From the NCBI GenBank assembly GCA_964016885.1, contig OZ024743.1, positions 16,244,001 to 16,308,000 on the forward strand: a DNA stretch of 64,000 nucleotides, read 5' to 3'. Both the position numbers and the translations under genes were made by a program. Of the stretch, positions 1 to 64,000 are shown in pieces. The notes beneath the pieces are model-generated. The model made no database searches. It had not been told where the DNA came from and saw only the letters and a program-made list of their open reading frames with translations. The stretch comes from Eledone cirrhosa. Lineage: Eukaryota. Every line of letters begins with the position of its first letter. Positions within the stretch are counted from its first letter, which is position 1.

Positions 1-86
1 AGAATTGTTATTTCACAATTGATTTAAATATGTTAAAAATCAAAAACTTACGGGAGCGATTTCATGACCTTCTACCACCTCGTGCG

Positions 87-134
87 TCTTCTTCCCTTCT
101 TCTTCTTCTTCTTCTTCTTCTTCTTCTTCTTCTT

Positions 135-208
<74 letters not shown>

Positions 209-216
209 TATTATTA
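87..216. repeat. Compound (TTC)n-(ATT)n microsatellite flanking the 5' end of a Tx1-like LINE copy
   Basis: Directly visible; explains the poly-L/F/K/I ORFs at 30-434. Confidence 0.95.
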
Positions 217-217
217 T

Positions 218-2817
218 ATGGACGCACATGTATGAAGACGTACAAGTCTGTGGGGAAGCAACGCATCTGAAAGCCTTCTGCCCTCAACTAAAAAATGCAG
301 GGGTTCGCAAACCTCCTTTGTTGCCAACGCCAGTGTCATCACGGAAAGCCGCACCACCACCAAAAGCAACACCACCAACATCAAAAACAGCCGGTCAACC
401 ACCAACACCGAAACCAATCCAAGGCGAAAACTAGGAAAGCTCTCCCCTAACCGTTCCAATTATACATATAGAAAAAATAATAAACGCACACACAGACACA
501 GATACACTCACAGCCACTGACCCTTTGTCTTCCATCAGAGAAGATGAAGGAGAACCCAAAAGTGCCAAAAAACAGGGTCACCTCGACCTCAGATCTCTGG
601 AAATGGATGTGATTGCTGTCAGTGAGACCATAATTTCTGACACGCGCACACTAGCCCCCATTTTCGACGATTATCAGATCTTCGCATCTGTTAGCAGGCT
701 GGGAATGGAAGGTGGGGTGGCAGTGCTGTTTAGGAAAGGACTGGATCACGAGGTAAGGTCGATCTTCCGCGACCCGGACGGTACGTTGGTGGACTTGGAT
801 GTGAGCAGTAGTGAAGGTGGTGCTTTTAGACTGCTGGCCGTTTACGCCCCTACTGGGGCCGGACGACCGGTCTTCTCTAGGCGCCTGGAGACTTTTCTGT
901 GTACGTCTCGCCCTTTACTGTTAGCGGGGGACTGGAACGGCATGTTAGACGCATTCTGGGATTGTGTGGGAGTAGCTGATAGGGACGTGGGGGGGGGGGG
1001 GCAAAAGCCTCAAGCATCTAATCAGCTAGTTCCAACTGTCTGACAGGTATCGACTAGATTTCCACAATGCGCCAGTGTGGACATGGACCAACCACATTGT
1101 GTCATCTAGATCGTATATAGACAGGATCTTCATTAGGATATAGATAGAAATAGTGTAGACTCTCCACTTTCTTAAACGGTCGCCTATTCAGATCACAAAT
1201 TTGTGATCTTTACGTATTGACTCTCGAGCTTTTACTGCGGAAGCTGGAGCTGCTGGACACCTCAGAAATCGAGGTGGTCGGCAACTTATTAGAGGCATAT
1301 TAACGGTTGACGGGTGCAAAACTTAACCCGGAAAAGTCGGTGGGCTTGCCGTCCAACAGCATCGTTGGACGGACGGACCCGTAAAGTGGTTGGGGCCAGA
1401 CCTCCAGGTGGAAAAGAATTGGGACGATGTAACGAGCAGGGTAGCCAGTCTCATCCATAAATGGGCTGCGAGGAAGCTATCGCTGAAAGGTCGCGCGGAG
1501 GTGGCGAATGCGTACATTGCGTCCGTCATCTACTACCTCCTGACCGTCGTGCCTTGCCCCCGTCCGCGCCTCAAGTTGGAACGGCTTTCCTTCAAATTCT
1601 TGTGGAAAGGACAAGTTCCGTTGGTGAGGCGGTCCATTTGCTGCCAGCACTCTCTACGCGGAGGGCTAGGCATGCCGTGGCTAATGATTCGCTGAGGCTG
1701 CGAAATCTCCAGATATTCTGCCTAAACGGTGAAAAGGTCTGGTCGCCGTTTATCAGAGGGGCCTTTCCGCAGGTCATTTCTTTGATTGAGCTGCAGTCCT
1801 GGGTCAAGAAGAGACCGAGACTGGGTGACTGACACCTGGAATGTTGCCAGGCCCTCCCTGCCCTCTACCAAGCGGGCAATGCGATCAGTGAGTCTTCTAC
1901 TCTCGAGTTCTATAGAGGATTAGTGATGGGCAAGTGCGATGACGCCCACGGAGAAGCTTTGGGCCTTGACGAAGTCGAACTGACCAGTCTGTACCAGAGG
2001 ACTTTCGAGCCGGGGATGATGGACAATTTCCAGAAATCCCTCGCTTGGCAGTGCTACCGGGGAGCACTGCCAGTTCGGAATAAAATCTACAGGCACGGAA
2101 GTGCTGTCAGACGGACCTGCCCAAGATGCGCACAGAGCTACGAAACGGTTCTGCACGCACTTGTCCAATGTCCGTACATTACTGACTTGTGGAGATATGT
2201 CGAAAAGCTACGGTCACGTGAGGAACGGATCCGGCTATCGACCGAGCCCATAGTGAAGATCCACCCGCCACCTTCCCTTAGTCAGGAAGAGCAGGACATT
2301 TTCCTCTGTCTGGTGGACGTTGCGAAAGAGGTTATATGGTGGACCAGATTGAAAGGACTGAAGACAGACATTTTTCTCTCCGGCCAATCCGTCATCAATT
2401 TCTTCAAGTTTCACCAGTACATTTGCTAAAAGGTGGATCAATGTGGTGAGAATGGCCCGTGTGAATGGGGCTACTCTGACCATGCGCCTATAGGCTAGCT
2501 AACTTGAGGAGAGGGGTGCTCTCCCTGGGTGCCCTAGAAGCGCAGGGTGGTTCATGATTGGTGGGGTACCTGAGTCACCCCTGGGTCGTCCACCCCCTAT
2601 AGGGGAATTTATTTTGTTATATATTTATGCATAGTTTATTTTATATTTTTTATATCTTTATTGTTAAATTAGTCTTGTCATTGTGCACTTTTACTCGACC
2701 TTATTGTAAACCCCCACGGTCCCTGTCTTTGTATTGTACCCTACATGTCGGCCTTGTGGCCAATAAACGAAATTATTATTATTATTATTATTATTATCAT
2801 TATTTTCATTATTATTA
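218..2817 (+). mobile_element. Decayed, internally deleted Tx1/L1-clade LINE with (ATT)n tail
   Basis: ORF1 knuckle remnant (QVCGEATHLKAFC), APE remnant (DVIAVSET, LLAGDWNG, DHKFV), RT C-terminal part and CCHC (CPRCAQSYETVLHALVQC) are colinear with the intact copy at 56112-61666. AATAAA at 2762 is followed by ATT repeats. Confidence 0.9.
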
Positions 2818-2829
2818 TTTTGTTCATTC

Positions 2830-4330
2830 ATTTAGTGACACGTCTTAGAGATCTTTCTTGTAAGTTTGTTATTCTATTGTTGAATATTTTATACTGTTGA
2901 ACCAGTATCTTCGTGAGTGGGTTAGTTTTATTGTAACAGTAGCCCCTATGTTTCATTTTCAAACATGACCCTCAATGCCTTCTTGAAGATAAGGTGGTGG
3001 AGGAAAGAAAATTCATTCCACCTGAGCAATATAACCGGCCTGTCCCTCTAGCATCTGACGAATAAGTTGAATAGCATGCATTTGCGTCTCAAGGTGCCAA
3101 GCTGTAAACCCACCGACTTATCTGGGTTGATCTCTGTTCCCATCGAGGTTTCATACTCTGCTAAGAAGTTGCGGACCTCTTTGATTTCGGAACATTCAAT
3201 ACCATCATGGTTTGAGTGGGATGTGTTCCACCAGCTCCAGCTTCTACAGTAAAAGCTCAAGAGTCAACACACACAGAAGTGAGGAGAGAAGGCACCATTG
3301 ATGAAATGATCAAACGATCTGAAACGGTTCCAAAAGGTCATCTTTTTCTTTGATTATTGTGTCCCTTTGTAATTTTCAGCTGGGCACACAAGGCTCACAG
3401 GTGTGTGGCTTTACGACAAACAAAACAGTGCAGCCATTTGTCTTCAATAATGATTTGTATTTTTTACCCGTCTGGCATTTTGACATCCTCTGGTCTGGTA
3501 TGGAGGAGAATCACCAAACCAGTACTGGACCACCTCTCCCTCTTTGTGAATTTCATATTGAGGATGGTCTCAGAACCCACTGGTGCCACAGATCCCAGGA
3601 GTCACCAAAGGTCCAGTTTTGGTGGAATCCTGAAAGCAAAGACGCTTACTGCCATCCTTCCCATGTTGGGTCGGTGTATCGCTATTTGGTCCCAACTTGA
3701 AGAGAATCACCGAATGCTTGATCGTGAAAGCCTGAGTTTTGAAAAGCACTGAGATGCTTCCAAATTGTTTGGCCCTTCGCATATGCTCCATGTCGTTAAC
3801 GATGCACCTCAGTGCAGCCTCTACTTGTCCTTTGGAGGCTATCTCTGTTTTATGAGATTACACCAAAATGTATCTATATTTCAGAGTTCTCTGCAACAGC
3901 CATCACAATTGCGGTAACGTTTAAGTTGTCCCAGGTCTTTTCTCTGGTGTTAATGTTTGCTACCTGGGCCAAGCCTTCATTATTTTCTGTTAAATCTATT
4001 GAATATAAAGTTTGATCTTTTGCAGCTGTGGCTGCAAAAGTACTCCTGTTATTGTTCACGTTGTTATTTCGCGCATTTGCGGCTTTTCATTGTTGTTGTC
4101 ATTGATGCTATTGTTCTCCTTATTGCAGTTGTTGTTGCTGCTGTAGTCGTTCTTGCAGTTGTTGGCGTTGTTGCCATTATTCCTGTTGCTGCTCTTAAAT
4201 ATTTGGTTTTTGTTGTTGGTTATACTGCCTAAAGTGGTGTTGATTTTCATAATTTTGGTGGTGGGTGTGGTGCCATTCCACTCTAAATTGAGCTGCGGTC
4301 ACGTGACAGTTGACTTAATGCAATGGGGCA
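2830..4330 (-). mobile_element. Old, heavily deleted Tx1-like LINE, tail-to-tail with the previous copy
   Basis: ORF 3048-3260 contains EYETSMGTEINPDKSVGLQLGT, matching ORF2 EYEAVTGAMINQEKSVGLQLGT. The Asn-rich segment at 3874-4250 resembles the ORF1 N-terminus. Boundaries are approximate. Confidence 0.6.
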
Positions 4331-4536
4331 TATTCCATCTATATATGAAATAGAAAAAATATTTGTAATAACACGAAATAAAGTTCAGATATTATAGGGA
4401 ATCCCTCCTTGAATGCAAATTATGTAAAAAAAAAAAAATATATATATTAACAAACCAATGTTTTAAATACGTTAAAACAATAAACTTACTCAAGCTCAAA
4501 ATAGTACGTCTTCTCACTTCAATCACCAATAATCCC

Positions 4537-4723
4537 AATAATTGTTTCTACTTTTTGACACAAGGCCAGCAATCCCAGTGAATTACGGGTACTTTATTTT
4601 ATCGACCCTGTAAGGATGAAAGGCAAAGTTAACCTAGGCAGGATTTGAAATCAGATCATATAGGGCCGTAACTCTATGCTGCAAAGCATGGTGTCTGACC
4701 CTCTACTGCCAATCAACCCCCCT
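4537..4723 (-). mobile_element. tRNA-derived SINE
   Basis: Reverse complement of the 11352-11560 family: B-box-like TTCAAATCC, core TTTGCCTTTCATCCTTAC.GGGTCGATAAAATAAAGTACC and 3' end GGCCTTGTG..AAAAGTAGAAACAATTATT. Confidence 0.8.
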
Positions 4724-5204
4724 AATAAAGAATTATTGTAATTAAATTTTACTGTAAGCACAGTGAACTGGAAATGATCCACAAATCTTTTCAATGAAGG
4801 AACGCAGCACAATATTGAAGATGTGACTGGGGTTATATCATTAAAATCCTGGTTTGGAAGTGAAGCTGCTGCATATGTGACAGTAAGTCCACCTAAAATG
4901 GAACACGCAATAATATTGAAGATGCGACAGCAGCTATATCGTCAAAACATTAGCCAGGAGCAGGAAGCTAAGCTACTTCACATTTGACAGCAAATATTTG
5001 AGATATTTCTGCTTAAAATATAAATAGTAGCTAAAATCTCATTAAAACAACCTTTGCTATATAAAAATAGAAGGCATTGCATAATGTAGTCACGTTCATA
5101 TTGTTTAGAAATAAAATGGCATATATATGATTAAAATACATTGATTACTGATCTACTTGATTGGAACTGACCTGTGCCCAAACAAAAACAATACTGTGGT
5201 ATTT

Positions 5205-5425
5205 AGTTACTTGTCTCCACATTCCTTTGGAATTTATTTTGCTTCTATGCTTCCATAGTCAATAAATCACAGGTCAAGTTGATAAAATTGAATTTTCCTT
5301 AAATTAAACGTTTCTGGTTTTGTGCTTATGTAAGAAATTCCAGCAACACACTGAGGTCGATTTAATCAGCTCCCCTTCCCCTCAAACCGCTGGCCTAGTG
5401 TCAAAAATAGCAACAATTATTATTT
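5205..5425 (+). mobile_element. Degenerate SINE copy or copies of the same family
   Basis: GTCGATTTAATC..CTCCCCTTCCC..GCTGGCCTAGTGTCAAAAATAGCAACAATTATTATT 3' end. Confidence 0.55.
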
Positions 5426-5796
5426 TACATAAGAAATATTTTATTGTGTTGTGCTAAATATTTTATAGCATCAAATTTTGTCTCTTGTTCATATGTTTTA
5501 TTGAGTTTGACTCATTTTTCTAAGATAAGAAGCAGTAGCAGGAATAGAGTTAGCACCAAAGCGGCAAACACTAACTGCTTAACTAGAACAGCAACCGAAC
5601 CAATAAGAGGGTGTCTATGTGGCCTCTCAACAAGCTAGAAATAATAGCCATCTCTCTTTTGAATTACATGCCATGACATATTGAAAAAAAGAAATTATAC
5701 AATAGATAAACACACCTAGAGGTAAGAAAAAACACTTTTTGGTCATGGCTAGAATGTATTTGATTATAAAATATTACTGAAGTATGACTTAATAGT

Positions 5797-6022
5797 AGCA
5801 ATATTGGTTTCTAATTTATGCACAAGGCCACCAATCTCTTTTGGGAAGGGTAGAGTTGATTGAATCAACCTCACTACTTGACTGATACTATATTTTATTG
5901 ACCATAGAAGGATGAAAGGCAAAGTTGACCTCGATAGGATTGAAATCAGAATGGAAAGAGCCAGAAAAATAAGGCAATGACACTGTATCTGATGCTTAAC
6001 CAATTCTACCAATTTACTACCT
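5797..6022 (-). mobile_element. tRNA-derived SINE
   Basis: GGATGAAAGGCAAAGTTGACCTCG and TGCACAAGGCCA match the family in reverse. Confidence 0.75.
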
Positions 6023-6139
6023 TTAATAGTCACAATATTGACAACAAGAACACCACAATTACAATGAGAAGTAGCAGTAGTTGTTGTTGTAATTGGAATA
6101 TTGATATTAGTACTGGTATTATTACTATTATTAGTAAGT

Positions 6140-6355
6140 CATTGGATTGGCAGTATCAGTAGAGACTCAGTCACCATGCTTCGCAGAATAGATGTATGGT
6201 CCTTTACATTCTGTGTTCAAATCCTACTGAGGTTAGCTTTGCCTTTCATCCTTACTGGTCAATAAAATAAACCACCAGTAATGCACCGGTTTCAATTTAA
6301 TTGACTTCCCCACTTCAGATTGCTGGCTTTGTACCTATAGTAGAAATTATTATTA
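6140..6355 (+). mobile_element. tRNA-derived SINE
   Basis: GTTCAAATCC B-box, TTTGCCTTTCATCC core and TAGAAATTATTATT tail. Confidence 0.75.
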
Positions 6356-6911
6356 ATAGTAGTTGCTGTTGTACTAATAACATGGGACGCAATCTTTGGT
6401 TACAATTTTACTATATGATACTTAAATTCATATTTAATCATGTGAAACTTTGATGTAATGATGATTTTGGATACATTAGTAGCAATAGTATTGGTAATAA
6501 TAGTATAAATTGATACAATCTATAGAAGTTAAAGTTTAAAAAAGCAAGAGAATGGTGGAAATGATAAAACATCAGATTAAATGAGTTTCAGTATTTTCAT
6601 TTAAAATCTTTACATATTTTAAGTTTAAATAATGATGGTATTTCCACTGTTGTCATACTTATTGTGGCTTAGTTTTAGGTTATTCCTGATTTAGCTAACC
6701 TATGATGAAAGGTATTTAAAACAAAATTTGAAGCATCGTTTGAATGAAGAAAATCAATAAAAAATATAACAGAAAGTAATTGTCAGAGTATTGGCATAAG
6801 TGGTGTTTTTCGCTTGAAGACGTCTGCAATCATGAAATATTGAAAGAAATATATATATTCTTTCCATAAACTGCTGTTATTTCTGTTTATCTTTTACATA
6901 CATATATTTAC

Positions 6912-6942
<31 letters not shown>

Positions 6943-8764
6943 ATGTTTATGTATGTGTTTGTGTAAGGGGTGTAGAAGTGTGAAGAAGAAAAGTTGTTGC
7001 CTATGTAGCCTCCAGGTCAGCATTGGTAATCAAGCATGTCTGTGATACAATTGGTAGTTAGTCAAATATCTAAGTGTGATTTACATATCTGTTGGTTCTG
7101 ATATATCATACCTCCTACTAATAGGAGGAAGAATTCTTGTTTATTATTGATGGAGCATATCTATGAAGAAAATTGTTCTATCCCATGACGAAACTGATTT
7201 ACATTTTTCTTTTAGGTATTGTGTATCTTTTTGGCAGAGATTTTAGATTGTCAGGCAGACAAATTTACATTATTTATTAGGATTCACTGAGTCTGAGTTC
7301 AAATGTTGCTAATGTCTACTATATATATTTTATCCTTTCAGTTATTGCGAAACAAACTACAAATTAAGATTTTGATTGGTGGAATTGCTACAACATCGAA
7401 CAAAATTGCATGCAATAGCTCCTACAGCTCTTTGTTGTTGAAGTTCAAGATCCCCTCTTATCACTGATTTTCTTTAGGGGGAAATGTATTTGTATCCTTT
7501 TGGACCCAGCTAATGATGATTGTTTTTCTATGTAATATGGAGTTATGTGTCAATTAGAGCAACATCTTGCATTAGTCTGTATAACTCTGCACTACATTCA
7601 GATAAATAACAGTATAAAAAGAAAAGAAAAACAATCTTTAGCTAATCATGCGACTTGTGAGATATCTGGCTGCTATTTTAAATTGGTTGAGTAGCCACAG
7701 AGGCTCAGTTGTTACAAAGCTACATATTGATAAATGGTAAGATTTTGATTTTCAGAGGAGACAGAAGAAGTGAGATTTTGTAACATTCATACATTTCCCC
7801 AATTCTATGATTTAGTTCAGATATCAAGTTTTTCTGATGTCAATTTTTCCCTGACTCTCTTTGGGGAAGTTTAACTGCTAAAAGAGGATTACATCAATTC
7901 CATTTAAAAATATTCTTCCTTCCTCCTACTAGGAAAAATAAATGTATATTGCTGTTGTTGTTTAGTGTCATGTAAGCCATGGTAGAAGCATAAAATATAC
8001 TGTAGTTAAATAGCGTTCCAGACATGAAATTCCAGTCATTTTACAGACATAGTGTATATAATACAAAATTATCCTATGTTACACTCCCCTATAAATGGAG
8101 CAAGGTATAATTTATGTAAGATTCAGTTGTTATTCGTAGCAAATATCTCAAATATATAGTTCAATATCCTTTGACTTGTCATTTATTTGGAATTTATTGT
8201 TATGATTATGAAGGTAAATAAATGGAAGCAAGATTAGATTGGTAATCTTAAGCATCTTACATGTGATTATTTTATTAACCCAAACCCCTCCCACGCACAG
8301 ACAGACACATTACAAATCAACTCTCTACGAAACAAATAATATATATTAATTATAATAGTATCAAGTTGAAATTTAGTTGCTGAAGGTAAAGCAGATTAGA
8401 CATTACACACTGACGTAATACAATTTTTGCCACATTGCAACTCTGAAAGAAATTAATATTAAAAGAGCTAAATACACATGAAACCCAAATTTAAATGCTC
8501 TACAAAACGTATACCCTGTAACAGATGATTATAAGGTATAAGAAGTTAATTATGTTGAATTAGGGTGAAATTTGGTATTTCTGGCAGCTCTCTTCACCGA
8601 AGGAGGAATCTGGTTCTACACTGGGGAGGGCTCAAAGTACACTGTCAGATATTTTCTATTCATATATACCAATTGATTTACATTTGTACATTTTATATAC
8701 ATATTATATGCTAACATTGAACCTTGTTAGTATCCTTAGATTCTACTGCCTCACTTACGTCATT

Positions 8765-9542
8765 AATAAAATGTAATAAATAAATGTAAAATAAGCCCCC
8801 ATATTAACTGTAAAACTAGAAATGTAGTGTATAGCATAAGATGTACTGAAGGACAATGTAGAGACAAAAATATAGTGTACATAGGTGAGACAGCTCGTAG
8901 TGTAGGGGAACGGATAAATGAACACTGGCGAGACCTTCAAGATAATAAAGAATCATCTGTACTCTACCAACATGCTAAAATGGAACACAAGGGTAAATTA
9001 GAGAACATAGAAATAAAAATAGAATCTACACACAGAAAAGACGCAATGTTTAGACAAATTACAGAGGCAATAAACATAAAAGAATTACAACCAAAATTAA
9101 ATAGAAAATATGAGTGGAACAGCAACATCACAACTTACAATTAAGGACAAAATGAAAACACACACACACATAGAACAAACAACCAACCAGTAACATGTAA
9201 ATAAACAAATAAATAAATGAACATAAACACACACAGACACCCGGATGTGGCGCATGCGCAGACTGAGCACAGAACACACACAGAAACAAAATGGCTTAGG
9301 ACAGAACAAAGGAGAGGCACAGAAACAAAGAAAGGAATCCACAGTCACTGAAGAGGTCACAGAGTGTGTGACGAAAGAACTAGGACTATATATAAACAAC
9401 TATCTGGTTGTGGAACCAACCAACCAACCAGAAATTTATAAATTTATAAATTTATTATAAATTTATTATAATAAATTGAAGTGAAAGCAACTGGTGCGTG
9501 TGTTTCTTATTGGCAACATGACCCTCCCAAAGTATAACAATA
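8765..9542 (+). mobile_element. 3' fragment of a Penelope-like element (GIY-YIG C-terminus plus terminal repeat region)
   Basis: ORF 8827-9144 VYSIRC...VYIGETARSVGERINEH...EAINI..LQPKLN is a GIY-YIG domain. The segment is colinear and highly similar to 35425-36161. Confidence 0.85.
9343..9387 (+). ncRNA. Minimal type I hammerhead ribozyme motif (PLE-associated)
   Basis: AGTC-A-CTGAAGA-G-GTCAC(agagtgt)GTGAC-GAAA-GAAC-TA-G-GACT: core boxes plus stems I and II. Confidence 0.7.
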
Positions 9543-11351
9543 TCGGGTTCAACACACGATTTCATATAAAGAATCTTGCTAAACAAATTCAGAAACAAAA
9601 TGTAATTAATTTAATACTTAGAATAAATTATAAGTAAAAGCCTTTGTACTACAAAGGCAAACTTATTACATACATAGAAATTTAGTTTCCAATCATAACT
9701 TACTTTGATCACACGCACATGTTTCTTTTTTAATTATGTCTTTTCATAATTATATGTAAATGTGGCAATCATACATTGTACAGAATGTAATTAATTGGTT
9801 GTTGAAAAAGAAAATTAAATTCTATTGCTCGTCTTTGGTCTTCAAATGTGTATCTCTGAAGTAGACATAATAAACAGAAACTGAACTCCTATTGGCACAG
9901 AAAAAAAAAACAATATGCAGATAGAGTGGCAATGTTTGATTTAACTTTTAACACCCTATAATCATTTAGCAGAAAATATCTAAAAACAACTCTATTAATT
10001 CAAATGCTTATTGTATCTTTATTAGTGGAACATCGTTGTGAAAATGTGCAGTATTAGAATGAAGATATCAATTCTTAATTTGATACAGATATATAGTGCT
10101 GCTTTATGCATTTCAAGAATATTTTGCTAATACGGTTTCATGTGCTACAGAAGGTTTAGTGTTAATGGGTATTTTGCTATCTATAATTGCTATTTATAAG
10201 TGATAGTATAAGTATAACCCCATGACTGATATTTGATAGCAATAGAAATGATGGAAAAGAGGTAGAGAGGGATAGAGAGAAAGGAATACATTAGTAACTA
10301 GCTGGATTAACCTTTGTTCTTTTTTTAAACAGTTAACTACAACAATCGAATATATGAGACTCTTTCTATTGCATTGCCTACCAATGATGCCAATACTAAA
10401 TGGGCATCTAAAAACAATGTTTAAACCACAACGAAGGTACAATTCCGATCACGTGCCATTAAGTGGACCTAATCGCTATGGACTTCAGCGATGGACAGGG
10501 AAGAACTATCATTTTGCAGTGGCATTACACGCAACAGGAAGCAAGGGGTAGTGAATATTCCGGTTGAATCATCAACGGAGGCCGGGGAGGGTGACAGCCA
10601 AAGCAGTTCAATATTCATGAGTTAATAGGAAACTTGGAAACTTCGCCTTTTGGATGCAGTTTTGGTAATATCATATATGCATAGACACCGATTGTAAGGT
10701 ATATAATATGCAATTTCAGAACGTATTGTACTTGTGAACATTTCGTTACGCCCATGTATGTTCTGAATCAAATCCTACCTTTCACCTTTCCAGGCCTATC
10801 TAAACTATAATAAAGTAAGGAGTGCAGGACTGCGTACAATTTATTTTTTTAATCCAGTTAGTAAAATAAGTTTGATTATTTTGAATAAATAATGAATGAA
10901 TATTACACAATTTATATACTAAATTTCGTAGCTGTTGATTAAATGTATGCTATTGATTATTTAAAAGTTCACTTTTTTAACATTTTCAAATGTCAACACT
11001 TCCGGTTAGCGATCGTTTAAATATACATTCATATATTTCCGTCACTACCTTTCTCCTAATGCAGTTTATATATAATATCGTCTTTTTTTAATGTATCATG
11101 GATTACTAACTACATAAGACAGTGTAACGCAGTCTCGTTCAATTTCTGTGTATATTGTTAATTACGATTTTATTTGATGCATCATTTCTACATGCATATA
11201 TACTTGTATATAATATCAATATCGGGTGGTCTTTCTGCTACTTTAAATAACTACTGATGTCGAGCTACTCGTCTCTTTTTTTACTCAAAAGATGGCCTTG
11301 TGCCAACGTTAGATATAATAATAAGTAATTATTTTTTATTAATATAGAGTT

Positions 11352-11560
11352 AGGGTGGTGGATTGGCAATATCGGTATCGGTAGAGGGTCGGACGCACGC
11401 TTTGTAGCATAGAGTTACGGCCCTTTATGATTTGAGTTCAAATCCCGCCGAGGTTAACTTTGCCTTTCATCCTTACGGGGTCGATAAAATAAAGTACCAG
11501 TCACGCACTGGGATCGATTTAATCGACTTTCCCCTACCCCTAAAAATTGATGAAAACATT
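11352..11560 (+). mobile_element. tRNA-derived SINE (best-preserved copy)
   Basis: GGGTGGTGGATTGGCA head, GAGTTCAAATCCC B-box and conserved core shared with several other copies in the window. Confidence 0.8.
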
Positions 11561-14117
11561 ATTTAAGGTAGAGTTCGATGGGTATGTCTGCAATATATAG
11601 TTATGGTTCCATATGTTCTAGGTGTAAGTTTAGAGATATTCAAGTGTGCTTGTCATCCTCCAAATATCAATAAAATGGGGTGCTAGTAAGCAAAAGAGCT
11701 GATTCCTATGATGCATTCTGTTGGAATGGAATTAAAATAGAAGACAGAATAGAGTTACAGCACTGGAGCCTCAGAGAGATACAACTCCTTACAGATATAC
11801 CTTGCATGATGTTGTTGCGAGCATTTATATTTCTCTATTTAAATATTTGTTGAGTTTTGTTTTATTTTTAACTCACTACTGTTTATATATAAAAAAAGAA
11901 TATACCAGTCACATGTTGACTTCTTTCATATTTATTTGTGGATTTCCATTGAGTTTTAAAGTACAAACAGAATGGCTAAAGCGGTAGAATACTAGAATAA
12001 ATTATTTTGCACTATTTAGGTACAATGTTTTCGTAGTCCTCTGTTGACTGAACCTTGTCCTATCGCACCCCATTTCCCACCAACTCCCCAGTGTAATGAA
12101 ATAAATTAGCATCATAATTCCCAAAATAAATATCGAAGAAAGAGAAAAATATATATTCAAAATTTGTTTGAAAATGTATTTAACATAACTGCATCAATCA
12201 GTAAAAAAAAAAAGAATTACAAATATCGATTATAAAAAAAATGGGATACGCTAGCTGCATCACATATGAACAGCAACGTACTGAAAACAATCTGTTTTGT
12301 TTGTAGTATTTGCTTGTAGTATTTGATATATTTGCTTTTGATTTGTTGTTGTTAACTGCTACTGCAGACGGTGCCAAGAAAAGATCTGATCGAAGTTGTT
12401 TTACCTGTGAAAATATCTAAATCTTTTCTTTGAAATATATTATCCAATATGTCCTTCGAAGATAAGTGCTTATTTTGAGGGAGATATAGCTGCTATTTGT
12501 TGTAGGTTGATCAAACATGTAGAAGTTAATTTGTTATCTAGAGGTCTGTAAAGTGTTGTTGATATTCTTGATTTTGCAGTAATGGTTTAGTCCTAAGTCA
12601 AAACTGATTTATTAGGTCCTCAATCGAACGCGTTCTCTTATGAACCACTGGTCATGTTTTCAAGGCTAACATAATTAAGGGTGCAATGTCGATTGAGCTC
12701 TCCATAAAGCGAAGTTCCTGTTCACACGCGTCTACTATTTCCGTATCCATATATACATGTGGCATGTCCACTTGATTATATAAGTTTTTTTTATGACACG
12801 TACTTTTGTAATTCGAATAATGAAGGGCGATGAAATACGTAACATACTGATACGTGGATAGGATAGATTAAACGCTTGAGTATGGCGGCCCAGCATGGCC
12901 GCAGTACAATGACTGAAATTAGTGAACGCGTACCAGACTAACTTTTAAAATTCGAACAGCATTTTATTTGGAAAAAAACAAACAAACATTTATTTAGAAA
13001 TGTTGATTATATAACTCTTTTTACACTGGTAGAAATTACATTCGGCACATTTTCATTAAATTATTTATGCTTGAAATTGTATTTGAGAAACAATCTCTCC
13101 TCCCTCCCCTCTTTCTCTCTCCGTTTCTCAATTCTTTCTCAAATACAAGTTAAAAAAAATATATCAGTTGGTGAATTCGTTCCAAAGCACAACGAGTCAT
13201 GCAATCTGTTACAGTTTTATTGCTGTTGTTTAGCCTCAAGTCAGGCATCATTGACTAGCAGAAATCAAAGGCATTCAAGCCTGTTTGACTATCTTATTTC
13301 CGTTTTCAAAGAGTATACAAACAGAAGAATATTATTTAATGTGTCCGTTTTTGTAAACACATTAAGGTAGGATTTATGCGAAATTTTGCTGGTATTTTTA
13401 GCAGGTCAACCAATATGGGATTGGATTGCACCCATCTTCACATGAGGAAATATTTATTAAAAAATAATAACAAGTAGGTGTTACAATGTCGTTGTTAATC
13501 GATCTGCTAGTAATAGCTAAGTGTAAGTCAATCTGGTTAGTTTCAATAAGAGATAGCAGCTTATATAATAATGAGTCATTCAATGCACACTACAGGAAAT
13601 AGACAAAAACGAAGACGGGATGGCCTCAACTGGAATCGCTCTCTATAATTATGAAGAAAACAACACATTTTAAAGAGAAAGCGCAAAAACTGTAGTTAAG
13701 CATGTGATAGCAGTAAAGAAGCGCACTTGTATTCCTGTACATGATTGGACGCATACATGTATGCATATCGGTAGCTGTTATCAAGACTACATATCGCCTC
13801 GTCGTTGCTGAGTTACATACATTTGGACATGTAAAATTAAAGACTCAAATGTTTGCAAAAGAAGGATGCGTACAATAAGTTCCTATGCACTTCTACTGCA
13901 AAATTAGTTTAAAAAGGTTTCCTGACTCTTACATAGAGGCTAAGTCATTGATTGTAATATATGTAGCGTTGGTTAGTGTTTGAATAATATGCAAAAGTAT
14001 AATAAAGACCATTCAGTTTATCCTTGAATATTTACTTTCTATTTCGTTTCCCGAAATCTACTTTCTCCAATGTACATGAGCATTCATTAACCCCCCGCTT
14101 TTTTCTGTATATCCATC

Positions 14118-14325
<208 letters not shown>

Positions 14326-15149
14326 TGTAACAAGTGTAAGTGAACAGATGTATATTTAAACATATTTTGATTTTTTAAAAACAAGTAAATAAAAAAAAAT
14401 CTTCCATTAATTAAGTTCTATTAATAAACTTCTATTTATTCTTGTAGGCTGAACCATTTGATTTAAATATGATAAATATTTCAAGGGTTAATAGGAAATA
14501 CAATGCTGTTGATGTTTCCCTAATAAGATTCAATAACAATAATGAAGTGTTACAATTTCAACTGAAAATCGAAACTAGGCCCCAGAATGCAAATTAAGAA
14601 TAGTTGCCACTTAGTTTTAAAGATCTAGCCTTACTTTCATATATAATATAAACATTCAAACAGCTATGCCAAAAGGAAATCGCATTATTTAATACAAAAA
14701 TAAAATTAATAAACAAATAAAAAAAACTAAAAAGCAAAACAAAAACAAAAACGGGGAAAGAAAATATAGAATAGGTTGCTAAAATAAAATAACTTCTCAT
14801 TTTTTATTTCCTGGAAAATAGTATAAATAAGCGAAGAAATATATTGTTCCTGGGCATCTTCCAAGTTTTTGCTATGAGAAAATGTCAAGTATTAAAATGA
14901 TTTAAACATATTTTGCAATAGCATCATACAGAAAAGAAACTCGTGATCAACTAACTATAGCTAAAATATGATCGAGGATATTTTCCTACGGATAATACTA
15001 ACAACAATAACAACAACAGCAATGATAATAATACAATAACAATAACAACAGCGATCATTGTTCTTTATTAGCCTTTGGGGGAATTACATTGAAAGTATTC
15101 ATACATAAAATACGTGACACTTTAAAACTAGGGTTTTATAAAAATGCAT

Positions 15150-16230
15150 GCAGTATGGCAAGAAAACGAAGGAAGAGGTGAGATGTCATACAATAACGTC
15201 GGGATAAGGTTAAACATTTTATCAAAAATAAAAATAAATTATATAGAATAATTAAAGGAATACAATAAAACACAATATATGAAACAACATTCAGTTTATA
15301 AGAGACACCGCCACTGGCGTTGAACAGCGCAACCCGGATTCCTGAGTACATTCCCACTTCCTTCATACCATGTACTGTTCAAAGCTGTTAAATCGAGAAT
15401 CTTATGATCTTTCGCTGTTTTATTTTGGACAGTGTGGTCGAATCACTTTATCAATAATAATTGTTGTCCGTGCAGTTTGTTGTCGGATTTTATCACTTCT
15501 CCGATCAGTATCACGTTCGGTGTGTCGCCGTACATTTTATGTGTTTTGTGTCAGCTTTTTGTTGCTTATTCTGCGGGTTGTGAAGTTAAATGATTTTTCA
15601 GCAAGAGCTGAGATCCTCCTCATTGGAGTTGATTTACATCTCACGAAAGATAAGTTTCCAGTCATGGGAGTTGAGTATATCTTCACCGGAGAGGTACGCT
15701 TTTTGTAGGTGTGTAAGGGAATTATACAGCTTGAATTCTATAAAACTGTAACCTTCTGAATGTTTCGGTTGTCTTTCAGAGTTCCCAATAATGGTGACAG
15801 GAAGGAGGAGGCGATATCGAATTTGAGGCCTGCCCCAAATGTTTGAAATAGAATGGAAACTGATAAAGTTTCCCCACACCTGATGCCACTCATATGTTTG
15901 TGGGTATGAAGCTTTCGTAATAGATACGTCCACATTTTATCGTCGAATAAGATGGCATAAAAATTCATATTGTTGCGAATCAACTTCCCTAAACACACAG
16001 CCATTATACAAACATACTGACACATTGGCTTGCCTCAAAGTGTTTAGTTAACCCTTATGATGTATTGTGTGGTCGATTGTCGCATTTGGTGCGGAATTGA
16101 TGATAATTTTTGTTTTTTGTCGCATCATTTTTCTCGCTCTTTTATGCGTTTACATTTATCAACGACAATATATTTTTAATATTCTTCTGAACGAATCGTG
16201 AACAATTTATGATGATATTTACGCATTTGT
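15150..16230 (-). pseudogene. Highly decayed piggyBac-like transposase relic
   Basis: Ordered motif remnants across frames: SFRRILK..DK (RF..IL..LRFDD), NATIDHTIHHKG (TIDE..FRG), QY...NFYAILFDDKMWTY (QY...KIFAL.D..T.Y), GTLKDNR (GTLR.NK), PVAV (RWP.AVF). TIRs not identified. Confidence 0.5.
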
Positions 16231-17183
16231 AATGTTATTTATGTATATATTTAAAACACATTTGTAATCTTATTTATACAATTTCTAATAAAATTTAGTT
16301 ACTAATTATAGAATGTAAAAATCAAACAAACAAGCTAACTGAATGGTAAACTAGTTAATGGCGGAATTTGATCACACATATACGAGAAAGAAACGAGAGT
16401 CTAAACATTGGAATAAAATATTTCTACATTCTAGCGCTAAAAGTAACCCACATATTATTTGAATGTTGTACTTTGTCGAAACACTAAAAATGTAAGATTT
16501 GTTTCTTCTTGTTCAGTATTTTAATTCTACTAACTTTGATATCTGAAAGAGATGAGTTTCTGAACTTTCGTTTTTCGTTTAACAGATGTCGATTTTCATT
16601 TAATCCATAGCTCACTCAGCATGTATATTTAAATAACTTGGTAAAATAGCAAGCTGTCAGCATTGTTAAAGAAATACTGGCGAGCATCAGTAGTTTCTGA
16701 TATGCCAAAGTTAAGAAGGATAATAACGCAGGTATCTAATCATTTGGTAGTTGAATGTTTTAATGGCAAAATATTGGTTCAACACATTTGGCGTGGCGTT
16801 CTAATGCTTCAGCTACCTTTATTTCTCTTATAAATATCAGTAGTGTTGTTCGAAGGTAAGAGACTTTATATAAGAGGATTGAAAAGTAAGAATACATTTT
16901 TGAAGTGGTGCAAATGTTTAAAATGTAAAATTAGTACCACCTTGTGGTACTCATTTGTAACTGAGACATTACAAGGGGTTCATTGATCTAAAAATGTATT
17001 GCTCTTCCCTTGTGGGAGGAATATATGTTCGAAAGTGTCCTAATTGTGGCTATACCAACATTTTTGAGGTATCTAGAAATACGTTATCGAATTCGTCCTT
17101 CCAGTTTTAAAGATAGTAGGTGGATGTTGAGGGAGATATTAATGCTGATCACAATGTGTCGAGCGACTGCATTATAATAATGA

Positions 17184-17517
<334 letters not shown>

Positions 17518-17519
<2 letters not shown>

Positions 17520-18540
17520 TAGATAAGATTTCACCCATCTAACCTTCATCTGATAACTTTCAATTACACAATATTGGTAAACCCAGGGTACGATTTAACA
17601 TGTATCAGTGGACTTCACGACTTCAAGAGGTTGCAGTTGCAAATGCTGCGTGACTTTATATAATTTTTATTTAGAGTTAATATCACTCTTTCACTCACCA
17701 ACCAGTTTTTATAGTAGTCTTTTCGACTATCAACATATAGTTTTATATTAAAAGTTCCTATGTAAGTTATTCCTGGAAAAACCGATTCGAAATTTCCGTT
17801 TCTTATTTGCATTAGCTATTTTGGAAATTTCGAAGACAATTCATTATTGAATAGATGGACTCTCTTGATAGCGGATAAGTGTCAATTTGTTATCTTTACC
17901 TGTATGACTTTCAGCAAGTTTTAGTTAATGTACTTTTCTAAAAGCAATTTTGATTTTGCTTCTGCAAATATTTTGCTGCTCTAGAGCCTATAAATGTGTC
18001 TTGTGAGACAATGTGTATTCATTGCAAAGAAAGTTCTGCATTTTATTAGAAGATCTGCCAACCCACATCATTTGTTGATATTGTATGTGGCCTTCTTATG
18101 TGTTGACAGGTTAAAAATGGAGTTTGAATACAAATCGCAATAACTTGCCTATAGTCAGAACAGTTGCTGCGAACATAAACTAATAAACAGCAAACTCAAG
18201 TCGATAGATTTGCCGAAATCTTGTTTACAGCAGTTTGGAGAGAAAACATTTCTCGGGTGTCTGGTGCAAGAAAAGTAAAAGAAGAAATATTTTCTTTAGC
18301 TTTCAAAAACCTGAACCCGGTCGAGGGATCTTGAGTATATTTGTCTGATAGTAAGCGATATTGGCACAATAATCCTAATTTTTCGGTAAGGTCTTCAATA
18401 CTATAAAATACCGCAAACAAAATCTCATGTTGAAGAATTTTAGTTTTGAATAAGTACCGACATAACTGAGTAAATAAAAGGACTTCCGTTAAAACATGCT
18501 GAATTAATGTACACAAACCTATTGTCATTTAACTAATATA
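17518..18540 (-). pseudogene. Helitron Pif1-like helicase relic with CTAG|T 3' end
   Basis: Remnants FTFLAPDTREMF (FFLDAPGGTGKTF), AATVLTIGK..FKL (AATLL.GGRTAHS.FKL), ATYNINK..LADLL.KC...EYTLSHK..L.ALE (CNI......C.LI.WDE.TM.HK..LEALD), WLVSERVILT (WL.ERAIL). The minus strand ends ATCTAG|T at about 17518. Confidence 0.65.
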
Positions 18541-19929
18541 TTCCGTGGAAATGTTTTTGTGGTCTTGTTCGCAGAGTGCAGCCTCAGTACTATAGCACCC
18601 TAGACCTAGAGCCCAGCATCCTCTCCCTTCCCATTATTTTATGACCCTTGAGCTCTCACCTTTCCCTTCTTTTTCCGTTTTCATAACCACAAAAAACACA
18701 TAAATACAATATATATATATACACTCTCTGGCGTAGATATTTACTCAATACTATTAACAAACGTTGGTTGTTACCACTACTTCATATATGGGGTGTACGT
18801 TAGTCAAATACTCATTGATATATTGCCTACGAAATTAACTCATTATCTAATCAATTAATGTAAAGTAAGTGTGTTCTTATTGCCGTATAACCTCAGTAAA
18901 CTTGTAATTTCAAAGGAAAAGTAAATTCGTAAGTGTATGTATACAATATCTAAGGAGTTAGTGGTATAATTATATATTCATAAACGTAATGTAATTATTT
19001 ACATATTTTGCAGATGTTTGTAATTCAGTCAACTTGCGAAATGTAAAATCTTTTGATGTCGACAGTCAAATATCAATATTATTTCTATTCTCTACCGTGG
19101 AATCTGAAATTAACACATTAAACATTTAAGTAAAACAAGATAAATCACCAATTAATATTATTTATTCATTGGTGAATTTCTGTTTCGTATTTTTCCTAAA
19201 ATATATTTGCCTCAATGTAGTTTGTAATACTTATACTTCAGTCACAGTCAGCATAAATAATATTATATCCAAGACATGCGTTTGAAGTGAGAACTATAAG
19301 TTAGTTGACATCTAGCTTGTATTAAGAACACATAATCCATTTAAGCGTAGATTTCAATCCATATAATGAATAGAATCAATGTTGATATGTGAATATCAGC
19401 AGAACATGTTCACATTTTTGTCGGGTATGTTTTAATTATCTATGTACATAAAACATTCAGTTTTGCAATTAAAAAATGTGAAAGAGAAAACTGAATGGAA
19501 ATGAAACTGCAAACAGAGAGACGAGAAGTTAATAAAATGAACCGGAAGGACAATTAAGCACTAGAGCCATGTAGCATTTAACGTGCATATTGTAGTTCTG
19601 TTGATGGTAATGTTATCGGATTGCATGTTAATCCAGTAAGGAGCAATCATAAAATGTTGCACACCTTTAGAAATTTACTATTTTAAAATGTATGCAAAAG
19701 AGCCACGCTGATTTAATAGATGACTTTATATATAAACGGAGATTATTGTATACTGTTACCACATCACGTTCATCTAGGTTCCCCAGATACATTTATCGTC
19801 ATACATTCTGAAAAGTAAGAATTTCATTAGCTGTCCGTTGAAGAATGCTTTGAAACGACTAGTAGAGAAATATCAAAATAGATTATTTCTAATATTCTAA
19901 ACGATTTTATCTTGTTGCAATTTCCATCT

Positions 19930-20520
19930 GGAAATGCTGAAACCTTCTATAGATTCCAATTTGATTCTGGAGCTAAATCCCGGCAAAATCATTTGGAAAA
20001 AATCGTCAGTAACTCATTATACATTTGTTCGTGTGGAATATCAACTGAACAAATTATGTGGAAAATAAACTGATTAAATATATTGAGCAGATTAAGAGAA
20101 AATCTTTGTTTTATTTCACATTTTTGTTGTTTTTGTTTATAATTGTTGATGAAACTGCTGACATTTGGGAAAGAGCAATTTGCTACTTATTATACGACAT
20201 GTTGATACAAAGATATTCGATGAAAACATTCGTAAAAAATTCCTGATTTTGCAACACTAATTAAATTGTCTGTCGTCGTCATTAGTAAATCAATACTTGA
20301 TCATTTTATAAAATGTGGGTAAGTCGAGAAACAGTACTAGGCAAAGGATATGATAGCTGCTCTACAATAGAAGGAAAGGAAGGTGAGTGCAAGCTAAAAT
20401 AAAGAGCACGTATCCAAAATATGCTTTTTGTTAACTGAGATCCACATTAAATAGTTCTTGATGTGAATGATCTTGTACTATCCGAAATAAAGAATCCTGT
20501 TGTCTCTGTCAAAGCATCGT
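19930..20520 (+). pseudogene. hAT-superfamily transposase relic
   Basis: FIIVDETADI (FSII.DET.D) in ORF 20058-20246 and GKGYDSCSTIEGK (GQGYDGA..MSG) at about 20340. Confidence 0.65.
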
Positions 20521-20819
20521 GAGAGTAAAAGTGATATTCTCCTAAGAGTAATATTACATTTTGTTCTTCTACAGTTGTTAATGATGGATCAATCAATCGA
20601 TTAAAATTCAGTTGTTTAACCAACTGAATGTCCAACAGAGTTAACAGGAAAATGATTGAGTATTCCAGACACTCGTGTAAACTTAACGTAATTCCCAAAT
20701 CGAATCACTGTGATACAATATTTGACAAGGCCTTTTGAATTACAGATAGTGTCCATATCCCTGACCGCCATACTGTTTCACTCCATCCACTGAGAAGGAT
20801 TGGGTCAAATCCTGCCTAA

Positions 20820-20885
20820 GGCAAAGATACTTGCTCAGGTAACTAGGCGGTGAACGTCTTAACCACTCAGCCATGCCTGCACCTA
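20820..20885 (-). mobile_element. 5' fragment of a second tRNA-derived SINE family
   Basis: The minus strand reads GGTGCAGGCATGGCTGAGTGGTTAAG (A-box TGGCnnAGTGG). Confidence 0.5.
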
Positions 20886-21784
20886 CATCTGGTAAAGTTA
20901 AACAATGAAAATATTAAACTAAGTTTCGAAAATCTTATTTTTGCTTCTAGAAATTAGGTTAATTTTGATTAATCTATTTTCAAAAACTCCACATCGTGTG
21001 AATTACATGTTAGAAATAAAGTATATAGTTCATGTAGCTGTACCACCGAAACTTTTCAGAAAATGTTCAGTGTCAAAACAGACTTCTTTAAGAATGTTTT
21101 GAAGCATTTTGAAGTTTTTCCCCATAAAATATTAATGATGATCTATTGGTCAACTTTCCTTTTAAGAAGATCATAATGATGTGGGTATATCATATTTCTA
21201 CTCTTTGATTCATTGCACCATTTTTCTACTCATTCAACCTGAAGATTATCATTTCACTCTATACATGTTCTGTCTAAGTCTATATCAATTGATCCGCCTC
21301 TCTTTCTTTCATTCTCTCTAACTCTTATTCTCACACACACATTTTCTCTATCTCTTGCTCGCTCTTTTCTATTTCCTTTCATCAACTAATCCAATTCCAC
21401 TCATTGATTTCTTGCCAATTGCCCATTACATCCTGGACATTCGCTACAAGCTAGAGTAATGTTACTTAGATTTAATGCACTTTGGTAAAGGTAATCTGAT
21501 TCATATATACATCAATTCATGAAGTTGCAAGTTGTGAATTAATAATTCTATTGACAGAGTAGTCATTAATTCATAAGTTGACATGTGGAACTTTCTACAT
21601 GTCTGCATATATATATTATAAATAATATATATAGAGTACATATATGTATGTATCTATAACAGGCAAAGGTAACCATTTTCGAGCAATCGCCTTTTATGTT
21701 GTAGCTCATAATAAGGTGGACTGCACTAGGAAAAAATCCAAGGCAATTTTAAAGGCCGCAGTTTCACCATGAGTGAGATACGTG

Positions 21785-21875
<91 letters not shown>

Positions 21876-21997
21876 CCACATAAATACAGTTTGCAAGATT
21901 TAGCATTCTGGAGCCACTTTTCACTGTATATAAAGCACACAATTTACCCATCTCATTACAGTTGAAAATTGCAAACTTGACTGTCATCACAGATTAT

Positions 21998-22034
21998 GAA
22001 CCTGAAGATTGCGAAAGCATGAAAGTACATGTTC
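21998..22034 (+). ncRNA. Minimal hammerhead ribozyme motif in 5' pLTR
   Basis: GAAC-CTGAAGA-T-TGC(gaaa)GCA-T-GAAA-GTAC-AT-GTTC; the cleavage-site U appears mutated in this copy. Confidence 0.7.
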
Positions 22035-24896
22035 AATTAATACTTAACATTTAATATTCTACCATACAATTTCATTCTAATACCATTATACATTTTAAAG
22101 GATTGTAAATAAATCGTGTAAATTAGACAGAGTTGGAATTCCTTTTATTATTATAATCTTCTATACACAATCATACACACCCGTGTATATTATTATCTAT
22201 CTATATAAGTATATATATTCCTATTGTGTAATTTATTTTGACCAGACCATGAGAAGTAGTAAAACCAGGAGATCATTCTCAAGATCTCAACAGAGACTAC
22301 CCGCAAGGAACGGGGAAACAAAACGTAGAATAACCAGATCACTCTCCAGATCTCAACAGAGATTACCCACATGAAACTGGGCGAAAAAACGATATAAACC
22401 TGAAAGCAAAACTAGGACTTTTCCCCAGATTGTTAAAAATAATGCTAACAAGAAATGGAAAAATAATATACATAATACCAAAAATAGGATAAAATACATA
22501 ACGAAACCAAATATAATATCACGACCAAAAGTTCATCAAGCAAACACCAACAGGAATACAAATCCTGAACAGAGAAAAATCCATTTTTTAACGTCAGGAC
22601 AACAAAAACCGGAAAAAGAAAAACTCCAGGATGAAACATACCCAAAACAACTGTACACGTAGATCCTAAAATAATTAATTTATCCAAAAGAGACCTTGAC
22701 AATGCTGAAATGCAATTTCTGTCAAAAGGACTGAAATTCACACCGACTCCAACAGTCAACCACCAAGAACTGAAGGAGGATACCCAAGAATTCTGTCGAA
22801 AATTACGTCTTGTAGAATTCTTCGCTTATAAAAGTAATGAGAGTGATGAATCACTAGTAAAGAATAAATCAAATTTCACTCCGCCAAATCAGAAATGTCT
22901 GCACTTAAACGTATACAACATGATAAAAAAATAATAATTAAACAAGCATATAAAGGGGGTGCAGTTGTTATAATGGATGCTGAATACTACGAGAATTTGG
23001 TTGAGGAACAACTGAAAAACATAACATTCTATCATGAAAAACTGTCAAATATAGACCACAACATCATGAAGAAGATCAACAACCTGACTTCAAAATACCA
23101 CAATTCACTTACTGATAAGGAAAGAGACGACATCACCAATTTTGAGCCAAAACCCAGCAACCTGTATGGCCTACCTAAAGTTCATAAGTCAAAAGAAATA
23201 CAACTGGCTGTAAGAGAACAAAACAGTGTGTACATTAAATTACTACACCCAAAATACTTAAAACTTAGACCTATTATAGCTGGTCCAACATGCCCCACCA
23301 CCGTCTAAGCAATTTTGTTGACATTATTTTGAAACCACTATGTATTCACATATCCAGTTTCATCCGGGATGATATCGACTTCCTGTCTCAACTTCCCAAA
23401 ACCACGGAAACGAATTCACTTATGATGTGGTAAGCCTTTACACCAACATTACACATGATTTAGGAATGAAGGCGGTTAAATACTGGGTGGAAAAACATAG
23501 AGAAGTGATTCCGATCAGATTCACAGCGCCATTTATATTAGACGCAGTTAAACTTATTCTGGAAAACAACCCATCTCTCCAATTCACAAAAGAGATGAGT
23601 AGTACCAAATTACCATTCCTAGATATAATGATAATCAAAAACGACACCACCATTACCACGGATATATATTGTAAACACACACACACCCATCAATATCTTA
23701 ATTTTAAGTCGTGCCATCCACCTCATATAAAACGAAACATACCATACTGCCTAGCCAGAAGAATCTGTACCATTGTAGAAGATACGAATACCAGGTACAA
23801 ACGCCTAACATAACTAAGAGAATTTTTGCTCAAACAAAAATACCCATCTCTACTTATAGAAAATGGTATACAGCGGGCTATAAAAATACCTATACAAAAA
23901 CTTGGACAACCCAAGGTAGAAGAAACCAAGAACTGGTCATACCATTTATAATGACACACAACCCATGTCACCAGAATATCCTCAACACTGCCAAAGCAAA
24001 CCTACCGATCATTGCTCAAAGTAATGAATTAAAAGGCTTAATCACAGATCGATCTTTGACACTTAGTAAAAGACAGCCGAACAATTTGAAGGAATTACTA
24101 ACAAAAGCACAGTTTGACCATAACAACAAAGACCAATCATTCACTGTATCTAAATGCAATGATAGTCGATGTGCCACATGTCAATCCATACACGCCGGTC
24201 AATATATGAAAACAAAAAACTGGGAAAATATTCTCAAATGCGAATATGAACTGCAAAAGCAGAAATCTAATTTACTACATTAAATGCCCGAATTGTGAAG
24301 AACTATATGTCGGTCAAACTGGAAATGCACTATCGGAACGTGTACGTGTACACCGACAGCAAATCAGAGGCCCCAATGTCCGTCAGATACCCCCTAAGTA
24401 ACCATCTAGCATCATATCGTTAGCGAATATTTATAATATTCCCATTCTACAAATTACACAGCCCAAATGAAATCAAGAGAACAATCAAAGAAAATCATTT
24501 TATTGATAAATTCAAACCCAAGCTAAATGAACAATAATAATGGGGTCTCCTACTATGACTAAGACTACGACCACTAACAACAACAACAACAATAATAATA
24601 ATAAAAGTGATGTTCATGGTGATGATTACTAGAAAATGCTATTTTCATCATTTCTAAAAATAGCAAAACAATTGATGCTTTGGTTAGGGTCAATTAGTAG
24701 TCTTTAGAAATGCTCAACCAACCGTGACGCCTCAACCAATCAGCTTTAGTAATCCGGTGAAACTACACACCGATTGGTCGAAATACAGTTTGCAAGATTT
24801 AGCATTCTGGAGCCACGTTTCACTGTATATAAGGCACAAAATTTACCCATCTCATTACAGTTGAACATTGCAAACTTGACTGTCACCACACATTAT

Positions 24897-24933
24897 GAAC
24901 CTGAAGATTGCGAAAGCATGAAAGTACTTGTTG
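24897..24933 (+). ncRNA. Minimal hammerhead ribozyme motif in 3' pLTR
   Basis: GAAC-CTGAAGA-T-TGC(gaaa)GCA-T-GAAA-GTAC-TT-GTT; palindromic AAGTACTT stem III of the dimer type. Confidence 0.75.
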
Positions 24934-25077
24934 AATTAAAACTTAACATTTAATATTCTACCATACTATTTGATTCTAATACCATTATATATTTTAAAGG
25001 ATTATAAATAAAACGAGTAAATCAGACAAAGTTGGAATTTCTTTTATTAATATAATCTTCTATACACCCGTGTATAT

Positions 25078-25141
<64 letters not shown>

Positions 25142-25156
25142 TTATATATATGTACG

Positions 25157-25206
<50 letters not shown>

Positions 25207-25257
25207 GTTTTAATATTGAAGTGGTTACCTCCGATTCAACCCGGAATAACTTACCTA

Positions 25258-25311
<54 letters not shown>

Positions 25312-25584
25312 AAGGGTAAATAATCTGGTAATATGAAGAGTTATATCAATAACATTTCAGTTTGAATGTGTTTCTTCAACCAACAAGATAAGACGAATCT
25401 TTTCATCACTAGAATATTCCGTAATAGTAGTTAAGAATGAATGTTCGGATACATAAATCCGACACACAGTAAGAATGTATGGCGACAAGACAATTGAAAA
25501 CATAATGCAAAAATAGCAAAGATGAAAATTTAAGTAATTTTACTCGTATAAACACACACACGCACCCACCTTATATATGCATGC

Positions 25585-25617
<33 letters not shown>

Positions 25618-25899
25618 TTGACTAATAAATAGCAGTTAACATTATATTACACTCTCACTATATTATTAGTGTCACCGTTCACAACCAGGCGAAACATTTT
25701 CAGGTAGTTATATTACAAAATATATATAGTTCTATCCAAAAGGACATTTAAGAGATACTCAGATGAGGAATAAAAAAAACGAGACAGATAAAGTATAGAT
25801 GAAATAAATAAACAATAAATAAATCATGATACACATATTGAATTAATTACGGTCATAAATCAGGTAATTGGTTATATTTCCAAGTAACTCAAGTCCACA

Positions 25900-28617
25900 C
25901 ACATATATTCGTATATATATATATATAAAGAATGAATAATAACATGTAGACATCATAAAAAGGTAATTTATTCCGAGTGCTTACAAATGTTTCAACAGTA
26001 GTTATACAGCCTAGTCATGCTATGTGCAATTGATAATTAATAATTATTTGATTGCAGAAACTCAATTTTCAAATGCTGCGACTACCATTTCCTCAGAGCA
26101 AAATGGTTAAAATGTAAATACCCTTGTATTTGTTAAAGGAAGTTATTGGAGAAGATAGAGTAGAAAGAAAGAGAGAAAGATTGGGATTATTTATTGCTAC
26201 AGAGAGCAGGTTCATAGATGTGGAAAGGGAGTGCGGAAGACCGAGGGCGAGAGAGAGAGAGAGAGTGGGAGAGAGAGATGGGAAGGGAGAGAGAGAGAAA
26301 TAATGAGAGATAAAGAGGAGACAGACGAAGGCTACGAGAAGTGGGATACATCGATTTCATAGTTGTAGTCTTCAAATCGAACTCAAGTACCCATTTATAA
26401 TGATAAGCAGGGTATTGGCTTGTAATGTGGCGGTGAGGGATATAGTTAGGAAGTAGTTATTGAGAGGAATTAGTTAGCGTGAAAGTGATGTTGCAGTCTC
26501 GGGTTCAAATGTTAAGTTATTTTATAGTGAGAAGATTTAGCCTTCAGTTTGTGGTTTCAGTATAACGATCGTTCGATTCTGTTATTTAGTAACTTGTTTG
26601 GGGATTTTAAGATATAAAAGAGTTCAAGTTTGCATAATCTGCAGTACTTCAATCCACTTCGATATGCACTAGCGCTGGATAGTTTATCCCATTTTATGGT
26701 AAACTGCCGGTTGCATTCTCGTAGTTGCCAGGTCTTATTGGCGAGCATAGTCACAAGACGGTGTTTAGGATGCTTAATCGAAAATCGATGACGATAACAG
26801 CGAGATTTAAAGGAGATAGTAGTAGACCCAATGTAATACCATTTCTGGTCGTTCGATTCAACGGTGCATTGATAAACAATGTTGGACTCTAGGCATTTGT
26901 TCTTCAATGAGCATCTTTCGGGTAGGTGGAAGTTGCAGTTTTTATTGTGGGTAGCAGGTATACCACGGATAGGTTGGGATAACAGTTCAGGTGGGTTGTG
27001 TAATACACGCCTCCCATTTGGTGGTTGGGAGGCCGATATTACGTTATGCTCATCTGTTACTAAAATATTTTGTTTTGTAATGTTGTTTAATAGTTGCTTT
27101 AAGTTAATTTTTTTATGTATGCTTCAAGGTTTGGTGCGGTGGAGTATGATAGCTTAATAGTCTTGGAGTTTAGAATCATACTGTATTTATGAGAACTAGG
27201 GAAATGCTTGTTAATTAACTTAAAGAATGTACTAATCGAAGCATTAAAAATGGGATTATAGCAGATATACTTTCTACAACGTGATTTATTTGGTGATGAT
27301 TTTCTATTCGTATGTCTGGTGGTACTGTATGTGTGCGATTGTATTTCTGAACCCCGGTTATATATTCTTTGATTGCGTGTGCAGCTATGAGTGTTATGGA
27401 GATTCGTATCAATGTATTCTATTTTATCACGGTGGTCTGCATTCCTTAATGTGTTATTATTGTATTCAGCATGTTCACTGACAATCTCAGGGTTAGACGA
27501 TAGGTGATAGATTCTGAGAGAAATACTACGGGGAACCGATTTGATCATGGAAAGTGGGTGATTCGAATTAAAATTAATATAGGTAAGGTTCTCATTTATC
27601 TTGTGGAAGGGTCGTATCGGTCCAGTATTCAAATTAAGAGTTACGTCAAGGAAATTTACCACTTTAAGATTGTATTCGTACGTTATTTTTATACCCAGTT
27701 CACTAAAAGAATTTCTAATGTTTTTCCGTAGCCTTTCAAGATTTTGGTTATTTAAGTTATTAACTAATAAAAGCGCGTCATCTCTATATATTCCCCCCTG
27801 TAGATTACTACATTTTCCATGTAGTATGTGGGCTATGTAAATTCCCACAAGATCCGTGACCTCCGTTGAGTCGTTAGAGCCTATGGTGATTTCGAAGTTT
27901 GTGGGTCTGTCCCTACGTTCCCAGTAGCAGTTATCAAACTTGATAATAGTTTTCCTAGCCTCTAGCATAATATTAATTTCGTCCTCTGTTAGTTCGGAAT
28001 TGACTTTGGCAACCGATAGGGCCTTACGTAAAGTACTGGGTGAGATTGAAGAGTAGTATTCGTCAATGTCGAATTGTATAAAACTAGACTTACTCTTGTT
28101 CTTAACGTTATTAAACCAGCGAATTGCTTCGCTAGTGTTGCCCCATAATTTAATTTCTATTTTCTTTTTCAATTGAGTTATTACCCTGTCAAGTATATGT
28201 TTGCTAACGTTTCCTATGTCTGATTTAGAATGGCTATAAGTCTAATCTTAGGGTTAGAGTCAACATTTACCTTATGGTCCTTCAGGTTAAAGGTGGGAGT
28301 TGAGGGTATAATCGGTTCGGTTCTATCGTCTATCTTGAGATTCTTTACCATTTTGTATGCTTCGTTGTTAATGCTCGTTAGTGTAGTTTCACTCGTTTTT
28401 CTATATTTCTTTTGTAGTTCTTTGTGTATGAAGTTGTTGTATGTATCGATATCCATGGTATACACGTTAGAGGTCGTATCAGCTTTCACAACGATCCCAT
28501 TAGTATTTTTCAGTCTTTGGAGTAGTGCTTTCATGTTGTTCTGCATGGAATAAATATACTTTCCGAAGAAAATATAGGGAATCATTTCGTCGTCAGGGAA
28601 GTCTATTCTCAGCTAAG

Positions 28618-28620
<3 letters not shown>
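25900..28620 (-). mobile_element. Penelope-like element (RT plus GIY-YIG), frameshifted
   Basis: ORFs 28214-28585 (VVKADTT), 27099-28172 (QFDIDEYYSSI, GIYRDD, NFLDV) and 26557-26907 (NIVYQC..YIGST..FKSR..RH, CRLC). Confidence 0.9.
25978..26100 (-). ncRNA. Hammerhead ribozyme motif with long stem II extension
   Basis: TGCT-CTGAGGA-AATGGTAGT...ACTACTGTT-GAAA-CATTTG-TA-AGCA, in the sense orientation downstream of the PLE ORF. Confidence 0.7.
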
Positions 28621-28673
<53 letters not shown>

Positions 28674-29498
28674 TAGCTGGCCCATACAGCTGGCGCCCGG
28701 TTAGATATACCGGCATTTTATCTTTTCAGGAATCCCCCTCCACTCCAGTTCAAATATACCGCACTCCCTCTCAAGTTAGCGAGGGTGGGGTTATCGTGCT
28801 TTGATGTTGGGTTTGAATAGTGAAAAATCGGACTCAATTGTGTATGGAGCTGTATGGCACACTGATGCTGTAATGTAATGTGGATGCAATCAGCTTGTGA
28901 ACTCACCTGCTCCAAACTGGCTTGTTCTGTCTGTCTCTGTTGCACTCCTGACTTCTGAACTGGACTTCAGTTGCTGAAAGGGAGACTGGTGCTGCTCTTG
29001 AGACTGGGATGATCGAATGCCTCTCGCCTGAGTCCTTATCTTCTGAAGGCGACGTTCATGATCATCTTCAGTATCTTTTGGTCTAGTAATATATTTTCTT
29101 CTGGAAAATCTGATCTTGCGGCCAAGCTGTGACTTTTGGGAGAAACAGAGCTAAGCTTCTTACAACCAAGAAAAATACCACAAAGGCGGCAGGGGTACTT
29201 ATATCAAAGCCGTAGAAGAGATGGCTAGGATGGCGAGACGTATGAGGACTGATAGCTTTCCAGCAGTCACTACACTCCAATGGTTACTCTACATATGGAG
29301 TTATAAGCAATATAAAGAAATACACTGATACATGCGCACACATACATATACATGAATATATCCAAATATATCCCTGAATAGGTTGTAAGAGGCTTAGCAC
29401 TGTTTCTTGACCGCTGTATCACGTGATTGACTCCCCCTCCGCCTTTCGGGATTCTATCTAACGTCCTACGGATGTGTTTTGAAACTCTAAATGAGGTA

Positions 29499-29590
29499 TC
29501 CTCTTGATAAGTCGGCAGACCTCACAAAAATACTGTATCTCTGTGAGTAGTGTTTTTGCATAATATGCTACGAAACTACGTAGTCGAGGA
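29499..29590 (+). ncRNA. Degenerate hammerhead motif near the 3' end of a short insert ending in (TA)n
   Basis: TCCTC-ttGATaA-GTCGGCA...TGCTAC-GAAA-CTACGTAG-TC-GAGGA. Stems I and III and the GUC site are intact; the CUGANGA box has two substitutions. Confidence 0.6.
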
Positions 29591-29656
29591 GCAATAGGAA
29601 TTTAGGTATGGTATATCTTATTAATCATATCTAATATTTCTTCTTTCTTTATAATG

Positions 29657-29716
<60 letters not shown>

Positions 29717-29718
<2 letters not shown>

Positions 29719-29865
29719 CAAAGGAAATGTGGTAAGGAACCAAGTGGACCATAACGCACCAAAGTACTCAATACTTAGGGTAGTAGAGTGGGTAATAGGA
29801 ACAAATAAGACCTCGACGGCTGAGCTCAAGCCGTTTCGACGGCTTGAGCTCAGCCGTCGGGGTCT
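29717..29865 (-). mobile_element. Second copy of the short PLE-type terminus, with a different fold-back palindrome (29808-29865)
   Basis: Reverse complement of 17355-17483; flanked by (TA)n on both sides. Confidence 0.75.
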
Positions 29866-30022
29866 ATATATATATATATATATATATATGTAAAGTTATA
29901 TTTAAAATTGTTGGGTTACAACTAGTAAATATTTATAACTGATATAAAAGCACTCGACAAATATTTGGAGTATATTTACAATATTAAATAAATGGAAAAC
30001 TATATTTATAAAACCATATTTA

Positions 30023-30084
30023 TTTCATTATATATATTTCGGGGATATCATATTAACAATATGCTATGCCTTCATCAGACAAAA
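30023..30084 (-). ncRNA. Hammerhead motif in pLTR (inverted copy on + at about 33647-33708)
   Basis: TTTGT-CTGATGA-AGGCATAGCATATT(gtt)AATATGATATCCCC-GAAA-TATATA-TA-ATGAA. Confidence 0.6.
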
Positions 30085-30457
30085 TACAATATAAACAGTT
30101 TTATAGATAAATATATTCAACATACCGTAATAAACATCAACTTCATTTGAAGAGGTTTACGCTAGCAGTGAAAATACAGAGAGAAAGAAAGAGAGAGAGA
30201 AAAGAGGGAAATAAGAAAGAAAGAAAGACAAAACAAAGAAAAGGAAGAAAAAGAAGAAAAAGAAAAAGAAAAAGAAAAAAGAAGAAATGCATGGGACAAA
30301 ATAGAGAGATGGAAAAATAGATAAAGCGAAGAGCTTCATGTAAAGAGACAGAAAGAGATATATATATATAGAGAGAGAGGAAATAGAGATAAATACATAT
30401 ATATATAGAAAATTAGGTAGTGGGAGGTCATTTTGAGTAAGTGTATCAATGATGCAT

Positions 30458-30492
<35 letters not shown>

Positions 30493-31196
30493 GCTCAAGT
30501 ATTAATGTAAGGGAGATATATAGAGAGATATAGAGAGATATATAGAGAGAAAAAATTTAAAAATAGCCAGACATATTCGAGGCGTAGAAAACCCTATGTT
30601 TTAATGTATTAGTATTTATAAAACTTACACTATATTGTAAATATCAGTATTCCTGAATGAAACAAGTATTCACAATGCGTGAAAATTCATTATCTTATGT
30701 TTAGTTTTTTAAAAAATTCATATGTCTATGTGACAGCTACAAACATCAATGTGAATCCAACTGATTCACTCCGCAAATTCTAAGTTACCGGAAAACATTC
30801 TCAATGTGGTATAAAAATTTGAGCGTATTATTATTCTTGCGATTACTCTACAAGATTATCTATCAAGCAGAAATAGAGATCAGATTTCAATATACTAATC
30901 GAAAATATATATTATATTATAAACAAAGATAACAATAATAATGATAATAAGTAAAAATATATAAAAATATAGAATATAGAATAGAAAAGAAAACTAAAAA
31001 AAAAAATATTACGAAAGAATATTACATAATAAAAATAAAAATATTGCATATTAAAAATACTACGTATTAAAAATATTACGTATTAAAAATTTACATATAA
31101 AAATATTAAAAATAAAAATTTACATATAAAAATATTAAAAATAAAAATAAAATAAAATAAAAAATAAAAATATTATAGAATACTACAATACTAAAA

Positions 31197-31430
31197 GAAT
31201 AAAAATAAAAATAAAAATAAAAATAAAAATAAAAATAAAAATAAAAATAAAAATAAAAATAAAAATAAAAATAAAAATAAAAATAAAAATAAAAATAAAA
31301 ATAAAAATAAAAATAAAAATAAAAATAAAAATAAAAATAAAAATAAAAATAAAAATAAAAATAAAAATAAAAATAAAAATAAAAATAAAAATAAAAATAA
31401 AAATAAAAATGAAAATAAAAATAAAAATAA
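31197..31430. repeat. (AAAAAT)n hexamer array inside the PLE 3' region
   Basis: Directly visible; explains the FYFY/IFIF ORFs. Confidence 0.95.
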
Positions 31431-31797
31431 ACCACAAAGAACAACCCTTCAAAGTTAATTGACAATATATTGCCAAGTTCATTACAAGACAAAGCCAAAA
31501 ATTATCTATCAAATCACATCTAGCAAGGAGTATCGCAAAAAAGATTATGATGTCCAATAATGTCTACAAATGCTCCTATATTTAATATATAAGTTTATCT
31601 AGTGTAAGGTTAATTCAAAAAAATTTGGAGCATCGGCTTTTAGGGTACCTTAATTTTTCATGAGGAATGTTTAGATAAAAATAAAAATAAATAAAATAAA
31701 ATAAACAATAAAAAGAGTAAAAAGAGGGAATCAAAGATTTAGGAATCAAAAGATTTATCGGCTAGTTCTCATATAAATATAAAACAAACTAAATATA

Positions 31798-33420
31798 CTA
31801 CATTTTAAATTTAAATTTATATTTAAACGTTGAGTTTAATCTATGTTTGCAACAACTGAATAAATTTGTCCGTAGGTTAAGGGAATTTTTAGATTTTAGT
31901 ATAAAGAATATCTCCTCTGCGCAGAGGTCACATGTCTCAGAGGATGAATTAAAAGGAATCCCTCTTGAGACTATATTCCAAGCCGTCGAATATCTAACGT
32001 TATCTAGCTTAAGTTGCCAGAGTACCCCTGATAGTGCCGTTGAAGATTTTTTATTTGGATCTGTGAAAGAATTCTTGTGGTTATTATAGCGAAGTTTAAA
32101 TTCCGTCGATGTGGAGCCGACGTAGTTAAAAGAATTAGAGTCAGTATTAACATTACAATTGTATACTATATTTTTAACTAAGCAGTTGTTATTTAACGGA
32201 CATTTAGATCTATCTCTACAGTTACATTTGTTAACTTGTATATTATGTATGCTATTATCAGTAGGTTTTAAGTTCCTATTATTTATTCTATTAATATTTT
32301 GTGCTAAATTTTTGGTGGATGAGTAGGTTAATTTAATTGTATGCCTATTGAAGATTGAGTGGTACCTATGTGTTCTAGGGAAGCGATTATCAAGAGCTTT
32401 GAAAAATAATTTAGCGATGTGGGTTTTAATGTTTAGTGAGAAAGGGGGGGCAAACCAAATTATGTTCCTAGTTCTATTTCTTTTTTGTCCTTTGGAATTA
32501 TTGTAATGCTTTCTATTATAGTTGTTAATGTTGTTGCCGTAATTAAAAAAGTTGTTACTTTGTTTAGTTTGTTTATCATTATCTATGTACACAATCTTAT
32601 CAGCATACCCTGCCCTAGCTAGTGCATCATTATAGTATTGGGCCTTTTCGTCAAAAATCTTTCTATTCGACGAGATCCTAGAGATACGTTTTTGGACTGA
32701 GTTTACTATAGTGTTTTTGACAGATCTGGGGTGGTTAGAGTTAAAGTTGACATAGTTTAAGTTTTCATTCAACTTGTGAAAAGGATAGTGGAGACATGTG
32801 TTGAGATTTAATGTTATATCTAGGAAATTGACTATTCTATGGTTGTTCTCAATTTCTATTTTAAGGTTAAAGTAATTAAAAAATTTTGTAATTTGTTTAC
32901 ATTTTCTATTTAGTTCAGGGTTATTATTATTAATAAGTAAAAGCATGTCATCCCTATATAAACCTCCGGTAGTACCAGGTATTTTCCTATGTAGCGAATT
33001 GATTAAAAATAAGCCCACAAGGTCAGTTACCTGAGCTGAGTCGGAAGATCCCATAGTTATGTCAAAATTGCTATCTCTATCTGCTCTGGTCCATAATTTG
33101 TCATCAAATTCTATCAAAGTTTTCCTAGCCGATAATATAATATGCATTTCTTTGCTAGTTATGTCAGTATGTTTGAATGCGTAATTTAGTGCCTTATTTA
33201 GTAGACTAGGGGTAATAGAAGAATAATAGTTAGCTATATCAAGTTGAATAAACCTATTATTATTGTCATGTTTAATTTGCCTAAACCACTCAACAACCTC
33301 TCCAGTTCCCTTCCACAAGCTCAGGTTAGATACACAATCCAAGTTCTTAATTTGCAGTATCACCCTGTCAAGAATGTTTTTGCTTAATTTGCCCAGGTCC
33401 GATTTTGAAGGTGCGATCAA
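31798..33420 (-). CDS. PLE reverse transcriptase plus GIY-YIG endonuclease (N-terminally truncated, no internal stops)
   Basis: QLDIANYYSSI, FDITMGSSDSAQVTDLVG, GLYRDD, NFLDI, CNC..CPLNNNC, NIVYNC...YVGSTSTEFKLRYNNH, CDLC...CKH. Confidence 0.9.
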   Translation of the reverse strand: MIAPSKSDLGKLSKNILDRVILQIKNLDCVSNLSLWKGTGEVVEWFRQIKHDNNNRFIQLDIANYYSSITPSLLNKALNYAFKHTDITSKEMHIILSARKTLIEFDDKLWTRADRDSNFDITMGSSDSAQVTDLVGLFLINSLHRKIPGTTGGLYRDDMLLLINNNNPELNRKCKQITKFFNYFNLKIEIENNHRIVNFLDITLNLNTCLHYPFHKLNENLNYVNFNSNHPRSVKNTIVNSVQKRISRISSNRKIFDEKAQYYNDALARAGYADKIVYIDNDKQTKQSNNFFNYGNNINNYNRKHYNNSKGQKRNRTRNIIWFAPPFSLNIKTHIAKLFFKALDNRFPRTHRYHSIFNRHTIKLTYSSTKNLAQNINRINNRNLKPTDNSIHNIQVNKCNCRDRSKCPLNNNCLVKNIVYNCNVNTDSNSFNYVGSTSTEFKLRYNNHKNSFTDPNKKSSTALSGVLWQLKLDNVRYSTAWNIVSRGIPFNSSSETCDLCAEEIFFILKSKNSLNLRTNLFSCCKHRLNSTFKYKFKFKM

Positions 33421-33749
33421 TCTAACTGGCAGGTCAATTTCAAAATTCCTCTTGAAAATTTCTTTTTCTTTTTCTTCTTTTTCTTCCTTTTCTTTGTTTT
33501 GTCTTTCTTTCTTTCTTATTTCCCTCTTTTCTCTCTCTCTTTCTTTCTCTCTGTATTTTCACTGCTAGCGTAAACCTCTTCAAATGAAGTTGATGTTTAT
33601 TACGGTATGTTGAATATATTTATCTATAAAACTGTTTATATTGTATTTTGTCTGATGAAGGCATAGCATATTGTTAATATGATATCCCCGAAATATATAT
33701 AATGAAATAAATATGGTTTTATAAATATAGTTTTCCATTTATTTAATAT

Positions 33750-33851
33750 TGTATATATATATATATATATATATGTATATACATATATATATATGTATAT
33801 ATATATATATATGTATATACATATATATATGTATATACATATATATATATG

Positions 33852-33898
<47 letters not shown>

Positions 33899-33924
33899 AT
33901 ATATATATACATATATAATATATG

Positions 33925-33992
<68 letters not shown>

Positions 33993-34030
33993 CATATATA
34001 TATATATGTATATACATATATATATATATG

Positions 34031-34077
<47 letters not shown>

Positions 34078-34103
34078 ATATATATATACATATATAACAT
34101 ATG

Positions 34104-34197
<94 letters not shown>

Positions 34198-34207
34198 CAT
34201 ATATATG

Positions 34208-34240
<33 letters not shown>
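33750..34240. repeat. Long interrupted (TA)n tract
   Basis: Directly visible; a second tract lies at 34650-34828. Confidence 0.95.
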
Positions 34241-34241
<1 letters not shown>

Positions 34242-34647
34242 GATATAAAGGTTCACATATACATAAAGTTATATATGTTACAACCGGTCACTTTGTGGCT
34301 CTATGAAGAATTAATAAATTAAATAATCAGAGCAATATATCATAAATCATGTCTATAGAATCATTAGATAAATAAAATATATATCATTTCCTCTGCCAAT
34401 CACCATATTTAACCATATAGAAAATCAATTAGACCAAGCTATAAGGATAATATATATATATATAAACGGGAAAAATGAAACGAAATTTCATTTCCCACTC
34501 TTAGTACGGCTGTTACTTAATAGCATTATAATAAATGTTCTGTGAATCCATACGTACATATATATATATGTGTGCATGTATGTATATATATATATACATA
34601 CTACTGTACGTATGTATACATATATGTTTGTACGTGTACAAACCATA

Positions 34648-34959
<312 letters not shown>

Positions 34960-34960
<1 letters not shown>

Positions 34961-36155
34961 ATCACACCAAAATCAACATACTGATTGCGGATTTGGTACG
35001 GGTGATGAGAAACTTGTTCCGCATCTGCAACCCCAAAGAACTAGAGAGAGACACATACAACACTTCATCCAGCGTATGCAGTTCTCTGGTTACAATCAGA
35101 GAGATAAAATCAGAGTATATAGAGGAGCCAGAACCAAATGGGCAAAAATGGTAAATAATGATACAAATGGGACCTGCCCTTTGTATAGGAGCAAATTTTC
35201 GAATAGAATAGAAAGAACTAGGAATAGAATAAACTCATGGTATGATAGCAATAAATACCAGAGTGTAATGTTCATCAATACAACATGTAGAGGTTTATTA
35301 GCTTACAAATTTAGAAGGGCCCTAGATAAACGTAAACTTAATATTAAGATATTAGTAAAACCTGGTACCTTTATAAAAACACTTATTAGAAATACATACC
35401 CTTTTCAAAGACCTCCCTGTATAGATAAGAAATGCATAATCTGTAAACTAAACCCCCATATTAATTGTAAAACTAGAAATGTAGTATATAGCATAAGATG
35501 TACTGAAGGACAATGTAAAGATAAGAATATAGTGTACATAGGTGAGACAGCTCGAACGGTCAAATGAACTCTGGCGAGAGCTTCAAGATAAAGAAGAATC
35601 ATCAACATGCTAAAATAGAACATAAGGGCACATTAGAGAACATAGAAATAAAAATAAAATCTACACACAGAAAAGACGCAATGCTTGGACAAATCACAGA
35701 GACAATAAACATAAATGAACTCCAACCAAAATTAAATAGAAAACAGGAATGGAATAGCAACATCACAACTTACAATTAAGGACAAAATGAAAATACACAT
35801 ACACATAGAACAAAGAACCAACCAGTAACATGTAAATAAACAAATAAAAACACACGAAGACACCCGGATGTAACACATGGCAAACTAAGCACACAACACT
35901 CACAAAAGCAAGATGGCGTAAGACAGAACAAAGGAGAGGCACAAAACAAAAAAAAAGAATCCCCATTCACTGAAGAGGTCACAGAATGTGTGACGAAATA
36001 ACTTTGATATTATAAGAACAACTGTCCGGTTGTGGAACCGACCAACCAACCGGAAATTTATAAATGCTTAAATTCATAAATTTAACTTATAATAAATTGG
36101 AGTGAAAGTAATGGTGCGTGTGTTACTTATTGGCAACATGACTCTCCCAAAGTAT

Positions 36156-36161
<6 letters not shown>
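34960..36161 (+). mobile_element. 3' fragment of a Penelope-like element (same family as 8765-9542), with hammerhead motif at about 35966-36009
   Basis: ORFs 35076-35567 and 35564-35779 (C..C.IC...C..RNVVYSIRC..VYIGETART); TCA-CTGAAGA-G-GTCAC..GTGAC-GAAA-TAAC-TT-TGA; ends in (TA)n. Confidence 0.85.
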
Positions 36162-36207
<46 letters not shown>

Positions 36208-37345
36208 TATACTTCATGATGTCCATGCTGGAGTGTTGTTATTCTGCAGAATAGCATAATATTGTATGCATATATGTACGCTTGTGTATGTGTATGTGTA
36301 TGTGTGCTCCTGTGCAAGTATAATGTTCATTGTTGGGAGCTTTTGTTCTGCCAGTATTATATAACAATACAATCGAAATCTAATTATATTTCAATCCACC
36401 CAGGAAGACGCCATATGAATTAGCAATATATTAACGCACCTAATTGCTTTCCTCTAAATTAAAACTCGGTTCTTTTACTTTTTACTGTTATATATATTTT
36501 GCTCACTCTCGTTTATTTATACATTAATAACGATAGGAAGTGACAAAATGGAAAACAAATTTATAACATTTCTATCTTTCCCTGAATGTAATGCTCAATA
36601 ACTTAGAAATTCACCTTTGGCGGCCTATATTGTTCCTCTTAATGTCTCTTCAAAAGCAACTCCTCACCTGCGATATGAAACAAAAAATATTGTATGATAT
36701 ATTACAATTTCTTCTATTATATGTAAGATTGTATACTACGACTACATATTATTCAAACGATGCATCAAATAACACTTGCTTCAATAAGATACTCTAAAAC
36801 ATATCATTTAAAATAAACACCTTTTATATCAAGTGTTAAATCTTAGAACGACCATTTCTATACAATACATACTTGGATGTCCACATGTAGATGATGTTGA
36901 TCAAATACTAATTATCAGTTCAGATCAGATAAGAATAATTTACATGTTTTACCTGTATATTTATTTTTGATCCTAAATTTGTTCTGTTAATGTATTGTTA
37001 TAAACCTAATCAAGATAATTTTAACAATTTAAACAGGAGGAACATAATTTGTTAAAGGAAACATTTTTATGATCATTTGTTCTGCTCGAAATAGACGCTA
37101 TATTGTTTCTTAAAACATATTCTACCTTCCAGAACAAGATAATATAGTGGGGAAAAAACTTGGACTGGCACAGCTGTAAAAAACATTGATTATGCGTCAG
37201 TTTTTTGAGGGACAAAGAACATTTGATTCACATTTTAAACTGCACCACAATCATTACTCCGTTAATGGAATATATGCAACCACACAAAATTATAATCTCC
37301 ATCTCTCCCAAAATTGTTGGCCTTGTGCCTAAATCAGAAAACATT

Positions 37346-38945
37346 TTTAGAGCCACCTGTTCAATGACCTCTGCTCATTGATCATAAAGGTGGTGGGCAC
37401 CAGTGAGACCAAAGTATCTGAGGCACGGGCCTTCTCACCAATTTTCGGTAATTATGAGGTGTACACAACTCCAAGCCGTCCGGGATACGGTACATCTTTC
37501 TGAACACAAATGATAAGTTGCTGGTGCTAGATTGACCAGCAGTGAAGAGCATGCTTTTAGGCTTCTGGTCGTATATGATCCTACAGGGCCAGGAAAGCCT
37601 AATTCTCGGTGGAACGTCCCACTATGTATTTTTAGTGGGTGATTGGAATGACATCTTAGACGCAGACGGGGACTGTGTGGGACTAGCATATAGGAAAGGA
37701 GGGTGAAAAGCCTCATAAACCTGCTCAACTGCTTCCAAATGTCTGACAGATACCGGCTGGATTTCCCAGGTGTGGGCAAACTGCATCGAGTCAACTAGAT
37801 CATATCTAGCTATTTTCTTACTGTAGAGAAATAGGTAAGTCTAATATAGATTGTCAACAAATTCAAAGTACTCGACTACAGAAACCATAAATATAGAGAA
37901 GGGCCTAGTTACTGGAATTTAAACGCGGCGTCTCCGGGTGCATATACTGGATTAGTGAAATAGTAAAAAAAAGGCTTTGACAGAGGCAATCATCAACAAC
38001 AGATTATAGTTCACCCCGAAAAGAGCAATTAGAGTAGAATCGATAAGGTTTTGTAAAAGAGAAGTGATAGAGAAAACTAGTGTTGTGAGAGCACTAACTA
38101 ATTACAAAGCTAGAAGAGGAAATGGGAGAAGACATCGTGAACAACTGGAAGAAGAACGGGATAATATTCTCGGTCCTGTGAACCGAGGGGCGGTGGCGTT
38201 TCTGAGAAAGGACCCGAACAAAGAGGCTATATAGATAATTTCAGGACCATAATTCTGCTAAACGCAGGATCTATAATTGTCGTTGGTGTTTTGGTAGGAG
38301 ATGTGCAAGCACATGTCACCCCGGTAGATACTTTCACGACACGCTCCACCATATGCAATACGTCGTAGAGAGTTTGGCTCAAGAACCTTGCACGGGTGGA
38401 GTCCTGATAAAGTTAGAATAGTCGAAATATTTCAATAGATTACCTTGTGGCATCCACAAGGCAGCGGATTTCGGGCCTGTATTCAAAGGATGGGTAGCTG
38501 CAAAGTCCAATGGTTTGAGTGGATGGCTACCTCTCGAAACTATTTAACATCATGCACTCGGTTCACCAAGGTTGTCCTTTCTCATCTCTGTTGTAAGTAT
38601 TGATTCACGAGCCACTTCTACACTAATTGATGACATATGAGGCCGCTCACTTGAACTAGGCCGTGAAGGAACCATATCGGCATATGACGACCACCATAGG
38701 GGTGTCGACCAGCAAACATATTGAGTTGATTGGTATTGCTTCCCTCTCGAAGAATACGAAACGATAACAGGAGCAAAACATGCCAGGAAAAAGTCGCTGA
38801 GCCTGCAACTCGGCACCTGGAGAGGCAGGTTCATGCCGTCCAACAACATCGTCCGGCACTCAAAGGACGGAACGGTTAAATTGCTTGTCCTTTTAAAGTA
38901 AGCTCCATGTGGCTAACAAAGAAACCGTTATTATAATTATTATTC
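37346..38945 (+). mobile_element. Old, multiply deleted Tx1-like LINE
   Basis: Colinear nucleotide remnants of APE (CACCTG.TCAATGACCTC), RT (CTGAGAAAGGACCCGAACAA, GCATATGACGAC, CAACTCGGCACCTGGAGAGGCAGG) and the 3' end (TGTGGCTAACAAAGAAA plus ATT). Confidence 0.8.
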
Positions 38946-40462
38946 AAAAGTAGAAACAATTATAATTGTTATTATTATTATTGTTGCTGTTATTGTTATT
39001 GTTGTTGTCGTTATACTTATTGTTACTATTATTAATTTATAGTTTCATTTTCTATTCTGGTAATTCGGAAAATACTGTTGTAAGCGAATCCAAATTTCAG
39101 TAAAGATTAATAAAATAAGTTATTGTTTTGTGAACATATTTGCATATATTATTTTTTAAACTACAGGTTATATGAATAAGGAAATTAATTACACACTAAA
39201 TAAATTAAAACAGAAATACGGATTATACGGCAAAGGAAATCAATAACATAGAATTTAATTACAATAGCACTATATTCAGAAATAGATAAACAGCAACACA
39301 TTTTTCATGAGATTGTTGACTGCAATAGTGAATAAAGCAAAACGCATTCATACACTGACCTCATAATTTGAGAAAAAATCATTTTGCATTCATTTGTTAA
39401 ACATTTGATTAATACTGGGTCAAATGACAATTCACGTTATGGAAGTGAATGGAAAAAATGCATATTTTACACTTCACTAACTGTAAAATAATAATATTTT
39501 TGAATATGCATAAAAACGTATGTTAATAGACTTTCTAGTAGATAAACTTCGACCCTTGAATTCAGTATTCAATTCGCCATGCATTTAAATAGTTTGCTTT
39601 TTTAACAGTAGAAATAAAGATTATATTTTAAACAATGATAATACATTCTGTAGATATGATATATCCCTTTTAGTGAGTTCATCAAGTGAGAAGAGTGGCA
39701 AGTATCCAACCCCTCCATCTGCGCTTAGAGGTTGGTGACAAGAACACATGGCGAAATTTACACAGACACACATACACACCCATATACACACACATAGACA
39801 CACACACATAGAAACATACACACACACACATCGCTGGTTTTATAACTCGCAGTCACCTGTGTGTTTAGATTCGTTCTTTTCCCAGGGAAATATATTTTCT
39901 CAACTATGGAAGGACTTAGTTCTTCGTTTGCGACTAGATGTATATATGAATACGCACACATCCCTACTGACCATTATCACAACAATGAACCTCTTTACTA
40001 CTACAAATACACACGCACACATATTTGTCTTGAAAGACTTATTTTTCAGTGACTTCTCAATCAGCCGAGACAAACCTACATTTGGCGCAAAATCAATTTT
40101 TAACATTCACATGACCTCTACCGACCAATCAAAATTGTTTTGATCACAAGAATATTTGCAACACGAATTGGCGCGAAACTTATTTTAATACATCTGGAGC
40201 CACTTTTTTCACATAAAATAGGTAGAATTTCCAAAACTAATCAGATTAGAGCAAACATCACGGGCGCTCTATCTCAAAATTATTTTTGAAAAGCATTAGA
40301 AGTGCGCAACCGGTAAAAACTTAAAACCAAAACTGAATACTAACCAATACTTATTACTAATTTTTACTTATTCATAATTAAACTATTTTTCACTGGGAAC
40401 AATATGTCAGCATTTTCTTTTCCTTTTACCAATATATCATAACTCGTGTGTTACACCTCTAT

Positions 40463-40530
<68 letters not shown>

Positions 40531-40791
40531 GAACGGGCATTCGATAATTGAACATAGCCGTTTGTCCGTTCCCTTGTCGCTTCAATTTGTGATTGCCTCC
40601 TTGATCATAACTTTATTATGTAAATCACTGTCTGATGAGAACATTGCAGTGAATTCTACGCTGAATTGCGTACCCAAAGTCGTCCTCGATAAATGTATAA
40701 CGGATATAAGGGACATTATCATTTAAACTTTGTATTTCCTTATTATCTCTCTCTCCCTCCCCCCTCTCACTATATTTCCCCCTCTCTCTCG

Positions 40792-40832
<41 letters not shown>

Positions 40833-42302
40833 AAATGTGTGTAATATGTATGTAAAATGTAAACAGAAATAACAACACAATATGTACAGTATATGGAAGA
40901 GATATATTAGGTTAACGCTTGATATAGCAGGAAGAGGGTCTTACACTACAAGACGTACCCATTCTTTCCTGGATTAAAGAAAATAATGCAATTTCATTCA
41001 AATCTTTTTCTAGGGTATATTTGAAATTTCTAACCTCGCAGTTTCTTGTATGAAACATATCTTTTAATTCCAATATAATTTCCTACTTTTTTATCTTATT
41101 CCCTTCATATCTTGCCTGTGTTTGTTTTTATTATATCACTGATGAAATACAGTTGTAAATATTTTTGTTCTTCTTCTGAAAGTGGCTAAAGTGTTCCAAT
41201 TCTATGGTACACTTGCCTTTTGATCTTGAAAGTGGGTATAAAGCCATCTTGATACATTACATTTGCACCAAATGATGCCATTTGCAATGCATTAATTTAC
41301 ATCTGGTTATCTTAAAGAAAGAGTCTTGATTCAGTAGTTATACAAATCACCAGTCCCCTCAAGGTTTCTGGTGGGTCGGTTAGAGATGTAATGAATGTAT
41401 GGCAAAATGTGCTGCAGTCAATAAAGGGGAGAATGGATTTTTATATTAAAGCAGGTGTGTGTTGCTTTATGATGAGTGAATGCGTGTCACTCACTTGTTT
41501 TAGTTGTAGCTACATTTATGCAGGAGACATATGGGGGCGTCAATAGTGAAGCAGGCATGCGTTTGGTGCTTTAGTGTCGGCTCATATGTCTACCGCTATG
41601 TGGGTGTATCAAGAATAATTTTTAATTTAAGCCTGGATAGCTACAGTTCCGTAATCAATCAACTCATAAATATCAGATTCTAGCTTACTATTACGTTGTT
41701 TTATTCCCTGTGTAGGGTACCAAGCTGGTTGTTTGTACCGCATATATAAAATCGGGGCTGCCTCGCTTCCTCGGCTAAAGTTATGCGCTATTTGTCAGTT
41801 CGATGATACCAGGAATCCTTTTTAGCTTTTCCTGATTTATTTGGAGCAAAATCTCCTTCCCAAACCCGCTCCAACTCTCCTGACATTATTTTTGAATTGG
41901 TAACAATGTTGTTGTTACTGTTGATTTTGTTGTTGTTGTTGTCGTGTTTGAGGGTAGACATATTACTAGTTTTATTTGCTGCTACGAAAACTGCCGCATC
42001 ATTCTCCCTACTCACATCAGCAGCTTCTGAAAGTGATGACTCATAATAATTGTCAATTAAAGAACTGGGCTTTTTTTACTTTTTTGGGGAAAATGGTACC
42101 GAAATCCCAATTTGGAACGGACGTTATAGCCGATTCCAAAATGGTTATTAGAAAGATACTTTCCCGCGGAACGGAATCATCAGTATCTAATTAATTGTGT
42201 CAAAATTTTGTGCCAATTGTCGACAACATGGAACACAAATTAAAGCTCTCACAAGCGGTTGAAACTTCGTGGTGGGATATCTAGTGAAAGAAAATAATAA
42301 TA

Positions 42303-42494
42303 ATAATTGTTTCTACTTTTGGCACAAGGCCAGCAATTACCCAGTACATTACTGGTACTTCATTTTATCGACCCTGTAAGGATGAAAGGCAAAGTTAACG
42401 TCGACAGTATTTGAACTCAGACCGTAAATGGACGTAACTATGCTAGAAAGCATGGCGCCCAACCCTCCACCGATACTACGTATTCACCGCCCTA
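42303..42494 (-). mobile_element. tRNA-derived SINE, flanked by (AAT)n on both sides
   Basis: Highly similar to 4537-4723. Confidence 0.8.
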
Positions 42495-42732
42495 AACTAA
42501 TAATAATAATAACAACAATAAGGAGCAAAAAGCAAGTATCAATGTAGTATCATTATTTCTATTTCCGTGTGACACGCGTTTCGCGATCGATCAGCTCAAT
42601 GTGCGTCCGGTATTGATCGAGCCCGACTCTGGTATCGTAGGCCATCAGATCTGTGAAGTCCACAATGAGTGCATATATCAACATTCATTAAAGAATCCAT
42701 GTCTGATGGTCTATTAATACTTCGTCCCTGCT

Positions 42733-42787
<55 letters not shown>

Positions 42788-42921
42788 ACATATTAAAGTT
42801 TAACCAAAGAATCGGTGCTTTCACCCTTAACAGGATCTTCTGAAACTAAAAACATTTGCCCTAGGTTTCTTATATATTTGATATATATTTATCCTTATCG
42901 AGCCCTCTTTGGATTTGAGTC

Positions 42922-42968
<47 letters not shown>

Positions 42969-43029
42969 TATACTTATAAATTCTATATCTCTCTATATCT
43001 ATATCTACATCTATATCTATCTTTCCTCC

Positions 43030-43162
<133 letters not shown>

Positions 43163-45061
43163 GTTATATATATTTATATACATACATACGCACATATATA
43201 TTTATATACTTTCCTGCATTTGTTACCGTTAATTAGAAACTGAAATAAACAAATTAGAAACGTATTCATTCATAAATGATTGCTGTTACTGTTGCTAATT
43301 CATTTGTTCACCGACTTTGTATTAATGTCTTTTTCGTTGCTTTTTCAATCTGCTTTTAATTCTGCATACTTATTATTACCATCATTCTCCCATTATCATG
43401 ATCATTCTCTTTATAATCAGCAGATTCAGCTGCAGCATTATTGCCAAGGGATCATCATTACCATCATGATCATCATCATCGTTATCACCATGATGATCAT
43501 CATCATCCTCATCATCATCATCATCATTATTATTATTAATATTATTATTATCATTATTATTGTTGTTGTTGTTGTTGTTATTATTATTATCATTATTATC
43601 ATTATTTAGTTTTCACATATTTGAGTGAGATGCTAATTATCTGTAGACAATCAGATTAGACTTAGTTAGATAATTGGATCAATATCTTCCTCTCTTGTTA
43701 AATAAGCCACTATCACTTCAACCATAACGATTTAGAACACTAATACCACCAACATCACCATGAACAAATTATAACATCAACTGGAGGACTACAAGAAAAC
43801 AGCAACATACACAACAACAGAAACGGAAACAAAAATAACAACAACAATACCAGAAAAAATAGTATACATTTTGCCAATCGAATGTTAAGCTTTAATTACA
43901 TATACCATTTTTTTTGGCTACCTGGACAGGTGTCTGTAAGCCGATTAGATGAGAAAGTTTGTGAAGAAGTTTACACTATCTCAGAACTGAACTTTGGCAT
44001 TACTTGTACATCAATTAATAACTGAAACCTCTTGATTGCCACAGCTAATTATGTTTTGAAAAATTATTTTATTTTGTTAGCCAGAGAAAACGAAAATGTG
44101 TAATAACCTAAGTGGGTAAAAAAGTTCAAATACTTGTTAATATTCTTGTTATTTTCTACTACTTTATAACTGTTATTGGAGTTGTAGAAAGAAGATTAAA
44201 CTCGTTATGTTTATTTTGGTAATCTCTTCCAGAGATAGGAGTGGTTTCGTGTAAGAACTAATTTCACTCAGCACGTGCTCATCAGACCCACTAGACATAG
44301 CAACCATTAGTTCATACATAACATTTTGAAAATAACCAGTAATCATTGGAAAATGTAGTGTTAGATATACCTACCAAATAACTTATTCCTAGCTTAATCT
44401 GATTACTAGCTAAAGCAACAACATATATTAAACAAGCAACAACATATATTAATCAAGCTAATGAAAGTGTGGGCTTCATTTAGTCATTTCTGTTGCAGTC
44501 ACTTCTTCATCGAATCACACGATACTATAACGAAAAAAAAAGAAAGGGAACATTAGGTCATATAGATTTAGATTATATCGGAATTGAAGTGTTTTATTAT
44601 GATTTTGTTCTATTGAAATTCCCTATGGGATGAGAAAAACTATGCTTCAAAATGAAGCCAAAAAGGACCACAACGAGTTTACTAAATATAGGAAATATTG
44701 ATTACCTTTTTAATAAAAGAAAGCCACATTAGACAGTGTAGTCCCAGGTATAATATATGTGAAGAGACAGGATGATCATAGAAGGAATGATTTTACTCAT
44801 AGTGTTTCCTGCAGTATTAGACTGCACTTAGAAATTAACAACAAAAAGATTTATTAGTTATGCAGTGTTCTTTGCTGTTAACACGGTTATATAGACGATT
44901 ATTTTGTATAGATAGAATGGGGAGCAGTTCTTATATATCGGAATCTATTTAAATATGTACCTAATGATATATTTTATACATTCATATATGCAAATTTATA
45001 TATACACACATATGTATATACAAATATATGTATGCCTGAGCGTATAGACACGCACACAAAA

Positions 45062-45116
45062 TGTTGCATTGACGAGCTGCGGAAATAAACCCACGGCGAA
45101 ACGCACGTAATCACAG
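45062..45116 (+). ncRNA. Degenerate hammerhead motif
   Basis: tTGACGA-GCTGCGG(aaataaac)CCACGGC-GAAA-CGCACG-TA; first core C mutated and stem I weak. Confidence 0.55.
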
Positions 45117-45168
45117 ATGCATAGTTTGTTTGTGAATGTAGCTAAAATATTATATATATATATATATA

Positions 45169-45365
45169 TATTTTATAGAAGGAGCTTCTACAGGACTAGT
45201 ACTGTTTCATTCAGATGAAATCTTCAGGAAGCTTCCTGAAGATTTCATCTGAATGAAACAGTACTAGTCCTGTAGAAGCTCCTTCTATAAAATAAAAAAA
45301 TTTACTCTTCCATGTATTGAGTACCTTACTTACTGTGGTTATCCCCGACTCAACCCGGGACCTAC

Positions 45366-45367
<2 letters not shown>
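45169..45367 (+). mobile_element. Short PLE-type terminus with a perfect 126-bp palindrome (45169-45294) carrying two complete hammerheads
   Basis: On + (45230-45280): AGCTTC-CTGAAGA-T-TTC(atct)GAA-T-GAAA-CAG(tactagtc)CTG-TA-GAAGCT. The same motif lies on - at 45183-45233. Flanked by (TA)n. Confidence 0.8.
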
Positions 45368-45439
<72 letters not shown>

Positions 45440-45440
<1 letters not shown>

Positions 45441-45880
45441 GATACATCTACCAAAATATACGGTAGTGTCCAATCCGTATGAAGAACTCAATGTAATCCA
45501 AAGATCATGATAAGAGAAGATGTATTCAAAAATGTTTTCGATGAAAAAATTACCGGAAAACAGAGTCAAGATAAATTAATAAAAACAATGAATAAAAACA
45601 AAGAAATAGTTCCTTATATTAAACAATTCATCATTTTACGATCGTTTCTAGGATATATATGTGTATGTTGGTATGTATATCATATAGATCATTGTTTCTG
45701 AAGACATCATATATATGTGTAGGTATGTATATTTCCTCTGATAGTTTGTAAAATTTTTACAGAGATCTATATGATATACATACCAACACACACATATATA
45801 TCCTAGAAACGATCGTAAAATGATTAATTTTTTAATATAAGGAACTGTTTCTTTGTTTTTATTCATTGTTTTTATTAATC
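45440..45880. mobile_element. Short PLE-type terminus with inverted arms (45575-45690 and 45764-45879) and an extended-stem-II hammerhead (45688-45824, +)
   Basis: ATCATTGTTT-CTGAAGA-[long hairpin of about 100 nt]-GAAA-CGATCG-TA-AAATGAT. Confidence 0.7.
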
Positions 45881-45900
45881 TATATATATATATATATATT

Positions 45901-46385
45901 TACGAAATACACTTTGAGACTTTTATCAGAGAGAAATTTGTTTACCTCAAATCAACACAAAACTCTAGTCTCCCTCAAAGTAGGATCCTCCAACTTCAAT
46001 GCACTTGTTGGAGCGCTCTAGCCACTTCTGGAAGGCTCTATTGTAGTCTCCCAAAATGAAGGTGTCCATGGCGCTTGGCATAGCCTCCTTCAACCCCTCC
46101 ACATCCTTGAAGCGGATACACCTGAGCTTCTCCTTCAGCTTCGGGGACATAAAGAAGTATCAAGGGGCTAAGTCTTGACTGTAGGGGTGGGGGTGTGGGT
46201 GGAGAAAAGTATTGATCCCCATATCCGGCAAGTAGTTGGTAACCATGGTGGATTTGTGACATGGGGGATTGTCCTTGTGTAGGTGCCATTGACCAGACTT
46301 TAAGAGTTCTGATCTCTTGCGACGAAATCTCTTTCTGAACTCCTTCAAAACCTCTACATATCTGTGCATCATAAATTGCATATGT
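45901..46385 (-). mobile_element. Tc1/mariner transposase 3' fragment (mariner-like)
   Basis: WHLHKDNPPCH (HDNA..H), HPYSQDLAP (YSPDLAP), FQKWLERSNKCIEVGGSYFEG; ends at TA. Confidence 0.9.
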
Positions 46386-46915
46386 TAAGGACATGCCCGA
46401 GTGTGCGCTGCATGCAAACGGTGTCCCATATATATAGTGCTGGTATGAGTTTATATGTATGTTTTGATTATAACACACCTGTCGTAGTATTGCAAATTTG
46501 ATATATTTGCTTTCTCGTCTGACTCAACCCGTTAGTTGTGTTGGTTGTCTAGCGGCTAGACCGATGTTTTGTCCAATACATTAACAACGGAATGAACATT
46601 CTACGTATACATTGAGCCCTAACATGGGCACTCAACGTGATAAGAATCCCGGCACTGTTACAACTATTTCCAGCTACGTGGCCTGGGGCAAAGGGAGCCA
46701 AACAGCCTGTCCACTAAGCCCATATCTTCACACAGACAGACACAGACACACATATATACAGACATACAGACAGACCGACACACACCCACACGCATATATA
46801 TATAGTTGAGCCAACTTATGCAGCTTCATATGCAAATGAGTCTAATCACCTCATTTTCTCGGACGAGAAACTATATGTTCTCGTCTGTTCTCCAGTTGCA
46901 AGTGATGGGAGGGAC

Positions 46916-46955
46916 CGTCCTGAGGAAGACCAGTCAAGTTTGAAATACATAGACG
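46916..46955 (+). ncRNA. Minimal hammerhead ribozyme motif within an approximately 270-bp non-coding insert (46806-47075)
   Basis: CGTC-CTGAGGA-AGAC(cagtcaa)GTTT-GAAA-TACA-TA-GACG. Confidence 0.7.
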
Positions 46956-47080
46956 ATTGTCTCCTTTGCTTCTGCTGGACACCACCAGAGGACGTTAGCC
47001 CAATGTTTGCATAGCTAGAGCTTCGTAAAACGTAAAAAATTTCTATACAGCAAAGCCTGATGCTAAAACCTATTCCCACC

Positions 47081-47121
<41 letters not shown>

Positions 47122-47697
47122 CTTAGAAACATATACAGGTGTAACGTAGACATTCTGAGTAGAACAATGTTTTCTTTGATGTTCTCTGGGGGTACGATCC
47201 GACTTATAAATAAAAAAAAACAAAAATGTAAAATAGATGATATCGTACTTTTTGCAATTTTGCCAGGATTTAACGAAAACATATCTTCCATAATATTTAC
47301 TTATATTTCTCTCATTCTTTGCTATATTGATAACTGAAAACTAGAAAATAATTTTGCAAGTTCTTAAAAGAAACGTCTGTACTACATAGATGATACATTG
47401 AAAGAAACTATATAATGTTATTGGCTTACACTTGCTCAGAGAAAAGATACGATCTTTTTGTTTTATGTACACACAATTAAGAACATTATATGGCGTTAAT
47501 GTGACTCATATTCACACAACCGGAGACATTATATGACGTTACTGTAATTCTTAACTGATATAAGCACGCGATAGGAAGTATATAACCGTTTTGGTTCATA
47601 TACACGCTCCTAGATGAATGTATATAAGTATTGGTTTATATTTACCCAGTGATAAATGTAATGTACACTTATTACAGAAACACTCATACATAATCTA

Positions 47698-47798
47698 TAA
47701 TAATTGTTTCTACTTTTGGCACAAGGCCAGCAATTACCCAGTACATTACTGGTACTTTATTTTATCAACCCCGTAAGGATGAAAGGCAAAGTTGACCT
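47698..47798 (-). mobile_element. 5'-truncated SINE adjacent to a short (CTATAATAATATCTACATAAT)-type tandem repeat
   Basis: Nearly identical to 42303-42400. Confidence 0.8.
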
Positions 47799-50700
47799 AT
47801 AATAATATCTACATAATAATATAATCTATAATAATATCTACATATAATCTATAATAATATCTACATAGAAATCGTTAGCAAGGGAACTCTATTATTAACC
47901 GTTATATTTTTAATGCATTTACCACGTCAGACATTTGTTGAACTAAAAATAACTTGTTGAACCTACCACGTGATCGCTCTATCTTCAAGAAAGTAAAGCC
48001 GATTTTTCCTCAATCAATATATTACTCTCTTCAAAATGATAAAATATAGAGGATGAGCTAATATAGAATTTAATATACCAAAAAATAAAGACGGTTTGGT
48101 CATAACTAGAATGCAGATGAAAATATAATTTCCCAAAACAAATATTCCTAATCATCGGAAAAAATTAACCTCTGTAAAAAGTTTTTTCTAAAATCCCGAC
48201 TACGGCAAATTACTTGCAAGTTGTTCAACATACTCATCATTGCTACTAAATAACATTTACGAATATCTCTGTAAAATAACGACATAATTAATAACACTGA
48301 TAACAATACAAAACGACAAACGCAAGATGTAACTTTATTTCCATTCTCAACACCATCAAAACCACAAAAAGAAAACAGGAACACGAAATTAACTTGTGAA
48401 AATACTCCTTTTAAAGCTTGACAATCGGGAAATGTAAAACTGAAAGATTCAATGTCAGGCAAAATCACAGATATACATATAAATTACATTGGTTCTGAGT
48501 GGATCAGAGCCCTCGCTAATACTGAGAATTACTAGTACATTTGAGATATTCTAACTATAAGAATCTAAACACCTTCAAAATCGAAAATGAAATACCGCCT
48601 TATCCAACAGCCTTCAATAAATGTAGTCGAAGTATTGCTTTATCAAAAAAGACAATGTAGATTAGAGCGAAGATGACCCAGTTATGTATTACTTGTGTAT
48701 TGATGTCTTTGAAAAGAAGATTTAACTGCATTCAAAACCTTTTCTAGGTATATTTGAATTCGTGTATAAGCTGGATTAGCTCCGTGTACAGTCCGCACTT
48801 TAAAGCTAACATCTGTTCATAGATTAAAACTTTGCTTACGTATGCAATATATTGAATTACCTTTGGTTTGACAGGATAACTGATTTATTTTCAATTCTTT
48901 TTTTTTTAGCATATGAATTATCATTCGTTTCTCCTGTATGGTTTTAAGATTATTCTATATCTACTTTCAGCAAAACTAAGAGAAAATTTAGAAATTCAAA
49001 AAGTTTATTTTCTTTTATACTTTCATAATGTTATTCTAGAGATGTTCTACTCTGCTTTTAATAGTGACGTGCTCTCTTAATCTCCTGGGATATTTCAAGT
49101 TTTTCAGAATATTTCAACAACAATTTGATTTGTTTCCTTGTTGCTGTTTCCCGTTTTCTATATCTCTAAAGGCAATCTTTACTAGCTGATATAATTGTGC
49201 ATTTGTTCCATGAAATGTTAAACAGAAACGTCAATATTTCCACTTTATCTAGTTTAATATATACATTCGTCTCATATATGAAATAATTCCAAGCAGTATT
49301 AGTTATGCGTATCTAATTTAGAAGAGTTTCTCGTGATCTCAAACTTCATGGGAAATCTGTTAAAAAGAATCCATTTTTATGTGATTGGCTTTCATTTCGA
49401 CTTTCATTTCCGTCATATATATATATATATATATATATATATGGGTATCGTTTCTCGAATCAACACAGTCACTAAATGTTTAATTCTACATATAGGAATG
49501 TTGTACAACAGACTAGTTAATGAAACTCTTCAAAGCACCCCCGATTCCTCTACTAGATATGGCATCAGTGTCTGCAAAGTATACTAGAATTTTCAAAGTT
49601 TGAACTAAATGCATCAAGGTTTTATATTAAGCTCTGAATTGCACATGACGGAAACTATCAAGTCGAATACCTAATCTTTTTCTAATAAGATTTTCGTAAG
49701 TCATAAAATTAGTAACTTGAGTCTTACAAATAAATTAAATAAACGAACATTATCGGTATTAGGTTTTAAAATGATGGTCTAGTTACTTCGGTAAGCTTGG
49801 TTGAAATTTAGAAGAGCAGAATGCTTGTAGGTTGAGAGAACAGAACACATGCGAAATTTATACATGGACCACAAAATACATACATGGAGACAGAATTATA
49901 TTTAATATCGAGATGGTATTCCAGGTCCTGCGTACATCTTGGTGATTTAAGTTTGTCTCTGTAATTGACTAGGTGTATGTGCATATATTTATTTGCGTAC
50001 GTTTACCTTTATTCACTAGCGGGTTGTCTATATAAATATCCAACTCAGAACTCCTAACTGATATAGGCAGAGATTAATTCGGTGGCATAACCCGCCCTTC
50101 AGTTCAGTAGTTTCTATACGCAGAGTCAGATGTTTCTTTAGATTACCCAAGAAAAATTATCGACGCAGCATATATATTATCAAGTGTTTAACTGTTCTAC
50201 ACAACCGTCCCTAGTTTTGATTGGAAATGCGCTTACTCAAATATCTGGAATATGCATAACTATACGTAAAGTAGTTTTAATAGCCCCTGAAAATATGAAG
50301 CAGTTATCGTTAGATGCCAAACCAAGAAATTTGTATATTATTGCTGCATCAAAACAGATTCCATTCATATACCTATACTTTCTAATTCCTAGAGAAATCA
50401 AACCACACATTTCTAGTCACGTTTATGTCGGTATAAAAGAAGAATATACAACCATTCCGGTTGAGCCGGAAAACTTCAAGGCTATTGAAATCATATTTCG
50501 ACACTTTGAGACCTGTGTGTAGCAGAATAATTGGATATTTGTTATCTATTTGGCACCACTCTCTCAATAAAGAGTGCCCGTTCTGAGCACTCTTCCACTT
50601 GTATTAACAGGATGGTTTCAACATACAGTAGTTGAAGAAAGCTAATGAATTACTCAGACCTCTAAGATGTATGCGTTCATGACTCCACTGTCCTTTACCT

Positions 50701-51759
50701 AACTGATTCTATATATATTCTATCATTCTCTGAATAATTTTGAATTCTGTACCTCCATTTGAATACTCTTTCTATACTAGTGAAGACATTAATCAGTAAT
50801 TCATGTACGTCCATATATATATCGACTGAGAGTACATTGGCTCTAATAAATAATTCCTATAATTGAAGGTACGTCTTATGCCAACATCCTTGAATATAAA
50901 CACTTACAACAAAACAACATTCTGTTCATCATACCTATCCACATAGAAATCAAATAATTATTCTGCAGACTGCGAAGCAAAGAACGATTTCCTCGCTGGA
51001 ATAATTATGTATATTTCAGAGACGCTAATCAGTTTCATGGTACTTGCGCAGTGTAATAAAAAGTGTGTTTCCTCATAATTGCCTAAAGCCACAAGGCAGC
51101 TTAGTAAAGTGCATTGGAAGTTGTTCTTCTGGAAACTGGCATTTTATTATTTTTTTACAAAATTAACGAGTTCCGTTTCAAAACGTTTCGCTGCTTAGTT
51201 AGACTGTTGTAATTTTGTGTTGTAACTCTGAACTTATTATCTGCAACGATTCCGCAATTCAAAACCAGAAATGATAGATATGGGCTAAAGGATTGATGGA
51301 GCAAAATAATATTGAACATGTAAAATAATAAAAATCCATAAATGCATGTAAAAGATGCACTGGCTTGTCTGTTATTAAAACGTTTCGAATAGAGCACGCT
51401 TTTGATTAAGTTGCAAGCAAAGATCAAGAAACGAGTTTTAATATTCATATAAAAGTAATATTCAAAGGAATACACACATACATATACACATACTCACATG
51501 GACACACATTAAAACAGGCATTGATACACGCACTCACACACGATGGAACCATCGGACGAAAAAGTGAAAAATATTGCTTGTGGTATTGGACAGACACAGC
51601 GAACATGACATTTATCCACACAAATGTTACAAATTATATTTGCAAGTGAATCGATCACAAGCAAAATATATTAACTATGTAAATTAAGGTATCTGTTTAC
51701 AAATAAACGCGCAGATATATATATCTATACGAATAAACGTTGATATTGATTAGGCTGCC

Positions 51760-51884
51760 TTCTTCTTCTTCTTCTTCTTCTTCTTCTTCTTCTTCTTCTT
51801 CTTCTTCTTCTTCTTCTTTATTCTTCTTCTTCTTCTTCTTCTTCTTCTTCTTCTTCTTCTTCTTCTTCTTCTTCTTCTTCTTCA
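51760..51884. repeat. (TTC)n microsatellite directly 5' of a Tx1-like copy
   Basis: Directly visible. Confidence 0.95.
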
Positions 51885-51886
51885 AC

Positions 51887-53944
51887 GCCCATAACTCTGC
51901 TAAACACAGACTTCAAGATTTTGGCTAGGGTGCTAGCAAAGAGGTTGGCGGTTGTCGTTGGTGGTCTGGTGGGAGAGGCGCAAACATGCGCAATTCCAGA
52001 CAGATCCATCAACGACAATCTCCACCGTATGCGATACATCGTAGAGAGGGTAGTTAGGGAACCTGGCATGGGTGGGTCTTTGATCAATTTAGATCAGTCA
52101 AAAGCTTTCGATAGGGTCGACCATCGTTATCTGGCAGCAGTCCTAAGAGCAGCTGGCTTTGTGCCTGTCTTTAAAGGTTGGATTGCTGCCATGCACAGCG
52201 ACATCTGCTCTGTGGTGAGAGTGAACGGTCACATTTCGGAACAGTTCAACATCATGCGCTCGATCCGCCAAGGATGTCATCTCTAGTCCTTGTACGTATT
52301 GACTCTTGAGCCATTACTGGACAAACTGGAGACGTTGAAGGGGATCCCACGTGAACTAGGATGCGGAGGAACAGTGTCAGCTTATGCAGACGACATCACC
52401 GTAGTGGTGTCGAACAGCAAACACATCGAGGCAATCGGCACCATACTAAGAGAATACGAGGTAGTGACAGGAGCAATGATCAACCAGGAAAAATCAGTAG
52501 GCCTGCAACTCGGCACCTGGAGAGGCAAGTCAATTCCGCCCAACAGCGTCGTCGGGCACTGGTCGGACGGACCGGTTAAATTGCTATGGGTCTGATTCGG
52601 TCCAGACCTCCAAGCAGACAAACACTGGGAGGAGGTCACGAGCAAGGTGTTTTCTCTCACCCAGAAATGGGCCGAGAGGAAGCTATCCCTGAAAGGTCGA
52701 GCGGAGGTGGCGAATGCGTACATCGCGTCCGTCATCATCTACCACCTGACCGTCGTGCCTTGTCCTAAGCCTCGCCTGACTGCACTGGAGCGTTTGCTCA
52801 CTTTTTGTGGAAGGGACGTTCACCGATGGTCAGGCGGTCCTTCTACTGTCAACACTCGCTCACTGGGCATGCCGTGGCTGATGATGCGCAGCAGACAAGC
52901 GCTCAGGCTACGCCATCTCCACCTCTTCCGCGACGGTGATCAGGTGTGGTCGCCCTTTGCTAGACGCATGTTTACCCAGCTTGTCTCTTTGGCGCAGCTG
53001 CAGTCCTGGGTCAAGCGGAGACTGAGAGGAAGCGCTTGGAGACTAGAATGTCTTCAGGCTTTCTATAGAGGATTAGTGGAAGGAAAGAGCGACGAAGTCC
53101 TTGGGGAGACTCTAGGCGTCGAGGAAAACCAACTAGCCAATCTCTTCGGGAGAACTTTCGTGTCGGGGCGCAGGGAAAACTTCCAGAAATCCCCGGTCTG
53201 GCAGTGCTACCAGGGAGCCTTGCCAGTTCGGGATAGACTCTACAGGCATGGAAGTGCCGTCAGCCGAGCCTGTCCGAGATGCGCACAGGGCGATGAAACC
53301 GACCTGCACGTACTCGTCCAGTGTCCGAGCAATGCTGATTGGTGGGTTTATGCCGAACACCTGCTGTCACGTGTAGGACGGATCCGGCTATCAGCTGAGT
53401 CCATCGTGAAGATTGCCCCAGCGCCTTCCTTTAGCCGAGAAGGGCAAGCAGTTTTTAATCTGCCTGGTGGCCATGGTAAAAGTGATTGTATGGTGGACAC
53501 GTCTGAAAGGGTTGAGGACCGGTACCTTCCTCTTAGCTGACGGCCTCATTAACTTTTACGGGTTTCACCTGAAGAGGATAATCAGGGTGGAGAGGGAAGT
53601 GCTGTCCCCCAGCCAGTTTGTTGAAATGTGGGTGAGAGAGGCAGGAATGGCCCGTGTTAATGGGTCTATCCTGAGTGAGTGGCTGTAGCATTGTAGGAGG
53701 AAAACTGGAAGAGTGCATTTGACCTAGCGGTCAGGCTAACCGCAGCTTTTCTTGTGGGCTTTCTCCACGAGCAAGCCTCGGAGGTCTCCCCTATTGGGAA
53801 TTTTTCATTGTTTCCATTTATCACACTTTTCTTTGTTTGTTTTTACACGCAGAAATTCCCATTTGTATTGTCATGTGTTGTCCTTAATGTTATACTTTGT
53901 GTCAACCCTTGTGGTTAATAAAGAAATCATTATTATTATTATTA
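51887..53944 (+). mobile_element. 5'-truncated Tx1-like LINE (RT to 3' tail), disrupted
   Basis: Begins at RPITLLN; LDQSKAFDRV, YADD and CCHC present; AATAAAGAAATC(ATT)n end. Confidence 0.95.
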
Positions 53945-53945
53945 C

Positions 53946-54664
53946 AGTTTCATTTATCTTGCTTTATGTTCATACGAATTATCACTAAGTCACAACCAGT
54001 GACCTCAAGAGACAACAAGGTCCTCCATGTTCAAGAAAGAAAATACATACACACATATGCATCTTTAGGGGTTTAGACTTGTGATGTACTTATATTGACA
54101 TCATTTTCCTTAGTATATGGGCAGTTCCCATTAGTACTAACTTTTGTATTTCTCCTATACGCAGGTTCCCTGGGATTTGCGATAAGTAATCATTAGACCC
54201 CTTATGTATCATTCCTAGAGCGCCTACAACCACTGGTATTTTTTTTAGTTCTCAATTTCCAATTTCTATCTCCAGGTCCTTATACTTGTTCAATTTTTCA
54301 AAAGTTTTTAGAAATACATTCTTGTCTATTGGAATGGACATATCAATTAGCAGGCATACCCTCTTTTTAAAGTCCTTCAATATTATATCAGGTCTATTTG
54401 CATCTATTTTTCGGTCTGTTTGGATGCTAATGTTCCACCAGATAGAGATGTGATCTTTTTCAAGTATGGGAGGTGATTTAAGCTCCCACCAATTCTTTTG
54501 ATGGGACAGGTCAAAATGCTTACACATTATCCAATGTATGTATTGTGCAGCTCTGTTATGCCTGTTTAGGTATTCGGTTGGAGCTATATGACTGCACATT
54601 GAAATTATATGGTCAATGGTCTCTGGTTGTTTTTTACATACACGGCATAATGGGCTGCATCCAT
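53946..54664 (-). mobile_element. R4/Dong-like non-LTR retrotransposon 3' fragment (CCHC plus restriction-like endonuclease), subfamily B
   Basis: CRVCKKQPETIDHIISMC, RHN, RPDIIL...LIDMSIP, K..KYKDL, then QKLVLMGTAHILRK. Clade assignment is inferred. Confidence 0.85.
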
Positions 54665-54953
54665 TCTCTCTGAGAACGTCGTCGCACTTCCCCTCCACTA
54701 TCCTCTATAGAACGCCGAGGTGGATGTTCCACCGATACTGGTGACCAGCTAGCAGAGGGCAGTGAGCGCCTGGAGACATTCCAGTTTCCAAGCGCTATCC
54801 CTCGGTCTTTTTCTGACCCAGGACTGCAGCTCGGTCAAGGAGACGAGCTGAGGGAAAACATGTCTGGCGAACGGCGACTACACCTGTTCACCGTCAAGGA
54901 AGCACCAAAGCTGTCGCAGCCTCAGAGAATGTTTGCGCATCATCAGCCATGGC
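54665..54953 (-). mobile_element. Internal Tx1-like ORF2 fragment fused 5' of the Dong-like fragment
   Basis: Near-identical to about 62146-62434 in reverse complement. Confidence 0.9.
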
Positions 54954-54968
54954 ATTATTATTATTATT

Positions 54969-55635
54969 CAGTCATTGATGTTAGTTAACTGGAAAGTTTG
55001 TTGAGATGAATATCAAGCCACTACCTGCAGCCTCAGATATTCAGGACGTATCGGAGGGTTCTTGCTGTTCCCAGCAAGCATGCCTTTTGAAGCGTTCCAA
55101 AAAGCGTGAAGGGGCCAATATTCTTTAACCATCCCTGGAAACTTTTTGAGATAGTCCCTAGTGCGCCTATGACAATCGGGATCACTTTGACTTCATGGCA
55201 GTTCCAAATCCTTTTTACCTCCCACTTTAAGTCCTGGTATCGGTTAATGTTCTCCTTCTCCTCCTCTTGCACTCTCGTGTCGAATGGGCAGGCCACATCC
55301 ACAATCAGACACGATCTTTTTTCTTTGTCCAGAACCACCAGGTCAGGTCTATTGTGTTCCAGTTTCTTGTCCGTCTGTATCCTAAAATCCCACAGCACCT
55401 TCACCTGATCGTTTTCTATCACCGCCTCTGGCTTATGCTCATACCACTTCTCAGAATGTGGTAAATTGTTTACTTTGCATAGGTACCAGTGGATCACCCT
55501 GCCCATCACATCATGTCTCCAGACTTTATAGTGAGTCTGGGCTAGATGTTTACACTCGGATACAATGTGAGCCACAGTCTCCTCTCTCTCTCCACAGATC
55601 CTGCACAGTGGGCTAGCCTCCTCCCTGTAAATGTG

Positions 55636-55636
<1 letters not shown>
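54969..55636 (-). mobile_element. R4/Dong-like non-LTR retrotransposon 3' fragment, subfamily A (ORF 55033-55575 uninterrupted)
   Basis: CRICGEREETVAHIVSEC, RHD, RPDLVV...IVDVACP, YQDL, QKACLLGTARTLR; (ATT)n on both sides. Confidence 0.88.
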
Positions 55637-55698
<62 letters not shown>

Positions 55699-55699
55699 G

Positions 55700-55869
55700 T
55701 TGTTGATATTCCTTGAATCTCAGTCATTGATGTTGGTTAACTGGAAAGTCCGTTGGATTGAATATCAAGCCACTACCTGCAGCCTCAGATATTCAGGACG
55801 TATCGGAGGGTTCTTGCTGTTCCAAGCAAGCATGCCTTTTGAAGCGTTCCAAAAAGCGTGAAGGGGCCG
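55700..55869 (-). mobile_element. Second, very short 3' fragment of Dong-like subfamily A
   Basis: Near-identical to 54969-55117; (ATT)n on both sides. Confidence 0.88.
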
Positions 55870-56111
55870 ATTTTATTATTATTATTATTATTATTATTGA
55901 ATGCCATGGTTGACGGAGGCTCGGCTCTGTAAGGTATAGTAATTTTTAACCGTTAAAACAATTGTAAATTATTTAAAACTTGAACCAAATTGTTGATAAA
56001 GACACCCTCCTCCTCGTGAGAGGGGTCTTTCTGTCCGTTATTTGGCCCTTCGGGGTTAAATAGCCAGTTATTGGGGTTTTGTACCCAAAATTTCATTTTA
56101 AACAAAAAAAC

Positions 56112-58211
56112 ATGGCTACCAAAAAAAAAAAATTTCATACGTCACTCCCACTCATTCCGTCTTCTTCTTCCTCAATCATCACTACAGGAGAGAGAAGATT
56201 GTCTCTCTCCCTCCCTTCTTTAAATGTGTCTCTCTCCCTACCTTCTCTTTCGCAAGCGACGAAAGAAAAGAAAAGTCTCGTGCAAAGCGTGCAAGGTTTC
56301 TCCACGACGATGACGACAGCGACGAAACAGGTGTGCGGGAAATACGAAAACCCAGTTCATTCGTCTGACGTCAGGAATAATAGCAGTAGCAGCCGTAATA
56401 ACAACAGCAACAGTGACAATGAAAACAACAGTAGCAGCCGCAACAGCATCACCAGCAGCATAAACAACAACACCATTAGCAGCAGCAACACCAACAACAA
56501 CCACAGCAACAGCGGCGGAGGCAGTAGTCGTAGTACCTGCAGCAACAACAAAAGTACCAGCAGCTCTGACGACAACAACAACAGCAGAGAAAAACCAATC
56601 TCATTTGCAGGTATTGCGAAAAACCTGGAAACAATCCTCATAACAAATGAGGAATTAGAGGAAGCGAAGAAGATGGTGACAAAGAACGGACACCGAGCAA
56701 TCTGCAAGGCAGCGAAAAATTTTTTCGAAACCCAAGAGCACTGTACGGTCACGTACCGTACAGTAAGTACAAAATCCCGTAGGGTGGAAAGAGCCACAGA
56801 GGCCCAAATACAAAAAGCCTTGGGGTCTGTGTGGCAGAGGAAAACGCACATCACCCGAGGCAAAAAATACGCCACCGTAGACGTACTTTTTGCCACACCC
56901 CACGAGGCAAAGGCCCAATCAGTAGTGACCCTAAGGAGCGAGGAAATGGTGTTGGTGCCCTCCTACTGCGGGCAAAAAATTGTGAGGGTCAAACTGACCC
57001 ACGTCCCCCCCGGAATGACCCCTTCTTGGCTGGCCGCGTCTGTCCTCGTCGGAATCGAGGACAAAACAACTGTACTGCAAGTACAGAAAAAAGTAAGAGA
57101 AGATTGGGTCGGCTCCTCCATTGAGATGCTAATCCAAACCAACCAGGAGTGCATCGAAGCTATCCCGGATGTGATAGACTTCGATAACGGCACTCAACTG
57201 CCCATAAGTGTTGAGGGCAAACGCCCGAAATGCTTTCGCTGTGGATCGAAGACTCACCTCAGGGCCTTCTGCAACGAGAAGACCCTGAGAAAGGAGAAAA
57301 CCCCCCTCCTCCCGAATCCGGTTCCACGGCTACCAGCAACAGGACAAGCGGCAACCAGGAACGATAGGTCCGTGGCACCCATACCCACTCCACGGAAATC
57401 AAAGACAGCAGCAGCAGTGGAAATATTAACAACAACAACAGCAATACCAAATGCAGCTGCAACAGAGACTCCAGTGCAAACATCACCAACAACAACAAGT
57501 GAAAGAGTGGAGCTGGTACCCCTCCCCGACCTTACAGAATCAGACATGGAGTGTGAGGTGGGAGAGGGATGGCAAAAGGTCTCAAGAAGGCACAAACGCA
57601 GAAGCAGCGCATCGTCGCCTTTGAAAAGGGAGGAAAGAAATGAGAAAAGGGTAAAGTCTACTGCAAAGAGACCCACAGCAGCAACACCACCAACACCATC
57701 ACCACCCACACCAGCACCACCATCACCACCGGCGACAACCCCACCGCCAACAACACCTTCAACACCACCACCACAAGCACCAACATCGCAAACACAACAA
57801 CAAAACACACACACCCAGCAACAACGACAAGAAAATAGCAGAACCACACCCCACCCCCAGAAAAACAAATGCACGGCAATAAACACACACAACAAGAAAC
57901 TAATGACTTACATAATTGAACACACAGACATTTCACAACAGGACTACATAATACCAGCACCAATCAAAACGCCAACTAACATAAGACTGCTAAAAATAGC
58001 ACAGAAACAATACACAAACATTAAAACGAAATTCCCCAACGCAGTTGGTGATTTCAGGGACCTAGGAGGAACCATTAATCGAAGAGTATATTCAGACATT
58101 CTCTTAGAAGAGCCGACGACCAGCCGAAGGGACGATTCAACGGTCCCTTCACCAGACGATCAAGTGAAAAGGGATGTAAAAACCATCCCTCCTCTACCAA
58201 AAATACGGTAA
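56112..58211 (+). CDS. LINE ORF1 nucleic-acid-binding protein (CCHC zinc knuckle; N/S-rich and P/T-rich low-complexity regions)
   Basis: CFRCGSKTHLRAFC fits CX2CX4HX4C and lies upstream of ORF2. First ATG is at 56112; the true start could be downstream. Confidence 0.85.
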   Translation: MATKKKKFHTSLPLIPSSSSSIITTGERRLSLSLPSLNVSLSLPSLSQATKEKKSLVQSVQGFSTTMTTATKQVCGKYENPVHSSDVRNNSSSSRNNNSNSDNENNSSSRNSITSSINNNTISSSNTNNNHSNSGGGSSRSTCSNNKSTSSSDDNNNSREKPISFAGIAKNLETILITNEELEEAKKMVTKNGHRAICKAAKNFFETQEHCTVTYRTVSTKSRRVERATEAQIQKALGSVWQRKTHITRGKKYATVDVLFATPHEAKAQSVVTLRSEEMVLVPSYCGQKIVRVKLTHVPPGMTPSWLAASVLVGIEDKTTVLQVQKKVREDWVGSSIEMLIQTNQECIEAIPDVIDFDNGTQLPISVEGKRPKCFRCGSKTHLRAFCNEKTLRKEKTPLLPNPVPRLPATGQAATRNDRSVAPIPTPRKSKTAAAVEILTTTTAIPNAAATETPVQTSPTTTSERVELVPLPDLTESDMECEVGEGWQKVSRRHKRRSSASSPLKREERNEKRVKSTAKRPTAATPPTPSPPTPAPPSPPATTPPPTTPSTPPPQAPTSQTQQQNTHTQQQRQENSRTTPHPQKNKCTAINTHNKKLMTYIIEHTDISQQDYIIPAPIKTPTNIRLLKIAQKQYTNIKTKFPNAVGDFRDLGGTINRRVYSDILLEEPTTSRRDDSTVPSPDDQVKRDVKTIPPLPKIR

Positions 58212-58246
58212 GTGGTCTTTCCCATCTTTTCCACTCTATTTTAAAC

Positions 58247-61200
58247 ATGACCTCACTCAGAATAGGCAGCATAAATGCGCGTGGCTTGGGGTCGTCATGG
58301 AAGCAGGGTCACCTGCTCAACGACCTCAGGTCACTAAACATAGATGTAGTGGCCATCAGCGAGACCAGAATCTCCGAAGCACGGGCCTTCGCACCGATCT
58401 TCGGCGGCTACGATGTGTACGCATCTCCCAGCCGTCCTGGATCGGGTGGAGGAGTTGCTGTGCTTTTTCGGAGAGGTTTGGATCTCGCCATACGGGCCAT
58501 CTTCCTGGACCCAGAGGGTAAGCTGGTGGTGCTGGACGTGACCAGCGGAGACGGGCAAGCTTTCAGGCTAGTGGCCGTCTATGCCCCGACAGGAGCAGGG
58601 CGGCCTGATTTCTTCCGGCGTCTGGAGACCTTTCTTGGAACGTCGCGCTCTTTAGTGTTAGTGGGCGACTGGAACGGGATCTTAGATGCACGCTGGGACT
58701 GTGTGGGATTAGCGGATAGGGGTGGAGGGTGCAAGAGCCTCACCAACCTGCTCAGGCGTTTTGAACTGTCTGACAGGTACCGATTGGATTTCCCGAATGT
58801 GCCAATGTGGACTTGGACAAACCGCATAGGGTCATCCAGATCATATCTAGATAGAGTATTTTGTAGGGAAATAGATAGGTCTAGCATAGGCTGTCCACAA
58901 TTCAAGATAGTCAGCTACACGGACCACAAATTCGTGATCTGTGTGCTTGACTTAGATAGGCTTCATAGACGAGGACCCGGCTACTGGAAGCTAAACGCGT
59001 CCTTACCAGCGCGCAAGGCCTACAGAGACCGGATTAGCGAACTAGTTAAGCGGGCGTTGACGGGGGCCATCGTCAACAACAAGTGGTGGTTTGCTCTGAA
59101 AAGAGCGATTAGAATAGAATCGATTAGGTTTAGTAAGGCTTTAGCAATAGAGAAAAATAGAGCAGAGGGAGAACTAGTTAGAAAATTAGACGAGGCGCTT
59201 AGCAAAGGCATTGCGACCGACGTGCTTGCGGCGAAATTGGCCCTTGACCAATTCTTCAATGCAAAGCACGAAGGCTGCGTTGTCAGAGCTAGGGTGCGTG
59301 CTCTCAGACACGAGGGGACGAAAGCCGTTCAATGGGCCCGAGTGGCGGAGGCGCGTCGTGGCAACAAAGCCACGATCCGGTCTTTGGTGGACCACGACGG
59401 GCGCATGCTACTCGATCCCGGGCAAATGTGTGAAGCTTTTCAGCGACACTTCGCTCAGCTGTTCGGGGGCAGCGGGGGGCCGGGTAGAGGGATGGACTTT
59501 AGTGTCTACCTCGACGGACTGCCGCGGCTCTCGGCCACTGAGGCGAAGTGTTGCGAAAAGCCGATAACAGCCGCTGAAGTAAGGGAGGCAATGACTGGCT
59601 GCACAAGGGGTAAATCGCCTGGTTTGGATGGTCTGCCCTATGAACTTTACGTACAGATGCCAGACTTGTTCGGAGGCCTCTTGGCGGACGTCTACTGCAA
59701 CTGGCAACAGAACGGGAGAATTCCCAGTTCTGTGAGCCGAGGAGCGGTGGCACTGCTGAGAAAGGATCCGAACAAGGGGGATAACATAGACAATTTCCGG
59801 CCCATAACTCTGCTAAACACAGAGTTTAAGATTTTGGCCAAGGTGCTAGCAAAGAGGTTGGCGCTTGTCGTTGGTGGTCTGGTGGGAGAGGCGCAGACAT
59901 GCGCCATTCCCGACAGATCCATCCACGACAACCTCCACCTCATGCGATACATCGTAGAGAGGGTAGCTAGGGAACCTGGCACGGGTGGGTCCTTGATCAA
60001 TTTAGATCAGTCGAAAGCTTTCGATAGGGTCGACCATCGTTACCTAGCGGCAGTCCTGAGGGCGGCTGGCTTTGGGCCCGTCTTCAGAGGCTGGATCGCT
60101 GCCATGCACAGCGACATCTGCTCTGTGGTGAGAGTGAACGGTCACCTGTCGGAACCGTTCAACATCATGCGCTCGGTCCGCCAAGGATGTCCCCTCTCGT
60201 CCCTCTTGTACGTATTGACTCTCGAGCCATTACTGCACAAACTGGAGACGTTGAGAGGAGTCCCGCGCGAACTAGGATGCGGAAGATCCGTGTCAGCATA
60301 TGCGGACGATGTCACCGTAGTGGTGTCGAACGCCAAACACATCGAGGCGATCGGCACTACACTAAGAGAATACGAAGCGGTGACAGGAGCAATGATCAAC
60401 CAGGAAAAGTCAGTGGGCCTGCAGCTCGGCACCTGGAGAGGCAGGTCCATGCCGTCCAACAGCGTCGTCGGGCGCTGGACGGACGGACCGGTTAAATTGC
60501 TAGGGGTCTGGTTCGGTCCGGACCTCCAGACGGACAAAAACTGGGACGAGGTGACGAGCAGGGTGGCTTCTCTCACCCAGAAATGGGCGGAGAGGAAGCT
60601 ATCCCTGAAAGGTCGAGCGGAGGTGGCTAACGCGTACATCGCGTCTGTCATCTGCTACCGCCTAACCGTCGTACCTTGTCCTAAGCCTCGCCTGACTGCG
60701 CTGGAGCGTTTGCTCTTTCGCTTTTTGTGGAAGGGACGTGCTCCGATGGTCAGGCGGTCCATCTGTTGTCAACACCCGCTACGTGGAGGGCTGGGCATGC
60801 CGTGGCTGATGATGCGCAGGCACGCGCTCAGGCTACGACATCTCCACCTCTTCCTCGACGGTGATCAGGTGTGGTCGCCGTTTGCTAGACGCGTTTTTCC
60901 CCAGCTCGTTTCCTTGACGGAGCTGCAGTCCTGGGTCAAGCGAAGACCGAGAGGGAGCGCCTGGAGACTGGAATGTCTTCAGGCGCTCACAGCCCTCGAC
61001 CAATCGGGCAATGTGATCGGTGGAAACTCCACCTCGGCGTTCTATAGAGGATTAGTGGAGGGGAAGAGCGACGACGTACTTGGGGAAACTCTAGGCGTCG
61101 ACGAAAATCAACTAGCCAATCTCTTCGGAAGAACTTTCGGGCCAGGGCCTATGGACAACTTCCAGAAATCTCTGGCCTGGCAGTGCTACCGAGGAGCCTT

Positions 61201-61666
61201 GCCAGTTCGGGATAAACTCTACAGGCATGGAGGTGCCGTCAGCCGGGCATGTCCGAGATGCGCGCAGGGCGACGAAACCGTCCTGCACGCACTCGTCCAG
61301 TGTCCGAAAATTGCTGACTTGTGGGTTTATGTCGAACACCTGCTGTCGCGTTTAGGACGGATCCAGCTATCATCTGAGTCTATCGTGAGGATTGCCCCGC
61401 CCTCCTCCTTTAGCCGGGAAGGGCAGGCAGTTTTTATCTGTCTGGTGGCCATGGCGAAAGAGATAGTATGGTGGACACGTTTGAAAGGGCTGAAGACGAG
61501 CACTTACCTCTTCGGTGATGCTCTGATTGACTTTTTCAAATTTCATTTGAAAAGGAAAATCAGAGTAGAGAAGGAAGTGCTCTCTTCCCAGCATTTTGTT
61601 GAAAGATGGGTGAGAGAAGCAAGAATGGCCCGAGTGAATGGGCCGACTCTGAGTATATATCTGTAA
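58247..61666 (+). CDS. LINE ORF2: AP endonuclease, reverse transcriptase and C-terminal CCHC
   Basis: SINARGL, SET, VYAP, GDWN, LDR, TDH (APE); KSPGLDG, RPITLLN, LDQSKAFDRV, RQGCPLS, YADD (RT); GGLG; CPRCAQGDETVLHALVQC. Confidence 0.97.
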   Translation: MTSLRIGSINARGLGSSWKQGHLLNDLRSLNIDVVAISETRISEARAFAPIFGGYDVYASPSRPGSGGGVAVLFRRGLDLAIRAIFLDPEGKLVVLDVTSGDGQAFRLVAVYAPTGAGRPDFFRRLETFLGTSRSLVLVGDWNGILDARWDCVGLADRGGGCKSLTNLLRRFELSDRYRLDFPNVPMWTWTNRIGSSRSYLDRVFCREIDRSSIGCPQFKIVSYTDHKFVICVLDLDRLHRRGPGYWKLNASLPARKAYRDRISELVKRALTGAIVNNKWWFALKRAIRIESIRFSKALAIEKNRAEGELVRKLDEALSKGIATDVLAAKLALDQFFNAKHEGCVVRARVRALRHEGTKAVQWARVAEARRGNKATIRSLVDHDGRMLLDPGQMCEAFQRHFAQLFGGSGGPGRGMDFSVYLDGLPRLSATEAKCCEKPITAAEVREAMTGCTRGKSPGLDGLPYELYVQMPDLFGGLLADVYCNWQQNGRIPSSVSRGAVALLRKDPNKGDNIDNFRPITLLNTEFKILAKVLAKRLALVVGGLVGEAQTCAIPDRSIHDNLHLMRYIVERVAREPGTGGSLINLDQSKAFDRVDHRYLAAVLRAAGFGPVFRGWIAAMHSDICSVVRVNGHLSEPFNIMRSVRQGCPLSSLLYVLTLEPLLHKLETLRGVPRELGCGRSVSAYADDVTVVVSNAKHIEAIGTTLREYEAVTGAMINQEKSVGLQLGTWRGRSMPSNSVVGRWTDGPVKLLGVWFGPDLQTDKNWDEVTSRVASLTQKWAERKLSLKGRAEVANAYIASVICYRLTVVPCPKPRLTALERLLFRFLWKGRAPMVRRSICCQHPLRGGLGMPWLMMRRHALRLRHLHLFLDGDQVWSPFARRVFPQLVSLTELQSWVKRRPRGSAWRLECLQALTALDQSGNVIGGNSTSAFYRGLVEGKSDDVLGETLGVDENQLANLFGRTFGPGPMDNFQKSLAWQCYRGALPVRDKLYRHGGAVSRACPRCAQGDETVLHALVQCPKIADLWVYVEHLLSRLGRIQLSSESIVRIAPPSSFSREGQAVFICLVAMAKEIVWWTRLKGLKTSTYLFGDALIDFFKFHLKRKIRVEKEVLSSQHFVERWVREARMARVNGPTLSIYL

Positions 61667-61927
61667 ACTAAAGGTGGAAAACTGGGAGAGGGCACTTGCC
61701 TTGGTGGTCAGGGTCATTGTGGCTTTTTACTGGGCTTTCTCCACAAATGTCCCTCCGAAGTCTCCCCCCTATTGGGGAATTTTTCATTGTTATTTTCATT
61801 GTTATTTTTGTTACATCCTCTATTTTTGTTTTTTTTACACGCAGAAATGCCCATTTGTACCGTCCTGCATTGTCCTGCACTGTCCTTAATGTCTACTTTA
61901 TGTAAACCCTTGTGGTTAATAAAGAAA

Positions 61928-61988
<61 letters not shown>

Positions 61989-63370
61989 CATCCTTCATCT
62001 GCTACAGCTTCACCGTCGTCTCTTGCTCCGGCCCAACTCTCACCAAAATGGAGCGCCTCCTCTTCCGCTTTTTGTGGAAGGGCCGCGCTCCTATGGTCAG
62101 ACGATCCATCTGCTGTCAACACCCGTTGTGTGGAGGACTGGGCTTGCCATGGCTGATGATGCGCAAACATGCGCTGAGGCTGCGACATCTCTGGTGCTTC
62201 CTTGACGGTGAACAGGTGTGGTCGCCGTTCGCCACACATGTTTTCCCACAGCTCGTCTCCTTGACCGAGCTGCAGTCCTGGGTCAGAAAAAGACCGAGGG
62301 ATAGCGCTTGGAAACTGGAATGTCTCCAGGCGCTCACTGCCCTCTGCCAGCTGGGCACCAGTATCGGTGGAACATCCACCTCGGCGTTCTAAAGAGGATA
62401 GTGAAGGGGAAGTGCGACGACGTTCTCAGAGAGATCCTGGGCGTTGAAGAAGATCAGCTGTTTGCTCTCTTCCGGAGAACTTTCAGCCCAGGGCCTATGG
62501 ATAAATTCCCATAATCCCTGGCCTGGCAGTGCTACCGGGGAGCGCTGCCGGTTCGAGATAAGCTCTACAGGCACGGAAGTGCCGTCAGCCGAGCCTGTCC
62601 GAGATGCGCGCTGAGCGGAGCGACGAAACCGTCGTGCACGCACTCGTACAGTTCCCGAGCATTGCTGACTTGTGGAGCTATGTCGAACAGTTGCTGTCGC
62701 GTGTAGGACTGATCCGGTTATCGATTGAGTCCATTGTGCAGATGGTCTCGCCGTCTTCCTTCGAGGAGGAAGTGCAGGCGGTTTTCATCTGCCTGGTGGC
62801 CATAGCGAAAGAGATTGTGTGGTGGACAAGGTTGAAAGTGTTAAAGACAGACACTTTCCTCTTCGGCAAATCCCTAATTAAGTTTTTCAAGTTTCACGTG
62901 AAGAGGAAAATCAGGATGTAGAGGCAAGTGCTGCCTTCTAGCAAGTTTGTTGAAAGTTGGGTGAATGTAGCGAGAATGGTCCGAGTGAACGGGACAGCTC
63001 TGAATATACATCTGTAGTTTGAAAAATGGAAATAATTGAGAGAGGCCGCTTGCCCTGGTGGTCAGGGTGGCCGTGGTCTTTCGTGTTGTTTTCGCCACGA
63101 GTAACCCTCGGATGTTTCCCCCCTATTGGGGAATTTTTCATTGTTTCAATTTTCATTTTTATTGTTTATATATATATATGTTCCTATGTCCTCTTTTTTT
63201 CTTTCCTTATATAAATAATACAAATATTTACACGCACAAAACACACATCGTACCGTCCTGTACCATCCTGTGCCGTCTGTAATGTTTTTGTTGATGTCAG
63301 CCCTTCTGGCCAATAAAGAAATCATTATTATTATTATTAATTATAATAATAACAATATTATTATTATTTA
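61989..63370 (+). mobile_element. 5'-truncated Tx1-like LINE of a different subfamily, abutting the tail of the full-length copy
   Basis: Colinear with ORF2 from about 60640 to the 3' end; AATAAAGAAATC(ATT)n. Confidence 0.93.
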
Positions 63371-64000
63371 CTAACTTATTCCTAGTAGGCTCCTGATGGC
63401 AGAATTATCATTCACGGCATTCTTGGGGTCCTGTTATGAGCAACCATCTTCAATAAATACTTGGATTTCCAAGCGAGAAAGCCGAACTCGTCGATGTTAT
63501 TTAATCATGTTGCAGGGAGTTTACCGTTGGTTTTCTTGTTGTTGGTTTCGGCCTTACCATCTTTCCAGCAATTGTTTCCTAAGGTATATTAACCACATGT
63601 AAGTAGTAACGGGCTATGATCTCTCAATTCCGAGAAGCATCTGCTCTACATGGAAGGACTCCCACACTAAAGTGGTATAGCAAACGGTTATGAGGCCTTG
63701 GATAGATAACGCCAGCAAAGGAAGACCGTGCACCTACCAACAAGACCCTTTGTCGTGTCTTAAAGCCAAGATAACCCCCAAAATGGTGAGATACAATATG
63801 GTCTGCTATCTCACCTGAGCTGAATCCGAAGAACTACTAAATATGGAGCATAGTACAGAGGGAAGTCATTCAATGGCCTCATAAAACTATAAAATCACTG
63901 AATTCTACAACAACTAGCACAGTGTCTAATATAGATAAAGACCAGCTGATTCGGTATTTCACCGTTTCAGATCTCATATTGAAGCAATCATCGAGGCTAA

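Follow-up and report, generated by a model that had tools for sequence, protein, structure and literature searches.

The analyzed stretch (the window) comprises 64,000 nt of the Eledone cirrhosa genome (assembly GCA_964016885.1, contig OZ024743.1, positions 16,244,001 to 16,308,000 of the forward strand) and contains a retroelement array of about 11.6 kb at positions 51760 to 63370, in which the order and orientations of the elements were read from the sequence. The original prediction described two LINE clades opposed to each other on ATT tracts, and the elements were all found in the order and orientations claimed. In window coordinates, the array is made up as follows.

51760 to 51883, no strand: (TTC)~40 tract, the 5' flank of the truncated Tx1-B; a lone case and no family target
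51885 to 53928, plus strand: Tx1-B, 5'-truncated and decayed, from RT to 3' UTR
53929 to 53943, no strand: (ATT)5, common to the Tx1-B tail and the DongB tail
53944 to 54664, minus strand: 3' part of DongB, with the CCHC and RLE region and 3' UTR
54665 to 54954, minus strand: reversed Tx1 piece, an inverted duplicate of Tx1-C positions 62145 to 62434, joined to the 5' truncation point of DongB
54954 to 54968, no strand: (ATT)5 tract
54969 to 55632, minus strand: 3' part of DongA, with CCHC and RLE; it lacks the final ~19 nt present in most other copies compared
55636 to 55698, no strand: (ATT)21 tract
55699 to about 55874, minus strand: second DongA insertion, 3' end only
55875 to 55898, no strand: (ATT)8 tract, the 5' flank of the DongA end and of Tx1-A alike
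55899 to 61929, plus strand: full-length Tx1-A, 6031 bp
56112 to 58211, plus strand: Tx1-A ORF1, 699 aa, open, with a CX2CX4HX4C knuckle by sequence reading
58247 to 61666, plus strand: Tx1-A ORF2, 1139 aa, open, with APE endonuclease, RT, and zf-RVT
61930 to 61986, no strand: (ATT)19 tract, the Tx1-A tail and the 5' flank of Tx1-C
about 61990 to 63323, plus strand: Tx1-C, 5'-truncated and decayed, the template of the inverted piece
63324 to 63368, no strand: decayed (ATT)n tail with (ATT)5 within, the end of the array

A search of the next 10 kb past the window gave no Tx1 or Dong match, and in a look for empty-site alleles the contigs of four sequencing runs failed to span the array. Compared with the nearest fetched copy of each piece, Tx1-B was the most diverged (90.0% identity), followed by Tx1-C (94.1%), DongB (94.6%), DongA (98.0%), the DongA 3' end (99.4%), and Tx1-A, the youngest piece of the array (99.96%). 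The identity of the interior pieces rises from left to right, which is consistent with stepwise insertion beside the head of Tx1-C.

The Tx1-A element has two ORFs, the second encoding an APE endonuclease, an RT, and a C-terminal zinc motif, as in Tx1 elements of the L1 group. Its best relative of solved structure was L1 ORF2p (E = 3e-52, compared to 1e-21 for R2). The ORF1 motif was seen by eye, and no Pfam match to ORF1, knuckle profiles included, scored above the cut-off. The family likely belongs to the Tx1 clade; the name is inferred because the relatives in the protein database carry no clade names. The Dong elements have a single open ORF (1216 aa in the full-length DongB family and about 1130 aa in the DongA family) in which the RT is followed by CCHC and a PD-(D/E)xK restriction-like nuclease, the arrangement of R4/Dong elements. 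The RT was closest to that of R2 (E = 2e-30), and the C-terminal stretch aligned with the R2 nuclease. A Pfam search detected no APE domain in the Dong proteins. R4/Dong elements are marked by a divergent Myb/SANT-like region and lack N-terminal zinc fingers; no such finger was seen in the full-length ORF sequences. The DongA and DongB proteins are 35% identical and have a W-x-x-E helix motif in common, noted by sequence reading. From this domain order, both are probably RLE-type Dong/R4 LINEs, their database relatives again carrying no clade names.

Both clades use the same repeat genome-wide. The sequence TTATTATT lay directly upstream of 1,642 of the 1,687 exact Tx1-A 5' ends in the whole genome, far beyond chance; Tx1-A is thereby sequence specific under Kojima's criterion, which asks for the target in more than 20% of flanks (PMC4494074). 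ATT preceded all 30 of the full-length Tx1-A heads examined. At the visible truncated junctions of the older Tx1-B and Tx1-C elements, at least 2 ATT units were present in 16/29 cases (chance, 4.1%) and ATT was absent in the other 13; the specificity of Tx1 is therefore not absolute. The Dong target (TAA)n and sense-strand tail were in the expected polarity on 283/288 tract sides, and truncated Dong 5' junctions were mostly preceded by (AAT)n. Polarity at 5' junctions was kept in 126/127 cases for Tx1 and 128/130 for Dong, as well as on all 9 tract sides that touch an element within 600 kb sampled at even intervals from the genome. An APE LINE and two RLE Dong/R4 families insert on opposite strands of shared (ATT)n tracts, and the array in the window is one of many in the genome. 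The predicted common target, strict opposite polarity, and clustering are upheld: the ATT flanks were enriched and the Dong orientation was not random, the two points on which the prediction could have failed.

The prediction also allowed for (TTC)n as a Tx1 target, an option that we reject. TTCTTC was found at none of the 13 truncated junctions lacking ATT, and the full-length heads all follow ATT. There was no sign of Koshi-like (TTC)n insertion by Tx1-A among the heads and truncated junctions examined, and the only Tx1 in direct contact with TTC was Tx1-B of the window. Several (TTC)n(ATT)n tracts proved to be the 5' end of a full-length Dong.

The reversed Tx1 piece has AAT at its 5' side, the single exception to the strand rule in the array, and no ATT tract separates it from DongB. 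It had been listed as a Tx1 fragment of the stack. It has six private variants in common with the local Tx1-C that are absent from 21 other copies, and it is a local inverted duplication of the neighboring Tx1-C. These variants, together with the finding that only 1/40 scored matches spanned the junction, led us to reject an independent insertion, a twin-priming inversion, and a multicopy chimera. The DongB 5' junction of the window holds DNA copied from the adjacent Tx1-C, a point in favor of the completion model proposed below.

Each insertion leaves target on both of its sides, and Dong elements and a SINE rebuild it in addition to the Tx1 tails. Tx1 tails had been predicted to regenerate the target, and they are indeed used, as 4/29 young Tx1-A heads were preceded by an older Tx1 3' end. 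That account is incomplete, as both flanks of insertions also take insertions. Nor does passive regeneration explain the direct Tx1-A tandems. Among the first 100 heads listed, 14 had a same-strand head 5.9 to 6.3 kb away, whereas the passive expectation is 1,687/83,319, or 2.0%; this excess of about 7-fold (p = 2e-8) weakens to p = 0.03 if just a quarter of the ATT runs are usable.

Neighboring copies are often mosaics with resident-type 5' and incoming 3' parts. The first kb was identical at informative sites in 16/32 adjacent pairs (10% when shuffled; 0/5000 permutations) and the last kb in 1/32 (5% when shuffled), where pairs inside one array are not independent. Counted by array, 9/12 lean to the 5' side (sign test, p = 0.07), and just 5/12 do so strongly. 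In C4_36, C3_247, and C2_110, neighbors have array-private alleles in common at the head, but their tails disagree. Replication in one array, chosen by head spacing alone, showed copies 1 to 3 to be identical over the first 1,226 to 1,657 bp and then to have 26 to 38 differences. The outer 5' flank was repeated in interrupted or unique spacers of three arrays, and a unique 5' flank of about 200 bp recurs in front of different haplotypes; no match of spacers to the outer 3' flank was seen in the arrays examined. A shared young 5' haplotype or bursts from one source can mimic sharing where there is no private allele (e.g., C2_72, C2_121, and C2_188). The head-to-tail excess of Tx1, the 5'-only sharing between neighbors, and the 5'-flank repeats in spacers are new here.

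Independent hits on any ATT tract, earlier tails included, with neighbors alike because bursts of one lineage entered a few accessible long tracts, would suffice for the mixed Tx1/Dong/SINE stacks, including the array in the window. Many neighbors have different haplotypes, 7/12 arrays lack strong 5' sharing, and 6/13 background tracts already touch Tx1 or Dong elements. As the only process, such hits are nonetheless quite improbable, given the private head alleles with discordant tails, the unique 5' flank repeated before differing haplotypes, and the size of the tandem excess. Somewhat more credible, though still unlikely, is that Tx1-only stacks come from elements with this same target and polarity that were inserted twice and then underwent unequal chromatid or allele exchange, with gene conversion concentrated near the 5' (promoter) end homogenizing the heads. 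Growth by unequal exchange is established for R1 and other tandems (PMC5932611) and would account for the tandem excess and the repeated spacers. There are whole-copy duplicates with spacers (C1_234.2/.3, C2_119.1/.3, and C2_188.2/.4), and in five pairs from within one array the copies show no more than 1 base of difference, which suits unequal exchange. However, crossovers with insertions on either side would make 3' sharing as common as 5' sharing, whereas 16/44 copies had their best match within their own array when the 5' 2 kb were compared and 0/44 when the 3' 2 kb were. Older Tx1 elements lie upstream of young copies about as often as downstream, so exchange should yield symmetric hybrids; from these comparisons, it would seem to require an added 5' bias. 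Misassignment of reads among tandem copies during assembly or polishing, creating false mosaics and duplicates, is a very improbable source of the pattern. The copies are 99 to 99.9% alike and identical units are present, but the sharing goes with the orientation of the elements whichever genome strand carries the array, the spacers are of different lengths, and the 3' parts hold family alleles present at other loci.

We favor, at a probability of about 0.68, a reading in which the target shared on opposite strands and the growth of stacks are combined, in Tx1-only stacks, with completion of the incoming Tx1 cDNA on the downstream resident copy. Tx1 RNA ending in (AUU)n would prime at a nick in the AAT strand and Dong RNA ending in (AAU)n at a nick in the ATT strand, so the two likely nick opposite strands of one tract. 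Splitting the tract and adding a tail would create one extra target per insertion, and large stacks would draw more. If the nick falls in the tract on the 5' side of a resident Tx1, the 3' end of the cDNA may pair with this resident or invade it and use its head and the upstream spacer as template. The outcome would be a full-length head-to-tail neighbor whose 5' part derives from the resident and whose 3' part is new. That a LINE routinely rescues truncated cDNA via the head of its neighbor, on a target built by two clades themselves, with homology-driven 5' completion as a main integration route, has in our view an even chance of being correct.

Several known systems resemble parts of this arrangement. 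Dong elements of the R4 clade (Bombyx Dong, DongAg, DongBg, and ostracod Dong) target (TAA)n and are known in molluscs, as described in PMC3812793 and PMC7998251. As far as these sources describe them, they have in common with the Eledone elements the target, the single ORF, the RT, the C-terminal CCHC and restriction-like nuclease, and apparently the lack of N-terminal zinc fingers; here, two families 35% identical use one target and are co-stacked with an opposite-strand APE element, and one full-length 5' end starts with a (GAA)n run. Kibi on (TC)n, Koshi on (TTC)n, and crocodilian Tx1 on (TTCC)n/(TTTC)n are described as microsatellite specific in PMC4494074, which also describes tandem SINEU-3 insertions sandwiching a target duplication. 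No ATT/TAA-specific Tx1 was found in the literature searched, Kojima and Fujiwara 2004, Repbase, and the supplementary target tables of PMC4494074 (which may list one) excepted. Like these elements, Tx1-A is an APE LINE of the L1 group that has two ORFs and inserts specifically into a microsatellite, but its target and tail are (ATT)n.

TRAS1 and SART1 belong to the R1 clade. In Bombyx they insert oppositely in one simple repeat, with the endonuclease as the main determinant, and SART1 has a poly(A) tail, according to PMC7265360. As with Tx1 and Dong, two LINE families thus use one simple repeat in opposite directions. However, both of the former are described as APE elements of telomeric (TTAGG)n, whereas an APE and an RLE element here meet on an interstitial microsatellite rebuilt by their own tails. 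For R1 arrays and other dimers, PMC5932611 also notes that a preserved target site permits head-to-tail tandems to arise and then enlarge; the non-LTR tandems it describes mostly have 5'-truncated partners, in contrast to the full-length, mosaic copies with resident-type heads found here. Work by Gilbert from 2002 and 2005 reportedly showed L1 cDNA recombining with resident L1. L1 insertions with local inverted duplication are described in bioRxiv 10.1101/2024.12.14.628481. In both sets of cases, as in our proposal, integration intermediates would be finished with homologous or local DNA close by as template, and the products are chimeras and long or inverted duplications. The L1 cases appear to be occasional and from cultured or cancer cells, whereas target specificity in a germ-line genome would routinely seat the cDNA by a near-identical copy.

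The joining of 5' ends by non-LTR retrotransposons is still poorly understood. If the proposed completion is true, the full-length heads, about 1,700 in number and many of them arranged in tandem, would form a natural record of it in which switch points can be mapped from sequence. It would build multicopy full-length arrays, shuffle 5' UTR/ORF1 haplotypes against those of ORF2, explain why so many copies of the family are full length and why 5' ends have been swapped, and offer a route from a dispersed LINE to a satellite-like array. The meeting of APE and RLE nucleases at a single trinucleotide repeat, apparently on opposite strands, provides a clean pair for the study of target recognition. 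The Tx1 and Dong elements are also a sizeable source of ATT microsatellites in the E. cirrhosa genome.

The element order and orientations originally described for the array at 51760-63370 (Tx1-B, DongB, a reversed Tx1 piece, two DongA copies, Tx1-A, and Tx1-C on (ATT)n tracts) were borne out by sequence, ORFs, and self-alignment. Its full Tx1 copy is as follows.

55899-61929, plus strand, full Tx1-A copy with open ORF1 and ORF2

A domain search of the Tx1-A ORF2 returned APE, RT, and zf-RVT domains, and the nearest solved structure is L1 ORF2p. Identity to the nearest fetched copy was 90.0% for Tx1-B, 94.6% for DongB, 98.0% for DongA, 99.4% for the second DongA, 99.96% for Tx1-A, and 94.1% for Tx1-C. 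The outermost pieces are the most diverged, and interior similarity to relatives rises toward the Tx1-C head. The next 10 kb past the window contained no match to Tx1 or Dong.

The feature is real and genome-wide and is made of known kinds of element. All 30 fetched full-length Tx1-A heads joined (ATT)n at the identical base, and the anticipated enrichment of ATT in Tx1 5' flanks held genome-wide, with TTATTATT directly 5' of 1,642 of 1,687 exact Tx1-A heads. Among 60 loci of the older Tx1-B/C copies, 5' truncation was visible within the fetched DNA at 29; at least 2 ATT units were present at 16 of these junctions, versus 4.1% by chance, and absent at 13. TTC, also proposed as a Tx1 target, was not borne out, as TTCTTC occurred at 0 of the 13 non-ATT truncated junctions, and the TTC tract at 51760 is a single case. 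The 5' end of full-length DongB reads (AAT)n-AA-(GAA)n in two of five fetched copies, which gives (TTC)n(ATT)n on the opposite strand. This pattern was seen again at the window start; the tract at 51760 is not preceded by DongB 5'-end sequence.

At all element-selected loci, tract sides were in the sense orientation for Tx1 (308/310) and antisense for Dong (283/288). Tail sides are self-made, and hence the 5' sides are the informative ones for polarity. There the rule was kept at 126 of 127 Tx1 and 128 of 130 Dong sides (overlapping loci deduplicated by flank only), so that Dong orientation relative to Tx1 is opposite rather than random. (AAT)n precedes the start of most truncated Dong copies. 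We additionally sampled 60 evenly spaced 10-kb stretches of the genome, unselected for elements, of which Tx1-like sequence makes up about 5% of bases, Dong 0.7%, and SINE 1.9%. These held 13 tracts of at least 5 units; 6 adjoin Tx1, Dong, or SINE, and polarity was kept at 9/9 element-adjoining tract sides. Stacks at other loci reach roughly 35 to 40 kb. The SINE, found at L319 and many other loci, is about 180 bp long, ends in (ATT)n, and has the Tx1 orientation at 97/99 tract sides (sense). The Tx1 family likely mobilises it, and it is probably the third source of such tracts.

LINEs insert by target-primed reverse transcription. A Tx1 tail of (AUU)n would prime on the AAT strand and a Dong tail of (AAU)n on the ATT strand, and these opposite priming strands would fix the opposite orientations; each insertion leaves tracts on both sides. 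Tx1 tails had been proposed as regenerated targets, and tails do serve, but they are not special, since both flanks are used. The 5' neighbours of 29 other young heads were 11 young Tx1-A, 8 Dong, 4 older Tx1, 1 SINE, and 5 with nothing recognised, and the 3' neighbours of 29 tails were 13 Tx1, 6 Dong, 2 SINE, and 8 with nothing recognised, some loci belonging to the same array. The 3.0-Gb assembly contains 83,319 perfect (ATT)6+ runs, a figure in which interrupted tracts are counted repeatedly; if tracts were chosen at random, 2.0% of Tx1-A copies would be expected in direct tandem. The observed figure was 14 of the first 100 listed heads (p = 2e-8; p = 0.03 if only a quarter of the runs are usable), and 23 of 24 gaps below 10.5 kb separated heads on the same strand.

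In Tx1-only stacks, a nick may fall 5' of a resident copy, with the new cDNA then pairing with that copy; L1 cDNA reportedly recombines with resident L1 (Gilbert, 2002 and 2005). Such pairing accounts at once for the excess of tandems, for new tails joined to resident heads, and for repeats of the 5' flank. Unequal exchange accounts for the tandem excess and the flank repeats, but it predicts symmetric 5' and 3' sharing unless conversion is 5'-biased. We aligned the window's full-length copy with 55 others taken from 21 regions chosen around search matches (56 in all), leaving one older 95.7% copy out of the mosaic tests. The first kb was identical at informative sites in 16/32 adjacent pairs versus 10% when shuffled (0 of 5000 permutations), and the last kb in 1/32 versus 5%. 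With whole-copy duplicates ignored, the best match lay inside the copy's own array for 16/44 copies, from 4 arrays, when the 5' 2 kb was compared, and for 0/44 when the 3' 2 kb was. Arrays C4_36, C3_247, and C2_110 have array-private alleles at the head and discordant tails; in C2_119, two copies carry the first 245 bp of an older copy further down. The outer 5' flank is repeated in spacers four times in C2_188 and, as unique sequence of about 200 bp, twice in C1_234.

The prediction of 5' sharing was set before new arrays were examined; the test covered one of ten arrays picked by spacing. Its copies 1 to 3 are identical over the first 1,226 to 1,657 bp and then have 26 to 38 differing sites; one interrupted tract, the same as that of the outer 5' flank, precedes all four heads, and copy 4 is without the shared head. 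Some results count against completion on the neighbour: per array, 9/12 lean 5' (p = 0.07), strongly in 5; five within-array pairs are near-identical throughout; and part of the head sharing involves a common young haplotype. Neighbour-templated 5' completion would leave a testable signature in Tx1-only stacks.

Several loci showed other rearrangements. A subfamily (L127, L154, L155, and L158) has another 5' UTR and ORF1 on a 93 to 98% identical ORF2; the junction, at element position about 2265, is a 5' swap. In L146, the third copy of C4_36, the last 134 bp are in tandem repeat, and L149 (C3_247) starts with a 5'-inverted Tx1 of the twin-priming type. The 3' flank of the young copy L020 starts like the unique spacer of C1_234 (L129-L131), possibly by 3' transduction.

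Of 40 scored matches, just one crosses the junction between the reversed Tx1 piece and DongB, and apart from this locus itself the piece is matched best by the window's own Tx1-C. Because these two share six variants absent from 21 other copies, the piece is an inverted duplicate of local sequence at the 5' junction of DongB, and a separate insertion is ruled out. The duplication likely arose while Tx1-C adjoined the DongB insertion site. Inverted duplication of adjacent DNA accompanies some L1 insertions, according to parts of bioRxiv 10.1101/2024.12.14.628481.

Other loci yielded full-length copies of the two Dong-like families, each with one ORF (about 1130 aa in DongA, 1216 aa in DongB); the two are 35% identical and contain RT, CCHC, and a C-terminal stretch aligning with the R2 nuclease. 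The clade names Tx1 and Dong are putative assignments from architecture and target, no named reference element being among the database matches. The host is probably an octopod, judging by one named match to a small part of the query. Sections of PMC13282606 place Dong-R4 and L1-Tx1 among recently active elements of Octopus vulgaris; in its main text, the words "target" and "nested" are absent. Portions of earlier papers describe Dong on (TAA)n (PMC3812793, PMC7998251), Tx1 on TC, TTC, and TTCC/TTTC (PMC4494074), TRAS1 and SART1 as two families inserted oppositely in one repeat (PMC7265360), and tandems formed via double insertion and unequal exchange (PMC5932611); those of PMC4640811, PMC5105311, and PMC2666801 hold background or references only. 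Neither an ATT-specific Tx1 nor an APE/RLE pair on one microsatellite was found in print, nor were 5'-resident mosaics in LINE tandems, by our literature search; Kojima and Fujiwara 2004, Repbase, and supplements, outside its scope, could contain such a Tx1.

Elsewhere in the window, a second small stack (70-2819) consists of a minus-strand Dong 5' end, (TTC)22(TTA)18, and a decayed Tx1-like copy (about 560-2771) with an ATT tail at its end. An old Tx1-like remnant, 64 to 69% identical to Tx1-A, lies at 37354-39034 and is followed by a decayed ATT tract. The A-run by the ORF1 start (56119-56130, and in other copies) is 12, 13, or interrupted depending on the copy, the 13-A form shortening ORF1 to 512 aa; this variation could be slippage or assembly error. 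Of sampled words from Tx1-A at 55899-58400, 65 to 89% were present in runs under four different organism codes, and contigs of two runs (X2 and X6) were about 99% alike, pointing to either closely related organisms or recent interspecies spread.
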